This document shows, in pieces, positions 1 to 64,000 of a stretch of DNA of 64,000 nucleotides. This DNA is from a virus (taxonomy: Duplodnaviria; Caudoviricetes): IMG/VR virus record IMGVR_UViG_3300031994_000025, positions 76,422-140,421 of that record, one strand, 5' to 3'. The translations under genes were made by a program, and so were the position numbers. Numbering within the stretch: position 1 is the stretch's first letter; every line of letters starts with the position of its first letter. The notes beneath the pieces are model-generated. The model saw nothing but the letters and a program-made list of their open reading frames with translations. It did not search any database and was not told the DNA's origin.

Positions 1-435
1 GCTGAGCCGGTGGAGGACGTGCTGATCAGCATACTCGACTACCTGCGCGAGACCGTGAAGCAGTACCGGCTGGAGAGCATCTGCCTCTGGTGCCAGGGCA
101 TGGACGTGGACATCGCCATCCTGCGCAACCTCTGCAAGAAGTACGACGTTGACTTGGAGAACGAAATCCCCCACACCTCGTTCCGCGACTGTCGCACGGT
201 GATACTGGAGGCAGCGCTGACAGAAGCCGAGCGCAGCATGGCCGGTAAGAGCACGCGGGCCAACGGCATCGCCCTACCCTATCAGATACAGGCCGACCCG
301 ACGCTGGCCTACAAAATCTTCTTATCCCTACCCTCTCACTACGCCGAGGGCCGCGAGGCCCACGACGCCCTCTACGACGCGCTGCGCTCCACATGGTACA
401 CCTGGCAAGCACTGAAATCCCTAAACAATGAATGA
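1..435 (+). CDS. 3'-5' exonuclease (DEDD, Rv2179c-like), 5'-truncated by the window edge
   Basis: Motifs LWCQGMDVDIAIL, FRDCRT and HDALYDA; frame open from base 1. Confidence 0.65.
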   Translation, partial: AEPVEDVLISILDYLRETVKQYRLESICLWCQGMDVDIAILRNLCKKYDVDLENEIPHTSFRDCRTVILEAALTEAERSMAGKSTRANGIALPYQIQADPTLAYKIFLSLPSHYAEGREAHDALYDALRSTWYTWQALKSLNNE

Positions 436-486
436 TATGACAACAGACAATATCCCAGAAATCTGGTATTCCTAACAAAAGAGATT

Positions 487-879
487 ATGATACAAGCATT
501 ACAGACAATCGCCTCAATTTTCGCCATGCTCTGCTACGGCGCGATAACGTACTTTGCCGTCAGCGCATGGTTCAAGCTGCGCCGCATGGAGAAGCAGATG
601 GACGAGGTGAAGTATGCCGCCATGACGGCGATGGCAGTGACGATGGGCGAGCACCTGCGCCAGTCGTTCAACGAGATTAACCGCATGCAGGACCAGTTGC
701 GCAGCCTGGTGGAGCAGGAGCGCTACGAGGAAGCCGAGCGCATGAAGTCGTTCATCAGCGACGCCCAACAGTCGGCAATGAGGGAGATGAAGAAATTTAA
801 GCAGCACTTCGGCGAAGACATCTGCGACGTGAACGTGATGAACATCCACGTCAACAGCGGAAAGGAGGACGGCGAATGA
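487..879 (+). CDS. Hypothetical protein with N-terminal TM helix and UVR-like coiled coil
   Basis: Hydrophobic N-terminus; LVEQERYEEAERMK resembles the UvrB/C motif. Confidence 0.6.
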   Translation: MIQALQTIASIFAMLCYGAITYFAVSAWFKLRRMEKQMDEVKYAAMTAMAVTMGEHLRQSFNEINRMQDQLRSLVEQERYEEAERMKSFISDAQQSAMREMKKFKQHFGEDICDVNVMNIHVNSGKEDGE

Positions 880-924
880 AACGATAATTTATTTTTTAAC
901 CCAATCAAAAAAAACATTACGACA

Positions 925-1167
925 ATGGAAAGAACAGACATTGAGAAAAAAGTGCAGGACATCCTCGTTGACAAGCTCGGCTTGGATGCCAGCGAAGTGA
1001 AACCGGAGGCAAACCTGAAGGACGATCTCGGAGCCGACTCGCTCGACGAGGCGGAATTGATCATGGAGACGGAGAAGGAGTTCGGCATCGGCATCACCGA
1101 CGACGAAGCCGAGCAGGTGAAGACCGTCGCCGACCTCTGCGACCTCGTGGAGCGGAAGGTAGGATAA
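925..1167 (+). CDS. acpP: Acyl carrier protein
   Basis: 80 aa, acidic; DDLGADSLD phosphopantetheine-attachment motif and EKEFGIGITDDEAEQVKTV. Confidence 0.93.
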   Translation: MERTDIEKKVQDILVDKLGLDASEVKPEANLKDDLGADSLDEAELIMETEKEFGIGITDDEAEQVKTVADLCDLVERKVG

Positions 1168-1181
1168 TCGAAACAGCGATT

Positions 1182-2120
1182 ATGACCCTCAAACAAGCAT
1201 TCACACAATGGGCGGCGGCACCGCGCAACACGGTGCTGGCAGCCAAGAGCCGCCAGGCCGTGCAGCGCGTGCTGATGCGGCAGTACGGCGACCTCCATCT
1301 GGAAGTATTCACCGAGGCCTTCTGCCGACGGCTGTTCAGCGAGTGCCGCGAGATACAGGAACTGAAGGTCAAGGCAGCCTCCGTGCTCGTCTATGTCCTA
1401 CAATGGGGCGGCGACCACGGCCACTGCCAGCGACCGAAGTTCACCTACGAGATAGCCACGGAGGAACACCGCAAGTGCCAGAGCCAGACCGAGCAGCCAG
1501 CCGACAAGCCCGCCGAGCCAAAGCCCGCATCGGGCCAGAATCGGGACAAAATCGGGCCAAAGCCCGACTCCTGCGACGGCTGCAACAACGTGAAGGGCTG
1601 CATCAACTGCACCGACGGCTCGGAGCGGGCAGTCATCACAGAGCCAAAGCCCACATCAAACGAAACATCAAGCGAAACGACAATGGAACAACAGACCACC
1701 AAGAAGAAGACGCGAAGCAAAGCCCCGCGACCCGTCGTGCAGATAGACCCCGCGACGCTCGAAGCCGTCAAGGAATGGCCCTCGATGGCAGAAGCCGCCG
1801 ATGCAGTCGGCAGCCTGCCCAGCAACATCCACCGCGCCGTCACCCAACTGCGCACCGCCGCCGGCTACTACTGGTGCGACCCCGAGAACGCTCCGCAGTT
1901 CGCCGACACCATGGACCGCAAGAAGACCATCACTGCCACCCGCCGCGCCATCGCCGCCACCATCAACAAGGGCCGCCGGAAGCAGGTGGGCGACGCCAAG
2001 GCTGAGAAGGCCAAGGCCGAGAAGCAGGAGCAGCCCCTCGCCGCCTTCACCGACCGCGACCTCTGCGACGAGCTGCGCCGCCGTGGATGGAGCATCACCC
2101 TCACGATGGCCGCCGACTGA
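1182..2120 (+). CDS. NUMOD1-like DNA-binding domain protein
   Basis: PVVQID...EWPSMAEAA...NIHRAV...TAAGYYW; also a CxxC-x5-CxxC cluster. Confidence 0.6.
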   Translation: MTLKQAFTQWAAAPRNTVLAAKSRQAVQRVLMRQYGDLHLEVFTEAFCRRLFSECREIQELKVKAASVLVYVLQWGGDHGHCQRPKFTYEIATEEHRKCQSQTEQPADKPAEPKPASGQNRDKIGPKPDSCDGCNNVKGCINCTDGSERAVITEPKPTSNETSSETTMEQQTTKKKTRSKAPRPVVQIDPATLEAVKEWPSMAEAADAVGSLPSNIHRAVTQLRTAAGYYWCDPENAPQFADTMDRKKTITATRRAIAATINKGRRKQVGDAKAEKAKAEKQEQPLAAFTDRDLCDELRRRGWSITLTMAAD

Positions 2121-2185
2121 AATAATTTTTAATCCTAATTTTTAAATAATTTCCCTGCGAAATCAGGCCAAAACAAAAGAGCGGT

Positions 2186-2515
2186 ATGGAAAGAAACATC
2201 ACCATCAAAGTGACGCGCCATGAGGCGACCGTCATTTTCGCGGCTCTCGGCACGCTGAAGAACCGCACGGCGCAGAAAGCACGCTGGCAGAACATCAAGC
2301 GGATGCGCACGTTAAGACAGCGGCTGGCCGTGGCCATCACCATCGGCGACGAGAAGGAACAGGCCGACGTCCGCCGCGCCATCGAGCACAGCGAACATCA
2401 GCACCGTAAGTTCAGCGTCCGCGCCGCAGGCATCGGCGGGCTGCAAGAGCACGTCAGGCTGTCGGCTGGCATAGCGAAGGACGAGAAAATCAACTACGAG
2501 AGCGACAACATATAA
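2186..2515 (+). CDS. Hypothetical protein
   Basis: ORF preceded by AAGAGCGGT-ATG leader. Confidence 0.65.
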   Translation: MERNITIKVTRHEATVIFAALGTLKNRTAQKARWQNIKRMRTLRQRLAVAITIGDEKEQADVRRAIEHSEHQHRKFSVRAAGIGGLQEHVRLSAGIAKDEKINYESDNI

Positions 2516-2540
2516 AGTCCGACTAAATACAAAGAGCGAT

Positions 2541-2720
2541 ATGAAAGTAAAGAAACACTACGAGCAGGATCACGTCATCCTGTATGTGACGGAGGGCGAC
2601 CTCCAGACCACCATCACCCTGGAGAGCGACCGCCAGATGAAGCGGCTGGCCGACTGCCTCATAGACCTCTACCGCACCGACGGCAGGGAGGTGAGCATCG
2701 GGGAAACGAAGGGGGAATAA
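2541..2720 (+). CDS. Hypothetical protein, 59 aa (not in ORF track)
   Basis: MKVKKHYEQDHVILYV...; starts at the AAGAGCGATATG motif and fills the intergenic gap. Confidence 0.65.
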   Translation: MKVKKHYEQDHVILYVTEGDLQTTITLESDRQMKRLADCLIDLYRTDGREVSIGETKGE

Positions 2721-2750
2721 TGTAAAACGGATAAAACAAGTAAGAGCGAT

Positions 2751-3596
2751 ATGGACTACGAAGACATAAAACATGCAGCCTCCGTGCTGAGCGAAGTCAG
2801 CCGATGGCGCGACTACGTTACCAAGGAGAGGTTCTGTCTGATAGCCAAGGCCCGATTCGGGATTGAAGACGGTGAACTCTGCGACGTGATGTACGGACTG
2901 ATGCAGATGCCGCTGCCCAGACTGATAGCCTGCATGTCCATCGAACACAACGGATCCGACGGCGGCTACCGTATGCCGCGAGGCTGGAAGCACATGGCGA
3001 AGGCCGTGGAAATCATGCAGGCCGCCGACACCCTGCGGCCACGCGACTACTACGACGACACCGACGAGGTGCCAGCCATCGACAAGGATCACGGCGGCTA
3101 CCGCTACGACCGGCGCCGGTACTTCTACACCCGTGGCGGCGACCGGCAGATACACTATGCCGACATCAGCATGGCAAGACGTGACGACATCGCCCTGCTC
3201 GCCGAACTGCTGTCCGGGGACGGTGTGGCGATAAAGGGCGTGGCCCACTACATCGACTCGCTCGACGGACAGCTGGAGGGCAACGCCAAGCGCGAGCGAT
3301 TCGACTACTACGACGGCGACTGCTACCTGCTCTGGGGCGACCCTGCCGACCGCACCTTCTACGACTACTTCTCGCGTGGCGACTATGCAGGCGTGTATAT
3401 GGCCACCGACAAGGGATGGCGTAAGCTGCTCTACACCCCCGGTCGCGGCTATCTCGACAAGGAGGGCGAGCCGCAGTTTGTCGACGACGACCACTTCTAC
3501 TCTAACTACATGCTCGAAGCCAACGGCAAGGGCTTCCGCTACGTCGGAAACTTCATAGCAAGGCCCGAGGTGCTGAGAGAAACCAAGGAGGACTGA
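2751..3596 (+). CDS. Hypothetical protein
   Basis: 281-aa ORF, AAGAGCGATATG start, typical codon bias. Confidence 0.75.
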   Translation: MDYEDIKHAASVLSEVSRWRDYVTKERFCLIAKARFGIEDGELCDVMYGLMQMPLPRLIACMSIEHNGSDGGYRMPRGWKHMAKAVEIMQAADTLRPRDYYDDTDEVPAIDKDHGGYRYDRRRYFYTRGGDRQIHYADISMARRDDIALLAELLSGDGVAIKGVAHYIDSLDGQLEGNAKRERFDYYDGDCYLLWGDPADRTFYDYFSRGDYAGVYMATDKGWRKLLYTPGRGYLDKEGEPQFVDDDHFYSNYMLEANGKGFRYVGNFIARPEVLRETKED

Positions 3597-3777
3597 GCCA
3601 TGGGAGAAATGAAATGGAACTTTAACCTGTTCGGCATCCGTATAGGATGGTACAAACACTTTTCAGCCGTTTGTTACGACCGCAGGAACCGACTCCTGCA
3701 AATCGGCAAACTGGAACTCTGGGTTTATGGATTGAATTAAACGGCAGAAGATAACAACAAAAAAAACAAAGAGCGAT

Positions 3778-4197
3778 ATGGAACAGATTACACTGACAAG
3801 AGAAGAACTGCTGGAGCTGGCGAGGGTGGTGACATTCCACCTCGACGACCGGCTCGTACCCTACAGCCGCGAAGACCTGCGGGCAATGTCATGGATAGAG
3901 GGCTTCATGTTTGCAAAGCGTCATCAACAGAAGACCGAAGACGAGAAAGAGCCTGCACCAGTGCCAGCCCCCTGCTGCATACAGAAAATCCTACGCAACG
4001 TGGTAAGCAAAATGCTGAACTACTGGCTCCTGTGTACAGACGACTATGGACCCTTCCATAAGGGCGAGCGCTACTGGCTGGAACTGTTGGAGAGTGGCCG
4101 TGTCTGCGGGCGCAGCGACAACATGAAGGGAAAGAAAACCGACATCACCCTCGTCGAGCTACTGAGTTGCTTCGATGTAACGGACGACAAGGTTTAA
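3778..4197 (+). CDS. Hypothetical protein
   Basis: AAGAGCGATATG start. Confidence 0.7.
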   Translation: MEQITLTREELLELARVVTFHLDDRLVPYSREDLRAMSWIEGFMFAKRHQQKTEDEKEPAPVPAPCCIQKILRNVVSKMLNYWLLCTDDYGPFHKGERYWLELLESGRVCGRSDNMKGKKTDITLVELLSCFDVTDDKV

Positions 4198-4219
4198 CCT
4201 ATAAAAACAAAAGAGCGAT

Positions 4220-4756
4220 ATGAACGAGACAAAACAAATCTGGCATTCGCTGGCCGAGGTGCCGGACTTCAGCAGGAGCAAGGACGGTATTCTGCGGATA
4301 ATGCTGACCAACGGCAAGGAGATGCACCCGATGGACAACTGCACCGAGGACAACTTCAAGTACATGCACCTCTACTACTACGGCGCAAAGGCGTGGGCCT
4401 ACTACGGCGACCTGCTGCCCGACAAGGTGGCAGAAGAACCGGAAAGGAGTAGTGCCTACGAGTTCGTTGACGACAGCGAGAAGATCTACAAATGGTTGTT
4501 CTCCGACAATCTGAAGCTGATAGGAATAGCCAATTTAAAATTCGGCGACAAGATTACCGAACAGGACAACTTTATCATCACCATCGAACAAAGCGCAGGC
4601 GGAATCGACAAGGCCGACATCAGCCTGGAGTACCCACGAGACAATGGTAACAACTACGGTGGCAACATCACCGTCGAAGGCGACCCGCAGGAGTTCGTGA
4701 GCCGTCTCGTGGAAGAACGGCACATCAGAGTAATCCCACCGACAAACTTCAAATAA
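4220..4756 (+). CDS. Hypothetical protein
   Basis: AAGAGCGATATG start. Confidence 0.7.
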   Translation: MNETKQIWHSLAEVPDFSRSKDGILRIMLTNGKEMHPMDNCTEDNFKYMHLYYYGAKAWAYYGDLLPDKVAEEPERSSAYEFVDDSEKIYKWLFSDNLKLIGIANLKFGDKITEQDNFIITIEQSAGGIDKADISLEYPRDNGNNYGGNITVEGDPQEFVSRLVEERHIRVIPPTNFK

Positions 4757-4768
4757 CCCCGCTGAACT

Positions 4769-5782
4769 ATGGCCCTACCCTCAAAGACCAACGTACTCAC
4801 TGCGCTGCCCGAAGTACCCCAGTCCTGGAGCGAGCTGTCATGGCAGCAGCTCTGCGGCTGCTGGCAGGCCAAGATGCGCTACGGCGGCAATGCCGACGTG
4901 GCACGCGCCGCCGCCCTGCTGGCCGTCTGCGGGCTGACCGTCGTGGGCCGCGAGCCTGCCGACGCCCGGACGGGCGAAACCGTCTACCGCCTGAAGGACC
5001 AGGACGGACAGGCGTGGACGGCGACGGCACGCGAACTCGCACACCTCGCACGGCAGACGATGCCGTGGTACGACTATCCCTACGGCGACCGTGGTGACGA
5101 GGCGGTGAAGGACGAGAAGGGCAAGGTGATCCGCGAGGCCCGCGACCCGGTACACGGCTACGTCAACCCCGACTGGCGCGACGCCATGCGGCTGCCGGAA
5201 GAGAACATCACGGTTTGCAACATCACGTTTTCCCTCCCAGGCCTCGCCTGCAACAACCTTACGTGGGAGCAGTATCGCAGCATCCAGCCCCTCGTGCCCC
5301 TGCTGTGGCGCGAGGAAACGGGCGACGAGGAGCGTGCCCAGTTGCAGGCAGAGTTCGTGGCCCACTGCCTCGTGCCCGAGCAGCAGGCAGCACCAAACAC
5401 CGCCCATCCCGACCGCTTCCAGCCCCCTCATGACTTCAAGTACGACGCGGCGCGTGCCGAGCAGTCGGTGGCCTTCTGGCGAGAGCAACTGCAGCAGCAG
5501 CCGTGGCTATATCATATCTGCTTCCAGGTGTATCAGACCGCCGTGCAGTACTACGAGACCGTCTATCCACTCCTCTTCAGCGGCGGCGGCAAGGACGACC
5601 CCCTGCGCGACGCCCTCACCGGCGAGGTGGGCACCATCAACGCCGTGATGAAGTACGCGCGCTACCGCAGCCAGCAGGAGGTCTATGCCTCCTTCCTCCC
5701 CTACATCCTCGACATCCTGAACACCATGACCAAGGAGGCCAAGGAAATCGAGAAAATGAACTCACGAATCAGGAAGAAATAA
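4769..5782 (+). CDS. Phage protein of unknown function
   Basis: 337-aa ORF with strong codon bias; N-terminal VPQSWSELSWQQL. Confidence 0.75.
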   Translation: MALPSKTNVLTALPEVPQSWSELSWQQLCGCWQAKMRYGGNADVARAAALLAVCGLTVVGREPADARTGETVYRLKDQDGQAWTATARELAHLARQTMPWYDYPYGDRGDEAVKDEKGKVIREARDPVHGYVNPDWRDAMRLPEENITVCNITFSLPGLACNNLTWEQYRSIQPLVPLLWREETGDEERAQLQAEFVAHCLVPEQQAAPNTAHPDRFQPPHDFKYDAARAEQSVAFWREQLQQQPWLYHICFQVYQTAVQYYETVYPLLFSGGGKDDPLRDALTGEVGTINAVMKYARYRSQQEVYASFLPYILDILNTMTKEAKEIEKMNSRIRKK

Positions 5783-5820
5783 CAAGGAAGTTACATTATG
5801 AATCCCAAACGCAATACAAT

Positions 5821-6798
5821 ATGAAAATCCTATCAAGACCTAAGAAGAATGCCGAGGAGTACGGCAGATGGGCAGTGAACCCGTATGTCGGGTGTAGCAA
5901 CCAGTGTGAGTACTGCTATTTGCGGAAAGGCCCGTCTGGCAAATACCTCGGGCAAGACCACCCCGTGCTGAAGAAGGGTGTGGTGAATAAGGAACATGCC
6001 TATCACCTGGCGATGACCGAAATCATCGAGCACAAGGACGAGATCATCCGCGACGGCGGGTTGTTCTTCACCTTCACCAGCGACCCGTGTCTGCCGAATA
6101 CGCGCAACCTGTCGCTGACCATCGCCCACGATGCAACCTACCAGATGCGCATCCCCGTGATGTTACTTACCAAGGATACTACTTTTCTCAACCTCGATTC
6201 ATTTACCGAGCAATTACTTGGATATGATAAAACAGAACAATGGAGCCGCAGTATTCCCTTCTATCATACAGGCCACGGACGGCTCAGCTTCATCGATAAC
6301 CCGCACTTTACCAGCGACCCCGACCCCATAGCATTCGGATTCACGTTGACGGGACACGACGAACTGGAATCCGGCGCCTCGCCCAACGCCAAGCGCATTG
6401 AGGCTATGAGCCGACTGTCTGCCGCAGGTTTCAAGACCTGGGCCAGCATCGAGCCGGTCATTGACTTCGACTCCAGCTTCCGCATGATACAGCAGGCGCT
6501 CGACGCGGGCTGCCGGCACTTCAAAATCGGACTGATGACCGAGCGCACAAAGGTATGTCGCAGTGGCTTCACGCTGGGCGGCAGGACATTCGAACCCTAC
6601 GACCCCGCCCGCTGCCTGGCCTTCGTTCAGGACGTGATGCAGCAGACCCGCGACCGCGCTACGGTCTATTGGAAGCAGTCGTTCCGCGACTTTATAGGCG
6701 GCACCGACAAGCACCGCCTGTTCAGCGACGACGAGCTGCACAAGATCTTCGACGACTATCCCAATGCCGTCGGCAAGGACTGGACGATGTTCAAGTGA
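5821..6798 (+). CDS. Radical SAM protein (SPL-like family)
   Basis: NPYVGCSNQCEYCY (CxxxCxxC), FTSDP and WASIEPV; start reassigned to the ATG at 5821. Confidence 0.85.
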   Translation: MKILSRPKKNAEEYGRWAVNPYVGCSNQCEYCYLRKGPSGKYLGQDHPVLKKGVVNKEHAYHLAMTEIIEHKDEIIRDGGLFFTFTSDPCLPNTRNLSLTIAHDATYQMRIPVMLLTKDTTFLNLDSFTEQLLGYDKTEQWSRSIPFYHTGHGRLSFIDNPHFTSDPDPIAFGFTLTGHDELESGASPNAKRIEAMSRLSAAGFKTWASIEPVIDFDSSFRMIQQALDAGCRHFKIGLMTERTKVCRSGFTLGGRTFEPYDPARCLAFVQDVMQQTRDRATVYWKQSFRDFIGGTDKHRLFSDDELHKIFDDYPNAVGKDWTMFK

Positions 6799-6835
6799 TT
6801 TTTAACGACCACGAATTTTACGAATTTAAAGCGAT

Positions 6836-7087
6836 ATGAAAAAACGAGAAGACATCGAACGACTGTTCAAGAACGATCCGTGGTATGCCTACAAGGAAGG
6901 GTATAACGACGGATGGGGCGAGACAGAGCAACGCATCTGGTACAACCTGCGCAATCACGCCGCCATCGCAGCCATGCAAGGACTGCTCTGTGCGCCCAGC
7001 TTCAGAGCCGACAGAGGTAGCATCGACATGCTGACATCCGACGCTGTTGAAATAGCCAACAGGCTTATTGAGAAACTAAAACAATAA
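6836..7087 (+). CDS. Hypothetical phage protein
   Basis: AAIAAMQGLL...AVEIANRLIEKLK motif common in small phage proteins. Confidence 0.7.
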   Translation: MKKREDIERLFKNDPWYAYKEGYNDGWGETEQRIWYNLRNHAAIAAMQGLLCAPSFRADRGSIDMLTSDAVEIANRLIEKLKQ

Positions 7088-7093
7088 ACGACT

Positions 7094-7276
7094 ATGGTAC
7101 ATTTCGGAAAAACGCAGCCCGACGAACTGCAGATTATCGTCACTGGCCAGGACATCGAGTCGCTGCGCCGCATGATTGTTTCATCTTCGCTCATGGAACG
7201 TCGCAAGTTCTATAGACTGAAAGAGTATATCGAAACGGAGTTCAAGGGCATTATCATCAAACAGGCAAGCGTATGA
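7094..7276 (+). CDS. Hypothetical protein
   Basis: Short ORF overlapping the next start (ATGA). Confidence 0.55.
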   Translation: MVHFGKTQPDELQIIVTGQDIESLRRMIVSSSLMERRKFYRLKEYIETEFKGIIIKQASV

Positions 7277-7671
7277 AGATTATAGACCGCGAGACATTCA
7301 AGCGGATGCCGAAAGGCACTGTGTTCTGCAAGTTCCCAAGGCTGAACAAGCAGACGAACAGCTACGACACCTACATGTTCGGAATGACCGACCCGATGAT
7401 TCTCGACGGCCCGTGGGACGTAGACTTCTACTACACACAGCCTGGCTTCATGACTCCCGTCGAGAGCAGCGGCAGTTCAGAGGGCGACGAAATCATGATG
7501 GATATGGAACAACATCTGGGCAAGGAAGTTCCATTCGAGGCTTTCAGTTGTCGCGACGGCATGTACGAGGATAACGACGAGGTTGGCTTTGCCATCTATT
7601 CGCGTCATGAGGTGCAGCAGATGATTGATCTGCTGCAGCAAGCCCTCAAAGACGGCTATCCGGAGGAGTGA
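7273..7671 (+). CDS. Hypothetical protein
   Basis: ORF in operon. Confidence 0.7.
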   Translation: MKIIDRETFKRMPKGTVFCKFPRLNKQTNSYDTYMFGMTDPMILDGPWDVDFYYTQPGFMTPVESSGSSEGDEIMMDMEQHLGKEVPFEAFSCRDGMYEDNDEVGFAIYSRHEVQQMIDLLQQALKDGYPEE

Positions 7672-7708
7672 AACAATAATTACTGATAATTCTTTCAAGA
7701 CAAAAGTT

Positions 7709-7975
7709 ATGGACAGACTGCCAGAGTGGATGTTCTTCAACGGCACCACTTACTATTTGCACTATCTACCGTGTACTCAGACGTTAAACGACTGGCACGG
7801 CTATTTCTATTCAGCATCGAAAGAAGGTAGTGATATTATACCGCCTTATGTAACAGACGGAAAGTCCTCTTATTATCTCATATCATGTGACCCTGTGAAG
7901 GAACAGGCTTACGATGATTTGTTAGACAGAGTAAACAGAATGAAACCATGGCTTATCAAACAGACAGAACAATGA
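7709..7975 (+). CDS. Hypothetical protein
   Basis: ATG at 7709; lower GC. Confidence 0.55.
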   Translation: MDRLPEWMFFNGTTYYLHYLPCTQTLNDWHGYFYSASKEGSDIIPPYVTDGKSSYYLISCDPVKEQAYDDLLDRVNRMKPWLIKQTEQ

Positions 7976-8280
7976 CAGACAAAAAGAGTGACCTCGGCAG
8001 TCTGCTAATACAGTTCGCCAAGGCAAATGGTCTGGAGTGGACAAAGAACGATACTGGCGTGGCCTGCCTGATGAACGGCGGTCAAACGCTAACGATATTC
8101 AACAAACCGACAATAATGGCCAGCCGCCCGCAACGAGGTATCATCTACGGAACTATATACTACCCGGATAGGAAATCCTACCCGATACGCTTCGTGGACG
8201 ATATTACAATCGCCTACCTACGCAAGAAAATAACAGAATCTTTACTCGGTCAAACTGCTGGGCAGATGGACGGAGGATGA
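7972..8280 (+). CDS. Hypothetical protein
   Basis: ATG overlaps the previous stop (ATGA). Confidence 0.55.
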   Translation: MTDKKSDLGSLLIQFAKANGLEWTKNDTGVACLMNGGQTLTIFNKPTIMASRPQRGIIYGTIYYPDRKSYPIRFVDDITIAYLRKKITESLLGQTAGQMDGG

Positions 8281-8370
8281 CGAGGGCGTCACCTTCAGAG
8301 GAAAACCGATAGAGTGAATTTCAAGGGCGAAAGCCCGACCAGTTAATAACCCAATAAAACATTAACAACA

Positions 8371-8832
8371 ATGAGATTAAGAACAGCAACATGGTTTGAG
8401 TGCAAGATCCGTTACGAGAAGACAACGGAAGAAGGTTTGCAGAAGAAAGTGACAGAACAGTATGTCGTGGATGCCCTCAGTTTCAGCGAGGCCGAGAAGC
8501 GTATCATCGAGGAAATGTCCGCCTACATCAGCGGCGAGTTTGAGGTGACCGACGTAAAGAAGGCACAGTACAAGGAGGTGTTCTTCAGCGACGCGGCGAA
8601 TGACGACCGCTACTACAAGGCCAAGCTCGCGTTCATCACCATCGATGAGCGCACGGAAAAGGAGAAGCGCAGCAACGTCACCTACCTCGTGCAGGCCTCC
8701 ACACTCGACGGTGCAGTCAAGAACATCAACGAGGTGATGGACGGCACGATGATAGACTACGAGAAGAGCAACATCGCCGAGACGAAGATTATCGACGTCT
8801 TCGAGTACAAGAAAGAGGACAGCGAAGAATAG
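8371..8832 (+). CDS. DUF4494-family protein
   Basis: WFECKIRYEK...QKKVTEQYVVDALSFSEAE, a Bacteroidota family signature. Confidence 0.85.
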   Translation: MRLRTATWFECKIRYEKTTEEGLQKKVTEQYVVDALSFSEAEKRIIEEMSAYISGEFEVTDVKKAQYKEVFFSDAANDDRYYKAKLAFITIDERTEKEKRSNVTYLVQASTLDGAVKNINEVMDGTMIDYEKSNIAETKIIDVFEYKKEDSEE

Positions 8833-8912
8833 AGAATGAGACACCGCCACTGACCCTCCCCTTGTATGGGAGGGCAGGAGTGGGGTCAGTAACTTGTAAA
8901 AATAAAAGCGTT

Positions 8913-9241
8913 ATGAATGAACAAGTAGACATTCTGAACCTGCTGAAGGACAAGTCGGGACTGCTGAAGTACATCCTCGACATGATAGAATCGAGCGACA
9001 AGTTCGCGCGAAACCTGCCCGAACTGCGCCAACGCGGCTGGTCGGAGCAGGGAATGCTCGACAAGGTGCTGGAAATCTCAGCCATCCAGTCGCAGCAGAT
9101 CAAACACTCGCACTGGTAGCCCTGCTGCTGGTGCAGTCGGACGACTTCAACTCAATGGTGGCAACACTGATGATCAAGATGGGGCGCGGCGACGAAGCCC
9201 TCCGCGCCATGTTCGATGCCTTACTAAAAGGAAAGGGGTAA
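8913..9241 (+). pseudogene. Hypothetical gene split by a 1-nt frameshift near 9105 (or a sequencing indel)
   Basis: The first frame stops at 9119; the -1 frame continues LALVALLLVQSDDFNSM...KGKG to TAA 9241, 3 nt before the next gene. Confidence 0.55.
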
Positions 9242-9244
9242 GTA

Positions 9245-9760
9245 ATGAAACGACAGAAAGTTTATATCTCTGGCCCGATGACTTCGAGCGACAGCGAGGA
9301 GCAGGTGCGGAACGTGCAGGCGTTTCACGACTGCGCCACGCTGCTGCGGGCCTCGGGCTGCCGACCCGTGAACCCGGCCAATGCCTGGCCCTGCAAGCAC
9401 CCGCGCATCTACCGCCTGCTGGAGCGCGTACTGGGCAAAGAGCGTGCCTACCGCACGGTGCTCGTCTACGACCTCTGGCTGCTGTCCCGCTCGGACACCA
9501 TCTGCATGATAGACAAATGGCAGGAGTCGAGGGGCGCGAAGATAGAGGAGAACTTTGCCTTCCGCCTGGGCATCGTCCGCTCGCACACCTACGACCAGAA
9601 GCAGCAAAAGCTCATGCCCTTTCTTCCTGGCAAGAAGAAGCGTAAATTAGACGAGCAGCAGCCCGTCAGCGAAGTCGCCGCTGCCTTCACCGCCCTCGGC
9701 AAGGCCATGAGCCGCATGGACGGCAGTAATAAAAAGAATGAACTCAAACGAAACAAATAG
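9245..9760 (+). CDS. DUF4406 / nucleoside deoxyribosyltransferase-like protein
   Basis: KVYISGPMT...VNPA...WQESRGAKIE. Confidence 0.75.
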   Translation: MKRQKVYISGPMTSSDSEEQVRNVQAFHDCATLLRASGCRPVNPANAWPCKHPRIYRLLERVLGKERAYRTVLVYDLWLLSRSDTICMIDKWQESRGAKIEENFAFRLGIVRSHTYDQKQQKLMPFLPGKKKRKLDEQQPVSEVAAAFTALGKAMSRMDGSNKKNELKRNK

Positions 9761-9766
9761 CATTTT

Positions 9767-10189
9767 ATGGATCTTACAGGTACAATCATTCAAGTGATGC
9801 CCGCACAGTCTGGCGTCTCGCAGCGCAGCGGCAATCCGTGGATGTCACAGGAGTATGTAATGGAAATCCCCGGCCAGTGGCCGCGCCACATCGTCTTCCG
9901 TATCTTCGGCGAAGACCGCATCAAGCAGTTCAACATTCAGCAGGGCGAACAGAACGTCACCATACAGTTCGACATTGACGCCCACGAGTACAACGGCCGT
10001 TGGTTTAATGAAGTCCGCTGCTACAACGTGCTCCGCTCCGTCGGGCAGCAGCCGTATCAGCAGCAGCCACCCAGCGGCTATGCACCGAATGCCGCACCGT
10101 CCCAGACGGGCGCTGCCCCCTTTCCTCCGCAGGTAAACTCAAACGGTCAGCCAGCAGGACAGCCAGGCACCGACGACCTTCCGTTCTGA
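9767..10189 (+). CDS. DUF3127-family protein, putative ssDNA-binding protein
   Basis: OB-fold-like N-terminus, Q/P-rich linker, acidic C-terminal DDLPF tail. Confidence 0.8.
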   Translation: MDLTGTIIQVMPAQSGVSQRSGNPWMSQEYVMEIPGQWPRHIVFRIFGEDRIKQFNIQQGEQNVTIQFDIDAHEYNGRWFNEVRCYNVLRSVGQQPYQQQPPSGYAPNAAPSQTGAAPFPPQVNSNGQPAGQPGTDDLPF

Positions 10190-10210
10190 CAACCAAACAT
10201 TAAGAGCGAT

Positions 10211-10570
10211 ATGGCAAAGAAAACATCAACACCCGAAGAGCCAAAGCTCTTTGAAAAGTTCTGGAACGAATATGCAATGAAACTTGATCGCATTGCTGCC
10301 GTCAGAGCATGGAACAACCTCGACAAAGACTTGCGCCGAGCAGCTATAGACGGCATCCAGCACTACCGCGAGATTTGTGAGACTCTGGGCATCAGGAGAA
10401 TGTGGCCACAAGGCTATCTGAACCACCGCAGGTGGGAGGATGAGGGAGAGGCTCTGGTTTCAAGTTTCAAGTTTCAAGTTTCAAGTAACGGTGCGCAGCC
10501 AACACCTGAAACCTGCAACCTGAAACCTGAAACTCGCGACAGCGACCTCCCCGACATGGCGATATGGTAA
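10211..10570 (+). CDS. Hypothetical protein (resembles phage replication-initiator C-terminal domain)
   Basis: FEKFWNEY...AVRAWNNL...YLNHRRWEDE. Confidence 0.55.
   Translation: MAKKTSTPEEPKLFEKFWNEYAMKLDRIAAVRAWNNLDKDLRRAAIDGIQHYREICETLGIRRMWPQGYLNHRRWEDEGEALVSSFKFQVSSNGAQPTPETCNLKPETRDSDLPDMAIW
10457..10533. repeat. Inverted heptamer arrays (GTTTCAA)4 / (CCTGAAA)4
   Basis: Read directly; the arms are near reverse complements. Confidence 0.8.
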
Positions 10571-10590
10571 CACTCAACGAAAGTACAATT

Positions 10591-11082
10591 ATGGACACCC
10601 GACAGCAACATAATCCCTCTGCATCCACCGACGACTGGTACACGCCACGGTGGCTTATCGGCACACTCGGTCCCTTCGACCTCGATCCCTGCGCCGCACC
10701 GGAGGACGTGCGCCCGTTCCCCACCGCCACGACCATGCTGACCCGACAGGACGACGGCCTCGCCCACGAGTGGCACGGCACGGTATGGATGAACCCGCCC
10801 TACAGCCGCGCCCTGCTCCGCCAGTTCTGCGAGCGCATGGCACGCCACGGCGACGGCATCGCCCTGCTCGTCAACCGGCAGGACAACCTGCTCTGGCAGG
10901 AGGTCATCTTCCCCACCGCCGCGTCGATGATCTTCATGCGCCACCGCGTCCGCTTCATCCGACCCGACGGCACCACCGGCTCGCCCTTCTTCGGCTCCTG
11001 CCTCGTGGCCTGGGGCGCGACGTGCGACCGCCGCCTGCGCCAGTCGGGCATCGATGGCAAGTATGTGGTGCTGAATGTTTAA
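10591..11082 (+). CDS. Phage DNA N6-adenine methyltransferase
   Basis: DDWYTP, FDLDPCA and VWMNPPYS catalytic motif. Confidence 0.88.
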   Translation: MDTRQQHNPSASTDDWYTPRWLIGTLGPFDLDPCAAPEDVRPFPTATTMLTRQDDGLAHEWHGTVWMNPPYSRALLRQFCERMARHGDGIALLVNRQDNLLWQEVIFPTAASMIFMRHRVRFIRPDGTTGSPFFGSCLVAWGATCDRRLRQSGIDGKYVVLNV

Positions 11083-11101
11083 CAGAAAAAAAGAAAGCAT
11101 T

Positions 11102-11722
11102 ATGAGCAAGACTGATTCACTACACTACAACCTCTGCGTGGAGGGAGCCAAGTGGATGCGCCGCCGTCAGGATGTCAGCCGCTGCCGAAAGGCGATGCGC
11201 CCATGCCATAAGCCCGGACTGTGCAGCGGCTGCCGGCTGACATTCAAGTATGTTGCCGTGGAGCTATGCACCTACGGTACGGAGAACTGCGACGTGTGGG
11301 GCTACGACGGCTACGTGACAGGTGTCATCGAAGTAAAGACGAGCCACGCCGACTTTCTGGCCGACCAGAAGAAGTGGTGGCGCACGCAGGCTGATCCCGA
11401 AATGAGGGCGGGCAACCTGCGCTGGTATCTCTGCCCCACGGGCATCATCAGCCCCGACGAACTGCCCGAAGGCTGGGGGTTGCTCTACTGGGACGGCAAG
11501 CGCATCATCCCGCAGGTGGCTCCCGTGACCCATCTCGCCACGGGCCATGCCGACATGCAGATACTCTACTCAATACTGAGGCGCGAGGGATTCCCGCAGA
11601 AGATATTCAACTATCGCGGCCAGCCCTCCACCATCAAGCCCCGGACCATCAACGGCATACCCGAACGGGAATACCGCAAGATGCAAAGCAAGAAAGAACA
11701 AGACGAACAAACAAAAATTTAG
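11102..11722 (+). CDS. PD-(D/E)xK nuclease-like phage protein
   Basis: DVWG...VIEVKTSHADFLAD...ELPEGWGLL. Confidence 0.6.
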   Translation: MSKTDSLHYNLCVEGAKWMRRRQDVSRCRKAMRPCHKPGLCSGCRLTFKYVAVELCTYGTENCDVWGYDGYVTGVIEVKTSHADFLADQKKWWRTQADPEMRAGNLRWYLCPTGIISPDELPEGWGLLYWDGKRIIPQVAPVTHLATGHADMQILYSILRREGFPQKIFNYRGQPSTIKPRTINGIPEREYRKMQSKKEQDEQTKI

Positions 11723-11783
11723 AAACAATGACACAGAGAATCATCAATTACATGAGAAAACTTAAAATCTGGAGGGCTGACCT

Positions 11784-12161
11784 ATGCTAATCGCCTTGTT
11801 TATCCTCATCGTGGTCACAATGGTTGCTGTAATAGCAAGCATCGTTGACAGCAAGCGTCCATCGGCAACTTCTCCAAAACAAGAAGAGGTCGCAGAGGAT
11901 AAGTCGTGTGACTTCTCAGGAACACTGTCAGACCGCAACGTGGCAGCGCTGAACTATATAAGGATGCGCGAAAGCCTTCGCAAGAACACCAATGACTTCA
12001 AGGACTTACCAGACGGTGCAATGAAACAATTCGACTACGTGGCAAGTCACTTGGCTACAATCGGGAACAAAGCCAAGCCAGAAGAGGTAATCCGAGGTAA
12101 CGAGGACGGCCTGCCCGCCGGCTGGGGATTTGATAAGTCATCGAAGAAACAAGAAAATTAA
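11784..12161 (+). CDS. Membrane-anchored hypothetical protein (moron-like)
   Basis: N-terminal TM helix; flanked by 30-bp direct repeats. Confidence 0.6.
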   Translation: MLIALFILIVVTMVAVIASIVDSKRPSATSPKQEEVAEDKSCDFSGTLSDRNVAALNYIRMRESLRKNTNDFKDLPDGAMKQFDYVASHLATIGNKAKPEEVIRGNEDGLPAGWGFDKSSKKQEN

Positions 12162-12182
12162 ACAACGAAACCAAACGAAACA

Positions 12183-12374
12183 ATGACACAGAAAATCATC
12201 TATTACTTAGTCCTGGCGCTGGTGCTCATAGCCGTGCCGATGGCCCTTGCCTGGCTGCTGCCAGTCCGTCTGACGGTGGGCATCCTCGCCGTTACCCAAC
12301 TGCTCACGCTCATCATCGTGGGCGCAGTAATCCAAGACCTCAAACCCCGCAATCATGGCAAAGAAGAAAACTAA
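12183..12374 (+). CDS. Small 2-TM membrane protein
   Basis: Two hydrophobic segments. Confidence 0.65.
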   Translation: MTQKIIYYLVLALVLIAVPMALAWLLPVRLTVGILAVTQLLTLIIVGAVIQDLKPRNHGKEEN

Positions 12375-12834
12375 CCTCCAACCCTGGCTCGACTATTTCA
12401 AGATGCTGCAGCGGTACGAACAGAAAGGCTTCCTGGAGATAAAGCCGCAGGAGCACGAGGCATACGTGACCCGCGCCGCCCTGCTGACACTTGCCGGCAT
12501 CGACGCTCAGGATGTTCAGTCTGCTGCGGTATCACCGCAGCCCGAAGCCCTCGCCGCCACCCTGTCCCGCCTCCGTGCCTACGCCGCCTACCGCTGGGCC
12601 CCTGCCGTCGGCCAGCAGCACCCCGCCGACATGAACGACCCCGATGCTGAGATACCCGTCATTCCCATCGAGGAGTTGACCGCCTACTTCTCGCAGCCCT
12701 TCGCCACGCACATGGTCAAGGAAGACTACCCCCACGACCTGCTGCTCACGCTGCTGCTCCAGCAGAAGCGCGCTTGGTACGGACGGCGCAAAGAGACCAT
12801 CGAAGTCATCGACTATACACAAAAGAACAAATGA
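12355..12834 (+). CDS. Hypothetical protein
   Basis: ORF in operon. Confidence 0.7.
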   Translation: MAKKKTNLQPWLDYFKMLQRYEQKGFLEIKPQEHEAYVTRAALLTLAGIDAQDVQSAAVSPQPEALAATLSRLRAYAAYRWAPAVGQQHPADMNDPDAEIPVIPIEELTAYFSQPFATHMVKEDYPHDLLLTLLLQQKRAWYGRRKETIEVIDYTQKNK

Positions 12835-13304
12835 CCAAGCCTAAGTTCACATTCGGCGACAAGATACGCCGCAAGGTCGGGGGCGAAGTGAAAACCATCC
12901 GAGACATCGACAGCCAGGCCTACCACTTCACGGACGGCACGTTCGCCCTGCGAGACGACGAGGACTGCTACGTCATGCACGAGCAGCATAGCGGCTACTT
13001 CCTCGTGGACGGCAACCTCGACCGTGCTCCGATGGACCGCTACGTGGAGCACGGCTACGAGACCCGTGCCGACTTCCGCACCGCCCTGCTCCGTCTCATC
13101 GACTGGTGGGGAGGACGGACTGGCCTGTACGTCGGTCACAGCCACGGTTTCCTTCGCCTGAAGTTTAAAGATATCCCCGGCGGCGGCGAGGAAGCATGGA
13201 TCCCCCTGTATCTCGTCACCCCCGTCCCCATGCCCGACTACCTGAAGGAGCGCGAGCGCGACCCCATCGAGGAAGCCCTCGACCGCGCCTTCGGGTTCGA
13301 ATGA
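12831..13304 (+). CDS. Hypothetical protein
   Basis: ATG overlaps the previous stop (ATGA). Confidence 0.7.
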   Translation: MTKPKFTFGDKIRRKVGGEVKTIRDIDSQAYHFTDGTFALRDDEDCYVMHEQHSGYFLVDGNLDRAPMDRYVEHGYETRADFRTALLRLIDWWGGRTGLYVGHSHGFLRLKFKDIPGGGEEAWIPLYLVTPVPMPDYLKERERDPIEEALDRAFGFE

Positions 13305-13372
13305 AGGCACGGCAATACTCGGTATCTATTGAAAATGCAGAATGTCACGGATTGCATTAAGCAATTCCGTAC

Positions 13373-13885
13373 CTACTCCACCAAAAAAATACAAATTAAG
13401 CTCCCGAATAAGCTCAGCATACACATCACCTCAGCCACGAATACCCCCTTATGCTCCACAGTCTTGGCCATGCCCCCTTCCGGCTGTACGTACACGCTGC
13501 CCATGATGAAGAGAAACGCCGCCCATGCGAAGAGCCAGTCGGGGCAGAGCATCGCCACGCATACCTGACTCAGCACACCCGTAGCAATCCCGAGCCACTT
13601 GTGCCACATTCTTGTGTCAACATTTACCAAAGGCGTCAGCGCACTGCCAAACAAGCATGCCTCTGTCAGCCAGCCTACCCATCCGCATCTCTCAGTCAGA
13701 GGTGCAAAGAGTAACGCGCCAACAACGCACAGCCATGCGCTCCATATCCACTGCTTCCTATCGGGAAGCCAGTACACTATATCGCTGATGCTCTCAGGCA
13801 ACTCACGTCTTGTCAGCGTCATCAAGCCGATGAATAATACGGCAACAAGGATGAACAATCCTATCAGAAAGACACCCATATTCAC
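13373..13885 (-). CDS. Multi-pass membrane protein
   Basis: About 5-6 hydrophobic segments; own promoter. Confidence 0.7.
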   Translation of the reverse strand: MNMGVFLIGLFILVAVLFIGLMTLTRRELPESISDIVYWLPDRKQWIWSAWLCVVGALLFAPLTERCGWVGWLTEACLFGSALTPLVNVDTRMWHKWLGIATGVLSQVCVAMLCPDWLFAWAAFLFIMGSVYVQPEGGMAKTVEHKGVFVAEVMCMLSLFGSLICIFLVE

Positions 13886-13927
13886 ATTCGATTTATCAAT
13901 GTTATCCTAAACAATCTTTTTACGCTA

Positions 13928-13935
13928 CAAAGATA
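13928..13935 (-). promoter_or_regulatory. Bacteroidota -7 promoter element (TATCTTTG)
   Basis: Matches TAnnTTTG about 45 bp upstream of the membrane gene. Confidence 0.6.
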
Positions 13936-14088
13936 AGCATTTATTTTGCTTTTACCAAAATTTTGTGCATAAATTTCATAAATATGCAAACAAGTTCTTG
14001 GTTGTCAAAAATTCAAGGCACAAAAATTGCACTATACAGGTATGTGTCAGCTCATTTTCCGATTATATCACCTAAAAAAATCACAACT

Positions 14089-15267
14089 ATGCATAAGAAA
14101 ATAAGATACAGACTTGTGTTCAATTATGGTGGCAGGCTCAACAAGGACGGGCGTGCGCCAGTTGCCGTGGAGGCACGTCAAGGCAATAAAAAGATTCACC
14201 TTTCGTCGGATGTGGTACTTTTCCCGCACCAGTGGGACAAAGGGAAAGTCGTCGCGCACGACAATGCCGACAAGCTGACGGTCTGGCTTGTCAGATGGAT
14301 GCACCAGATTGAGGACATCGAACTCGACTCACTTCTCAGTGGACGGCCCATGACACTGACCAATCTGAAAAATGCCGTAAGGTTAGGTACCCATTCATCC
14401 GCCACCATCGGGGAGTTTGTCAGCGCCGTCATTGACAACAGCATACGCTCCAATCATACCAAGGCGGCTTATCACACCCTTGCGCGTGAAGTCGATAAGC
14501 ATGACAAGGCAGTCAAAATGAATGACATCAATCATGACTGGATAGAACGGTGGCGAGCCTCGATGCACTCCCAGGGTCTCAGCGACAACACCATTAAGGG
14601 ACGGCTGAAGCAGCTGCACTGCCTAACGCAGGAGGCCATCAAGCGAGACATTCTGACAAGCGACCCGTTCAAGTGGATCACAATCGGAAACATGACGCCC
14701 AGACACGAATATCTCACACAGACTGAAATCAGGAAGTTCGAGACGGCTCGGTTAACGGGAAAGGAAGCAAAGGTGCGTGACCTGTTCATGTTGTCTGTAT
14801 ATACAGGCCTACGATGGGGCGACCTTATCACGCTGGACGAAGCCGACATTAGCGGCGGCATCTTGAAGAAACAGATGTGCAAGACTAAGCGTGACGTTAT
14901 GATTCCTATCAAAACACTTTTCTGGGGAAAAGGTCAAAGAATAATTGACCGCTATCAACCTGTATCAAAACTATGCAAATGCGTGAAGTGCAACTCTTCA
15001 GCCAACCGTATTATTCAGGACATCGCCCGACGTATAGGCATCAAGAAAAGCGTGCATTTCCATCTGGCGAGAAAAACTTGCTCGACAATGCTCAGTTCCC
15101 TCGGTCTCCCGACAGGAGATATTGCCACCATCCTTGGGCACGCAAAGACAGAAACAACCCAGAAGTATTACATCTTTGGCAAGGAAGAGTCAATGATTAA
15201 GTCTTCAGCGAAATTGTTCCGTCAACCAAACAAGAATCCAGAACATATTAGTGAAGATGATCATTGA
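14089..15267 (+). CDS. Tyrosine recombinase, probable shufflon invertase
   Basis: Arm-binding-like N-terminus; catalytic R (GLRWGD), K (KTK), HxxR (HLAR), H (LGH) and Y (TTQKY). Confidence 0.9.
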   Translation: MHKKIRYRLVFNYGGRLNKDGRAPVAVEARQGNKKIHLSSDVVLFPHQWDKGKVVAHDNADKLTVWLVRWMHQIEDIELDSLLSGRPMTLTNLKNAVRLGTHSSATIGEFVSAVIDNSIRSNHTKAAYHTLAREVDKHDKAVKMNDINHDWIERWRASMHSQGLSDNTIKGRLKQLHCLTQEAIKRDILTSDPFKWITIGNMTPRHEYLTQTEIRKFETARLTGKEAKVRDLFMLSVYTGLRWGDLITLDEADISGGILKKQMCKTKRDVMIPIKTLFWGKGQRIIDRYQPVSKLCKCVKCNSSANRIIQDIARRIGIKKSVHFHLARKTCSTMLSSLGLPTGDIATILGHAKTETTQKYYIFGKEESMIKSSAKLFRQPNKNPEHISEDDH

Positions 15268-15279
15268 TTCTGGGCGCAG
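15268..15279 (+). repeat. Putative recombination site TTCTGGGCGCAG (cassette A)
   Basis: Immediately after the recombinase stop; inverted relative to 16277-16288. Confidence 0.7.
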
Positions 15280-15503
15280 ATGCAAATCTCAAATGCAAAT
15301 ATGTAGATAGTTTGAACGTGACAGAATCGGGCGCATACGCTATTGCCTGGAACCAAACAGAAGGTCTTTTTAGCGCTTCTGCATATTTCCTTGTATTTCA
15401 ATATAACGGTTATGGAGCGCAACTTGCCATAGGGGCTAATGGCGAATTTTTTATTCGAAGAACAGACGGTGACTGGTATAAAGTACAAACATCTAAAGTA
15501 TAA
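15270..15503 (+). CDS. Silent alternative fibre-tip cassette A
   Basis: Reads LGADANLK...DWYKVQTSKV from the site; no ATG start. Confidence 0.65.
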   Translation: MGADANLKCKYVDSLNVTESGAYAIAWNQTEGLFSASAYFLVFQYNGYGAQLAIGANGEFFIRRTDGDWYKVQTSKV

Positions 15504-15511
15504 ATACAATA

Positions 15512-15543
15512 TCGTGGGTGCAGGTATAAGTCTGCACCCACGA
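15512..15543 (+). terminator. Hairpin after cassette A
   Basis: TCGTGGGTGCAG-8nt-CTGCACCCACGA, perfect 12-bp stem. Confidence 0.7.
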
Positions 15544-15609
15544 GTTCCATGCTGATGAGAATCCTGTTTTGTTGTGATTTGCTAATAAACAAGCATCTTT
15601 GCGATAGAA

Positions 15610-15882
15610 CTGGGCGCAGGTAAAAGCATTCCATTAAAATTAGTACCCTCTGGGACAAACTTCGATAACGTGATTGAAGGCGCATATCAAGTAGGTGCTT
15701 CCGATAATGTCAGCGGCCTTCCTATCAGTAATGCAGCATGTCTCGTATTCTGCCCTGTTTACGGGAATGGCTTTTGGAGGTTTCAGGTGTGTATATGCAT
15801 GGCAAATAATCAAATCTATTTTCGCGGAGGCTATTCATCGTCATATAATGCATGGCAAAAACTGACAAGTACAGCAGTGTAA
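15610..15882 (+). CDS. Silent alternative fibre-tip cassette B (begins with site CTGGGCGCAG)
   Basis: Open frame from 15610: LGAGKSIPLK...AWQKLTSTAV. Confidence 0.65.
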   Translation: MGAGKSIPLKLVPSGTNFDNVIEGAYQVGASDNVSGLPISNAACLVFCPVYGNGFWRFQVCICMANNQIYFRGGYSSSYNAWQKLTSTAV

Positions 15883-15910
15883 AGAGGTGAGATTTTGTTC
15901 TCACCCCTTT
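15881..15910. terminator. Hairpin between convergent cassettes B and C
   Basis: AAAGAGGTGAGA-6nt-TCTCACCCCTTT. Confidence 0.6.
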
Positions 15911-15986
15911 ATAATGCTATCCATAAAGACCAACTTGTATTCTTTTTTATGCAATTATTGTTCCTTCTTCAACCCGCTTAGGAATA

Positions 15987-16415
15987 CTAAACAGTAGATG
16001 AACTTAATTCTTGCCATCCGTCATTTCGCCATGAGCCGGAAGAGTAATATGCATAACAAAAAAAGATCTTGCTACCGCAAAAAATTAATATATGTTTATA
16101 GTTATCTGAGCCGTACAACTTCATCACGATGATTCGGCAAGCGTGTGTTGTGGGCATTGTAGAGGGCTTGTTGGCAAGTGAGGCAGTAACCGTACCAGAT
16201 GTTGACTGATAACATCCATGAGAGAGTGATAATACATTAGCCCCAGAAGATAATATCGCACCTTCTGGAATGCTCCCTACGCCCAGAACTGATTGAAGAT
16301 TGGCAATGGAGATGATACCGTTGGTGTTGCCATTCTTGGCATACACGTTTGTTGCTGTTGTCAAAGTGTTTCCGAATACTATTGACAGTGCTGCTGTTAA
16401 AGTTGATACATTCAT
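15987..16415 (-). CDS. Short fibre/receptor-binding protein: constant N-terminus plus currently in-frame tip cassette C
   Basis: Last gene of the tail operon; LQSVLG|VG junction carries TTCTGGGCGTAG (16277-16288); ends GWQELSSSTV. Confidence 0.7.
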   Translation of the reverse strand: MNVSTLTAALSIVFGNTLTTATNVYAKNGNTNGIISIANLQSVLGVGSIPEGAILSSGANVLSLSHGCYQSTSGTVTASLANKPSTMPTTHACRIIVMKLYGSDNYKHILIFCGSKIFFCYAYYSSGSWRNDGWQELSSSTV

Positions 16416-16450
16416 AATCGTAAAAAAATTAAATGTTAGAAAATCCTAAG

Positions 16451-16729
16451 TTAGAAAATAGCGGTGGCGAGGATGGTTCCTATGACCACGCCGAGAAGCC
16501 CCCAGTCCCTGCTGAAGGGAAGCGGCATTGAGCAGATGCCAAAGAGTGCGTTGACCGTCAGGAGTGACAGTGCGCCTACACTCTGCGCCATGAAGATGGT
16601 TGATACCCTCGATGCCCCGCATGCCGCGCATAGCGCAGCCGCGAGCATCGTCATGATGAACGTGATGGCAAAGAGCGTTATCGCTCCTCTGTTCGCCAGT
16701 AACAGTTGCTTGATTGATTCTTTTGTCAT
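16451..16729 (-). CDS. Small multi-TM membrane protein (possible holin)
   Basis: Three hydrophobic segments; position at the end of the tail operon. Confidence 0.5.
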   Translation of the reverse strand: MTKESIKQLLLANRGAITLFAITFIMTMLAAALCAACGASRVSTIFMAQSVGALSLLTVNALFGICSMPLPFSRDWGLLGVVIGTILATAIF

Positions 16730-16741
16730 ATCTCTTGTTTT

Positions 16742-18160
16742 TTAACTGACATATACTTCCCAGTCTGAGTTGAGCGTCTGGTTTTGCACCACGTAGCATG
16801 TAGTGCCGCTGACCACCTGCGTGACCGCCGATGTGCCCTGGAAGATAAATGGGAACGGCGGTGCCGACGTGTCGGTCTTGCACCGGTATATCTTGCCGTC
16901 TATCTGCATTAACATGCCCGCCGTGAACGTGCTGGCCGACGTGAGGTCGTCCATGTCCACGATGTTCGGTTGCGTTGCGCTGACGGTAATCGTATAGGAT
17001 GCCGACGCGCCCGTGTAGTTTGTATTTGCCGCCATTGTCGCCGTGATGGTCGCCGTGCCCGTTCCCTTGATTGTTACTACACCAGTCGAGCTGTTGACGG
17101 TGGCCACGCTGGTGTTGCTCGACGAGTAGGTGATGGAGCCTGACCCCGCGTAGACGGGCTTGTTGGCTTGGATGGTGGTGAAGCGCACGTCCATCGGCAT
17201 GGCGAAATAGCCGCAGTCGGGTATATGGTCTACTGAGCCGTCCTTGCGGTAGACTATCTGCAGGGTGTGCGTACCCGTGGGGATGGTGATGTCCACGTCC
17301 GTCCACTCCGCCGTGATATCTTTGCTCGTATGGATGACGCTCGACGGCACAGTGCTCGACGTGATGTCGGCGGCATCCCAGTTGGCGATATAGGGGAAAT
17401 CGAAACTCGATTCCATCGCCTTACCAACCTTGACGGTCATGGGGATGGCCTTGCCGGTGGTATTGGCGAACGTCAGCTTCATTACGGAGACTGAGCTTTC
17501 CACATGGTAGTTGCTGAACGACTTGAATACCTGATAGCCGCTGACGGTCTTCTCTGTGGTCTTCTCCCATCCGCTGTTTGGAGCAGTGATGACGAGGGCT
17601 TCCGTCGTGCCTGCGTCGTAGGCCGCGAGGATTGCGGATATCTGGAAGCTGATGCTGCCCGAAGCCCTGTTGATGACGAGCGTGCCGGTGTAGTAGGTGA
17701 CGGAGTAGTTGCCCGATCCCTTGCTGGTGGAGAAGCCTGTCGGAGTGATGGTGCCCGACTGGGTGGCGTTGGTCGTGGACTGCGAGAGTTTCACGCCTGT
17801 CAGGCTGTCGCCGCTGACAAGTCCGCTGACGGTCACCTGTGACGTGCTCTGGCTGATGGACTGTCCGTAGGTGATGGTCTGGTTCTTCGCCGTGATGGTA
17901 AGACCCTTCCTGCTAATGGTAAATGTACCACTTGCCGTACCTGTATAATCTCCCTTACCTGTAATAGTAATGGTGGCTGTACCCGCATTGGTGTTGTTGC
18001 TGTACGCCACGTCGTAGTCGTCGGTGGTCAGCGTTACGCCGTTCAGCGTGACGGTCGGTGTCGGCGTGTGCGCGCTTCCGTTGTAGGTCTGGCTGCTCGC
18101 CGTCACAACAGCAGTGCTGATGTCCGTCCGAAGGGATTGTAGTAGCGTTCTTCTTCTCAT
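16742..18160 (-). CDS. Ig-like (MBG/Big_2-type) repeat virion-associated protein
   Basis: Thr/Ser-rich beta repeats (YSNNTNAGTATITITGKGDYTG; YSSSNTSVATVNSSTGVVT). Confidence 0.75.
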   Translation of the reverse strand: MRRRTLLQSLRTDISTAVVTASSQTYNGSAHTPTPTVTLNGVTLTTDDYDVAYSNNTNAGTATITITGKGDYTGTASGTFTISRKGLTITAKNQTITYGQSISQSTSQVTVSGLVSGDSLTGVKLSQSTTNATQSGTITPTGFSTSKGSGNYSVTYYTGTLVINRASGSISFQISAILAAYDAGTTEALVITAPNSGWEKTTEKTVSGYQVFKSFSNYHVESSVSVMKLTFANTTGKAIPMTVKVGKAMESSFDFPYIANWDAADITSSTVPSSVIHTSKDITAEWTDVDITIPTGTHTLQIVYRKDGSVDHIPDCGYFAMPMDVRFTTIQANKPVYAGSGSITYSSSNTSVATVNSSTGVVTIKGTGTATITATMAANTNYTGASASYTITVSATQPNIVDMDDLTSASTFTAGMLMQIDGKIYRCKTDTSAPPFPFIFQGTSAVTQVVSGTTCYVVQNQTLNSDWEVYVS

Positions 18161-18164
18161 ATCG

Positions 18165-18788
18165 CTATTCCTCCGTTATGACGTTTTCAGAAGATTCCTC
18201 CGATGCAGGTGTTTCCACGTTCGGATCTTTCTCCACGTCGGGTGCGTCTTCCGCCCCCTCCTCCACGGTCGGAGTGAATTCCAGCTTCTCCGGGTAGTCG
18301 GCCGTCACGTCGATGACGGACACCTCTTCCATCGTCGCAGCCGCCATGATGTCGCGCTTGTGACGCTCCGTGACGTTCAGGCACTCGGAGGCATACACCT
18401 CCACTGCCGACAGCAGGGTTTCCCATGTGTCGAGGGGGAAGGTGAACTCCATACCCCCGTAGACCTTCGTCATGTCCGTTCTTCCGAGACGGCGGTAGGC
18501 CGATATGCTGGCGAGGATGCGGGAACGCTCCTCAAAGTAGAGCCACATCGGCTGTCCGTAAAGATAGAATACGTTCACCTCCGGGGAGTCATTGTATGTC
18601 TCCGCCTCCGCCAGCCTTGCGGCCTTGGCCTCCGCCAGCAGCTCTTCCGCCGTCTTCTCAGGCTCCGTCACCTCCGTATAGCCGCTGGCCAGCAGCAGTT
18701 CTTCAGTAGGGTTCAGTATGGTCTTTCCGTCGGCCACTATAAAGCTGCCGTTCCAAGGCTGGCCGTTGCTGTCAATATACTTCTTCAT
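18165..18788 (-). CDS. DUF4376-like tail fibre assembly protein
   Basis: LAEAKAARLAE...EVYASECLNVTERHK...DYPEKLEF. Confidence 0.65.
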   Translation of the reverse strand: MKKYIDSNGQPWNGSFIVADGKTILNPTEELLLASGYTEVTEPEKTAEELLAEAKAARLAEAETYNDSPEVNVFYLYGQPMWLYFEERSRILASISAYRRLGRTDMTKVYGGMEFTFPLDTWETLLSAVEVYASECLNVTERHKRDIMAAATMEEVSVIDVTADYPEKLEFTPTVEEGAEDAPDVEKDPNVETPASEESSENVITEE

Positions 18789-18802
18789 AGTCTCTTCTCA
18801 TT

Positions 18803-19432
18803 TTACCATTCGTTGATGATTCCGTAGTAAGCCTCCTTTGCACCGTTGTAGATGATTGTCACCTCGTAGTGGTGGCCTGCCCTTACCGTCGGGATGCCTG
18901 CCCAGATGATGCTCTCTGGCAGTACGAGCTGAGTGGCCTGCTGCTCAGGGGAGTCGAAGCTGAACCTGTACTCGTTGGCAATGCCGTCCTGCGGTGCCGC
19001 AAGCGTGATGACAAGCCTCCCCGCATCGCTGAAGTCATAGCGGACGTTCGGCTGTAGCGTGTGCTCCTGCCCCTCCGTCTGTACCACCTTCGAGTCTGCC
19101 AGGCCGAGGTTGGCGATGATCGCCGCACGCTCGTTCTCCGTCAGGTTCTTCGACAGGCTTTCAAGCGTCGGGTCGGGCGCGGGTTCCGGCGCGAGTTCCG
19201 GGTCAGGCCCCTGCTCAGGCTCGTTGAGCGCCATGTTCCACACTTCCTCGATGCTGGCCTCGGGATGCTCCGTGCGGAATGCCTTCTGTGCCGTTGTCAG
19301 CTTTACCCACTTCCCGTCGAGGTAGTCCTGCCACGTCGTGCCGACGGGATAGTTATCGCTGTTCAGCGCCTTGCCGAGCGTCACGAACCCGCCGGGGGCA
19401 CTCTTCTGTATATATACATGCTGTGTTGCCAT
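18803..19432 (-). CDS. Tail-associated hypothetical protein
   Basis: ORF in tail operon; ATG at 19432. Confidence 0.7.
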   Translation of the reverse strand: MATQHVYIQKSAPGGFVTLGKALNSDNYPVGTTWQDYLDGKWVKLTTAQKAFRTEHPEASIEEVWNMALNEPEQGPDPELAPEPAPDPTLESLSKNLTENERAAIIANLGLADSKVVQTEGQEHTLQPNVRYDFSDAGRLVITLAAPQDGIANEYRFSFDSPEQQATQLVLPESIIWAGIPTVRAGHHYEVTIIYNGAKEAYYGIINEW

Positions 19433-19454
19433 TGCTGTTTCTTCTTTTAAGTGA

Positions 19455-19808
19455 TTAGAGGGCACGGACATATATCTCCACCGTGCCGCCTGTGGTCTTG
19501 TTGAGGAAGTTCACCTCGCAGTAGCCGCCAGCGGGACAGGTAACCGTGCTGGCGCTGGCGGACGGCAACTTGTAGATGCCTGCCGACGGTAGTGTAACGA
19601 TACGGTCCGTGCTGCCTGTGTTCTTGATTATGAGCGTCTGCGTCTTGTCGTTGTCGTTGGCCGACGTGATGGTACAGGCTGCAGATGCGTCATAGTCCGT
19701 GGTTATGCTAATTACGCTGACTGCTCCCAGCGCTATGATCCAAGGCTTCATCGAGTTGTTCCATACGGCCTGGAGGTCGTCAAGCGCCATATAGTGGTCT
19801 TTTGTCAT
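19455..19808 (-). CDS. Fibre-associated hypothetical protein
   Basis: N-terminus paralogous to 19898-20827. Confidence 0.65.
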   Translation of the reverse strand: MTKDHYMALDDLQAVWNNSMKPWIIALGAVSVISITTDYDASAACTITSANDNDKTQTLIIKNTGSTDRIVTLPSAGIYKLPSASASTVTCPAGGYCEVNFLNKTTGGTVEIYVRAL

Positions 19809-19897
19809 ATCCTAATCCTGTTTTTATGAGTGAAAGGAAAACGGAAAAGGGAGAGGGAGGATAGTGTTAAACCGCTCCCTTTCCCATTTGCGAGAGT

Positions 19898-20827
19898 TTA
19901 GGCCACGAATGTGGCCAGTTCCTCGGCGGTCACGCGCTCGGGGATCTCAAACGTCACGTCGACGGCGTTGTTGCCGTCGGGCGTCAGAGCCGTGCCGTTC
20001 ACCTTGACGCTCTGGATGGCTGAGTCGGCCTTTGCACCCTGTGCGGCGGTGGCGAAGTCGGAAGCCTTCGAGCCTGAGTCCTTCAGGTTGCCGTTGGCAT
20101 CCAGGCCTGCGAAGTTGTCGGCGGTAGCACCGCTGACGATGTCGGCCTTGTCGGCGATGTCGGCTGCCTGCAGTGCGGTGTCTGCCTTGCCGAGGGAAGC
20201 CTGCACGTCGGAGGCGAGGTCGGTCTTGGCAATACCCGTAGCGGGCTTGTCATACTTGGCGTTCCAAGCAGCCTTGTCACTTGTGGTCACGTGGATGTCG
20301 GTGTCGGCAGCGTGCAGGTCGTAGGCATCCTTCAGGGCCTTACCCTTGGAGCCCTCGTAGGCAGTGCCCTGTGTCTCGCCGAGAGCCAGGCCGGCTGCGA
20401 TAGGAACGTAGGTCGTTCCGCCCCAGCGGTAGGTCTGGTTGTTGGAGAGGTCGATGTAAATCTTACCGCCCTCAGCGGGAATCTCCGTGGTGTAGGCGTT
20501 CTCCTCGTAGAACTTGCCGTCAGTGGCGTTCAGGTAGCCTTCCAGAACGTCGTCAACAAAGGACGGCAGCTGGCTTGACGGCACCTTGCCGTTGGCATCG
20601 AGGGTAGCCACGCCGTTGTTGGTGCCCTTCTCAGAGGCCAGCACGTAGGAACCTGCTGACTGGAAGGTTGACTGGTCGAGCAGCGTGCCGTCCTGGAGGA
20701 CGAGCTTCGGTGTTGCGCCTTCGGCAACTGCGGTTACGGCGATGAATGCGCCCACAATCCAAGGCTTCATCGAGTTGGTCCATACTGTCTGGAGGTCAGC
20801 CAGGGCCATGTACTTTTCTTTTGTCAT
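19898..20827 (-). CDS. Head/tail fibre-like protein
   Basis: KGTNNGVATLDANGKVPSSQLP and HVTTSDKAAWN fibre repeats. Confidence 0.75.
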   Translation of the reverse strand: MTKEKYMALADLQTVWTNSMKPWIVGAFIAVTAVAEGATPKLVLQDGTLLDQSTFQSAGSYVLASEKGTNNGVATLDANGKVPSSQLPSFVDDVLEGYLNATDGKFYEENAYTTEIPAEGGKIYIDLSNNQTYRWGGTTYVPIAAGLALGETQGTAYEGSKGKALKDAYDLHAADTDIHVTTSDKAAWNAKYDKPATGIAKTDLASDVQASLGKADTALQAADIADKADIVSGATADNFAGLDANGNLKDSGSKASDFATAAQGAKADSAIQSVKVNGTALTPDGNNAVDVTFEIPERVTAEELATFVA

Positions 20828-20927
20828 AGTTGAAAAGATTTTAAAAATTGAACTTGTGATGGACTTGCACCATCGTTATCTAATTTATTGATTGAGTTCC
20901 GATTTGCAAGGTCAACATAAACCCTGC

Positions 20928-21215
20928 TCATATTCTGGCTATCAGGTTGAGCGCGTAGGAGCGCAGCCGGCCCCTGTCTTCGCCCTGCTTTTCGGCCTGG
21001 TCGATGAGCGTCTTCAGCACGGTGGTGGCTCCCATGATGTAGCCCATCGGACTGGCCTTCGGCGCGTCGGGTGCGGTCAGTGCGGCGTATAGCGTGCGGG
21101 CTATCTGCTCCGACTGCTGCGCCTCGCGGCTCACGGCGGGCTTGGTATGTGTGCGTTTGCGGCCTCGCGGTGCGGGGGCCTTGGCGGTGGGTTTCTTGAT
21201 CTTTGTCGTTGTCAT
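20928..21215 (-). CDS. Hypothetical basic protein
   Basis: ORF in operon. Confidence 0.6.
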   Translation of the reverse strand: MTTTKIKKPTAKAPAPRGRKRTHTKPAVSREAQQSEQIARTLYAALTAPDAPKASPMGYIMGATTVLKTLIDQAEKQGEDRGRLRSYALNLIARI

Positions 21216-21237
21216 AGTTTCATCCGTTTTGTTTGGT

Positions 21238-21444
21238 TTACACTTGGAATCCGGCGAGATCTTCCTGCGTCACGCGCTCGGCCATCTGTTCCTTCACCCC
21301 TGGCGAGAGGTCTTCCATCTCGACGCTTTCATCCTTTATCTCCTCCGAGCCGACGCTGTCGGCTGGCGCCACTCCGCTGCCGCCGCCCGTAAACTCATAC
21401 TCCTTGCCGCCAACCTCGACGACTAATTTTTTCATTTCTTCCAT
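21238..21444 (-). CDS. Small hypothetical protein, paralog of 44562-44849
   Basis: Shared SVGxxEIxDESVxMxDL...ERV motif. Confidence 0.7.
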   Translation of the reverse strand: MEEMKKLVVEVGGKEYEFTGGGSGVAPADSVGSEEIKDESVEMEDLSPGVKEQMAERVTQEDLAGFQV

Positions 21445-21480
21445 ATCTCTTATCTTTTTAATGATTTACTTGCTATATCC

Positions 21481-23841
21481 TTATTCATTTGCACTTATAA
21501 TCATCCATGCATAGTCTGACGCATCCTGTCCGTTCTGCGTCGTATTATAGGTCGATATGTACGGATTCTTCTGCGCCACCAGTTCTATTGACTTGTAAAG
21601 GGCATTGGGACTTCCCATAATCCCGAAGACCGTAAAGCTGTTTGCTGAAGAGGGTGTAAGGTCCGTGCATTTTACAGAGTCAGGAGACCCGACAAAGGTA
21701 AAATCGACAGTCCCCTTGCGGAATTTCACAGGAACAGCCGCCACAATCATATTGGCGGTATAGGACAGATCTGCCAAGTCTTTGTATTCCTCTGTATCTT
21801 CACGGTAGATAACCGCCAGGTTAATTTGACTCGGATTGAGTGAAGCCGCCGTGCCGTTCCCGCCACTAATCGTACCGTTAATAATCCTGATTCTCATGCC
21901 TTCGAAGAATCTGGCGGGAGGAAGAATAATGGTATATCCTACGCAAGTAATCCCGGAAAAGAGACTGTATGAACTGTCACGTTTGCTGCCGGATATAATT
22001 ATGGTATCTCCATGAAGGGTTATATTTGCCACCGGGCCGCTTGCGTCTATGTCCATTCCTGTGCCGTTGGCCTTCCAGAATGTAAAAGGACGAATGTAGT
22101 TGTTTACCTTATCGACTAACACCTTGTGATACATCAACGAACCTCTGATTGTGACATTATCCATCGTTACATTGCCATCGGCATCCACATGAACCTTCCC
22201 ACCTGCAATATTCACCTCACCGTTACCCTTTACCTGAAAATTGCCGAGCGCACCAATCATTGCACCCGTGAGTCCGTCAACAGCCTGAGTGGGGGTAAAC
22301 CCGTACTCCCTGGCCACAGCCACAGTCACCTGACTGCTTCCGTATGATGACGACGACGTAGTTGCATGCTCCAACCGAAGGTAGTAGTAGGCCGTCTCGT
22401 TACAGACGTAGGTGGCCCGTTTTGTCGCGTTCGTCGTCGACGTAAACGTCATCAGATCCTGCACCAGAACCCATGAGTCTCCGCTTCGTCGATAGAGCGC
22501 CAGCCGAGTGTCGGAATAGCCGTTGGCATACCCCGATGCCTCGACGTAAAGGTCGCGTCCTGCCGTAAGCCGCATCAGAGCATAATAAGCCGACTGGGCG
22601 GTGTTCCTTGCAAGAGTCTTGGTGATGGGGCCGGTCTGCTTGTCTACGCCTTGTCCGAGCGGATCGTCGGAATTGAATCCAGTATATGCGGCTACGCCGC
22701 CGTGCATGGCAGGATTGTCAGGATCGGTGGTGTTATAGCGGGTGAACGCGGGATTGCCGGAAGCGTCCATGCCCCTGATGACACCACTGGCCGACATCTG
22801 CCATTGGCCGCTCACGATGAAGGCACCCAGATTCGCGAAGTCGGCAAACAGGTATTTGGTGCGGATAAGGTTTTCGCGGTTTAGCCCTTGTTTCCATATC
22901 GTGTGTCCCGTGTCCTGCTGCGGACTGATGTGGTTATTGTTCGCATCAAGATTGGTGGCGGCATCAAGGTAATATATCTCAGCCGAGCCCGACCCGTCGT
23001 CCACCTCAACGGCTACCGTCTGCCGGTCGTCACTGCGGTAGATGATGGTTGGGTCGTATTCTCCTGCGATATAGCACATTTTACCTGTTGCTCCCGTAAT
23101 ACTGTCTCCGTCCTGTCCGTCATGCACAATCGTTACATATTCCGCCCTGACGGCTCTGCCGCCAACCATGATAGAAACGAATATACTCGCCGCGTTGTTA
23201 GCCGTAGATACGTCATTCAGGTCGTCGTCAAAATAGCCACCATCCGAGAATGCGCCTGTGCCGCTCGTTGTAAATTCTGCGGATATACCGCCGGAATAGC
23301 CCATAAGTACCTGAGCATTCTTCATTGCCGTCCACGTTTCGCCAACCACCTTGTAGGCATACCCTTTTAGCGAACCTGTCACATGTCCGTTCTTGTCACA
23401 CCTGGCCCATGCGTCGGTCAGAAGTATCTCATAGCTTTCCGGGCTGTCGCCGTCCGCCAAGACCGCGATCTCCTTCTTTGCAAGGAAGGTCGTAGGGGCA
23501 GCGGCATTGGCACCGACCACCGTATCGGTGGCATATATCACGACAGCGCCGACGGTCTTCGCAACGGTGATGCCGCTGAACGCCCTGCTTGAGACCTTAC
23601 CCGTGTATCTCGCCGCCTGACTCTGGCCTGTTCCCGTGCGGAAGTAAACCGAGAAATAGCATGCATAGGCTACCGGGGCACTGTTGCCTGACTTCATGTA
23701 ACAGGAGGCGGTGAAGGCAAGCGTGGCCGACGCACCGCCAGAGGCTATGCGCAACGTATCAACGTTCGAACGGACCTCGTAGGTCTGTCCGTCCCTGACT
23801 GCCGTCACTGTGAACGCCCTGCTTGGTGGTTTCCTGTTCAT
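21481..23841 (-). CDS. Tail protein
   Basis: 786-aa beta-rich ORF in tail operon. Confidence 0.7.
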   Translation of the reverse strand: MNRKPPSRAFTVTAVRDGQTYEVRSNVDTLRIASGGASATLAFTASCYMKSGNSAPVAYACYFSVYFRTGTGQSQAARYTGKVSSRAFSGITVAKTVGAVVIYATDTVVGANAAAPTTFLAKKEIAVLADGDSPESYEILLTDAWARCDKNGHVTGSLKGYAYKVVGETWTAMKNAQVLMGYSGGISAEFTTSGTGAFSDGGYFDDDLNDVSTANNAASIFVSIMVGGRAVRAEYVTIVHDGQDGDSITGATGKMCYIAGEYDPTIIYRSDDRQTVAVEVDDGSGSAEIYYLDAATNLDANNNHISPQQDTGHTIWKQGLNRENLIRTKYLFADFANLGAFIVSGQWQMSASGVIRGMDASGNPAFTRYNTTDPDNPAMHGGVAAYTGFNSDDPLGQGVDKQTGPITKTLARNTAQSAYYALMRLTAGRDLYVEASGYANGYSDTRLALYRRSGDSWVLVQDLMTFTSTTNATKRATYVCNETAYYYLRLEHATTSSSSYGSSQVTVAVAREYGFTPTQAVDGLTGAMIGALGNFQVKGNGEVNIAGGKVHVDADGNVTMDNVTIRGSLMYHKVLVDKVNNYIRPFTFWKANGTGMDIDASGPVANITLHGDTIIISGSKRDSSYSLFSGITCVGYTIILPPARFFEGMRIRIINGTISGGNGTAASLNPSQINLAVIYREDTEEYKDLADLSYTANMIVAAVPVKFRKGTVDFTFVGSPDSVKCTDLTPSSANSFTVFGIMGSPNALYKSIELVAQKNPYISTYNTTQNGQDASDYAWMIISANE

Positions 23842-25037
23842 GATGCCTGTTCCGTTATCTCTGATTCTGATGCTATGACGATGCCACTCATTTCCCCCCC
23901 GGCGCTTTCGTTGAGATAGCCATACGTGATGGTCACACTGCCGCCAGTCTTCGTTCCAGACACGCCAGGAACGGTTACCTGCGACGTGATGTCAAACAGA
24001 CCAGATGGCATGATGGTTTTCGTTCCCATCGGAGTCCCTGCGCCTCCTACCTTCAGCACATTGTTCTTGTTGTCATAGAGACGGCAGTAGAAATGCTGGT
24101 AGCGCTCATCTATGGTTGTTGCACTGGTATTCTTCCCCATCCACGCCGTGAACGTCACGCTCTGGCCGTCTCGAAGGAACGCACCGCCTTTGTTGTTCGC
24201 AGCGTTACCCGTGGCATTGTTGGCGATATACATACGCTCGTCGTCTGTCTCATCGTCTACTTCCCAGAATGCTGAGTAAACGGGGGTTGCTCCATTGTTA
24301 TTCGGATTTTCCGTGTAGAAGTCGCAGCGCAGGACGATGAAGTCTGTGATGTCGCTGACGCCGATGCTTAACTGTGCAACGCCGCCAGAACCCGCTGCTA
24401 TCGGGTTGCCGTTGTTCAGATACTCACCGCTTCCCTCGTCACACCACTTCGTCCAGAATGTCGTCTCTGGGGTCGTGCCGTTGTAGAGTTTTGCACTGAG
24501 GGTGATGTTGGGTGTTGCGGTAGTCACGGCCTGCTCACCCGTAATCTGGCCAATATATCCGCTGCCGGTCATGGCAGACATACGAACGGGCAGCGACACG
24601 GCGAAGTCAAGCGGATAGCCGTTGTCCTCGACGCTTCCAGAGCAGGCAATTACGTCATTGTCTGTGTTGCCTTCCGACCCGAGGTTGCGCATGATGTTAA
24701 TCGCTGGGAAGTCGATTGTCCCAACGCGCCGGGTGGTTTTTTGGAAGAGCGGATTGCCGAAGGCATCCACGAATGACCCTGTGCTCATATTTGTCTGCTC
24801 ATCGAACGTGATGGCGTTGCCGTTATACGACCAGACGATGCTTGCCGCGGTCGGTGCTTTTGCCGCGCCGGCAAGGTCGGTCTGTACCCACACCTGCGGA
24901 TGGTCGGTGTTCCAGTCTGGCACGCAAGTGTTGCCGCTGACCATCTGTGAGAGGGTTGTATTGCATCGCATGATGGCATTCAGGGCGGTCCCGTCGTGGA
25001 TGGCAGTTACCATGAACCTATTACTAACTTTTCCCAT
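23838..25037 (-). CDS. Tail/baseplate protein
   Basis: Beta-rich ORF coupled to the next gene. Confidence 0.65.
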   Translation of the reverse strand: MGKVSNRFMVTAIHDGTALNAIMRCNTTLSQMVSGNTCVPDWNTDHPQVWVQTDLAGAAKAPTAASIVWSYNGNAITFDEQTNMSTGSFVDAFGNPLFQKTTRRVGTIDFPAINIMRNLGSEGNTDNDVIACSGSVEDNGYPLDFAVSLPVRMSAMTGSGYIGQITGEQAVTTATPNITLSAKLYNGTTPETTFWTKWCDEGSGEYLNNGNPIAAGSGGVAQLSIGVSDITDFIVLRCDFYTENPNNNGATPVYSAFWEVDDETDDERMYIANNATGNAANNKGGAFLRDGQSVTFTAWMGKNTSATTIDERYQHFYCRLYDNKNNVLKVGGAGTPMGTKTIMPSGLFDITSQVTVPGVSGTKTGGSVTITYGYLNESAGGEMSGIVIASESEITEQAS

Positions 25038-25040
25038 GAT

Positions 25041-25439
25041 TTATTTCTCCTCTTCGTTAACTTGTTCGACTTCTTCCTCTGCAGACACGTCATCTCCCGG
25101 CGTATCGGATTCCCCCTCGACGGGGCTTTCCACCTCGTTATCGACGGTATTTGCGTTCACGTCCCCGTCGGCTGGTTCTTCGCCTGACGTTTCCTTTGGC
25201 GTATTCTCAGCGGGTACTCCAATCTGGTAGCCGTTTTCGGCTATCAGGCGCTCAGCCTCCGCCTCGCTGATTATCTCCACGTCAAGGCCGTTGACGTATT
25301 CCTCCGGCATGATGCTTAGTGCCCGCAAGGCTTTCTCAGACACGATGTATCGACCATCCTTCGTCCTGTAGTTGGTCGTAATGACACCCGCGCGCCTCGC
25401 TATCTCTGCGGATGCCAAGAATGTAGACTCCTTTCTCAT
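25041..25439 (-). CDS. Hypothetical protein with acidic tail
   Basis: ORF in operon. Confidence 0.7.
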   Translation of the reverse strand: MRKESTFLASAEIARRAGVITTNYRTKDGRYIVSEKALRALSIMPEEYVNGLDVEIISEAEAERLIAENGYQIGVPAENTPKETSGEEPADGDVNANTVDNEVESPVEGESDTPGDDVSAEEEVEQVNEEEK

Positions 25440-25466
25440 AGTGCTATTCTGTTTATTTTAATTTGG

Positions 25467-26837
25467 TTATGTCCTGCAAACGATATATGAGTTCCCGTCG
25501 TCTGTCGTAATGAGAGTGTCGTCGTCTTCGCTCACCTGTATGAGTGTCAACGGGCCGAGAAGGCAGGTGTCGGCATAGACCTCGACGTGCTCGCCGCCCG
25601 TCCTGTTGAGTGCCGCATGGTCAACGGCCATCGTCCTGCCATACCCCAGGTCGGTCACGGTGCTGCTGTTCATCGGGTGGAGATGCCAGTCCAGCCGTAT
25701 GTGCTCATCGACAAAGGCATCGTCCAAGTCCACGCCGTCGGCCTGAACTATTGCCTCAAACACTTTGCTCCCGCTGCTCGACCTGACGGCATTGCCGCTG
25801 TGGCTGAATGGCTCGTTGTCAATATCCGGCCACTCCCACATCATCGTCCGCTCGTCCGTTGAAGGAAGGTTGGGTGCCGACGGCTTGGTATAGTACACCT
25901 TCGAGGCGTTTACCGTCGTGTCTGTGGTCAGAACGAAGTCGTTTCCATTCATTTCATAGTAGCCCTTCGTCTTTGGGTTGCCCGTCGGTGAGCCGACCTC
26001 GTTAAACGTGCCTATCTGCACCTGTACCTTGAATTTCTCAGCGTAGTCCATGTCGAGCACGATGGTGTCCGTGCCGAGTCCCTTTCCCGCCAGCTGGTTC
26101 TCCTGAGAGTATTGTAGGAAGTCAAGACCCTCGACGATAGGTTGCCCGTCGATATACCAGAAGTAATAGACACCGCTCGTCGCGTCATTACTGCCAAGCA
26201 TTGTCTTGGCAGACAGGCGGAACTTGCTGCCGTTCTGGAACAAGCCGTTCGCCAGGTTGCCTGTCTTGATGTAGACCGGGTCGTATGTAATCACGGCTGG
26301 GGCCTGTAAGGACACGACATAGTTCTCCTCTGGCATGTTGGTCGATGTAAGCGTCACGATGCTCTCCTTCGTATAGATCTCCTGCCTGAGATTGTCCGTG
26401 TACGTGGCGACACAGCGCAGGGTGACGGGTGTGCGGTAGTCGACGTTCTTCCTCACGACGAGCCGTCCCGTCAGCCTGGTCGTGGACTCCCCGGATTCCT
26501 CGTCATATACCGTCTCTTGTTCGAGGTAGTAGTCCTGGGACGTCACCGTAGACGTTATCTGCGTCTGCGTATCTCCGTTGACTATGTACCACTTGATGTC
26601 ATACCCCGACGTGATAGTCTCACCCGTCCCCGTGTCCTTGGCGACGAACAGCGGCGTGAGTATCAGCGGATGCAGCCTGCGGTCTGGAATCCAGACCTGC
26701 GGGTTCTGCTGCGTGTCCTGTGCCTGTGTCAGTGGACCGCCGTTCTCGCCAGACTGCGCGATGGTCAGCGACGTGCTGAGCGGCGTCCTTATCGTCGTCA
26801 CCACTACTGGCACTGATGTGTTGATGATTCTCTTCAT
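25467..26837 (-). CDS. Tail/baseplate protein
   Basis: WIPDRRLHPLILTP; Ig-like segments. Confidence 0.65.
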   Translation of the reverse strand: MKRIINTSVPVVVTTIRTPLSTSLTIAQSGENGGPLTQAQDTQQNPQVWIPDRRLHPLILTPLFVAKDTGTGETITSGYDIKWYIVNGDTQTQITSTVTSQDYYLEQETVYDEESGESTTRLTGRLVVRKNVDYRTPVTLRCVATYTDNLRQEIYTKESIVTLTSTNMPEENYVVSLQAPAVITYDPVYIKTGNLANGLFQNGSKFRLSAKTMLGSNDATSGVYYFWYIDGQPIVEGLDFLQYSQENQLAGKGLGTDTIVLDMDYAEKFKVQVQIGTFNEVGSPTGNPKTKGYYEMNGNDFVLTTDTTVNASKVYYTKPSAPNLPSTDERTMMWEWPDIDNEPFSHSGNAVRSSSGSKVFEAIVQADGVDLDDAFVDEHIRLDWHLHPMNSSTVTDLGYGRTMAVDHAALNRTGGEHVEVYADTCLLGPLTLIQVSEDDDTLITTDDGNSYIVCRT

Positions 26838-26840
26838 GCC

Positions 26841-28187
26841 TTATATTATTGTTATGCTATTGATAATTTCCGCCTCTTCGCCGCCGTCAAGAAACCGAGC
26901 CGTACACTTGAACGAAACCTTTCCGCCGTCAATGCTCCAGTCGCCTGGCAGGTCATCGTCAGTTATATGGATGGCACGTGTGTCGCTTTTCAGTGGCGAC
27001 TGGTCATCGTCCCGTTCGGTGTGCATGGAGTTGCCCCAAGCCTCGTCAAGCGCGGCGTTCCCGCTCTCGCGCACCCACTTCCACGCCGTCACCATGTCGC
27101 TAATGTCCTCCTGCCCGAAAAGCAGATGTGGCACAACGGTCTCGTCGATGAAGCCAGGCCGGACGTTTAACCCGCTGATAGGCGTAGGATCGTCGCCAGA
27201 GGTATAGAATCCAAGGGAGAATGTGCCGCCGCTGATGAGCTTCCAGTCTGTGCGTCCCAGCATCGGCTCCTGCATCGTGCCGTCGACGAGACATTCCCAC
27301 AGGGCACCGTGGTTCCACGCGCGGCTTATCTCCAGAATGTTCTCTTGATCCCAGCCTTTTGTTACGCCGGTCAGCTTCTTATAGAGGTCTGCGTCGGAGT
27401 AGGAATCATTGACTTGCAGGAAGCGTTGTGTAATCCAACGGAGCCTTGTCAAGAATCTGTAGTGGTAGGGTTCGTCGATAGCCTGTCCTTTAGTAAAGCT
27501 GATTGGTTCGTCCCCCGTCCAGCCGAGTTTGGATGCGACGGCGGTGGCGAGGGTTCCGTCAGGTGCCCTCTGGCCGGTGACACCCGTGTATTCGACGCGG
27601 GGCGTGGCGACCCACTGCCCACGGTCCTCTATGGCGTAGCGTGGGTCCTTGTCCGGTAAGTCATCGGGGTTGATACGCCACTGCGCGTTATACTCGTCAG
27701 TGCCGAGAATGCCGGTGTCGAGTGTCAACTCCCGTCGTCCGGATTCCGGTAGGGAAACCTCGCCCATCCTGACGAACAGGTATTTATCCATCATTTCGAG
27801 GGTCTCTGCAGACGGGTCGTAGTTGATGGTGCTGAACCCGCTTGGTGTCATGTTGGTCAGGTACTTGTACTTCTCCGAGAAATCTTCGCCTTTCTTGTAT
27901 TTGGGCGCAAACACGATGTAGCCGCTGTCCGTGTCGTCTTTCTTTAACCGGGCAAAGACGGTATATCTGTTCTTACCTTCGGGGTCTGACAGCCGCCTGT
28001 TACGACCGGCCAGCACCCATTCCCGGAAGTTCCCGTCCTCATCCATGCCGATGCCCGCATTGGGGCAATACACCTTTATCTTCGTGCCGCGCGCCACGTT
28101 CACAGCCAGGTCGTTGGCGGAGCCGTTGGCGTTCGGCGTGATACTGATCGCCGATGGAGCTATGTAGTGGGTTGGTGATGTCCGCAT
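26841..28187 (-). CDS. Tail protein
   Basis: 448-aa ORF behind a late-type promoter motif. Confidence 0.65.
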   Translation of the reverse strand: MRTSPTHYIAPSAISITPNANGSANDLAVNVARGTKIKVYCPNAGIGMDEDGNFREWVLAGRNRRLSDPEGKNRYTVFARLKKDDTDSGYIVFAPKYKKGEDFSEKYKYLTNMTPSGFSTINYDPSAETLEMMDKYLFVRMGEVSLPESGRRELTLDTGILGTDEYNAQWRINPDDLPDKDPRYAIEDRGQWVATPRVEYTGVTGQRAPDGTLATAVASKLGWTGDEPISFTKGQAIDEPYHYRFLTRLRWITQRFLQVNDSYSDADLYKKLTGVTKGWDQENILEISRAWNHGALWECLVDGTMQEPMLGRTDWKLISGGTFSLGFYTSGDDPTPISGLNVRPGFIDETVVPHLLFGQEDISDMVTAWKWVRESGNAALDEAWGNSMHTERDDDQSPLKSDTRAIHITDDDLPGDWSIDGGKVSFKCTARFLDGGEEAEIINSITII

Positions 28188-28207
28188 GTCAGATTTATTT
28201 CTGACAT

Positions 28208-28241
28208 CAATTTAACAGAAAAAAGATTGCGGTCAAGGGCA
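28208..28241 (-). promoter_or_regulatory. Putative phage late promoter TGCCCTTG-N19-TAAATTG
   Basis: Recurrent motif upstream of structural genes. Confidence 0.65.
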
Positions 28242-28395
28242 CGGCCAATAGAAAAGAACCGCTATCCTCACGGACTCGGCCCCCATATCAATGACTAAAA
28301 ACCTAAAAAACTACGATATTAAACTTATTAACCGCGTATAAATGTGACTGTGTTGGTTTCCTGCCTATTCCCATGGCTGCTCCCCGTCGCAGCGA

Positions 28396-29505
28396 CTATC
28401 CCTCCAGCGCCAGCGTCACGGTGAAATCGACGTGTGGCATGTTCTGCTTCGAGCGGTCGTAGATAGAGATGCTATTCTTGGCGGGTGTCACGATGACGGG
28501 CACGTAGCGGCCACGGTACTTCATCCACCACTGCTTGCGCTTGCCTCCGAGAAATTCCATCGCCCACCACTCGGCCCACTCGCGGGTAACGAAACCGCTC
28601 GACATCGGCCACGAGCGACGACCGTCGGAACCGAGTGCCATCAGCGAGCGCGTCGGTATGAATGCCGGGCGTTCCACACGGGCGTACTGTTTCGTCTCTA
28701 CGTCGATGTTCATTGCCTCCGCCGTCAGACCGCTGCAGGTCTCGATGGCACCGCGCCGGTTCAGGAAGAGAAAATCGACATACTCCTGAGAGTCGCGCAG
28801 CACCAGCGGGGCGTGTGGCGATGCGCTGTCTGCCTCCGCTTCTGCGCCGGCTGCATAGAACACGCTCTGCGTGCCGGACACCTGCACGTCCACCCACGAC
28901 GTGATGGAGTCTATGCCAACGCGCTCCGGCGAGTCCGTCGGCTTGGTGCTGGCATCGCCGAAGCGATGGTTCCTGTGCTCCAAGTATGACACGTCGGCAT
29001 CCTCCTTCCTGCTGACCGTTGAGCGTTCCCATTCCGTCAGTCCACCGATGGCGCAGCGGCCGCCAGGGATGGTTGTATTTCCGTTTTCGTCCTCGCAGAT
29101 GGTCTGTGTAAACACACCGCCGTCATCGCTGGCCAGGTATTCCGTATATACACGGAGAAAATACGGCTTGTAACTCCTTACCCATAGTTCCGACGGGCTG
29201 TTGCCGTTGACCGCCGACTGCGCATCGCTAATCTCGTCTTGATAAGTCTCGTTGGTCCACATCGCCAGTAGCGCTGACGAGATGTCGAACGATATACTCG
29301 TCTGCCCGCCTGTGTCGGCCTTAAACTCGCCCACCACCTTGCTGTCGTAGACCACCTCCACGCGGACGATGGTAAACGGACTGGTAACAGGTTGTCCTTC
29401 CTTGCTCCACCGTAGTCCGCTGATGTCTATTACCACTGGACTGTCGGCAAAGTAGGTCTTACCGTTGCCGAACATGCCTGAGATTGCTACTTTATTGCTT
29501 GACAT
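28396..29505 (-). CDS. Minor tail / structural protein
   Basis: 369-aa ORF; DFLFLNRRGAIET motif. Confidence 0.65.
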   Translation of the reverse strand: MSSNKVAISGMFGNGKTYFADSPVVIDISGLRWSKEGQPVTSPFTIVRVEVVYDSKVVGEFKADTGGQTSISFDISSALLAMWTNETYQDEISDAQSAVNGNSPSELWVRSYKPYFLRVYTEYLASDDGGVFTQTICEDENGNTTIPGGRCAIGGLTEWERSTVSRKEDADVSYLEHRNHRFGDASTKPTDSPERVGIDSITSWVDVQVSGTQSVFYAAGAEAEADSASPHAPLVLRDSQEYVDFLFLNRRGAIETCSGLTAEAMNIDVETKQYARVERPAFIPTRSLMALGSDGRRSWPMSSGFVTREWAEWWAMEFLGGKRKQWWMKYRGRYVPVIVTPAKNSISIYDRSKQNMPHVDFTVTLALEG

Positions 29506-29534
29506 ATTTCTTAATTCTTAATTCTTAACTCCCG

Positions 29535-32500
29535 TCAGATGTACATTATCTCCATTGTCACATCGCCCAGCCCCGTCTTGTTGCTGATGGTATATTGCAT
29601 CTTGCGGATGAATCCCGTCACGTCGCCTACCTCCGAGCGCTTCGTCTTGTCGATGGTCAGCAGTTGCGCCAGCGTCATGCGCACCGTGCGCTTCACGATG
29701 CGGGAGTTTCGAATCCAGTAGGAGTACTCCTTATAGAATTGGTCGGCAAGTCCGCGACCTTTCAGATTCTCATTGGTGATGGCCAGATATCGGCGGTTGT
29801 AACTACTCTCTTCCTGTGTTGGGTCGAAGTATGGGTTGGGCTTCTCGGCCCGCAGCTTCAGCGAGAAGCGTCCGTAGCGCGAGTCTACGCCATTGTCAAT
29901 CGTCATGGACTCGCCGCTATTGCCGTATGCCATTTGGCAGAGCTGCAGCAGTGTATCGCATCGTTCCCAGCTGCTGTCCATCTCAATGATGATTTTCTGT
30001 CCATAGGCGTCCATACGCATTATATCTTCGACAGAGTGGAGTATCCAAGATGGGATGTAGTACGGACCAAAGTCAATTATCCCAGACATACTGCGATATG
30101 TAGCAATGAGAATATTGTGTAAGGTTTTGTTGTTATCGGGGATGGTTATGACACTCGCGCCGGAGATATATCCTCCAGTGCCGTTGAAAGCCGCGTTGCT
30201 GCCAGGGAAAATCTCTGACAGTTTGTTTATCGCCAATTCCCTTGTGTTTATAATATCGCTTCCGCTCGTCCCAGACTGTTTGCCGTTGTAGTCCCATAAT
30301 TTGCCATAGTTGTCGCAGGTGTCGGGGTGGGCAGTTACACTGCTGCCCGGCATGAGCCTCCAGGTATCGTTGCCCTCGCCGTCGTCGGGGTCTCCCTCGT
30401 AGCGCACGTAGGCATCGTCGCCAGAGCCGCGCATGATGCCAAGTGTCAGGCCCCAGTCGTGGGATTCCACGGGTGACACGCCGTTGTCGTTGGGCTCGTA
30501 GTTATCCTGGAGATACAGGCGGTAGCCTTCGTTGATGTGGCCGTCGATGTTCATCGTTACGGGCAGGGTGGTGAGTCCGATCGTCGAGACCAGCATCACC
30601 TTCAGGTCGGCGCTGAGACGATAGTCGTCCTTCTGTGCATACATGTCCGACCTCACGGCAAACTCTCCCGGCTTCACGATGCCGTCAACCTTCATGCTGC
30701 TGGCTGGGGCTTCCTTGCTCTCGTCATAGAGCCCACCGCTGCCGTAGATGGGGTACTCCGTTGCGGGGTCGTCGTAGTCCGTGCCGTCGCCTTTCAACGA
30801 GGGACGGCGCGGGCGCATCGTCTCGTCCACGAACAGGGCAAACAACTGTTCGGTTTCGCCCTTGCGCTCATTCTCCATATTGAGGTCGTTCATGATGGCC
30901 GGCATGAAGCCGACATTAACAGTCTCGATGGTCTCTTCCTCGCCCGTGCAGTCACCGTCTTCCGCATCCATGTACTCGCCGTAGCCGAAGAGCGACGGAT
31001 AGAGCTCGTCGTAGCGCTTGGCGTCCTTGTCGATCTTGATACCGTAGGCGTTACCCGTCGCGGGGGTCACGTAGCAGGTCTTGTCGAAGGCGTTCACGCG
31101 CTTGATGATGTCTGCGTAGTTGGCGTCGAGCTTCCACTTCGAGTAGTCGTGGGTGTCGCTGTTGTCCTGCCACAGCTCCTTCTTGTGGGGCAGCATGTCG
31201 TCGAAGCCCTTGTAGTGGAAGTGCGTGTCGTCCTTGTCGCCGTAGGTCATGCGGAACCCTCTGATGGAGTTCTCCACCTTTTCCTCCGGCCGTACCACCT
31301 CACAGTTGATGTGCTGCACCGCCGTATCGCGGAACAGGTTGCGCAGCAACACGATGCGCACGCGCTTGTAGTCGTCGCTGAACAGCAGGCGTATGCCGAA
31401 GCCGCTCTCCAGGGCATGGATGACCTCTGAGATGTCGACATTGGGGAAGCATTCCGGCGTGGCATAGGCGCGGTGCAGATAGCCGTTGTCGTGCTCGTAT
31501 TGCTCGCGGTCGGTTTCGCTCCACTGTCCGGCACTCTCTATGTCTATCTTAATATGCTTCACGGCGGGCATCCCGCTGGGGAGGGCTTGGCCGAGCCTGT
31601 AGTCGGTGCATACAAATCCGCTCTCCTCCTTGTTGATGTTCTCTCCACGTTTGTATTCATATATCTTCCGCCCTGCCACTTCCGACACCTCCTCCCGGCG
31701 TCCGAAGTACTCCGGCACGAGGCGGCTGATCTGCCGTCCGTTCATGTTGAACCGATACTTGCCGAGCGATGGGTCTGAGATGGCGGTGCGCAGCGTGGTT
31801 GGTTCCTTGTAGGCACAGTTGGTGTTCACGAAGAACAGACGTTTCAGGTCTTCCACGTCCATCATCTGATTCTCCTCGATATAGATGCCGAGGTGCTTCA
31901 TCAAGGCGCGGAGCCAGTAGATAACGTAGAAGTTCGGGGCCGAGTTCAGACGATTAGCGGGCATGTACTCGTAACCGCGCTGCGCCTCCGGCTCCTCGTT
32001 GTACTTGGGAATGTAGGTTCCGTCCGTCTGCTTCTTCTCGTAGCCCTGCTTCTGGTAGCAAAGGGCCACGTTGCAGTAGGGGTGGCTGTCGTCGTAGGGG
32101 CTGTCGGTGTTGATGCAGTCGAACTCCGTCAGCCCCTCACCCGTCAGGTCGGTGAACGTGCCAGTCTCCAGCCGTGGGAACACCATGCGCGGGTACTCCT
32201 GTACCGCCTGCAGTTCTTTCTCACCATCGCTGGTGAACGGCACGTCGCGGCCGCGTGTCCCGTCGTGAGGCTCCGTTTGGTAGAACACATCACTCGGTTC
32301 GGATGTCAAGTCTTCCGTCTCCTGATAGTCGAACACGAATGATGCCTTCAGTCTTACGGATACCGACACCTTTCGTTTGCGCCACAGGGCAAGGCCGATC
32401 ATCACGTCGCCCATCATCGGCACCTGGTTAGCTTTTGCCCCCTCTATCATCTCGTCGAAGGTGTGCTGGCCGCTCTCGAAGGTCAGGTCAAAGTTGCCGT

Positions 32501-32804
32501 CACCGTCCACCTCCACCTCGTCGTCGAGCACCAGATAGCCCAGGAAAAGCGGCAGCCCCTCCACCCAGAGGCGGGCGCGTCGCTTATGCAGGATGTCGTG
32601 AAGGCGCGAGCCGTGTATCTCTCCGGCGGTGCCTACGATGTGTGCGTTGGCGGCTGCGTTGAGGGAGAACGCATGGCTCCACACGTCGCCCTTGGCGAAT
32701 ATCTCCGACGTGGCGGTGATGGTGATGCTGGCGTCCTCTGGCAGGCTGGCAAACTGCGAGCCGGTGCCTTCGCGGTCGAAAACTTCTAATGCAAGATGTT
32801 CCAT
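29535..32804 (-). CDS. Large tail protein (hub-like)
   Basis: 1089-aa ORF; N-terminal WSHAFSLN...N.HI.G of the kind seen in Bacteroidota phage tail proteins. Confidence 0.7.
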   Translation of the reverse strand: MEHLALEVFDREGTGSQFASLPEDASITITATSEIFAKGDVWSHAFSLNAAANAHIVGTAGEIHGSRLHDILHKRRARLWVEGLPLFLGYLVLDDEVEVDGDGNFDLTFESGQHTFDEMIEGAKANQVPMMGDVMIGLALWRKRKVSVSVRLKASFVFDYQETEDLTSEPSDVFYQTEPHDGTRGRDVPFTSDGEKELQAVQEYPRMVFPRLETGTFTDLTGEGLTEFDCINTDSPYDDSHPYCNVALCYQKQGYEKKQTDGTYIPKYNEEPEAQRGYEYMPANRLNSAPNFYVIYWLRALMKHLGIYIEENQMMDVEDLKRLFFVNTNCAYKEPTTLRTAISDPSLGKYRFNMNGRQISRLVPEYFGRREEVSEVAGRKIYEYKRGENINKEESGFVCTDYRLGQALPSGMPAVKHIKIDIESAGQWSETDREQYEHDNGYLHRAYATPECFPNVDISEVIHALESGFGIRLLFSDDYKRVRIVLLRNLFRDTAVQHINCEVVRPEEKVENSIRGFRMTYGDKDDTHFHYKGFDDMLPHKKELWQDNSDTHDYSKWKLDANYADIIKRVNAFDKTCYVTPATGNAYGIKIDKDAKRYDELYPSLFGYGEYMDAEDGDCTGEEETIETVNVGFMPAIMNDLNMENERKGETEQLFALFVDETMRPRRPSLKGDGTDYDDPATEYPIYGSGGLYDESKEAPASSMKVDGIVKPGEFAVRSDMYAQKDDYRLSADLKVMLVSTIGLTTLPVTMNIDGHINEGYRLYLQDNYEPNDNGVSPVESHDWGLTLGIMRGSGDDAYVRYEGDPDDGEGNDTWRLMPGSSVTAHPDTCDNYGKLWDYNGKQSGTSGSDIINTRELAINKLSEIFPGSNAAFNGTGGYISGASVITIPDNNKTLHNILIATYRSMSGIIDFGPYYIPSWILHSVEDIMRMDAYGQKIIIEMDSSWERCDTLLQLCQMAYGNSGESMTIDNGVDSRYGRFSLKLRAEKPNPYFDPTQEESSYNRRYLAITNENLKGRGLADQFYKEYSYWIRNSRIVKRTVRMTLAQLLTIDKTKRSEVGDVTGFIRKMQYTISNKTGLGDVTMEIMYI

Positions 32805-32844
32805 AAGTTGCGATATTGTTTTTGCTTAATATCGTCAGGATCAA

Positions 32845-32884
32845 ATCCCGAATCAAGGGCAGATATCTGCCCTTGATTCGGGAT
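32845..32884. promoter_or_regulatory. Perfect 40-bp palindrome holding two back-to-back late promoter motifs
   Basis: ATCCCGAATCAAGGGCAGAT|ATCTGCCCTTGATTCGGGAT; each arm followed N20 by GATATTA (-) or CATCTTA (+). Confidence 0.8.
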
Positions 32885-32979
32885 GGAAACATCTGCATCT
32901 TACAGGCAGATACTTTTTTGCTAAAATTATTATGTTAATACGGAAAGATTGTTTCACGCTTGGCCCGTAACCAGCGTCT

Positions 32980-33120
32980 GAGGTAAAAGAAATACCTCGG
33001 CTCCTTTACAATATGAAGATTCCACCCAACATACGTGACCTCACTGGCCAGAGCCGAGGCATTATTGCCCGTTTCGGTCAGTGAGATTTCTTTCGTATGG
33101 TCTTGTTGAGTGGAATTGGG
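32980..33120. ncRNA. Candidate structured RNA / leader
   Basis: Nested stems 33019-31/33104-16, 33030-35/33094-99 and 33040-49/33076-85, plus crossing pair 32995-33003/33051-59; TACCTTTG (-) at 33122-33129. Confidence 0.45.
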
Positions 33121-33153
33121 TGCAAAGGTATAACAAAATACTCAAAGCGCCAA

Positions 33154-33384
33154 ATGAAAATAGTAAAATTCATTGAGATTAACGCTAATTTGTTAAAAAT
33201 ACTCCGCGAAAACGGGATTAAACTCAGCTACGTGGAGTTGACTGAGATGTATCGCGACTATAAGTCGCTGCGCTCCGTGCCCGGCAGCAAGCACACCGAG
33301 GTGCTGCGCGAGGTGTGCGGGCGGTACGGTATCGGACACACCAAGGCATGGGATGTTATCACGGCCTTGGACAAGGACATCTGA
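33154..33384 (+). CDS. Small putative DNA-binding (HTH-like) regulator
   Basis: 76 aa; C-terminal LREVCGRYGIGHTKAWDVI helix-turn-helix-like; inverted repeat directly downstream. Confidence 0.55.
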   Translation: MKIVKFIEINANLLKILRENGIKLSYVELTEMYRDYKSLRSVPGSKHTEVLREVCGRYGIGHTKAWDVITALDKDI

Positions 33385-33406
33385 ACGATGATATTAAAGT
33401 GTTAAA

Positions 33407-33476
33407 GACTCCGCAAAACGCGGAGTCGAAACGCGCCGCGTACCGTGGTCTGCCAACGGTTTTCGGCGTAACTTTG
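33407..33476 (+). promoter_or_regulatory. Inverted repeat GACTCCGC-N5-GCGGAGTC plus TAACTTTG -7 element for the Cys-rich operon
   Basis: Inverted repeat at 33407-33427; TAnnTTTG at 33469-33476. Confidence 0.6.
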
Positions 33477-33546
33477 TAGCGGGTTCCCCAAGACGGGTTC
33501 CCGCTACAGTTCATTTTATTATTCACCAACACAAAAACAAAACATC

Positions 33547-34185
33547 ATGGCAAACTTAGACATGAATGACCTCATGGCGATCCGTGGCATCGACCGCGAC
33601 GACGACCGTCGGTATGGCTGGGGTGGTGGCTACGGCTACAACCACGGCTACGGTAGTATGACGCCTTATGAGCAGATGAAAGTCTCTCACATGGCTTCAA
33701 AGCGCCCCAGTGGCGTGGCAGTGGCAGGACTGACCGTCGGCTCAGTGGCCGTCGTTGCCGGTATCGGCGCGTGGATTTTCGGTGGCATGCAGGCCAGTGC
33801 CAAGGCCAAGGAGGCTGCCCAGATCGGCATCGCAGCCAAGGAGCAGGCCGCTATGCAGTACAACGCTTCAACCAAGTTGCTGGAGACCGTACACGACAAC
33901 ACGCAGAAGACCATCGACCGTCTGCTTTACAGCTTGCAGCGTGAGACAGACGCTCGTGTGAACGGTGACCAGACCATCACACAGACCATCACCGACACCG
34001 TGAGCGGTTCGCAGCAGGGTTCGCTGACCGCCAACCAGCAGGCTGACCTCTCTGCCGTAAACAGTGTGATGCAGCAGACCTTTAGCGATGCCATCACTGG
34101 CCGCTCCAGTCTGAACCCGACTCCGGTGAACATCTTCTCTTCACCGAAGCCCTGCGACTGCCCGGGCTGTGGTTGCAACGGCTAA
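33547..34185 (+). CDS. Gly/Tyr-rich, TM-like, coiled-coil protein with Cys-rich tail
   Basis: YGWGGGYGYNHGYG; hydrophobic helix; ends PCDCPGCGCNG. Confidence 0.8.
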   Translation: MANLDMNDLMAIRGIDRDDDRRYGWGGGYGYNHGYGSMTPYEQMKVSHMASKRPSGVAVAGLTVGSVAVVAGIGAWIFGGMQASAKAKEAAQIGIAAKEQAAMQYNASTKLLETVHDNTQKTIDRLLYSLQRETDARVNGDQTITQTITDTVSGSQQGSLTANQQADLSAVNSVMQQTFSDAITGRSSLNPTPVNIFSSPKPCDCPGCGCNG

Positions 34186-34264
34186 GCAGACCGCCCGCAT
34201 TCCTTCCCCGCCCCTCTAAGGGGAGGGGTTAGGGGTGGGGTGCTTATCGAAACATTCACGGCAA

Positions 34265-34639
34265 ATGAAATGGTTTACCAACAAGCAGAAACGACTCGAA
34301 ATGATCCAGGCCATCAGACCCACCAGCCGCGCCACGCTGAAGATGCAGTGTCTCTTCGCAACCAAGGGCGACATCGACGAAGCAGCCAAACTGTATGACT
34401 ACTTTGCCAAGGATATGCCCGAACTGCCGGACTACGACCCCGTGCCTCCCACGTGGATTGACAAGACGGGCGACGTGGCCAACGGCATCGTCAACTGGCT
34501 CGGACAAAACAAGGAGGCGCTGGCTCAGGGCTACGAGATCATCCGGGGCATCACAGGCAACCGACTGCCCCCGCTCATGGGCGGCGTCGCCGACGCCTCC
34601 ACCACACCGGCAGAACCCCTGCCTCCCATCAACGAATAA
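34265..34639 (+). CDS. Hypothetical protein (Cys-rich operon)
   Basis: ATG at 34265, strong codon bias. Confidence 0.75.
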   Translation: MKWFTNKQKRLEMIQAIRPTSRATLKMQCLFATKGDIDEAAKLYDYFAKDMPELPDYDPVPPTWIDKTGDVANGIVNWLGQNKEALAQGYEIIRGITGNRLPPLMGGVADASTTPAEPLPPINE

Positions 34640-34695
34640 CAGTTCAGTATGCTGCTGTATCACAGCAGCCAAACAATTAAAATCATCACGGCATT

Positions 34696-34923
34696 ATGAA
34701 TGAGAAGAACAAACAACCGCTAAAGGGCTACCCGATCACCTTCCAGCTGTACGCTCACAGCGAGGAGGAAGCGGAGGAAGCACGCATGGCCATCGTGGCC
34801 TTCATCGGCCACCTGCGCCAGTACGGCATACCTGTCACGGGTAAGAAGGTGGCACAGGCCGCCGCAAATTGGGACCGCAATCCCATCGTAAAGAACCAGA
34901 TTATGAAACATTTCAAGGAATAG
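34696..34923 (+). CDS. Hypothetical protein (Cys-rich operon)
   Basis: 75-aa ORF with AT-rich leader. Confidence 0.7.
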   Translation: MNEKNKQPLKGYPITFQLYAHSEEEAEEARMAIVAFIGHLRQYGIPVTGKKVAQAAANWDRNPIVKNQIMKHFKE

Positions 34924-34928
34924 AGAAT

Positions 34929-35306
34929 ATGCCAGACTTAGACAACAAACCCACCGTCGGCACCGCTCCAGCAGCCCAGCCGACAACCGCCACGCAGGAG
35001 GCTCCGAAACCCGACCCTCGCCAGACCCTGAATCCCGACCCTCGCTCGGGCAACCAACCCGATCCTCGGTCGGCTTCAGAGGGCGCCCGCCAACCGCAGC
35101 CCAGACCCTGCCCGCAGGACTGCTCGAAGTGCTCCACGCCACAGCACATCTTCTGTTCGGCGAAGATGCTCTTCGACCTCTCGCGCGCCTATCAGGAACA
35201 GCGCCAGCAGCAGGCAGAACTGGTAAAGGCAGTGGCCGACATCCAACAGCAACTGAAGAAGGAGCAGGAAGTACAGCTCTCGCTGCCGTTCGACGCAGGA
35301 GCCTGA
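34929..35306 (+). CDS. Pro-rich protein with CxxxCxxC-x7-C cluster and coiled coil
   Basis: PDPR x3, CPQDCSKC...C, Q-rich helix. Confidence 0.7.
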   Translation: MPDLDNKPTVGTAPAAQPTTATQEAPKPDPRQTLNPDPRSGNQPDPRSASEGARQPQPRPCPQDCSKCSTPQHIFCSAKMLFDLSRAYQEQRQQQAELVKAVADIQQQLKKEQEVQLSLPFDAGA

Positions 35307-35415
35307 AAAAGAAAACCTAAGGTTTGCGATTTTGGCCGCCATAAGCACAAGAGGAGGACGGTGCAGAAAATAGAGCCTCGAAACAATCAACAACCAACAC
35401 AAACAACAAACAACT

Positions 35416-35886
35416 ATGGCTTGTCAAACAAGAAATGGGAAGACGTACTTCAACAGTCTTACGCCATTCCCCGGCGGCACTGCAGCCGCCACGTCGTATC
35501 TGCTTGATGCCACGCACTTCACCTGTGGCAACAAGAAGATGTGTATCAACTCGGCAGAGGGATTCCCTCTCGTCAACGCCTTCGAGGTGCAGGTGCTCGG
35601 CACGCCGCGCTCGCTGGGCGGCGACACCTACTGCTGTGACATCAGATGTATCTGCGACCTCACCTACCAGCAAGTCTATGGCTGCTGCGGAGGGTGCCAG
35701 AACACCTGCCTGCAAACGGAGAAGATCGTGGTGACGCAGTGCGTCCCTTGTCCTTCGGCAGAGGTGCCGACGGTAACCGCCAACGGCGTCGTCTGCTCGC
35801 CGGTCGAGGTGCAGTGCGGATGCTCGTCCACCAATCAGGTACACGTCGAGTTCTCCTTCGAGGTGGCTGAACAGGCAGCGCCCTAA
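35416..35886 (+). CDS. Cys-rich beta protein (16 Cys in 156 aa)
   Basis: YCCDIRCIC, GCCGGC, CVPC and CGC. Confidence 0.8.
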   Translation: MACQTRNGKTYFNSLTPFPGGTAAATSYLLDATHFTCGNKKMCINSAEGFPLVNAFEVQVLGTPRSLGGDTYCCDIRCICDLTYQQVYGCCGGCQNTCLQTEKIVVTQCVPCPSAEVPTVTANGVVCSPVEVQCGCSSTNQVHVEFSFEVAEQAAP

Positions 35887-35944
35887 CCACTGACGGTGTG
35901 CGGCGGTCCCGTGAAAGGACTGCCGCACCTTATCCCCCTATGCC

Positions 35945-36313
35945 ATGCCCTGGATTGATATCGCCTGCATCATCATCGCCGCGACGTCGGCCAACCGCCT
36001 CGGACTCGTCGAGGCGGCCGAAAGCTTCATAGGCCGTCGCATCCCCGTCGTCAGTTGCTCGAAGTGCCTGACGTTCTGGAGCGTCCTCGCCTGGTGCTGT
36101 CTTGTATGCTGCGATAACATCGCGGCCCTCCCGCGCAGCCTGCCGCAACTGCTCGCCGTATCATTCCTCGCATCCTATCTTGCCATCTGGCTCGAACTGC
36201 TGATGGCCTGTATCGACACTATTTACAACAAAGTATATGAAAAAATCATCAACCCCGAAACAGACACCGAAGGCCCTGGAGAAGAAGACGGAGGCGAAGG
36301 CCAAGACTCCTGA
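35945..36313 (+). CDS. Membrane protein with CxxC
   Basis: SCSKCLTFW between hydrophobic helices; CCLVCC. Confidence 0.7.
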   Translation: MPWIDIACIIIAATSANRLGLVEAAESFIGRRIPVVSCSKCLTFWSVLAWCCLVCCDNIAALPRSLPQLLAVSFLASYLAIWLELLMACIDTIYNKVYEKIINPETDTEGPGEEDGGEGQDS

Positions 36314-36464
36314 TGTCGCATCAGCCGCACAGCCCGTCTCGTCTGTTGCTGTATCTCAGCAACAAAAAACCCGCCGTCCGCATCCGTCGGTAGCCCGCCG
36401 TCCGGCAACGCTCCCCGTTCATCACACGCCGCGCCTGCCTCACGCCAGGTGTCCGTTTTGCTAA
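36237..36464 (+). CDS. Possible overlapping basic protein ending CPFC
   Basis: Fills the gap to 36479; overlaps the previous gene by 77 nt. Confidence 0.4.
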   Translation: MKKSSTPKQTPKALEKKTEAKAKTPDVASAAQPVSSVAVSQQQKTRRPHPSVARRPATLPVHHTPRLPHARCPFC

Positions 36465-36478
36465 TCATCGAATCAATC

Positions 36479-36985
36479 ATGGAATGGACAATCAATGAAA
36501 TGAAACAGGAGTTCGCCAACCTCTATCAGATGATGGCAACCTCCAACGAAGTAACCTACATGCACGTCTTCGGACAGGTGCATAAGGAAATGTTCGAGTG
36601 GCTGCTCGCCAACAAGCCCGACGTGGCCGAGGAGATGCTGCTGAAACTGGAGGCCATCCGCTGGTGCCAGTACCTTACGCCCAAGGAGGCCGACAAGATC
36701 ATTGCCGGCATGGACCCCAAGGCACCATGGAGCCGCGAGGCATGGAAGAGCGCGATGTCATCCTTCGGCCTGCCGCTCGAAGAGCAGCCGTACTATAACC
36801 AGTGCGCCCTCTTCGTGGAGATGTCGAAGATGTACTCCGATTTCGGCGACACCATCGCCGAGATGCTCGGCAAGCCCCTCTCACCGACCGACAAGGATAT
36901 CATCGCCGCATGCTATAAAATGGCCCTGAAAACCCTGAAGGACAAGGACTCCGTATACGACATCCGCCGCTACTTCGGTCTGTAG
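36479..36985 (+). CDS. Alpha-helical hypothetical protein (Cys-rich operon)
   Basis: ATG at 36479, strong codon bias. Confidence 0.75.
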   Translation: MEWTINEMKQEFANLYQMMATSNEVTYMHVFGQVHKEMFEWLLANKPDVAEEMLLKLEAIRWCQYLTPKEADKIIAGMDPKAPWSREAWKSAMSSFGLPLEEQPYYNQCALFVEMSKMYSDFGDTIAEMLGKPLSPTDKDIIAACYKMALKTLKDKDSVYDIRRYFGL

Positions 36986-37027
36986 TCCAGTACGCTGCGA
37001 TACCATCGCAGCCCAAATGACACCGCC

Positions 37028-37345
37028 ATGCCGACCCCATCCCTCGACCACCTCGCACGCCGCGAGTTGCTCCAGCGCATCTACGACAAGATGACCGACG
37101 AGGAACGCCGCCTCTTCGTCATGATGACGTTGCAGCACCGCAGCACGGAGGACATCATCCGCGCCCTCGCCGAACGCCAGCACCGCGAGACGATGCAGGC
37201 GCTTCAGGCACAGCGTGAACAGATGGAGCGGATGGCCAGCCGCATGGAACGGCAGAACTGGTACACGGACTTCGGATCGGACGTGGCAGCCAACCTGTTC
37301 ACCGACGGGCTGATATGGCTTGCCCGCCGTCTCTTCCGACATTAG
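37028..37345 (+). CDS. Coiled-coil hypothetical protein (Cys-rich operon)
   Basis: 105-aa ORF. Confidence 0.7.
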   Translation: MPTPSLDHLARRELLQRIYDKMTDEERRLFVMMTLQHRSTEDIIRALAERQHRETMQALQAQREQMERMASRMERQNWYTDFGSDVAANLFTDGLIWLARRLFRH

Positions 37346-37405
37346 CCCACCGTGCCGTGCGCTTCTCAGTACGGATCACATCTATCATTCGCCGTGAATG
37401 ATCCT

Positions 37406-37447
37406 GCGGGGCGCTCAGGCTTTCTGTGGCCTTTGCGCCCCGCTTTT
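37406..37447 (+). terminator. Intrinsic terminator ending the Cys-rich operon
   Basis: GCGGGGCGC...GCGCCCCGC followed by TTTT. Confidence 0.7.
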
Positions 37448-37499
37448 CTATGCCCTTGCTTTTCTTCCCCTCCGCACCTATCTTTCGGCAAAAAGACTC

Positions 37500-37982
37500 A
37501 TGACCACTTGCAAAGAATTTGTCCTCGACGACCTCATGGCCATCACCGCCATTCCCGTCACAGACTTCAACCTCGGCTTTGCCGACTGGCAGATGAAGAA
37601 AACCATCCCCGCCAGTCAGTTCTCCCCCACCCTCGCACGCTCCATCACCATCGGGCAGCAGCCCGCCGTGTCAGACGCTGTGCTCATCCCAATCATGCGG
37701 CTGACTGGAAAGGCCAAGGACGACGAATCAGACAGCGTAGCCAGCCGCCTGCATCCCGTCAACGTCACCTGTCAGGTTGACGACCGCGACCCGTCCGTCT
37801 GGGAGGACTTGCTCCGGCTGGAGCGCACGCCCTCCCATCTGCTCCTCACCTTCCGCGATAAGACGCGCGGCTTCGCATCCGCCACCATCGACACCTACCT
37901 ATGCACAGCGGAACGCGACGGTGCAAAGGTGACCGTCACGTTCCGCATCCAGAACTATATGGGCATCCAGCTTATCGTCTGA
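37500..37982 (+). CDS. Hypothetical (likely structural) protein
   Basis: ATG at 37500, behind TGCCCTTG-N20-TATCTTT (37451-37485). Confidence 0.7.
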   Translation: MTTCKEFVLDDLMAITAIPVTDFNLGFADWQMKKTIPASQFSPTLARSITIGQQPAVSDAVLIPIMRLTGKAKDDESDSVASRLHPVNVTCQVDDRDPSVWEDLLRLERTPSHLLLTFRDKTRGFASATIDTYLCTAERDGAKVTVTFRIQNYMGIQLIV

Positions 37983-38634
37983 ACATCATACGCTTCTTGT
38001 CCTTTTTCTCTTCCTCCGGCTTTGCAGGTTCTGTCTTGTCGGCAGCGGTTTCCGTCGCAGTGGCATTCGCTATATCCTTCTCGTCGGGTTCGACTTCCTC
38101 CGCAGTCTTTGCGTCGCCGTCCTTTCCCATCACCGAGAAGCGCTTCCAGAGCGCGTCTATCTCATCCTGCACGGCGGTGGCGGTGGCAGTGAAGTGACGG
38201 CCGTAGCGCAGGTTTACGGGGCCTGTGACGGCGAAGTCTGGCAGCAGCAGGGCTGTGTCAGGCTGGGCGTAGTCGACGAGCGTGAGACGGTCCTTGAAAG
38301 GATTCTCCGCAAACCACTGCGAGGGCATGGGCGACTGCTCCGGCGAGAGGTCGGCCACGATGGTCATGTGGGCGACGTAGTTCAGGTAGCCATTGCCGTC
38401 CATGCGGGCACGCTGTTTCTTCATCCACTTTCCGATGATCTCCGCTGCCTGGTCGGGTATCGACGGGGCGGCTATCAGCACTTCCGTCTCACAGTAGCGC
38501 GTCAATATTGCTGGCAGAAGTTCGGTCAGGCTCAGGTCGCCGTAGCCCTCAAAGTCTGTCTTGCCGTTAGTTCCGATAGCATCCCGCATTTCTCTTACAT
38601 GCTTTTGTGCGCAACAAGGTTCTATTAAACGCAT
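37972..38634 (-). CDS. Hypothetical protein
   Basis: ORF downstream of the putative tail tube gene. Confidence 0.7.
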   Translation of the reverse strand: MRLIEPCCAQKHVREMRDAIGTNGKTDFEGYGDLSLTELLPAILTRYCETEVLIAAPSIPDQAAEIIGKWMKKQRARMDGNGYLNYVAHMTIVADLSPEQSPMPSQWFAENPFKDRLTLVDYAQPDTALLLPDFAVTGPVNLRYGRHFTATATAVQDEIDALWKRFSVMGKDGDAKTAEEVEPDEKDIANATATETAADKTEPAKPEEEKKDKKRMMFRR

Positions 38635-38670
38635 AATCAATAATTTTTAGTCCATAATTACTTAAACTAA

Positions 38671-38707
38671 CGAGGCCCAGGCTCGTTTGATGGGAGCCTG
38701 AGCCTCG
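38671..38707 (-). terminator. Hairpin after the putative tail tube gene
   Basis: CGAGGCCCAGGCTC...GAGCCTGAGCCTCG. Confidence 0.55.
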
Positions 38708-38752
38708 TGATGATTGAGAGATCCGGAGAGGATTCGCTTAGGGATTTGTCTG

Positions 38753-39316
38753 CTATTCCTCTTCCTCGATGGTGCCGTACCACTTCACGGTGTCGTAAGG
38801 CTGATAGTTGCAAACGACCTGTGGAGTGGTGCCGTGATCGTCGGTACGCTGGGCACCGCTGTCGTTGCCCGAAGAGTACTGGATGTCACCGTCGGGATTG
38901 CCAACGACCTTCCATTCCTTGCCTTCGGTAGTGGTCTTACCCGTGGGGAAGAAGCAGAGATAGCCACCGCCCATGTTGCTGAGACGGCGACCCAGGACGG
39001 CCATGTCGTCCTCGTTGGTGTCCACACGCCAGGTTCCAGTGTGGGCCCAGCCCGTACCTTCGCCGTTGTGCTCAGACGTCACCTGTCCGGTGGCAGACTT
39101 GAAGTCAATGCGGAAACCCTTCAGGGAGGGACTGGGATTCTGTCCAGTAGCACCTGCGGGAGTAATCGTGTACCGGTTCTTCTCGTCATCCACTTCAATC
39201 TTGGTGATGTGGTCGCTGTCGAGCGGCACAACCATCATGAACTTGCTCAGACCGGCAGGGTTCTCCTGACAGTTCTGAGAAGACTTTACGTGTTTGAAAG
39301 CGCAATCTAATGCCAT
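38753..39316 (-). CDS. Putative major tail (tube) protein
   Basis: 187 aa, directly after the capsid gene; beta-rich, highly biased codons. Confidence 0.55.
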   Translation of the reverse strand: MALDCAFKHVKSSQNCQENPAGLSKFMMVVPLDSDHITKIEVDDEKNRYTITPAGATGQNPSPSLKGFRIDFKSATGQVTSEHNGEGTGWAHTGTWRVDTNEDDMAVLGRRLSNMGGGYLCFFPTGKTTTEGKEWKVVGNPDGDIQYSSGNDSGAQRTDDHGTTPQVVCNYQPYDTVKWYGTIEEEE

Positions 39317-39429
39317 AATATTCTTCTGTTTTTTTGTGTTGGTTGTTATTTTTCTTACTGATATTCCCCTGTCAGAGGGCGGCAGCGCGGGCGGCGATAG
39401 TCCCGCGCCGCCGCGCACCTCCGATGGGT

Positions 39430-40881
39430 TTAGCCCTTCACGTAGTAGGTCTTGCCAGACACTACCGCGGTGTCCTCAGTCAGAGAATACACGTCGCCGC
39501 TCTTCTCATACCAGCCCTTCTCAGCGGGGTTGCCAGAGGGGTTATCTACGGCTGTGTAGGTGGGAGTCTCGGCGCCGCCGTCGCCAGATCCGCCGTTGCC
39601 GCCGTCAGCAGTTTCCTCGAACTGTGCCACCAGGTGAACAACGCCACCGCCGAAGGTGTAGTTGAACGGGTTGGCACCGTTGATAATCTGGCCGCTGATG
39701 CCCTCAGACCAGCCTACGAACACGTAGCCGCTCTTCGGAGTAGCCTTGACGGTGATGACGTCGCCCTCCTTGTAGAGGTCCTTCTCGCCGCTGGCCAGCT
39801 CGGCAGTACCCTTCTCGTCGTCAGAGGTGGCGACGGTGAAGATGTCGGCGATGTAGTCGCCTGCAGGCACGTTGTTCGGCGTGTTCACTTGCTCGTTCAC
39901 GCAAATCACCTTCGGCGAGTAGTCGTAGATACGAGTAGCCTGGGCGGTCTGAATCTGGTAGTCGAACAGGTTGTGGTCGTCGGGGTTCATGGCCACGGTG
40001 ATGTTTGACTGGCCCTCGGGGCGCACGTCGCAAACATACTCCAGGTTGTCGGGCAGAGAGAAGATGATCTGCGAGCCCTTACCCATAGAGGTATGGGTCA
40101 CGATGGTCAGGTTCTTCATCTGGGCGAACTTCCAGCCGTCCTTCAGCGTCTCGGGCGACAACTGCGGGTGCATGATCATGTAGCCCTCGATGATGTGGTC
40201 GGCCAGCCCCTGCGACATGTAGGCCAGCAGCTCGTCGGCGGCGCGCAGGTCGTCGTTCAGCGCGTTGTAGGCTGCCTTGAACTTCGTGTAGGCCACGTCG
40301 CTCTCCATAGCCATCAGGTCGCCGGTCTCAATCAGGTTGCCGATTTCCTTGCTGATGTAGCCGCGAGTGATACCCTTGGCGACCTTGGTGTAGATGCCGT
40401 CGTAGAGCGACAGGCCCTTCTTCACCAGGTTGGCCTTCGTCTCGGGCAGCTTGTCGTTCTCCTCGTTGCCGAAGAAGAAGTTGGCGCGGACGTCCTTGGC
40501 ATGGCGGTCGGCAATCTTGTTGATGAGGAACGTGGTCTTCTCGGCGTTGTTTGATCCGTCGGGGTTCACGTGGAAGGGTTCCTTCTCACGATACTTCTGC
40601 ACGTTGTCCTGCGGGTGAGTTACTGCGAGAATCACCTTGGTGGGGTTCTCAATCATGGTTCCGAGTTCCACCTTCTTGACGGCACCCTGCTTGTACTGGC
40701 GTGCCAGCAGGCCCTTGTCGTTGAAGATGAACACCTTGTCGATATTCTCGACATCGGTAGTGACCTTTACGTGGAGATCCTCCAGCATTCGGTCGTTCAA
40801 CATGGAGGCGCGAGCCACCAGGTCGACGTGCATCTGTTCGGTAACAGTCTGCACCTGAGAGAGGTTGATTGCGTTTGGCAT
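39430..40881 (-). CDS. Major capsid protein with C-terminal Ig-like extension
   Basis: Follows the protease/scaffold; size and codon bias; C-terminal TVKATPKSGYVFVGWS domain. Confidence 0.75.
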   Translation of the reverse strand: MPNAINLSQVQTVTEQMHVDLVARASMLNDRMLEDLHVKVTTDVENIDKVFIFNDKGLLARQYKQGAVKKVELGTMIENPTKVILAVTHPQDNVQKYREKEPFHVNPDGSNNAEKTTFLINKIADRHAKDVRANFFFGNEENDKLPETKANLVKKGLSLYDGIYTKVAKGITRGYISKEIGNLIETGDLMAMESDVAYTKFKAAYNALNDDLRAADELLAYMSQGLADHIIEGYMIMHPQLSPETLKDGWKFAQMKNLTIVTHTSMGKGSQIIFSLPDNLEYVCDVRPEGQSNITVAMNPDDHNLFDYQIQTAQATRIYDYSPKVICVNEQVNTPNNVPAGDYIADIFTVATSDDEKGTAELASGEKDLYKEGDVITVKATPKSGYVFVGWSEGISGQIINGANPFNYTFGGGVVHLVAQFEETADGGNGGSGDGGAETPTYTAVDNPSGNPAEKGWYEKSGDVYSLTEDTAVVSGKTYYVKG

Positions 40882-40937
40882 ATTCTCTACTGTTTTTGTG
40901 TTGGTGAATATTATTTTTGTCTTTGTGTTGTTAGCCG

Positions 40938-40972
40938 CAATTTAGCGTGATGCGTCAGGCAAATCAAGGGCA
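40938..40972 (-). promoter_or_regulatory. Putative late promoter TGCCCTTG-N20-TAAATTG
   Basis: Upstream of the capsid gene. Confidence 0.7.
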
Positions 40973-41056
40973 GACGAACCGAGTGCAGAATCCATGAGCT
41001 CGCTCAATGGTTATGCCGAGGTGAGGAATGCGCTCGGTCGAATACCAAGGGCAGCC

Positions 41057-42994
41057 TTAGCGGCGGTGATTGCGGGCGGCGATTTCCTCGTCCTGCTTGC
41101 GCAAGGCGGCGGCAATCTCCTTGGGAGTCATGCCCGGCTTCACAGCACTCTTGATGCCGTTATACTGGGGAGCGTCGCCTGTTCCGTTGTCCTGCGGAAT
41201 ACCGGCACCGGCGTCCACCATCGGCGCTGGCTTCTCCGAGAGTTCCTTCACCTCGCTCTGCAGCTCCTTCACCTGCTTGTTCAGCTTCTCGATGGTAGCC
41301 ACGTGCTCGGCAATCTTTGCCTCGGCAGCGGTGATAGCCTTGCCCTTCTCGTCCACCTCGGCGGTCAGCGTCTCGATGGTCTTGTCGCGCTCGGCGAGGG
41401 TGGCGTTGGCCTGGTCGCGCTCTTCGGCGATGCCGTTCAGCGTAGCCAGCGTTTCCTTCAGCTGGGCAATCTCCTTGTCCTTCTCGGCAATCTTCTGCTC
41501 CGCCGTGTGCAGCGTATCAGTGATCTTGTCGATCTCGGCAGCGGCGTTCTCCTGAGCCTCCTGCGATGCAGGTTCCTGAGCGGCACCCTGTGCGCCCTCG
41601 CCAGAGCCGTCGCCGTCGCCAGCGGCCTCGCCGCCCTGCGCTCCGGCGTTATCTTCTGCGGCAGCAGCCTGTGCGCCAGCCTGCTCCTGTGCGTTCTCCC
41701 CTGCGGCCTGCTGACCGGCAGCGGGTTCCTCGTTGGCGGGAGCCTCCTGTGCGGCTTGCTCCTGCCCAGCCTCCTGTGCGGCGGCTTCCTGTGCGGCCTG
41801 GGCTGCGGCAGCCTCCTGGGCCTTCTTCTCTTCGTCTGTCATATCTTCTTGGTTTTGGGGTTTGGCTATCTCTACAGTCTTAGGACCGAAAAAGCCCTGC
41901 TCTTCTTTCTTTACATGACCGTCATCGACTATTCTCAGGTCGCCACGGCTCGTAGCGACAGCGGCTTTCTGCTGTGCGTTGAGTTTGGCCATCTCCTCCG
42001 GCTCCTCACCATCCGGCTCCTCACCATCCGGTTCGTTCTTAGGCTCTGCTGTCACCAGACGTGCGGCTGTCAGCGTCTCATTGGCCAGTTCGTAGATGCA
42101 CTCGATGGCGCGGTTCATGTCGCCTATCTCATCGACCAGTGCCGGCATCACCTCCTGCGCCTCGAACACCTTTCCCGTCAGCATGTCGGCAGTAACCAGC
42201 GGACGGTTCTCACGCACCGTCTGGTGGAACTGTTCGGTATCCTTATCGAGTTCTGCCTGCAGCTTCTCATACTCACCTGCGGCAGCCTCGCGATACCAGT
42301 CGTTCTTCTCGGGGCAGTCCTTACCGACGAGCTCTACATAGCGGTAGCCGTCCTGATCGACGGTATCATGGGCGACGGCCCAGAAAGCGGCCATCGTGCC
42401 GATGCAGCCGAACTCGTCGTGGGGGTTCATCACCACCACGCGGTCGCAACGGCAGGCAAGGTTCACGCCGCTGCTGCAGCACATGCCGTCAACGAAGGCC
42501 ACGGTGGGCTTGCCGGCCCGTCGACAGTCGTCAATCATCATCTCGTAGTCGTTACGGCACGATGCCTGTCCGCCCGGCGTATTGATGAGGAACAGGTGGC
42601 CTATCACCTGTGGAATCTGGTTGGCGTACATCACCTGATCACGGAAGTCCTTGGTGCCATACGAGCAGCCGTCGCCGTCGCGGGTCACGGGACCGTCCAC
42701 CACCACCACATTGATAATCTCGTCGTCCTCCTGCAGTTCCTCGTCGTTCCAGTACAGGTGACGCTCTATGCGGTGGATGTTGCCGACGTACAGCTTATCC
42801 TCGAAGTTGGCTCCTACGGTCTTGCCGTCCTTCTGGTAGCCCTTCTTCGAGAGGAAGTAGCCGTGCTGCTTTTCTATATCGTTGGGCAGGTGCAGCTCTA
42901 CGGCATTCTTCAGCGCGTCGGCATACGTCTGTGCCAGGTCTGGGCGGAAGTCCCAGACCTTGTTGTGCATGATGTTCAATAGTCCGATATTCAT
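41057..42994 (-). CDS. S49 (SppA-like) prohead protease fused to a scaffold-like coiled coil
   Basis: INTPGG, KPTVAFVDGMCCSSG and GCIGT; A/E/Q-rich linker and C-terminal coiled coil. Confidence 0.85.
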   Translation of the reverse strand: MNIGLLNIMHNKVWDFRPDLAQTYADALKNAVELHLPNDIEKQHGYFLSKKGYQKDGKTVGANFEDKLYVGNIHRIERHLYWNDEELQEDDEIINVVVVDGPVTRDGDGCSYGTKDFRDQVMYANQIPQVIGHLFLINTPGGQASCRNDYEMMIDDCRRAGKPTVAFVDGMCCSSGVNLACRCDRVVVMNPHDEFGCIGTMAAFWAVAHDTVDQDGYRYVELVGKDCPEKNDWYREAAAGEYEKLQAELDKDTEQFHQTVRENRPLVTADMLTGKVFEAQEVMPALVDEIGDMNRAIECIYELANETLTAARLVTAEPKNEPDGEEPDGEEPEEMAKLNAQQKAAVATSRGDLRIVDDGHVKKEEQGFFGPKTVEIAKPQNQEDMTDEEKKAQEAAAAQAAQEAAAQEAGQEQAAQEAPANEEPAAGQQAAGENAQEQAGAQAAAAEDNAGAQGGEAAGDGDGSGEGAQGAAQEPASQEAQENAAAEIDKITDTLHTAEQKIAEKDKEIAQLKETLATLNGIAEERDQANATLAERDKTIETLTAEVDEKGKAITAAEAKIAEHVATIEKLNKQVKELQSEVKELSEKPAPMVDAGAGIPQDNGTGDAPQYNGIKSAVKPGMTPKEIAAALRKQDEEIAARNHRR

Positions 42995-43025
42995 AATCGT
43001 CCGTGTTGTTAATTGTTTCTGATTG

Positions 43026-43060
43026 CATTATAATGGCAGGCGCATTGATAATCAAGGGCA
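43026..43060 (-). promoter_or_regulatory. Putative late promoter TGCCCTTG-N20-TATAATG
   Basis: Upstream of the protease gene. Confidence 0.7.
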
Positions 43061-43068
43061 GGTTTTAC

Positions 43069-43148
43069 GATGTATGATGTATGATGGAAGATGGAAGATG
43101 TGCGCTGGAGCATTTCATCCATCAGCCATCATCCATCAGCCATCATTT
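43069..43148. repeat. Inverted heptamer arrays (GATGTAT/GATGGAA vs CCATCAG/CCATCAT)
   Basis: Read directly. Confidence 0.7.
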
Positions 43149-44441
43149 AATCTCCGGTGTCCGATGCGTAGCAGGGAAAGCAGTGAACAGCCGCCTGCGG
43201 CTCTGCTCGCACGTCGCCCTCCTGCGCCGTGCCTCTGCCGCACAGGCGCACGCCTTGTCCCGTGCCTCCTGCGCCTGTCTCTCGCGTATCGCGTTATATA
43301 TAGGTGTGCCCACCGCCGCTTCGCCAAGCGCCTCCAGGTTCTCGGCGATATAGTCGCAAGCCATCGCCATCGCCTGCTGTGCGTCGGTCATCGAGTCGCG
43401 CCGTGCCAGTTTCTCCTCCTTCTGATACACGGCACCGCTGCTGCGCGTGCCGGCACCCGACAGCAGCGATGTCTGCGTGATGGTGGTGCGGCGGCCCTCC
43501 ACATAGAAGGCCAGGGCCTGACGGAGCATGTCGAGCAGTTCATCGAAATGCTCCTTGTTGACGGTCGTGGTCTCGCCGCCTTCGTCGGTTCCCTCGTCCT
43601 CCTGTCCTGTTTGCTCCGATAATATCGCTGCCTCCCCCTTGTTCGCAAAATCCACCACTGCCTTCAGCAACTTCGCGCCGATGCGGGGTTTCAGATACGT
43701 GTTCTGGCAGAAGCGGATATCCCGCACCAGCGACACATACACCATGCGCTCCCCCTTGATGTCGAGGTATTCGTTCAGCACACGCGCCGTCTGGAAGAGC
43801 AAGTCCTTGTGCAGGTAGAAAGCGTCTGCTTCCTTCCACTTCTCCGTGAACATCCTGCCGTCCTTCGCGTCGGCTTCGAGGAACAGCAACAGCGAGTCCG
43901 TGGCGCGGCCTGCCGACATATAGGCATCCTTCACCACGCGCTCCATGCGCTTCTCGTCGGCAGGGTCGTAGCCGTCGGCAGTCACCACGTTCATGCCGCC
44001 GCCCTCGTTGAACGAGACGGTCAGCAGTCCCGCCTTGTGACTCAGCATCCGGTAGAACTCTATCTGCTGGCAGATGCGGATGAGCTTGATGGTCTTCAGG
44101 TCCTCTGCCGGCACCTCCTTGTCGTCATCGGCAGATGCCACATACGTCTCTCTGTATTTCCCCTGCTGAATCTGGTCCAGCCGTTCCGTCACGTCGGCGT
44201 GTGCCAGCCGTGCGTCCTTCCGCGCCTTGCCCGTCGGGCGGACGGTCGTGGCGGTGATATCGGTGTACTCCTGGCGCAGGCGGTCGTACTCCCCCAGCAG
44301 GTGCTGGTAGAGCGCGTTGCCTAATAGCGGCTCCAGTGCCATCGCTTCCTCTTCCTCCAGGTAGCCGAACAGTTGTTCCGGCCGGTCCCACCGCGCCGTA
44401 GGCATCAGGCTTTTGATTTCGTTGTCTGTGGTAATAAGCAT
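43143..44441 (-). CDS. Putative head-tail adaptor (DUF6712-like)
   Basis: MLITT...LEPLLG.ALY...D.LLLFLE; position in the head module. Confidence 0.55.
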   Translation of the reverse strand: MLITTDNEIKSLMPTARWDRPEQLFGYLEEEEAMALEPLLGNALYQHLLGEYDRLRQEYTDITATTVRPTGKARKDARLAHADVTERLDQIQQGKYRETYVASADDDKEVPAEDLKTIKLIRICQQIEFYRMLSHKAGLLTVSFNEGGGMNVVTADGYDPADEKRMERVVKDAYMSAGRATDSLLLFLEADAKDGRMFTEKWKEADAFYLHKDLLFQTARVLNEYLDIKGERMVYVSLVRDIRFCQNTYLKPRIGAKLLKAVVDFANKGEAAILSEQTGQEDEGTDEGGETTTVNKEHFDELLDMLRQALAFYVEGRRTTITQTSLLSGAGTRSSGAVYQKEEKLARRDSMTDAQQAMAMACDYIAENLEALGEAAVGTPIYNAIRERQAQEARDKACACAAEARRRRATCEQSRRRLFTAFPATHRTPEIK

Positions 44442-44458
44442 ATCCGTGTCGTTTTTGG

Positions 44459-44529
44459 CAATTTAACGGTCATGCGATGATAAAGCAAGGGCACTGCCCT
44501 TGACCCACACTCATCCACCACCGATATTA
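44459..44529. promoter_or_regulatory. Divergent late promoter pair CAAGGGCA-c-TGCCCTTG
   Basis: N20-TAAATTG on (-) and N20-GATATTA on (+), between divergent genes. Confidence 0.75.
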
Positions 44530-44561
44530 CCACAAGCAAGAACCCTTAAAAACATTACAAC

Positions 44562-44849
44562 ATGGCAAGAGACTTAGCAAAATTGCAGCACGTCCTGGCA
44601 AACTCGCCTATTCATCTCTATTTCGAGAAGGACAAGGACGGCAACGATGTACTCAGACACATACGTGTCAACCAGCGTACCATCGACGTGCCAGCCGACG
44701 GCATCACCATCGACGTGATTCCGCCAAACAGCGTTGGAACGAGAGAGATTGAAGACGAGTCGGTGATGATGGACGACCTTCATCCCGATGTAAAAAACAA
44801 CATGGCAGATCGCGTGTCGGGCGAAGAACTCGAAAAATTCAAGGTTTAA
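44562..44849 (+). CDS. Small hypothetical protein, paralog of 21238-21444
   Basis: Shared C-terminal motif. Confidence 0.7.
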   Translation: MARDLAKLQHVLANSPIHLYFEKDKDGNDVLRHIRVNQRTIDVPADGITIDVIPPNSVGTREIEDESVMMDDLHPDVKNNMADRVSGEELEKFKV

Positions 44850-44865
44850 CCCAGACAATAGGAAC

Positions 44866-44902
44866 ACAGGAAAAGGCTACGCGGTGCGTAGCCTTTTCCT
44901 GT
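44866..44902. terminator. Bidirectional terminator
   Basis: ACAGGAAAAGGCTACGC-ggt-GCGTAGCCTTTTCCTGT, a 17-bp stem between convergent genes. Confidence 0.85.
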
Positions 44903-44912
44903 TCTTTCTGAA

Positions 44913-47900
44913 TCAATACCGCTCCCCGTGGCGGTTCACGGTTTTCTTGCCTGTGTCGTAGGAGTCGATGAGTCCTCCCTTGCCGTACACGTCGAAGATG
45001 GCGTGGATGGGGTTGTCGCGCAGATATTCGAGCAATTCGTTCTGGTGGTCGATGCTGGCTTGCAGTGAGGCTATATGCTCCATGCTCATGCCGCTGCCCG
45101 TGCCGCTGCCCGTGCCGCTGTCGAAGCCGCTGTCTGCTGCCATATCCTCGAAGTCGTCGATGTTGCCGTCGGCGAAGGCGGGCATGCCACGTCCCGTGCG
45201 TCGGCGCGACGGGGTGATGCTGCCACCGTTGTAGAGCGTCTGGATGGTGCGCCAGATGCCCGGCTCATCCATCTGGATCTGCCGTGTGGTCTTCGCGTCG
45301 ATAATCGCCTCGCGGCCTGCCTCGCCCACGAGGTGAAACTCCGGCCCGTTGGTGATGTGCGTCTTCGCCCCCTTACCCATGTACCGGGCGCGGTACGTTT
45401 TACCGTCCGCCCCGTCCACGTTGTACTGCCTGCCAGGGGTCAGCGAAGCCGGGTCGGTCAGTTCATTCACGTTACCCTTTTTATACGTCAGCATGCCCGT
45501 CGCCAGACGGCCAGCACCTACCGATGCGCCCGTCACTTGCGCAATCTGGCTCTTCGACTTAGCAACCTTGCTTGCGGCAAGTCCCATCAATCCGCCGACC
45601 AAGGCGCTCAGGGCTGCGAAGAGAATAGGACCGACTATAGGACCAGCTTCTGCCGTTGACTTGGCAGCTGCGGGAGGAAGATTTGTGGCTGTCTCAGCGG
45701 TAGAACTTGACAGTGCAACCTGCAGTCCGGCGATAGCGGCATTACCCACAGCCTGCAGGGCAATCATCTCGAACTTTTGTGCCATGTCAAGGTTGTCGTT
45801 GCTCATAGCCTGATAAGCCACGCCGTAGAGGTTGGCAGCGGCAGTCATCTTGGCAAACATGCTCTGCTTACTCGTCTGCTCTTTCTTGTCGCCCTCCGTC
45901 TCGGTCTTGACCTCCTTCTGCTTATTGCTGATGAAGTTCTCCGTCACTGCATTCTGCTCATTGATCTGCTGCTGGGCAGCGGGCGAAAGTTCTCCCCCAC
46001 CCGACGGATAGCCAGCCTGTTTGTCGGCTGCGAAGTCGCTGCCGCCCGTTGCGACCGACTGAGTGCCGTCCTGCTTGATGGTGATGCCCTCGGCCAATTG
46101 CTGTGTCAGCCCCTGCACCGCCTGCGTGTTGGCATCCGTGGCGGTGACGCTCGCGTCCATCTTCTGCTGCTCTGCTTCCAACTTCTGCTGCAGTCGTTGC
46201 AGCTCAGCGGTGTTGTCCTCAGTGGCTTTGTTCTGAAGATAAGCATTCATCCAGTCCGTAATCTGCTCGCTCATCTTCATGTTGATGTCGTCCCAGAGTT
46301 TCTTCCACGCTTCCGCCTGTGCGTTCTGGATTTCTATCTCGTGCTGCCTTTCCAGTGCCTGCCGCTCGTCCAGATATTCGTAGTGGGCGGTGGCGTCGCT
46401 GGTTCCCTCGTTGTCGATGACGATGTACGTCCCCGCTCCGGGGCCTCCCTTGCCCGTCAGGTCGAGCTTTGCCCGTTCATTGTAGTATTCCGCATCCCCC
46501 GCATGACTGGCCTCCATCACGCCCTGCAGCGAGCTCGAAAGCAGGTCGGCCCATTCGCGCAGGCTGGTATAGAGGCGGTTCTGGCTCTCCTCCTGAATCT
46601 TCAGCAGTTCAGCCTTTTGCTCTTCCTCCTTCTTCGTTTCCTCGGCCAGCGTCAAGCCCAGCGAGAGGCGCACGTTCTCAGCATCGCGCAGGGCCACCAT
46701 CGCCTTCGTGCGCTGCTCGGCGGCGGCGGCCTCGTGCCCGGCCTGCTTCTCCAGCTCGGCTATGCGCTGGTGCTCCTTGGCTTCCGCCTTCAGTGCCGCC
46801 ATGCGCTGTTTGGCCTGCACGCGGTACATGTTGTACTGTGCCTCCTGCATGCGCATCTGCACCTCTATCTGCTTCATGGCCAGTCGCGAGGCCACGTTGT
46901 CGCTCGCCGCCCCGGCACCTATCAGGCTGTTGGCGCGGCTCACCGAGTCCTGCTGCATGCCCAGCTGTGCCAGGGCTTTGTCGAAGGTGGCCTTCATCGA
47001 CATGCCGCCAATGCCGCGAGCGTCGTCGTTCCAGATGATTTCCACGTCCTTCTTGATCTGCGAGGCCTCCTTCTTGATGGCGTCCTGCACCTCTTGATAG
47101 GTCTTGCGCAGCTGTCCCATCACGGCCTGCTTCAGCATGTCGCTCTTGCTGATTTCCTCGGCGGTGGCCGTCATGCCCTCCTTCACCATGCGGCGCAGCA
47201 GTTCGTCGATGTCTATCGAGTAGGCGTCGGCGGCCTGCCGCAGGTAGAAGGCCATCTCGTCGTAGCTCTGGGCGGTTATCTGCTCGTTCGAGTACTTCGG
47301 CCCCTTGCCCCGCCGTGCCAGTTCCTCGTTCTCGCGGCGGTACTTGGCGGCCAGCACACCCATCTTGTCGAGGTTGTCTTGCAGGTTCTTCGTGATGCCG
47401 TCGTAGGGCCGCTCCTTGGCCAGCGTGTCCTCGATGAACTTCATCTGCTTGCCGATGGCCTGGGCAGCTTTCAGGTAGCTCTTCTCGGCCCCCAGCTCTA
47501 TATCGCCGTAGATGCGGTCCATGGCGGCCTTGCTCTTTTTGCCTACGTCCACGATGAACTTGTTAGTCTGTGCGATGTCGGCCTTGATGTAGTTGACGGT
47601 CTCACCGGTGCGCTCGCTGATGATGCCGAAGATAGCCTGCATCTCATCCTCGGTCACCTTGGCAGCCCTCCTGGAGTACAGCAGCTGCAGCTCGGCGCGC
47701 CTGGTCTGCCACTCGTTGTCGTTCTGTATGGTGCGCCGCCACGCCTCGCCCTCGGTTATCTCCTCGTCGTTGCGGGCCTGCTCTATGCGCGTCTTGCGCT
47801 CCGTGTAGTAGGCATCCAGCTCGTCGAGATAGTATTTCATCTCGTCCTGCACCACCCTGCCGGCACGCTTCCTCACCTTCTCCGGGTCCTGCCAGTCGCC

Positions 47901-50900
47901 GGTGTTCGTCAGGTGCTTGCCGTGCAGTGCTTCCTGTATCTTCAGCCGCTCGGTGTTATACCACTCGATAGCCTGCTCCGTGGTCTTGATGTTCTTGCGC
48001 ACGGCATCGCTGATGAACTTGGCATCCTCCGACAGCACTGCCTGCACGTCGGCACCGTTGGCCAGTGCCTTTACCCTCTCCAGCATCTCCTTGCGGCGGG
48101 CCACGAGGTCGTTGCCGTTCCAGTCCTTATAGGGCGACGTCACCTTGTTGTAGTCGCCGTAAGGGTTGGTGCCGCCACCGCCACCGCCGTTGTCGCCGCT
48201 GTCGCCAGAGGCGTCGCCTTTGATACCGGTGATACCCTCCACCTGCTTCTTTACCTTTTCAAGATCGGCATCCACCTGGGAAATATCGCTTTCCAGTTTG
48301 TTAATTTCCCTGATGTTACCCTCGAACTGGTCGATGATGGCAGGCTTCATGGCGGCAGAACCACGTTGGACTATCTGTGACTCCTGGAATCCTGCCGTTG
48401 CGCCACCCGTCACGTTGCTTGTGTATCGCTGCTGGCGGTCATACTCCTGTTTGCCGGCATTGTAGCTGCCCTGGTTCTCTTCGCGCCACTGCTGACGCTC
48501 CGTCTTCTTGTCTTCCAGTTCTATGCGCTTACGCTGCAACTCCTCTGCTTTGGCATCGAGTGCTCTTGCACGGGCCGTAGCAATAATCTGCTCGGACAGT
48601 TCCTTGTAGGCACTGGCAGCAGCCTTGGCCAGTTCGCTCTCGGTGTTCAGCTTCGAGTAGTATTCCTTATATTTAGCGTCGCCCACCATGTCTTTCAGTG
48701 CCTTCTTGCGCTCCTCCATCGACTTGGTTTGGTCCTGCGTCGCCTTGTAAAGTCGCTCCAGTTCAGCACGTTCCTTGACGCTTTCCTCTCTGGCTTTCTT
48801 CTCTACATCGGCCATCACGTCCATCTGTCGTGCCGCCGCCTTTGCCTTCTTGATGTATTCGTAGAGGGCAAATCCCAGAGCCACCACCGCCGTAGCCACA
48901 GCCGCGATGACGTTGGCCTTCATAGTCTTGTTAAACAGGCCCTGCGCCGCCGCAGCCTTGCCGCTGGCCACGGCCTGTGCCTCCGTCGCCGCTGTGTTGG
49001 CAGCCTTGGCGGCGGTGTCGCCAGCAGTAGCCACGGTCGACTTGCTGGTGGCGAAGATGTATTGATGCAAGGATATGAGTGCCGTGCCGATGGCTTTAGT
49101 CCATCCTGCCTGCCACATGCCCAGATACACCAGCGACCAGCGGAAGAACCGTCCGAGGGGGCCGTCTTCAGTAAGGAAGTCAACCAGCACTCGCAGTCCG
49201 TCGATGATGCCAGCCAGTACGCTGGTATTGTCGGCAGTCACCCAGAACTCCTCCAACTGGTTCTTCAACCGCTCCCAGCGGGCAGCCGCCGTGTCGTTCA
49301 TTTTGTTATACTCCTCCATCAGGGCGGCGTTGTCGCGGTAGGCGTCGGTGGCAGTGGTCAGTTGCTCCTCCAGCTTGTCCACGTTCTGCGACAGCAGTCC
49401 GAACACGATGCCCGCACGGGCTCCCTGCTGATTAAGGGTCTTCATCACCTCCTGCATCGACGCCGAGTTGCCCAGCATCTGCTCCACCTTGTCGGCCATG
49501 GCGTTCATACCCTCGTCTGTCGAGGTGTCAAACTGCTTCACCGAGTCGCGCAGCGCCTTGAAGATGGCCACCATCTGTTCCATCGCCGTCATACCCTTCA
49601 GCTCCTTCTCCGTCATGCCGATGGCGTTGGCCACGGCAAACGAGTTGTTCCTGATAGCGGGTATCATTCGCGACAGCGCCGTAGCTGACATCTCCACGCG
49701 ACCACCCAGTGCATCGACCGTAGCACCCAATGCGGCTATCTGGTCAATCGAAATGCCCGCCTGAGCACCCACCGCACCGACGCGGCTAACGAAGTCGGTG
49801 ATAGGTCCGGCGGCAGCAGCCGAATTGGCACGCAGGGCGATGATCGTCGAACCCACGCGCTCCAGCGTCTCACGCACGTCGCCGCCGTTCTTCTCCAGGT
49901 CGCCCGTCGCGTCGGCTATCTTCATCAGCGTGCGGGCCGCCTCCGTACCCATCTCGGGCAGGGCCACCATCAGCTGGTTGGCGGCATCGGTAAAGCCCTC
50001 CACCTGCTGCTGTGTCTTCAAACCGATACTACCGGCAATAGAACTCAGCTCCATCAGCTTCACCATCGGCGTGCGCGTATCAAGGTCTTTCAGGTTGTCC
50101 GACAGCCGCGCCACCTGGTCAGCCGTAAAGCCCGTGGTCTTCATCACCTCACCCATCTTGTCCGACAGTTCCAGCATGTCGCCCATCGTGCCCGTAATCT
50201 TCTGCCACAGTTCATTGAAGCCCATATAGAGCACCACGTAAGTTTTGATACGGCTTACGGCTTTCTCCCAGGCGGTGGCGCTGGCCTTTGCCTGCCCCTC
50301 CATCTCCTTCATCACGTTCTTGGCCTGGCGCACCTGCTCGGCGAAACGTTTGTATTCGTCGCTGTTCTGACCGAGCGACTGCTCCATCTGGCGCAGTTGT
50401 CCGTCGGCACGCTTGATGGCTGCCCGCAGCTCGTCGAGGTTGACGGCGTTGGCGGGTGTCTCGATGAGCGTCCGCATCTTCTCCTGCGACATGTTGACGT
50501 TATCCTGCTCGAACTTCAGCGAGCGCAGCTTCTTCGTCAGGTCGTCGAGTTCCTTCTCCTGAGCGTCCACGGCGTTGCCCAGGTCGCGCTCGGCTCTTAT
50601 CTGCTTGATCAGTTCCTCGCGGCGGAGTTCCAGCGCCTTGGTAGCCGCCTGTATCTCCTGCGCACTGTAGTTGAACGGCTTCTTCGAGTCGCCCGCTTTC
50701 TCGGCAAGGTCGAGGGCATCCTTCAAGTCCATCACGTCCTCGGCGGCTTTCTTTGCCGATACGCCTGCGGCTTTCAGGTAGCCGTCAATCTCGGCGATAA
50801 CGTCGGCCTGCGTCTCTTTCGGCAGCGAGTCGCGCCATGCCTTCAGGTCGGCGGCACGTTCCTTTATATCATTGTCACTGGCATCGGCATCCATGCCGCC

Positions 50901-53900
50901 ACGGAACCAGTCGAGGGCTTCCTGTCCCTGCTTGTCCACCATGCGGCGTTGCAGACGCTCCGTCTCGGCGAGGTTGTCCTGATACTGCTGCAGGTTCTCG
51001 GCGGCTGTCTTCGGGTCGTCGATGAGTTTCTGCCAGTAGGAGTGCTGTGCTTTCAAGGCGTTCACCGACACGCTGTTGTGCTGTGCCATCTGGTTGGTCA
51101 TGCCCTGCAGCTGCTGCTCCATCGTGACCACCTGCTCGCGCTGCTTCTGGGCGGCACGCTCGGTTTCCAGACCGTATTTGTTGATGTGTTCCTCGGCGGC
51201 GACAATCTTCTTTGTTAGTTCCGTGGCTTCGGTGCTACCCGACTTATACGATGCAGCCAACTGCTTGGCGGCCTCGATAGCCTCGCGAATTTCGGCGGTG
51301 CTGTAGTCTCCCAGGTTGCCGTTCAAGCGGGCGGCACGCTCCTCACGAGTGACGGATGCCTGTTGCTCCTGCAGAGCGATGGTGCGCTCCAGTTCGTAGC
51401 GGTAGCCTGCCAGGCTCTCCTTGGCGGTCTTGGGATCGTCAATGAGCCGCTGCCAGTACTGCTGCTGTGTCTTCAGCGCCGACTCCGAGAGCGACGTACC
51501 CTGGTCGAGCTGCTGGCGCATCAGTTGGTCCTGCTCCTTGCGGCGCTGGGCGGCTTCCTCCAAAGCCTGCGCCTCGCGGCGTGCGCTTCGCTCTGCCTCT
51601 ATGCCGTACTGCTTCAGGTGTTCCTCTGCATCGAGGATGGCCTGCGACAGACGCTTGGCGGCAGGACCGCCGGAGTCGTAGGTGTCGATGAGCCGACGGC
51701 CTGCCTCGATAGCGGCGCGTATCTCCTCGCCGTTCTTCTTGCTCAGGTCGCCGAACAGTGTGCGCACCTGTTGCTTGTCGGCAGTGCGGCTGCGCTCGCT
51801 CTCTATATCGTTGATGCGTTTCAAGGCTGCCTCGGCATCCTTTGCTTCGTCGGTGCCTTTACGGGCTCCGTCGGCCATAGCCTGCCAGTAGCGCTTCACC
51901 TCGGTCAGTCCGGCGGTGGAGAGGTTGTTCAGGTCGCGCATCTGCTCGTTGATGTACTGTGCCTGGGCGTTTGCCTTGCGGCGGTTCTCCTCGTTGGTGA
52001 GTGCCTTGACGGCCAGCTCGGCTTTCTTGTAGGCTGCCGATGTCTGGCTGACACCGTCACGCACGGTCTCCCAGTAGCGCTTCGTCTCGGCGAGGTCGGC
52101 GGTGGATAGCTTTTCCAGGTTGTTCAGGCGCTTGCGCATCGGGGCCTGTATCTCCTGGCGGCGTTTCTCCTCCTCCTTGGCAACCTTCTCCAGGTTGCGC
52201 TCATATTCCTTCAGTTCCGTGCTGCCGTGCTCGGCGCCGGTTATCATCCCCTGCCAGAACTTCTTCGTCTCTTGCAGGGCGTCGGCAGAGAGATTGCGGA
52301 TGTTACCCATGCGCTGGGTCATCATGTCGAGCACGGGCTGCTGCTTCAGGCGGTCGAGCTCTGCCTGATACTGGCGTATGAGTCGGGCGTTCTTGACCCA
52401 CTCCCCGTTTTCGGGCTCGATGGCGCGGTTCCTGGCTTCGAGCACCTTGATGGCCTCGGTCATGGTGTCGATGGTGAGCCGCTGTGCCTGCGCCTGCTTC
52501 TTCTCAGCCTCCAGTCGCTTCGAGGCGTTCTCGTCAATCTTCTGGTCGTATTCTGCCAACGCCTTGCGACCCTCGTCCGCTTTCTTGTTCAGTCCGTCCT
52601 GCTCGAACTCCAGCTTCTTCATCTCGTCGGTCGCCTTACCCATAGCGTCGGCATTCTTGCCGTGGGCCTGTGAGAGTTCTTCGGTCATCTGACGGGCTTC
52701 GCTGCGGTTGTTGTTGGCGCGTACCTCGGCGGCGGCGGCGTCCTCTTCCTTCTTGGCTATCTCGTCAATCTTCTGCCCGCGCTTAGCCTCCAGCTCCTGT
52801 TTCTCCTGCTCCAAGGCGATGCGCTTCCGGTCTTGCTCGCTCAGATGTTCGCCCTGCTTGGCGGCATCGCCCTCGGCCTTGGCTTCCTCTCTCACGGCCT
52901 GGGTGGCGTCCTCTACGGATTTCTTCTTGCGGCCACGGCTCTTGGTGCCTCGCTCCACGGCCTCGCTCTCCTGGTTCTGTGCATCGGTCGATTCCTGGGT
53001 CTCCTCAGTGGATATGCCCATCATGGCGGTCAGATCCTTTACCGATTTCTCCCAGAGATTCTTCAACCGGTTCTTGTCGGCTCTTGCCTTCTTGACCACG
53101 TTCTCGTTGTAGTCGTCAATCTCATCCTTCAGTTGAGCCTTGGCGAGGGCGGCGTCAGCACCGCTACTGGGCAGGCTGGCATAGCGCTGCCGCATGTCTT
53201 TCAGCTTTTTGTTAGCCTGCTCATATTCCTCGTTCATCTTGTCGAGGGCTGCCTTGCGGCGCATCACCTCTGCCTCCTGCTGTTTGATGGCATCGGTCTG
53301 ACCCTTCGTGGCCTCGGTGGCACCCTTGGCAGCGTCGGCTCCGCGACGGGTGGCATCGCTCACCTCGTCGGTGGCCTGCTTCACACCCTTGCTGACATCG
53401 ACGAGCGCCTTTGCTCGCTCGATGCGGGCGTCGTACATTTCCTTTGCATACTGGATGGTGACAGAGCCTACGTCGCCGCTAAGGTCTGCGGTGCCGCCCA
53501 TAAACATACCATCCTTGCCCTGCAGGATTTTTTTGAGCAGAGCCTTTGCGTTGGTCTTATCGTCTTTCCAGTCGTATCGCTGTTGGAAAGCAGACACCAG
53601 CGCATCCACCTGACTGCCAGCCAGCGAGAGGGAACCGTTGTCGTTCTTGACCTTGCCGATTGTTCTCATCTTCCCAATCAGGAACTGCTGCACCTCCTCC
53701 GGATCTGACATGTGCAGTTTGCCAGCCTTGTATCCCACGGTCGAAACCTTCTTGGCTTCTTCGAGGGCGGCTTTGGCTTCCTCCTGACTCATCTGGCGAA
53801 TGGCCTCGGTCTCAGACTTGATAGTCGCGATGCGCTCCTTCTGCGCGTCGGTGAGCCTAACGGTCTTCTGCGTCAGCTCTTCGGTGGCATCCGCTTGGCC

Positions 53901-55883
53901 GTTCCTCATCTTCATGGTCTGTATGGAGATGTCGCGCGACTCCTTCTCCGCCGCTTTGAGTTCTGCTTCCACGTCGGCGAGGGTGCGTTTCTTCTCTGTA
54001 TCCTCCTCCACGGCCTTCACCTCACCGTTGATAACGGCGGTCAGGTCTTTTATCTCCTTGCTGTAGGCGGCAACCTTCGGCACGTTCTCCTCGACGTTCA
54101 TGAAGAATTTATTCATGAAGCCGCTCTTTACCAGTCCACCGCCCGACATAAGTTCCCTGACGGCAGCCATTGTCTCGCCCTCTCCCTCTATGCCGTAACG
54201 CTCCTGGAACTTACTCAGCAGCTGACTGATTTTCTCCGGGCTGCTCTCGATAGACATGGTGGTCTTGCCCACGTTGGCGGGGTTGATTTCTCCCAGCGCG
54301 TCGAAGAGATACCGCTGTGCCTCTTCGCGGTTGCCTATCTGCCACTTCTCGCCCTCTTTCTTAAAGGTGGCCAGCTGCTGCTTCTGGTCGAGCATGGCCT
54401 GCGCCTGCTCCTTACTCAGGTCTTTGTAGGCGTTGGCTTCCTCCTTGACGGCAGTGGCGTTCTTCTCCTGCGTGGCAAGCATCTGCTTGCGTTCCTCGTT
54501 GAGCGCAGCTATCTTTATCTTCAGTTCGTCGTTGCGCTTTATCAGCGACTCCACTGTTACCTTTTCGTTCTCTGCAGCTTTAGCGGCAGTCTCGCCGGCC
54601 TTCACCTCTTTCTCCTTGGCAGCGATGTTTTCCTCCGTGGCTTTGGTCTCTTCCTTCTTGGCGGCGGCGGTCTGCTTGGAGGCCTGCTCTTCCTTCTTGC
54701 CTGCTTCGGCAGATTTCTCCGAAGCCTGTGCTTCTTTCTCCTTGGCAGCGCTGACCTTTTCTGCGGCTGCACCTGCGGAAGAAAAACCAGTCGAAGAGCC
54801 CATCTTGGCGAGTTCTTCATTCACTTGCTCCAGCTGGGTGTCGATGTCTTTCACCTCGCCCTTCATCGTCTCTGCGGCCTCGCGGCTGGCCTTGGCGGTC
54901 TTGTCGTAGGCATCGGCCTCCTGATTCAGTTCGTCGATAAGCTCCTGCCCGGCCTCGTAGTTCTTCTTCTCGTTGTCGATGCGTTCCTTGATACCGGCTA
55001 TCACCTTGCGCTGCTTCTCCACCTCCTTATCCTTGGCGATGGCGTTGGCAGCGTCTATCGACACCTGCTTGGCCTTCTCGTCGCGCTCGGCCTTCAGGGC
55101 AGCGATGTTCTCGGTGCGCTGTTTCACCTCCGCCTCTGCCTCCTTGCGCTGGCGGGCGGCATCCTCCACGCCCTTGTGGGTGAGCTGGCTGCTGCGCTCG
55201 CGGGCATCATTGGCATCGACGATGGCACCCTTCAGGCGTTTCTCGTCGTCGGTCTGCTGTTTGATGGCATCGTTTACCCGCGTAAGGATATGGCTGTACT
55301 CCAGCCACTCGTTGCTCATGTGGGGCAGCAGTCGCATCAGCTCCTGTATGCCGTCAGCCTCCTGCTTCAGGTCCTGCGACGATATCTTGCCGCCCTCGCC
55401 GATGCTCTGCAGCATCTGCTCGGTGCGCAGCTTATACTTCGCCAGGTTCTCCAGATTCTTCTGCTGCAGGGCGTCGAGTTCGGCCATGCTCTTCGCATAG
55501 CCCTCCGTGCCAGGCACCAGTGCCTTCTTCGCGTTCTCGGCGGCGTTGTAGGACGTTTTCTGGAAGGCGGCACTCATCTGGTCGAGCGTGCCGGCATTGA
55601 AGGCGTCGATGGCCTTTGCCAGTGCGCCGACACCCTTGGAGAGCGTTGACATGGCTGTCTCAAACGACATCAGTTTCTTTTCCTGTACGGTGAGCGTCTG
55701 CCCCAGTTTGTCGAGTTCGGACTGTGCCATACCGGTCTTTATGCCGTTGTCGATAGCGGTCTTGGTCTTCTCCACCTCAGTTCTCATGTCGTGAGCGGCC
55801 TGACGGAGAGACTCCATCGCGGGGTTCGCCTTGGCGGCGTTGGCGCGGAAGTCAATGGTAACGATTTCGTGACGTGATGCCAT
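44913..55883 (-). CDS. Tail tape measure protein (3656 aa)
   Basis: Long coiled coil; TP901-type core (VMKTTGFTADQVARLSDNL...DTRT; ALGATVDALG), TM segments, C-terminal HLVGEAGREAI. Confidence 0.92.
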   Translation of the reverse strand: MASRHEIVTIDFRANAAKANPAMESLRQAAHDMRTEVEKTKTAIDNGIKTGMAQSELDKLGQTLTVQEKKLMSFETAMSTLSKGVGALAKAIDAFNAGTLDQMSAAFQKTSYNAAENAKKALVPGTEGYAKSMAELDALQQKNLENLAKYKLRTEQMLQSIGEGGKISSQDLKQEADGIQELMRLLPHMSNEWLEYSHILTRVNDAIKQQTDDEKRLKGAIVDANDARERSSQLTHKGVEDAARQRKEAEAEVKQRTENIAALKAERDEKAKQVSIDAANAIAKDKEVEKQRKVIAGIKERIDNEKKNYEAGQELIDELNQEADAYDKTAKASREAAETMKGEVKDIDTQLEQVNEELAKMGSSTGFSSAGAAAEKVSAAKEKEAQASEKSAEAGKKEEQASKQTAAAKKEETKATEENIAAKEKEVKAGETAAKAAENEKVTVESLIKRNDELKIKIAALNEERKQMLATQEKNATAVKEEANAYKDLSKEQAQAMLDQKQQLATFKKEGEKWQIGNREEAQRYLFDALGEINPANVGKTTMSIESSPEKISQLLSKFQERYGIEGEGETMAAVRELMSGGGLVKSGFMNKFFMNVEENVPKVAAYSKEIKDLTAVINGEVKAVEEDTEKKRTLADVEAELKAAEKESRDISIQTMKMRNGQADATEELTQKTVRLTDAQKERIATIKSETEAIRQMSQEEAKAALEEAKKVSTVGYKAGKLHMSDPEEVQQFLIGKMRTIGKVKNDNGSLSLAGSQVDALVSAFQQRYDWKDDKTNAKALLKKILQGKDGMFMGGTADLSGDVGSVTIQYAKEMYDARIERAKALVDVSKGVKQATDEVSDATRRGADAAKGATEATKGQTDAIKQQEAEVMRRKAALDKMNEEYEQANKKLKDMRQRYASLPSSGADAALAKAQLKDEIDDYNENVVKKARADKNRLKNLWEKSVKDLTAMMGISTEETQESTDAQNQESEAVERGTKSRGRKKKSVEDATQAVREEAKAEGDAAKQGEHLSEQDRKRIALEQEKQELEAKRGQKIDEIAKKEEDAAAAEVRANNNRSEARQMTEELSQAHGKNADAMGKATDEMKKLEFEQDGLNKKADEGRKALAEYDQKIDENASKRLEAEKKQAQAQRLTIDTMTEAIKVLEARNRAIEPENGEWVKNARLIRQYQAELDRLKQQPVLDMMTQRMGNIRNLSADALQETKKFWQGMITGAEHGSTELKEYERNLEKVAKEEEKRRQEIQAPMRKRLNNLEKLSTADLAETKRYWETVRDGVSQTSAAYKKAELAVKALTNEENRRKANAQAQYINEQMRDLNNLSTAGLTEVKRYWQAMADGARKGTDEAKDAEAALKRINDIESERSRTADKQQVRTLFGDLSKKNGEEIRAAIEAGRRLIDTYDSGGPAAKRLSQAILDAEEHLKQYGIEAERSARREAQALEEAAQRRKEQDQLMRQQLDQGTSLSESALKTQQQYWQRLIDDPKTAKESLAGYRYELERTIALQEQQASVTREERAARLNGNLGDYSTAEIREAIEAAKQLAASYKSGSTEATELTKKIVAAEEHINKYGLETERAAQKQREQVVTMEQQLQGMTNQMAQHNSVSVNALKAQHSYWQKLIDDPKTAAENLQQYQDNLAETERLQRRMVDKQGQEALDWFRGGMDADASDNDIKERAADLKAWRDSLPKETQADVIAEIDGYLKAAGVSAKKAAEDVMDLKDALDLAEKAGDSKKPFNYSAQEIQAATKALELRREELIKQIRAERDLGNAVDAQEKELDDLTKKLRSLKFEQDNVNMSQEKMRTLIETPANAVNLDELRAAIKRADGQLRQMEQSLGQNSDEYKRFAEQVRQAKNVMKEMEGQAKASATAWEKAVSRIKTYVVLYMGFNELWQKITGTMGDMLELSDKMGEVMKTTGFTADQVARLSDNLKDLDTRTPMVKLMELSSIAGSIGLKTQQQVEGFTDAANQLMVALPEMGTEAARTLMKIADATGDLEKNGGDVRETLERVGSTIIALRANSAAAAGPITDFVSRVGAVGAQAGISIDQIAALGATVDALGGRVEMSATALSRMIPAIRNNSFAVANAIGMTEKELKGMTAMEQMVAIFKALRDSVKQFDTSTDEGMNAMADKVEQMLGNSASMQEVMKTLNQQGARAGIVFGLLSQNVDKLEEQLTTATDAYRDNAALMEEYNKMNDTAAARWERLKNQLEEFWVTADNTSVLAGIIDGLRVLVDFLTEDGPLGRFFRWSLVYLGMWQAGWTKAIGTALISLHQYIFATSKSTVATAGDTAAKAANTAATEAQAVASGKAAAAQGLFNKTMKANVIAAVATAVVALGFALYEYIKKAKAAARQMDVMADVEKKAREESVKERAELERLYKATQDQTKSMEERKKALKDMVGDAKYKEYYSKLNTESELAKAAASAYKELSEQIIATARARALDAKAEELQRKRIELEDKKTERQQWREENQGSYNAGKQEYDRQQRYTSNVTGGATAGFQESQIVQRGSAAMKPAIIDQFEGNIREINKLESDISQVDADLEKVKKQVEGITGIKGDASGDSGDNGGGGGGTNPYGDYNKVTSPYKDWNGNDLVARRKEMLERVKALANGADVQAVLSEDAKFISDAVRKNIKTTEQAIEWYNTERLKIQEALHGKHLTNTGDWQDPEKVRKRAGRVVQDEMKYYLDELDAYYTERKTRIEQARNDEEITEGEAWRRTIQNDNEWQTRRAELQLLYSRRAAKVTEDEMQAIFGIISERTGETVNYIKADIAQTNKFIVDVGKKSKAAMDRIYGDIELGAEKSYLKAAQAIGKQMKFIEDTLAKERPYDGITKNLQDNLDKMGVLAAKYRRENEELARRGKGPKYSNEQITAQSYDEMAFYLRQAADAYSIDIDELLRRMVKEGMTATAEEISKSDMLKQAVMGQLRKTYQEVQDAIKKEASQIKKDVEIIWNDDARGIGGMSMKATFDKALAQLGMQQDSVSRANSLIGAGAASDNVASRLAMKQIEVQMRMQEAQYNMYRVQAKQRMAALKAEAKEHQRIAELEKQAGHEAAAAEQRTKAMVALRDAENVRLSLGLTLAEETKKEEEQKAELLKIQEESQNRLYTSLREWADLLSSSLQGVMEASHAGDAEYYNERAKLDLTGKGGPGAGTYIVIDNEGTSDATAHYEYLDERQALERQHEIEIQNAQAEAWKKLWDDINMKMSEQITDWMNAYLQNKATEDNTAELQRLQQKLEAEQQKMDASVTATDANTQAVQGLTQQLAEGITIKQDGTQSVATGGSDFAADKQAGYPSGGGELSPAAQQQINEQNAVTENFISNKQKEVKTETEGDKKEQTSKQSMFAKMTAAANLYGVAYQAMSNDNLDMAQKFEMIALQAVGNAAIAGLQVALSSSTAETATNLPPAAAKSTAEAGPIVGPILFAALSALVGGLMGLAASKVAKSKSQIAQVTGASVGAGRLATGMLTYKKGNVNELTDPASLTPGRQYNVDGADGKTYRARYMGKGAKTHITNGPEFHLVGEAGREAIIDAKTTRQIQMDEPGIWRTIQTLYNGGSITPSRRRTGRGMPAFADGNIDDFEDMAADSGFDSGTGSGTGSGMSMEHIASLQASIDHQNELLEYLRDNPIHAIFDVYGKGGLIDSYDTGKKTVNRHGERY

Positions 55884-55919
55884 ATTTATATTTCAGTTTT
55901 TGTGTGGTCGGTGAATGAG

Positions 55920-56486
55920 TTATCTTTGGAAACGGTCGCGGGTGCTGGCCCAAAAGAGGGCGCGGTTGATGGCACCGTGAGCCTCGTAGGTGTCGCCCGC
56001 AGAGAACACCATATAGGTGAGTCCGGCAAATGCGAAGTACTTGGTGGCGTAGGCGGTGAAGAGCTTGGCCTGCGTGCGCATCTCGGCTACGACGTGCGGG
56101 CGTCCCTTCATCCGTCGGGTAGGTATGGCGATAGGTCCCCACCGCTTGTGCGGGATGGACGGCACGGGGCCGTTGTAGGGATTGCGGAAGCCGACACCGA
56201 GTTCAAGGAACTTGGCGTAGTAGATATACCGCGCCCGGAACACCTGCTCATTGCCGCCGCTGGCAGCGAACGTCTGCCAGTAGAGTGAGCGGCGCAGCTG
56301 CCCTGTGCGCTCGTTGATGACACGCTCATAGTTGCCCATCGTCCTGTCGCGGGCAATCTTAGTGAAGTTGTTGATCCATCGCATGATGTGATCATCACGC
56401 CAGTTCCACTCAAAGGCCAGCGCCTTGTCGCCGTACTTGTCGCCTTGCCAACTCGCGCCTTCAATTTCAGATATGAGGTCTGCCAT
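55920..56486 (-). CDS. Putative neck / tail-completion protein
   Basis: RTGQLRRSL...YAKFLELGVG; ATG at 56486, behind TGCCCTTG-N20-TATCTTC. Confidence 0.55.
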   Translation of the reverse strand: MADLISEIEGASWQGDKYGDKALAFEWNWRDDHIMRWINNFTKIARDRTMGNYERVINERTGQLRRSLYWQTFAASGGNEQVFRARYIYYAKFLELGVGFRNPYNGPVPSIPHKRWGPIAIPTRRMKGRPHVVAEMRTQAKLFTAYATKYFAFAGLTYMVFSAGDTYEAHGAINRALFWASTRDRFQR

Positions 56487-57092
56487 TGCTGTCTTTTTTA
56501 GGCGGAAGATAGGGAGCGGGAGGACGAAAAACAAGGGCAGAGCGCCCACAAAAAAAGCGGATGCAGCGAACCATCGCGGTCGGCTGCATCCTTACTCATA
56601 AATTATCAGACATTGCCTGCGGGCCTCGCGGCGGGCGTTGTTGGCAATATATAAAAAAACTCTATTGTTATAACTTTAAGATTGTTGTCTGTTCTTTCTC
56701 GAAGCCTTCGTGTTTCGCACATACTCCATAATGAGGCCACGGATCACCTCGTGCTTGATCAGACCCTGCATGGAGATAAGACTGGAGAACGTGTTGTAGT
56801 CGTCCTTGCACAGTTTGGTGGCAACGGTGACGAACGGTCCCTTCTGTCTGGTCCTGACGTGTACGCTGCCGTAGTTGTGGCTTCCGCGACGCCCCTGCTC
56901 GCGCTGCGACTTGCGAGCCTTTTCGAGCCTTTCCGCATTGTTTCTTATGATGTAGTCGTCGCGTTTCTTCAGGTCATACTTCTTACGATATTGGAGCGGG
57001 AAAGCCTGCGGCTTCAGCCGTTGGATGAAAGCGACCCGCCATGTTTTTTGTGAAAAGTAATTAAAATATTTTGCCATGTCAAGGGATGTTCC

Positions 57093-57100
57093 TATCTTTG
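57093..57100 (+). promoter_or_regulatory. Bacteroidota promoter for tnpB (TTTG...TATCTTTG)
   Basis: -33 TTTG at 57070-57073 and -7 TATCTTTG. Confidence 0.65.
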
Positions 57101-57284
57101 CAATGCTTAAAAGACTGTGCGGTACGAGAAGATGCCGCCAAACAGAGGTGGCATTTGTTGTATCTGCCATAGAAATATACGAACCCATTAGGGCAGTAAC
57201 CGCGTCGGGTAACGAAAACGTCCCGGTGGCTTGCACAGTCAGCCAAAGCAACGCGACGTGCTGCCCTATATTCGATACCTGCGC

Positions 57285-58433
57285 ATGATAGCCTACAAGT
57301 ACAAGCTCTACCGAACCAAGCAGACCAAGCGCCTCGACGCGATGCTGCGCGAGGCCTGCTGGGTGTGGAATCATGCGCTGGCCCTGCAGAAGCGGTACTA
57401 CCGTATGTACGGTGGTTACATCGACGTGGTACGGATGCAGAAGAAGTGGGTGCAGTGGTTCGGCAAAAGCAGCCGCCATCACTCGCAGACGGTGCAGGAG
57501 GTGCTGCAGCGGCTCGACAAGTCGTACCAGCGTTTCTTCCAGCACATCCAGGCGCGACCGCCCAAGTTCAAGAAGGCCGACGACTTCAAGTCGTTTGTGT
57601 TCAAGCAGGGAGGCTACTCGCTGAACGGCAACGTGCTCACCATCAACAAAATCAAGAAGCGCTACAAGTTCTCGCTCTCCCGTCCGTATGTCGGTGTGGG
57701 AGCCATCAAGAACGTAGCCGTCAAGCGCACACCACTTGGGGAATACTTCATGTACCTCTTCATCGAGGCCAAGCCCGAACCCGTCGGAAAGACACATAAT
57801 GGTGCATCCGTCGGCATCGACTTCGGCCTGAAGACTTACATGACGCTCTCCAACGGCGAGCGCATACAGTCGCCCCGCTATCTGAAGCAGGCCCTCGGCG
57901 CGAAGCGTACCGCCGACCGCCGCCTGTCTCGCAAGCAGGATGGCAGCAATCACCGACGCGCCGCACGGCTGACGAAGAACCGCGTGGAGGAACTCATCAC
58001 CAACCGCCGCGACAACTGGCAGTGGCAGCTGGCGCACGACCTCTGCCGGCGCTTCGACACCATCTGCATCGAGGACTTGCAGCTCACGGGCATGACCTCG
58101 CTATGGGGTCGGAAGATGCAGGATCTCGCCCACGGCAAGTTCGTCCGCAAGCTGGAGTATCTTGCAGTGAAGTATGGTGTGAAGGTGCAGAAGGTTGACC
58201 GCTTCTTCCCTTCGTCTAAGCTGTGCGACTGTGGTCATGTTCATAAAGATTTGTCATTGCATGATAGGGAGTGGACTTGTCCTGTGTGTCATCGCCACCA
58301 CGACCGCGACCTGCATGCTGCTAACAACATTCTGAGGCAGGGCATTGCCTCGTTGGGGAGTCCTGGTAAGACGCGGGAGCCTGGAAAGGTAACCGTGCGG
58401 GGGCGTAAGCACCCAAGAATTCCTCGGCTTTAG
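57285..58433 (+). CDS. tnpB: RNA-guided endonuclease TnpB
   Basis: AYKYKLY N-terminus; RuvC motifs GIDFG, IEDL and DRD; Zn finger CDCG...CPVC. Confidence 0.92.
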   Translation: MIAYKYKLYRTKQTKRLDAMLREACWVWNHALALQKRYYRMYGGYIDVVRMQKKWVQWFGKSSRHHSQTVQEVLQRLDKSYQRFFQHIQARPPKFKKADDFKSFVFKQGGYSLNGNVLTINKIKKRYKFSLSRPYVGVGAIKNVAVKRTPLGEYFMYLFIEAKPEPVGKTHNGASVGIDFGLKTYMTLSNGERIQSPRYLKQALGAKRTADRRLSRKQDGSNHRRAARLTKNRVEELITNRRDNWQWQLAHDLCRRFDTICIEDLQLTGMTSLWGRKMQDLAHGKFVRKLEYLAVKYGVKVQKVDRFFPSSKLCDCGHVHKDLSLHDREWTCPVCHRHHDRDLHAANNILRQGIASLGSPGKTREPGKVTVRGRKHPRIPRL

Positions 58434-58640
58434 CCGTGGGAGTATGTCAAGGATTTTGTAAAGGCCGCTCCAACTGATACCCATCGCCGCCATCAGTTCT
58501 TTGGTACTGGTGACGGGATAGTACGTGCGTACCCATTCCTCCTGCTCGGCTGTCAGGTCCACCTCCGCGATGACGCGCCGCGTCTCTCGCTTCACTTCGC
58601 CGGGGAACTTGGGCGGTATCGGCTTCGTCCTTGGCATCGC

Positions 58641-58901
58641 TCAGTCTTCCGCTTCCTTTCCGTCGCCCCACACGAGCAGGTTGTTCTCGCCGTCGTCACC
58701 GCAGAAGAAGCGACGGCCTTGTGAGAAGTGCTGCTGGCAGAGGAACTTCACGTTTACAATATCCCTTGCTCCGGAGTAGCCGTAGTCCTGCCGGTCGAGT
58801 TCATCATTGACGAGTTGTGCCGCCTGGTCGAAGGAACCAGCGACGACGTAGAAGTCGCCCAGCCCCCGCGTCGTTACAATAAACAGTTTCTTTTCGCTCA
58901 T
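58641..58901 (-). CDS. Hypothetical protein
   Basis: ORF coupled to the interrupted gene. Confidence 0.65.
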   Translation of the reverse strand: MSEKKLFIVTTRGLGDFYVVAGSFDQAAQLVNDELDRQDYGYSGARDIVNVKFLCQQHFSQGRRFFCGDDGENNLLVWGDGKEAED

Positions 58902-58925
58902 AATTCCTGATATTTATTTGGTGAA

Positions 58926-59081
58926 TTATTCAATGTTGTAACTGTCAAGCCCTCCGAAGTTGTTGACGTAGTATGTTGTCAGATTACCGCTGTTGCTGTC
59001 CTTCACCGTTATGCTCATGGCGACAATCTCGCTGTCTCTGTTCTCCAGTTCGAGAATCTTGTATAAGCCTTCTACTTCCAT
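58926..59081 (-). CDS. Hypothetical protein, 51 aa (not in ORF track)
   Basis: MEVEGLYKILELENRDSEIVAM...; fills the gap. Confidence 0.45.
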   Translation of the reverse strand: MEVEGLYKILELENRDSEIVAMSITVKDSNSGNLTTYYVNNFGGLDSYNIE

Positions 59082-59113
59082 AGGTTAAAAATTCGTTTAT
59101 TACGTTTAATTTT

Positions 59114-59632
59114 TCACTCTTCATTTTCTGGTGACAACTGCCTCACAAGCACTTCGGCCAAGCAGTGCTGCCAGCGTGTTTTGAGTTCGCCGCCCATACG
59201 CTCCACGGTGTCGATGCGCTTGTAGAGTTCTACCTCCATTTGCTGCAGCGAGCCCTTGCCCTCCATCGGCAGGTCGCGCTTCTTCAACTCCTGCTCACAC
59301 CAGGCGAGAAACCGCATCGTGCGCAGCGTCGCCTGGTCGCGTGCCTGTCGCTCCCGCTCCGCCATCTGGTCTGCCACCCGCTGGTAATACTCGACCGTCA
59401 ACGCCTTGGGCTTCTCGTCGGACTTGGCCTTGTTCTCGTCCTTCGGAGCGGTCGCGTGGTTTGTCATCATCTCCAGTAGCGCCTGTGCTGCCAGTTCAGC
59501 ATCGTCGGGCTCCGGCGTAAGCGGTGCCTGCGTCACTCCCTCTATGCGCAACGGCTGCGGAGTCTGCATCTCCTGCTGCTGTGCCTCGTCCTTGCGACGG
59601 CGGCTGAATAGTCGTTTGATCCACTTTGTCAT
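59114..59632 (-). CDS. Hypothetical protein
   Basis: ATG at 59632, behind TGCCCTTG-N20-TATCTTG (59650-59684). Confidence 0.7.
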   Translation of the reverse strand: MTKWIKRLFSRRRKDEAQQQEMQTPQPLRIEGVTQAPLTPEPDDAELAAQALLEMMTNHATAPKDENKAKSDEKPKALTVEYYQRVADQMAERERQARDQATLRTMRFLAWCEQELKKRDLPMEGKGSLQQMEVELYKRIDTVERMGGELKTRWQHCLAEVLVRQLSPENEE

Positions 59633-59777
59633 AGTCTTCGTTTTTTCGTCAAGATAGCGCATGACGGAGATGATTACAAGGGCAGTGCGGGGCGAGTGCA
59701 GAGCGTCGCCATGCTTGCATGAGCGACCTATATCGAGCCGAAGCCTGCGTTCAACTGGAGGTTAAAGGCAGACGGGA

Positions 59778-60641
59778 TTAAGTAAACTGCCAACTTTTGT
59801 CCACATCCACCACGGCGACGTTCTTTGGGATTTCCACGCCTTCGGCATTGCGCCAGTCGCGGTAGGAGTTGGTGAAGGTCACTTGGTCGTAGTTGTCGGC
59901 GAGGATCTTGATACCACGGGGATTCACCATGTGGGTGACGAAGATACGCCGCTGACGGTCGGGATAGTGATTGCGCAACAGCTCGGCTATGGCTGCAAAA
60001 GTTCCGCCACCGTCGCAAAGGTCGTCGATGACGAGGAACTGCGCCTGCGGATATTTCTCCGTGACGCGGCTGATAACCTCGTCGGCATCGTCATTCAGTT
60101 CGAGCGAGAGGATTTTACCCGTGGCGAGGTCGCGCTTCTTGTGGGCTACGATTTTCGGGTGGGCGTCTCGGCTGTAACGCTCGGCGGCTCCAGCGTCGGG
60201 GTGCACGATGATGTCGCTGTCCCACACCAGTCCGGGCTTCAGGTTGATGCCGCAGCGGGCACGGCAGTTGTGTATCTCCAGGTCGGTGCGGTCGCTGTGC
60301 GGCTCCAGTACCTGCACCCTCCGCGCTCCGAGGCGGTTGATGGTGTCGGCCACGATGCGCAGCGAGAAGGCTTCTCCGTAGCTGATGACACGATCCATGC
60401 GCATCGACATGAGGTAGAAGATGTCGAGCGTCCATACAATCGACTGGCGGTTGAGCACGTCGGCCACCTGCATCAGCAGGAACAGGTCGGCGGGCGAGGC
60501 GATGCGGCAGCGCACCAGTACCTCGCTCTTGCGGTCGAACTCGTCTATCCAGATGTGCGGCTCGCCGTCGTTGAAGGTCATTGTGCGGTAGCCGATGTCG
60601 CTGCGGTCACTGTGCAGCAGGTTTAATGTCAGTTGCTTCAT
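59778..60641 (-). CDS. prs: Ribose-phosphate pyrophosphokinase-like protein (probable Adps, ADPR-PP synthetase)
   Basis: FNDGE, RMDR, HPDAGA, KKRD and VIDDLCDGGGTF (PRTase motif). Confidence 0.85.
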   Translation of the reverse strand: MKQLTLNLLHSDRSDIGYRTMTFNDGEPHIWIDEFDRKSEVLVRCRIASPADLFLLMQVADVLNRQSIVWTLDIFYLMSMRMDRVISYGEAFSLRIVADTINRLGARRVQVLEPHSDRTDLEIHNCRARCGINLKPGLVWDSDIIVHPDAGAAERYSRDAHPKIVAHKKRDLATGKILSLELNDDADEVISRVTEKYPQAQFLVIDDLCDGGGTFAAIAELLRNHYPDRQRRIFVTHMVNPRGIKILADNYDQVTFTNSYRDWRNAEGVEIPKNVAVVDVDKSWQFT

Positions 60642-61035
60642 TTTCTTGTTCTTTGATTATTGCGTTTAATATCTCGCAGGCTTCGTTCATTCCTGCGCGG
60701 TCGTCTATCAGAATGTTGTAGTAGGGCTTGCGGCATCCGTGGCATACCACGGGGTTCTCGTTCACGTAGTCGATGCGGATGCCGAAGCTCCGACAGTAGT
60801 AGCGGATGAACGCCAGCTTCTCTTCGTCCTCGTTCGACGTCAGGAGTATCATCTTGTGCCCCATCTCTGAGCATCGGCGCAGCAGCGTGATAACCCCGCT
60901 GTAGTCGAAGCCCTGATTATGATAGTCGAAGATGGTGTTGTCGAAGTCGAAGGCGACAAACAGAGAGCCGTGCGCAGCCACTTCGCTGCGCAGGCGCTCC
61001 ACTTGTTGTTCCTTGTTATAGGGCAGTCGCATCAT
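60607..61035 (-). CDS. HAD-superfamily phosphatase-like protein
   Basis: AFDFDNT, LLTS and KPYYNILIDDRAG. Confidence 0.8.
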   Translation of the reverse strand: MMRLPYNKEQQVERLRSEVAAHGSLFVAFDFDNTIFDYHNQGFDYSGVITLLRRCSEMGHKMILLTSNEDEEKLAFIRYYCRSFGIRIDYVNENPVVCHGCRKPYYNILIDDRAGMNEACEILNAIIKEQENEATDIKPAAQ

Positions 61036-61310
61036 TTCCTTTCCCTTTTTTCACGTAACAGTTTCTCTTGTTCTTCTTTAAATCTGTCCATACACTGCTG
61101 AAATTTAGACTTCCTTTTCTTTGCCATACATATCGCATAGACGACATAGATTGCAATCGCAATGACGGCCAACACTATCGGAGCCCATATCGGGGCAGTC
61201 ACCCACCACCAACTCCAGTCTATCGTTCCCGTCAATTTCAATACAAGAAACACAATAAAGATTGCACCGCCAAGACCGATGCCACTACTTGTTACTTTTT
61301 GTTCTGCCAT
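61032..61310 (-). CDS. Small 2-TM membrane protein
   Basis: FLVLKLTGTIDWSWWWVTAPIW. Confidence 0.75.
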   Translation of the reverse strand: MAEQKVTSSGIGLGGAIFIVFLVLKLTGTIDWSWWWVTAPIWAPIVLAVIAIAIYVVYAICMAKKRKSKFQQCMDRFKEEQEKLLREKRERK

Positions 61311-61327
61311 AGTTATATATTTTTATA

Positions 61328-62875
61328 TTATTTCCAATTATATTTAAGGGAGTTCTCAATGCTCTTGTCCAGGTTCTCGCGCACCTCGGCCAGCGTCCAG
61401 TCGCGCAGCAGCCGTCCGTCCTCGAAGACGGTCACGAGACAGCCCTTCTGCTCTTCCTCGCGGCTCACGCCGTCGGTGGCGTGATAGCGGCCCTGCTCGT
61501 CGCGGTCCACGCGGATCAGTCCCTTCAGCGAGTTCTTCGTGCCGCTGTCGGTCTTGGGCTGTTTGAAGATGTCGTGCCCCTCGCCGTTGATCTGGCACCA
61601 CGTGGCCTTGATGGCGAAGCCCAGCGAGTCGCGGCTCTTGTACTGATAGGTGAACGACCCGAAGCCGAGCACGATATTGGTGGCGGCAAAACCCTTGGCC
61701 TCCAGTCGGCGGTAGATTTCCTTCTGACGGTCGAGCGTGATGGCGTCGCCGTAGATGAGTCCAACGTGCGGGTCGAGCACCTTGTAGCCGGCCTCGTTCA
61801 CCGTGCCGCCGAACATTTCCCACAGCAGTTCGTAGGTGCCGCGCTTCTCGCAGTCGGGAATCTCATGGATTTCCTGGAACGACATCTCGTCGTCGTAGTC
61901 CTTCGCGTCCCATCCGCAGATGATCTTCACGGGGTCGCCGCTGTCGGGACGGATCACCAGTCGTCCGTCGCGGGCCATAATCTCCTGCTTCAGCTGCGGA
62001 ATGATGCTGGTGATGACGTGCCAGTAGTCCCACGTGTCGCTGACGATGGAGAGGAAGCCCTGCGGATAGACCTCGGTCAGCAGTCGGCGGTAGGTGTCGA
62101 GCTCGGTGTCCTTGCCTCCAGCGCACATCACACTGTGCTCAGTGGCCGGCACCGTACCGGCTATCAACTCCTTCTCCGCGTCGGCATTGTAATATTCCTC
62201 CAGCGCACTGATGGCGGGGATGGTCTCAGAACCGTGGAAGGCCGTCATGTGACCCATGCCGCTCAGGATGGCCGCTTCCACGCCTGCCATGCCGCGCATC
62301 GAGAAGTCGTGGCACAGGAAGCCCGTGTCCTCTCCGGCAAAGCCCGTCTTCGCCGCGTGCTTCATCAGCTGCTTCTTGGCCAGGCGTGCCGACGTAGCAG
62401 ACGTGCAGGGCAGCCACAGCGTAGCCGAGAACAGCGTCTCCAGATAATTCGTCAGCCAGAAGAAGTCGGGGTGCGTGTTCTCCACCGTCAGCATCGGGCA
62501 GCGGATGGGGCACACGTCGCCCTCGGGCAGCGACTTGATGCGCACGGGCAGATAGCCCAGGTCGTGCAGTTCGGCGATGTGGTCGGTGCCCACGTTGTTC
62601 TGCGGACCGAGGAACGTATCTACGCGGCGCTTGAACTCGCTCACCACCTCGTCTTTCGGACGATGGAAGAAGTTCTCGTTCATCTGCCGTATCAGATACT
62701 CCTTGATGAGATACTGCAGGCCGAACACTACGGCACCTTCCTCCGCGCCGTTCATCCAGTGGGCCGAGCGTGGCGTCCAGTTGCTGTAAACAAATTCCGT
62801 CCCCTTGGGGTACTGGTTGCGGTGGCCCAGCTTGTAGCCATCCGTCAACAGGATTGCTTCTCTTGATTGTTTCAT
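61328..62875 (-). CDS. nadV: Nicotinamide phosphoribosyltransferase-like protein (probable Namat)
   Basis: TDGYKLGH, HDFSMRG, PATEHSVM, SIVSDTWD, VIRPDSGDP and IYGDAIT. Confidence 0.92.
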   Translation of the reverse strand: MKQSREAILLTDGYKLGHRNQYPKGTEFVYSNWTPRSAHWMNGAEEGAVVFGLQYLIKEYLIRQMNENFFHRPKDEVVSEFKRRVDTFLGPQNNVGTDHIAELHDLGYLPVRIKSLPEGDVCPIRCPMLTVENTHPDFFWLTNYLETLFSATLWLPCTSATSARLAKKQLMKHAAKTGFAGEDTGFLCHDFSMRGMAGVEAAILSGMGHMTAFHGSETIPAISALEEYYNADAEKELIAGTVPATEHSVMCAGGKDTELDTYRRLLTEVYPQGFLSIVSDTWDYWHVITSIIPQLKQEIMARDGRLVIRPDSGDPVKIICGWDAKDYDDEMSFQEIHEIPDCEKRGTYELLWEMFGGTVNEAGYKVLDPHVGLIYGDAITLDRQKEIYRRLEAKGFAATNIVLGFGSFTYQYKSRDSLGFAIKATWCQINGEGHDIFKQPKTDSGTKNSLKGLIRVDRDEQGRYHATDGVSREEEQKGCLVTVFEDGRLLRDWTLAEVRENLDKSIENSLKYNWK

Positions 62876-62912
62876 CTTTCTTTGTTTTTTTTGTTAATAC
62901 TATGTTTACTGA

Positions 62913-63761
62913 TTATCTCAGTTCCTTCATTTCCATTTCCTTCAGCATCGTGTAGCGGATGCCGTCGATGTCGGCCTGCCAGGAGTGGTGGTAGTGACCG
63001 TAGAGCCAGTGGCGCACGGGGTGGCAGTGCCTGCGCAGCCGCTCCAGCAGGGCGTCCATCACTTCGCGGTCGTGGTGCATGTCGTCGGGCAGCGTCGGGT
63101 CGTTCTCTATCAGGTACTCCAGCCATGAGGGCGGCACCACATCCTCGCACATCGAGGGGGCGACATGGGTTACTACCGTGTCCACCGTCTTGCCCTCACG
63201 GTGTAGCCGTGCCAGTGCCGAATCGTCGATATAGGGCTGTTCCAGCGGCCAGTAGTCGGCGGTAGTGAGGGCCATTCTGTGCTCGGCGATTGTCTGCATC
63301 GTGGCGGCCATGCGCTCGTCGAACATCTTGGTCCAGTCGGGCTGCAGCACACACGCGGGATGGTTGTAGCTCTCACTATTCTTCCTATCCACGCTCGTCG
63401 CCCCGCCGACGCACAGCACGCGGTGGCCTGCGGCGGTGACGGTCGAGTAGTCGTTGACGGCCACCCAGCGCTTCATGTTGATTTCCTCGCCGTCGAAGTA
63501 GGCGGGGTTGTCATGGTTGCCGCGCACGAACACCACGTGGCAGTCTGCCCGCTCCAGTTTCGGCAGCACGCGACGGTACACCTCGTCGTAGTAACCGCGC
63601 CGGTGGAAACCGAAGCCGCAGTCACCAGCCACGATCACCACCGTGTGCTCCATCTGGCACAGCGTCGTCATGCGATACACCAGTTCGTCGAACTTGCCGT
63701 GGATGTCGCCGCACACCACCAGCCCCTCGGCCTCTGGAAAATCATAGTTCATCTTTAACAT
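62913..63761 (-). CDS. Calcineurin-like metallophosphoesterase
   Basis: GDIHG, AGDCG, RGNHD, TH and GHYH. Confidence 0.88.
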   Translation of the reverse strand: MLKMNYDFPEAEGLVVCGDIHGKFDELVYRMTTLCQMEHTVVIVAGDCGFGFHRRGYYDEVYRRVLPKLERADCHVVFVRGNHDNPAYFDGEEINMKRWVAVNDYSTVTAAGHRVLCVGGATSVDRKNSESYNHPACVLQPDWTKMFDERMAATMQTIAEHRMALTTADYWPLEQPYIDDSALARLHREGKTVDTVVTHVAPSMCEDVVPPSWLEYLIENDPTLPDDMHHDREVMDALLERLRRHCHPVRHWLYGHYHHSWQADIDGIRYTMLKEMEMKELR

Positions 63762-63796
63762 ATCGCTCTATAAATAATTAAATGTGTGATTACAGA

Positions 63797-64000
63797 CTAA
63801 GAATATTGAGGCGGTTGAGCGCATCGAAGTAGGGGGCTGAACAGTTCGCGGAACTGTTCGGACATCTTGCGGTTCTCTACGTACTCCTTGACAGCTTCTC
63901 CGCGTTTCTCGTCGGGCATGTTGACAAACTCCATCAGTCGCTCTATCCATTCCTGCTGAGCGGCAACCTTTTCTTTCAGCAGGGCATTCTCGTCATTGAG
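63797..64000 (-). CDS. Hypothetical protein, 5'-truncated by the window edge
   Basis: Open frame LNDENALLKEKVAAQQEWIERL... Confidence 0.5.
   Translation of the reverse strand, partial: LNDENALLKEKVAAQQEWIERLMEFVNMPDEKRGEAVKEYVENRKMSEQFRELFSPLLRCAQPPQYS

Follow-up and report, generated by a model that had tools for sequence, protein, structure and literature searches.

At the locus described here, the last gene of a phage tail operon, which encodes a small tip protein, converges with a tyrosine recombinase gene on the opposite strand, and two further coding segments lie between them (Table 1). The whole stretch of DNA that was analysed (the window) covers 64,000 nucleotides of a 140,421-bp phage record, IMGVR_UViG_3300031994_000025. 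Upstream of the tip gene, the same operon holds a membrane protein gene and a gene for an Ig-domain structural protein, and the gaps to the next gene in this part of the operon (16451..18160) are 12 and 35 nt. A first-pass annotation had described the two segments, starting at 15270 and 15610, as ATG-less cassettes on the strand opposite to the tip gene, and this is what we find: both are open in the same Leu-Gly frame as the gene. Cassette A has no ATG and only a TTG at 15264, with an in-frame stop at 15258; cassette B has no ATG either and an in-frame stop at 15586. Other details of that description were borne out as well. The three tips end alike (WYKVQTSKV, WQKLTSTAV and WQELSSSTV), a hairpin lies past each cassette, and the constant N-terminus, put at about 44 aa, is indeed short, with 43 residues ahead of Leu-Gly. 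The hairpin between tips B and C, which are arranged tail to tail, could act as a bidirectional terminator.

Table 1. Features of the locus, in positions of the window
Feature	Position	Strand	Details
Tyrosine recombinase, presumed shufflon invertase	14089..15267	+	392 aa; transcribed towards the cassettes
Site A	15268..15279	+	TTCTGGGCGCAG; 2 nt past the recombinase stop
Silent cassette A	15270..15503	+	77 codons from Leu-Gly, plus stop; fusion product would be 120 aa
Hairpin after cassette A	15512..15543		12-bp perfect stem, 8-nt loop
Site B	15608..15619	+	AACTGGGCGCAG; AA at -2 and -1, unusual for the family
Silent cassette B	15610..15882	+	90 codons from Leu-Gly, plus stop; fusion product would be 133 aa
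Hairpin between tips B and C	15873..15918		second determination, 15886-15905
Tip C, currently expressed	15987..16286	-	99 codons from Leu-Gly, plus stop
Site C	16277..16288	-	TTCTGGGCGTAG (minus strand); within the expressed gene, at ...LQSV|LGV
Constant N-terminal part of the tip protein	16287..16415	-	43 codons before Leu-Gly; carries the only start codon
Tip gene	16415-15987	-	last gene of the tail operon, 142 aa
Membrane protein	16451-16729	-	92 aa; upstream, same operon
Ig-domain structural protein	16742-18160	-	472 aa; upstream, same operon; Pfam MBG_2 and Big_2; PHROG structural protein with Ig domain

The three tips are headed by one short sequence. In all 140,421 bp of the record there are exactly three copies of the 12-mer WWCTGGGCGYAG, one inside the tip gene and one at the head of each cassette, and the cassette copies are inverted relative to the one in the gene. 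The gene copy sits at 16288-16277, at the Leu-Gly junction where the first-pass annotation had placed a site, and the copy that it had seen abutting the recombinase stop does so, the TGA at 15265-15267 lying 2 nt ahead of the core. The shorter pattern CTGGGCGYAG occurs four times in the window, against 0.44 expected, a count reached in none of 100 shuffles. At site C, the flank TCAGTTCTGGGCG is common to the expressed genes of the related loci L003, L004 and L081. In a logo of 65 sites of the family, T stands at -1 in 54 and at -2 in 47, the two positions at which site B has AA. The fourth copy of the 10-mer, at 38263, is without the flank, and we take it as chance. Two other candidate elements were set aside: a paired-site pattern, CGCCCAGA-N17-23-TCTGGGCG, gave mostly single chance palindromes when scanned for, and a possible arm-type motif, ATATGCAWA, is not enriched around the locus (2 found against 0.42 expected, with 10 of 100 shuffles reaching 2).

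The cassettes carry alternative versions of one domain. By BLASTP, cassette B matches tip C over its full length (E = 3e-7, 28% identity). Cassette A shows no similarity to tip C in a pairwise comparison and matches a family profile made without it (hhalign, E = 5.9e-5, probability 65%). Both tip C and cassette A are modelled with the knob fold that phage fibres and receptor-binding proteins have, and sharing this fold does not in itself show function. For tip C, AF2 gives a beta-sandwich over residues 48-142, which VIA aligns to the receptor-binding proteins of P68, phi812 and 80alpha and to R1/R2 pyocin fibres with Z scores of 9.2-7.8; the best of these, to the P68 fibre, has an rmsd of 2.3 A over 81 aligned residues. 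Phage fibres or receptor-binding proteins fill the top 12 rows of this ranking, and below them Z falls to 5.1. The model of cassette A, built from the family alignment, reaches a pLDDT of 89.2, and VIA relates it to R1/R2 pyocin, P68, phi812, phi11, T4 gp34 and Mu fibres (Z 8.0-6.2), with 18 fibre or receptor-binding-protein rows at Z 8.0-5.6 before a drop to 4.8. Foldseek alone returned weak rows (E 0.2 in PDB, 0.007 in BFVD), and the VIA re-alignment was needed. The first-pass annotation had named unrelated folds as counting against a tip switch; A and C are instead both predicted knobs, and B shares its 28% identity with C.

That annotation had also suggested predicting the structures of the fusion trimers. 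The 142-aa form is predicted to be a homotrimer, with an ipSAE of 0.87; the best of 3 controls scores 0.01. Of 30 calibration proteins solved as pairs, 20 reached this mark, as did 1 of the 23 solved as single chains, with the proviso that the trimer run used its own alignment and three copies and the calibration did not. At least 94% of contacts are shared between the runs, the partner pLDDT is at least 92, and most contacts of the predicted trimer come from the constant N-terminal part. The tip protein has no match in Pfam, PHROGs or NCBIfam, and neither it nor the locus has a DNA or protein relative among GenBank phages. The exact 142-aa product is on record in one other contig only. The exact junction of constant part and core gave 0 matches in metagenome and viral collections, which possibly leave out the phage's own records.

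The recombinase matches Phage_integrase (PF00589, 8e-17) and Phage_int_SAM_5 (3.5e-11). Its catalytic set is complete: R242, K265, H325, R328 and Y361 are invariant in five relatives, and H351 is kept in 4 of the 5. The FimB/E-type tyrosine-invertase models of NCBIfam give about 20 bits, against cut-offs of 221-222. In a tree, a branch with 100/100 support separates the ten recombinases of this clade from 13 ordinary integrase homologues of Bacteroidales, none of which has such a site at its stop codon. A shufflon adjoins nine of the ten, and the relatives that have one beside them are 73, 72, 57, 50, 41, 38, 36 and 34% identical. The layout is conserved: after a tail operon comes a small tip gene that has a site within it, then in-frame cassettes without a start codon, each behind an inverted copy of the site, and finally a convergent tyrosine recombinase. 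What varies is the number of tips, from 2 (L003) to about 26-31 (L093, L081 and L004). The constant N-terminal part is homologous to the N-termini in L003, L081 and L113. The first 239 nt of the recombinase gene are 100% identical between the window and L113, and the rest of the gene only about 50-70%; the cassette sets are unrelated, and homology is back in the constant part. This pattern suggests that the recombinase body and the cassettes are inherited together.

Recombination at the core has left its trace in a sibling lineage, in which four independent assemblies, at least 99.9% identical, join one constant region to two different tips at an 11-nt core. Two of them, L115 and L116, were put together from two samples with two assemblers. 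Up to L113:3451 they share 99.94-100% identity with L113 and L114; past this point they match the silent cassette at L113:4011 with 100% identity. The two alignments overlap in precisely the 11-nt TTCTGGGCGTA. A joint of the L115 type is unreachable from the L113 arrangement by one inversion, so two inversions, or a deletion between direct sites, are needed.

We therefore read the locus as a three-tip shufflon, a site-specific inversion switch for the tip of a small trimeric tail protein in a 140-kb rumen phage, with a probability of about 80%. This is the reading with which the first-pass annotation had started, and it is supported by the layout kept around nine of the clade's ten recombinases, by the knob folds modelled for tips C and A and by the sibling-lineage joints at the core. 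The mechanism that we propose starts from the arrangement now present: 43 constant residues, then Leu-Gly and a knob of about 97 aa, the Leu-Gly codons lying inside the 7-bp core CTGGGCG. The two other knob cassettes, on the opposite strand, would be silent for want of a start codon and promoter while having the same core, the same frame and a hairpin of their own. The adjacent recombinase would pair the core in the gene with the inverted core at a cassette. Strand exchange, which we infer to fall within the identical 7 bp, or next to them, would flip the intervening DNA. The constant part would then be fused in frame to tip A or tip B, giving a protein of 120 or 133 aa in place of the 142 aa with tip C, and the released tip would turn silent. 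If tips are swapped by such inversions in this phage, its population would therefore make virions with one of three receptor-binding tips, and the tips would in turn set the host range.

Could the repeats be nothing more than a coding coincidence, a conserved Leu-Gly linker in decayed tail-fibre duplicates that lie beside a plain integrase? The conserved DNA does amount to only 7-12 nt and does encode a conserved peptide junction, but we disfavour this explanation as scarcely credible. The codons are identical at all sites of a locus, even where the core differs: in L093 about 26 sites, the expressed junction among them, read CTGGGAG, and CTGGGCG is absent, a concerted change that one would predict if partners have to carry the same 7-mer. 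Decay is also hard to reconcile with cassettes that lack a start and yet stay open, since in four related loci each of the 65 CTGGGCG sites opens a Leu-Gly reading frame of 55 aa or more. Moreover, the core abuts the recombinase stop in eight loci (L003, L081, L094, L095, L096, L099 and L113, besides the window), and the recombinant joints fall exactly at the core. It is likewise very unlikely, in our view, that the design is that of a shufflon whose three-tip copy no longer turns over and is effectively fixed on tip C. Site B, with its atypical AA flank, may be degenerate, and no variant arrangement was seen for the strains of two giant relatives, G001 and G002, in contigs from other samples (99.95% and 100% identical, respectively). 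Contigs that carry a recombinase identical to the window's list no genes across the 1,184-nt shufflon gap, which weighs on neither side. Against this, both silent cassettes of the window have kept intact frames, intact 7-mers and their own hairpins, the recombinase is intact, and the sibling lineage has recombinant joints.

An unlikely but more serious alternative gives the enzyme two jobs, namely lysogenic integration at an attP elsewhere as well as inversion of the shufflon. Its three-domain architecture is that of an integrase, with an arm-binding domain of integrase type (Arm-DNA-bind_5, E = 8.6e-5) that scores 23.4 bits, where the cut-off is 22.6. No other protein of the 140-kb genome (G000) matches PF00589, just as each of five related phage records has a single tyrosine recombinase, and G000 has no match to PF00239, the serine recombinases of the resolvase family. 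Its best match among GenBank phages and nearest cultured relative, at 32% identity, is the annotated integrase of a temperate Bacteroides phage. Finally, L002, a close relative, has an intact orthologue of the recombinase but no shufflon. Its place within the shufflon clade, however, points to secondary loss, and the linkage to a shufflon persists down to 34% identity. In all contigs seen, the recombinase has phage genes on both sides and no tRNA (none lies within 10 kb of the gene in the window), and the contigs examined contain no host junction. A 177.6-kb contig, examined as a possible integrated prophage, lacks the end gene that was looked for.

Switches of this general design are known. 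In R64 and other IncI plasmids, the tyrosine recombinase Rci acts on short sfx sites that have a 7-bp core and are conserved on one side only, and multiple inversions give alternative C-termini, seven tips in all, of the adhesin PilV. That adhesin belongs to a conjugative pilus and is encoded on a plasmid, whereas the window specifies a phage protein. In phages, Gin (Mu), Cin (P1) and Min (p15B) swap tail-fibre C-termini by inversion and thereby change host range (summarised in PMC6109161). Unlike the window's recombinase, whose genome is without a resolvase-family protein, these are serine invertases that work with an enhancer and Fis.

Two described systems come closer. The Rin shufflon of Bifidobacterium breve/longum prophages (Mavrich et al. 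2018, PMC6109161) uses a phage-encoded tyrosine recombinase and shares the layout: the recombinase at one end, the constant N-terminus of a receptor-binding protein at the other, and start-less variable C-terminal cassettes between them, each behind a short asymmetric site (the 11-bp rix in Rin), with tips very dissimilar in sequence. The likeness is one of layout. Rin has no arm-type domain and its prophages have a separate integrase, whereas the window enzyme has Arm-DNA-bind_5 and is the sole recombinase; the Rin site is TTCCCTAACCC and the window core CTGGGCG, the host phylum differs, and the constant part in the window is only 43 aa of a stand-alone 142-aa protein. BV01-like phages of Phocaeicola vulgatus (2026 preprint, PMC13596623) are, like the window phage, Bacteroidales phages in which a recombinase, of a class that the paper does not state, flanks a multi-cassette region. 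This region spans 1.7 kb where a tail-fibre gene has its distal end; its motif is directional and 10 bp long, and its six isoforms were confirmed in reads. The motif, TGGGAGAACT, resembles the L093 core CTGGGAG and the AGTTCT flank of the window's expressed site, a likeness that we treat as a lead. The BV01 switch alters the end of a large carbohydrate-binding fibre; the one in the window would alter the whole knob on a 43-aa stub. Since such host-range switches have been described in a few phages of the gut, as the Rin shufflon in 2018 and the BV01-like one in 2026, the window copy adds little alone.

Its interest lies in its relatives. We see about even chances that these loci form an undescribed shufflon family of Prevotella phages, in which a stand-alone trimeric adhesin (120-190 aa) receives its tip from a choice of 2 to about 31 knobs, with the window at the small end. 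If this is true, several features would be new: cassettes would move between phage backbones together with the part of the recombinase that binds the core and carries out catalysis, as one module that breaks at the boundary of the arm domain; the 7-bp core could shift from CTGGGCG to CTGGGAG at all sites of a locus in concert; and a diversity-generating retroelement could take the place of the module at the same position of the genome. The change of core would also be a natural experiment on the bases that a tyrosine invertase requires. As the family shows, an enzyme of large rumen phages that is annotated as an integrase can be reliably tied to what would be a tropism switch. To our knowledge, Prevotella has no well-developed phage-host system, and the dozens of small natural knobs that the family offers on a common 43-aa stub could help to map Prevotella receptors. 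Bacteroidales hosts vary their surfaces by phase switching, and we envision that a built-in library of receptor-binding tips would be the phage's counter-move.

The window covers the right-hand 64 kb of an IMG/VR phage record that is 140,421 bp long and has a completeness rating of 100%. The structural genes in the window end in a small tip gene that is followed by silent cassettes and a recombinase on the opposite strand. We put the probability that this locus is a shufflon by design at roughly 90%, and we think it quite likely that the window copy is active in the way the first-pass annotation had read it, as an inversion switch for receptor-binding tips of the tail. That reading is supported by the layout of the family, by recombinant joints at the core in a sibling lineage and by the modelled knob fold of tips A and C.

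Features of the shufflon locus in the window and in related phages
Feature	Coordinates	Strand	Remarks
Window: fibre-like protein	19898-20827	-	PHROG tail and tail-fibre matches
Window: 472-aa Ig-domain protein	16742-18160	-	
Window: 92-aa membrane protein	16451-16729	-	
Window: 142-aa tip gene	16415-15987	-	35-nt gap after membrane-protein gene; last of structural-gene run
Window: tip-gene site TTCTGGGCGTAG	16288-16277	-	contains codons 44-45 (Leu-Gly)
Window: cassette A site TTCTGGGCGCAG	15268-15279	+	opens Leu-Gly frame, 77 codons to stop
Window: cassette B site AACTGGGCGCAG	15608-15619	+	opens Leu-Gly frame, 90 codons to stop
Window: tyrosine recombinase, 392 aa	14089-15267	+	stop 2 nt before first core
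L003			recombinase 50% identical to window; one silent cassette
L113			recombinase mosaic relative to window; five silent cassettes
L004 (giant relative G001)			recombinase 73% identical; 31 sites over 8.4 kb
L081 (giant relative G002, complete 144-kb phage)			recombinase 41% identical; 29 sites
L094, L095, L096, L099 (Prevotella MAG contigs)			recombinase 57, 36, 34 and 38% identical; core directly after recombinase stop; cassettes to contig limit
L002: retroelement reverse transcriptase	8165-9541	-	
L002: 182-nt template and variable repeat	9602 and 10672		target is tail-fibre gene

The elements described earlier are indeed present: the expressed gene, which ends in tip C, contains the core CTGGGCG, and two ATG-less cassettes on the opposite strand, each with an in-frame stop just upstream, open on the same core in the Leu-Gly frame. 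The first site abuts the recombinase gene as had been noted, the TGA being its last codon, while the constant N-terminus, put at about 44 aa, amounts to 43 residues before Leu-Gly. The hairpins reported after cassettes A and B lie 3' of cassette A and between the tail-to-tail tips B and C. The window contains four copies of CTGGGCGYAG where 0.44 would be expected, and this 10-mer with its flank, a 12-mer, is found only at the three sites in the whole genome. The fourth CTGGGCGTAG, at 38263-38272, comes without the WW flank, a cassette-like frame or a partner and is taken as chance.

The shufflon segment has 41% G+C, the genome on either side about 57%. Cassette regions have 38-43% G+C in all four phages compared (window 15268-16290, L004:1872-10269, L081:6965-15720 and L003:7150-7710); their flanking DNA has 48 to 65%, and the recombinase gene of G002 67%. 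The cassettes may stem from a common pool passed between phages. Immediately upstream of the tip gene, the window, L003 (7880-8191, minus strand) and L113 (3001-3279) each encode a small membrane protein (92-103 aa), an unexpected place for a membrane protein, between two presumed virion proteins.

In the mechanism that we propose, the core in the minus-strand gene would recombine with the plus-strand core of A or B, inverting 15280-16276 or 15620-16276, respectively. The 43-aa stub would thereby be joined in frame to A (120 aa) or to B (133 aa), and the released tip would enter the silent store, every tip carrying its own terminator. All partners have the same 7-mer; the next base is C at A and B and T at C.

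The 142-aa protein has no family match in Pfam, PHROGs or NCBIfam. AlphaFold2, run on an alignment of 64 family sequences, predicts a pair of helices at the N-terminus, followed from about residue 48 by a beta-sandwich (pLDDT 73.9). Over 81 residues this tip C sandwich superposes on the distal domain of the P68 phage fibre with Z 9.2 and an rmsd of 2.3 A; it superposes as well on the receptor-binding proteins of phages phi812 and 80alpha, on the pyocin fibres R1 and R2 and on others. Phage fibres or receptor-binding proteins account for all of the first 12 matches, after which Z declines from 6.5 to 5.1. When folded by itself, cassette A (pLDDT 89.2) finds the same set plus the fibre of phage Mu, 18 matches before Z drops to 4.8. 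Between tips B and C, identity is 28% (E 3e-7). Tip A does not match tip C in a pairwise comparison but does match a family profile from which A had been left out (E 5.9e-5, probability 65%). A trimer is predicted when the 142-aa protein is modelled in three copies; the score is 0.87, and the best among three controls scores 0.01. Of proteins solved as pairs, 20 of 30 attained this mark, and of those solved as single chains, 1 of 23 did, counts that hold only roughly for a run with our own alignment and three copies. In the predicted trimer, contact agreement is at least 94%, pLDDT is at least 92, and the constant 43 residues make most of the contacts. Tips A and C are both modelled with the fibre knob fold. 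Judging from the fold and by analogy with the known systems, we infer that the three tips may bind different receptors.

The recombinase carries the Pfam domains Arm-DNA-bind_5, Phage_int_SAM_5 and Phage_integrase, and R242, K265, H325, R328 and Y361 are invariant between it and five relatives. It is the sole tyrosine recombinase of the genome, which has no serine recombinase. In relatives L001 (4531-5772) and L002 (4547-5783) the recombinase adjoins the genes of a Cys-rich cassette that in the window lies about 18 kb away (33-37 kb), so the order of modules around the recombinase varies between sibling phages. An ENA contig of 177,591 bp (ERZ27256871) has identical recombinase and tail genes and exceeds by 37 kb the 140-kb record, which is itself rated complete; a concatemer, a larger variant and an integrated copy are possible explanations.

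Relatives gathered by recombinase and site-pattern searches share one layout where they bear a shufflon: tail genes come first, then a small gene with a constant part ending in ...(A/Q)SV-LG at TCAGTTCTGGGCG, then cassettes and a convergent recombinase. Each of the 65 CTGGGCG sites in the four best loci opens a frame of at least 55 aa in Leu-Gly register, with cassettes tiling the region. The site logo is A-t-n-T-T-CTGGGCG without conservation on the tip side; the site is thus short and conserved on one side only, like that described for rix of the Rin shufflon. In a maximum-likelihood tree from which no row was dropped, the ten recombinases fall on one side of a 100/100 branch and, on the other, the 13 best other homologues from a sample of 400 genomes belonging to the same bacterial family; none of these 13 has a site at its stop codon.

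Many sites in L004:2680-9709 and L081:8819-15233 stand head to head, 19-22 nt apart, with the same asymmetric spacer in both orientations (e.g. L004:8556/8579 and 9686/9709), a trace expected from earlier inversions of larger segments. One 185-aa cassette (L081:8271-8825, minus strand) has a second in-frame site (...DLASL-LGAF...) between two knob domains and could place an extra knob before another tip; some other cassettes end in a similar linker (DNFGCSTLAEL...).

Evidence for recombination at the sites comes from a sibling lineage, found by exact match of the 92-aa neighbour protein and about 88% identical to the window in the tail genes (blastn, 3,242 nt). In L113 and L114, from two samples, the constant part is joined to tip 1. 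Contigs L115 and L116 were built from two further samples with different assemblers; they match L113 at 99.94-100% identity up to L113:3451 and, beyond it, the silent cassette at L113:4011 at 100%, the alignments overlapping in the 11 nt of TTCTGGGCGTA. As a repeat of 11 nt would not suffice to produce an assembly chimera, both joints are real DNA. Since the silent copy in L113 is in direct orientation, the second form requires two inversions or one deletion, which these short contigs cannot distinguish. In another pair of related phages (L082 and L092) the constant part is 95.8% identical and homology ends at the core. Other samples yield contigs that are identical to G001 and G002 and keep the same arrangement, with no flipped form seen; turnover is thus not fast enough for every sample to differ. 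A further sibling contig carries an IS605 OrfB/Cas12f-like TnpB gene (L117:8655-9803, minus strand) near a 3,656-aa gene.

The window and L113 also meet at a mosaic boundary inside the recombinase gene. Over the first 239 nt, the part for the arm-binding domain, the two genes are 100% identical (window 14089-14327, L113:6045-6279); thereafter identity is about 50-70%. The two loci have unrelated cassette sets and become homologous again about 26 nt past the core, within the constant part. The core-binding and catalytic body of the recombinase was therefore exchanged together with the cassettes.

Two relatives with recombinases 72% identical to that of the window depart from the pattern. L093 has zero CTGGGCG but carries about 26 similarly built CTGGGAG sites, among them the expressed junction TCAGTTCTGGGAG: one core base is changed in concert across all sites, as predicted if overlap regions must be identical. 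A hairpin (AAAGTGGGGA...) that recurs in 22 copies closes the cassettes of this shufflon (L093:5523-12804). L002 has no shufflon and instead holds a diversity-generating retroelement between the recombinase and tail-fibre genes (L002:7180-11850), with 16 of 17 template-to-variable mismatches at template A. Because L002 is sister to L093 inside the clade (99/97 support, maximum-likelihood tree), the absence of the shufflon looks like loss.

The kind of system is already known, and the window is a small addition to it. Programmed inversions in tail-fibre genes have been catalogued in bacterial genomes, BV01-like phages of Phocaeicola vulgatus have a read-confirmed six-isoform shufflon (2026 preprint, PMC13596623), and the Rin shufflon of Bifidobacterium prophages (PMC6109161) has the same parts. 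Rin uses an armless tyrosine invertase beside a separate integrase, whereas the window recombinase has an arm-binding domain and no companion. The BV01-like motif TGGGAGAACT, compared by motif only, resembles the CTGGGAG core of L093. What is new for the window copy is the predicted fold and trimer; for the family, it is the recombinant joints of the sibling lineage, the mosaic junction within the recombinase gene, the concerted change of the core and the replacement of the shufflon by a retroelement in one relative, so that in sister phages one locus is held by two different tropism-diversifying systems.
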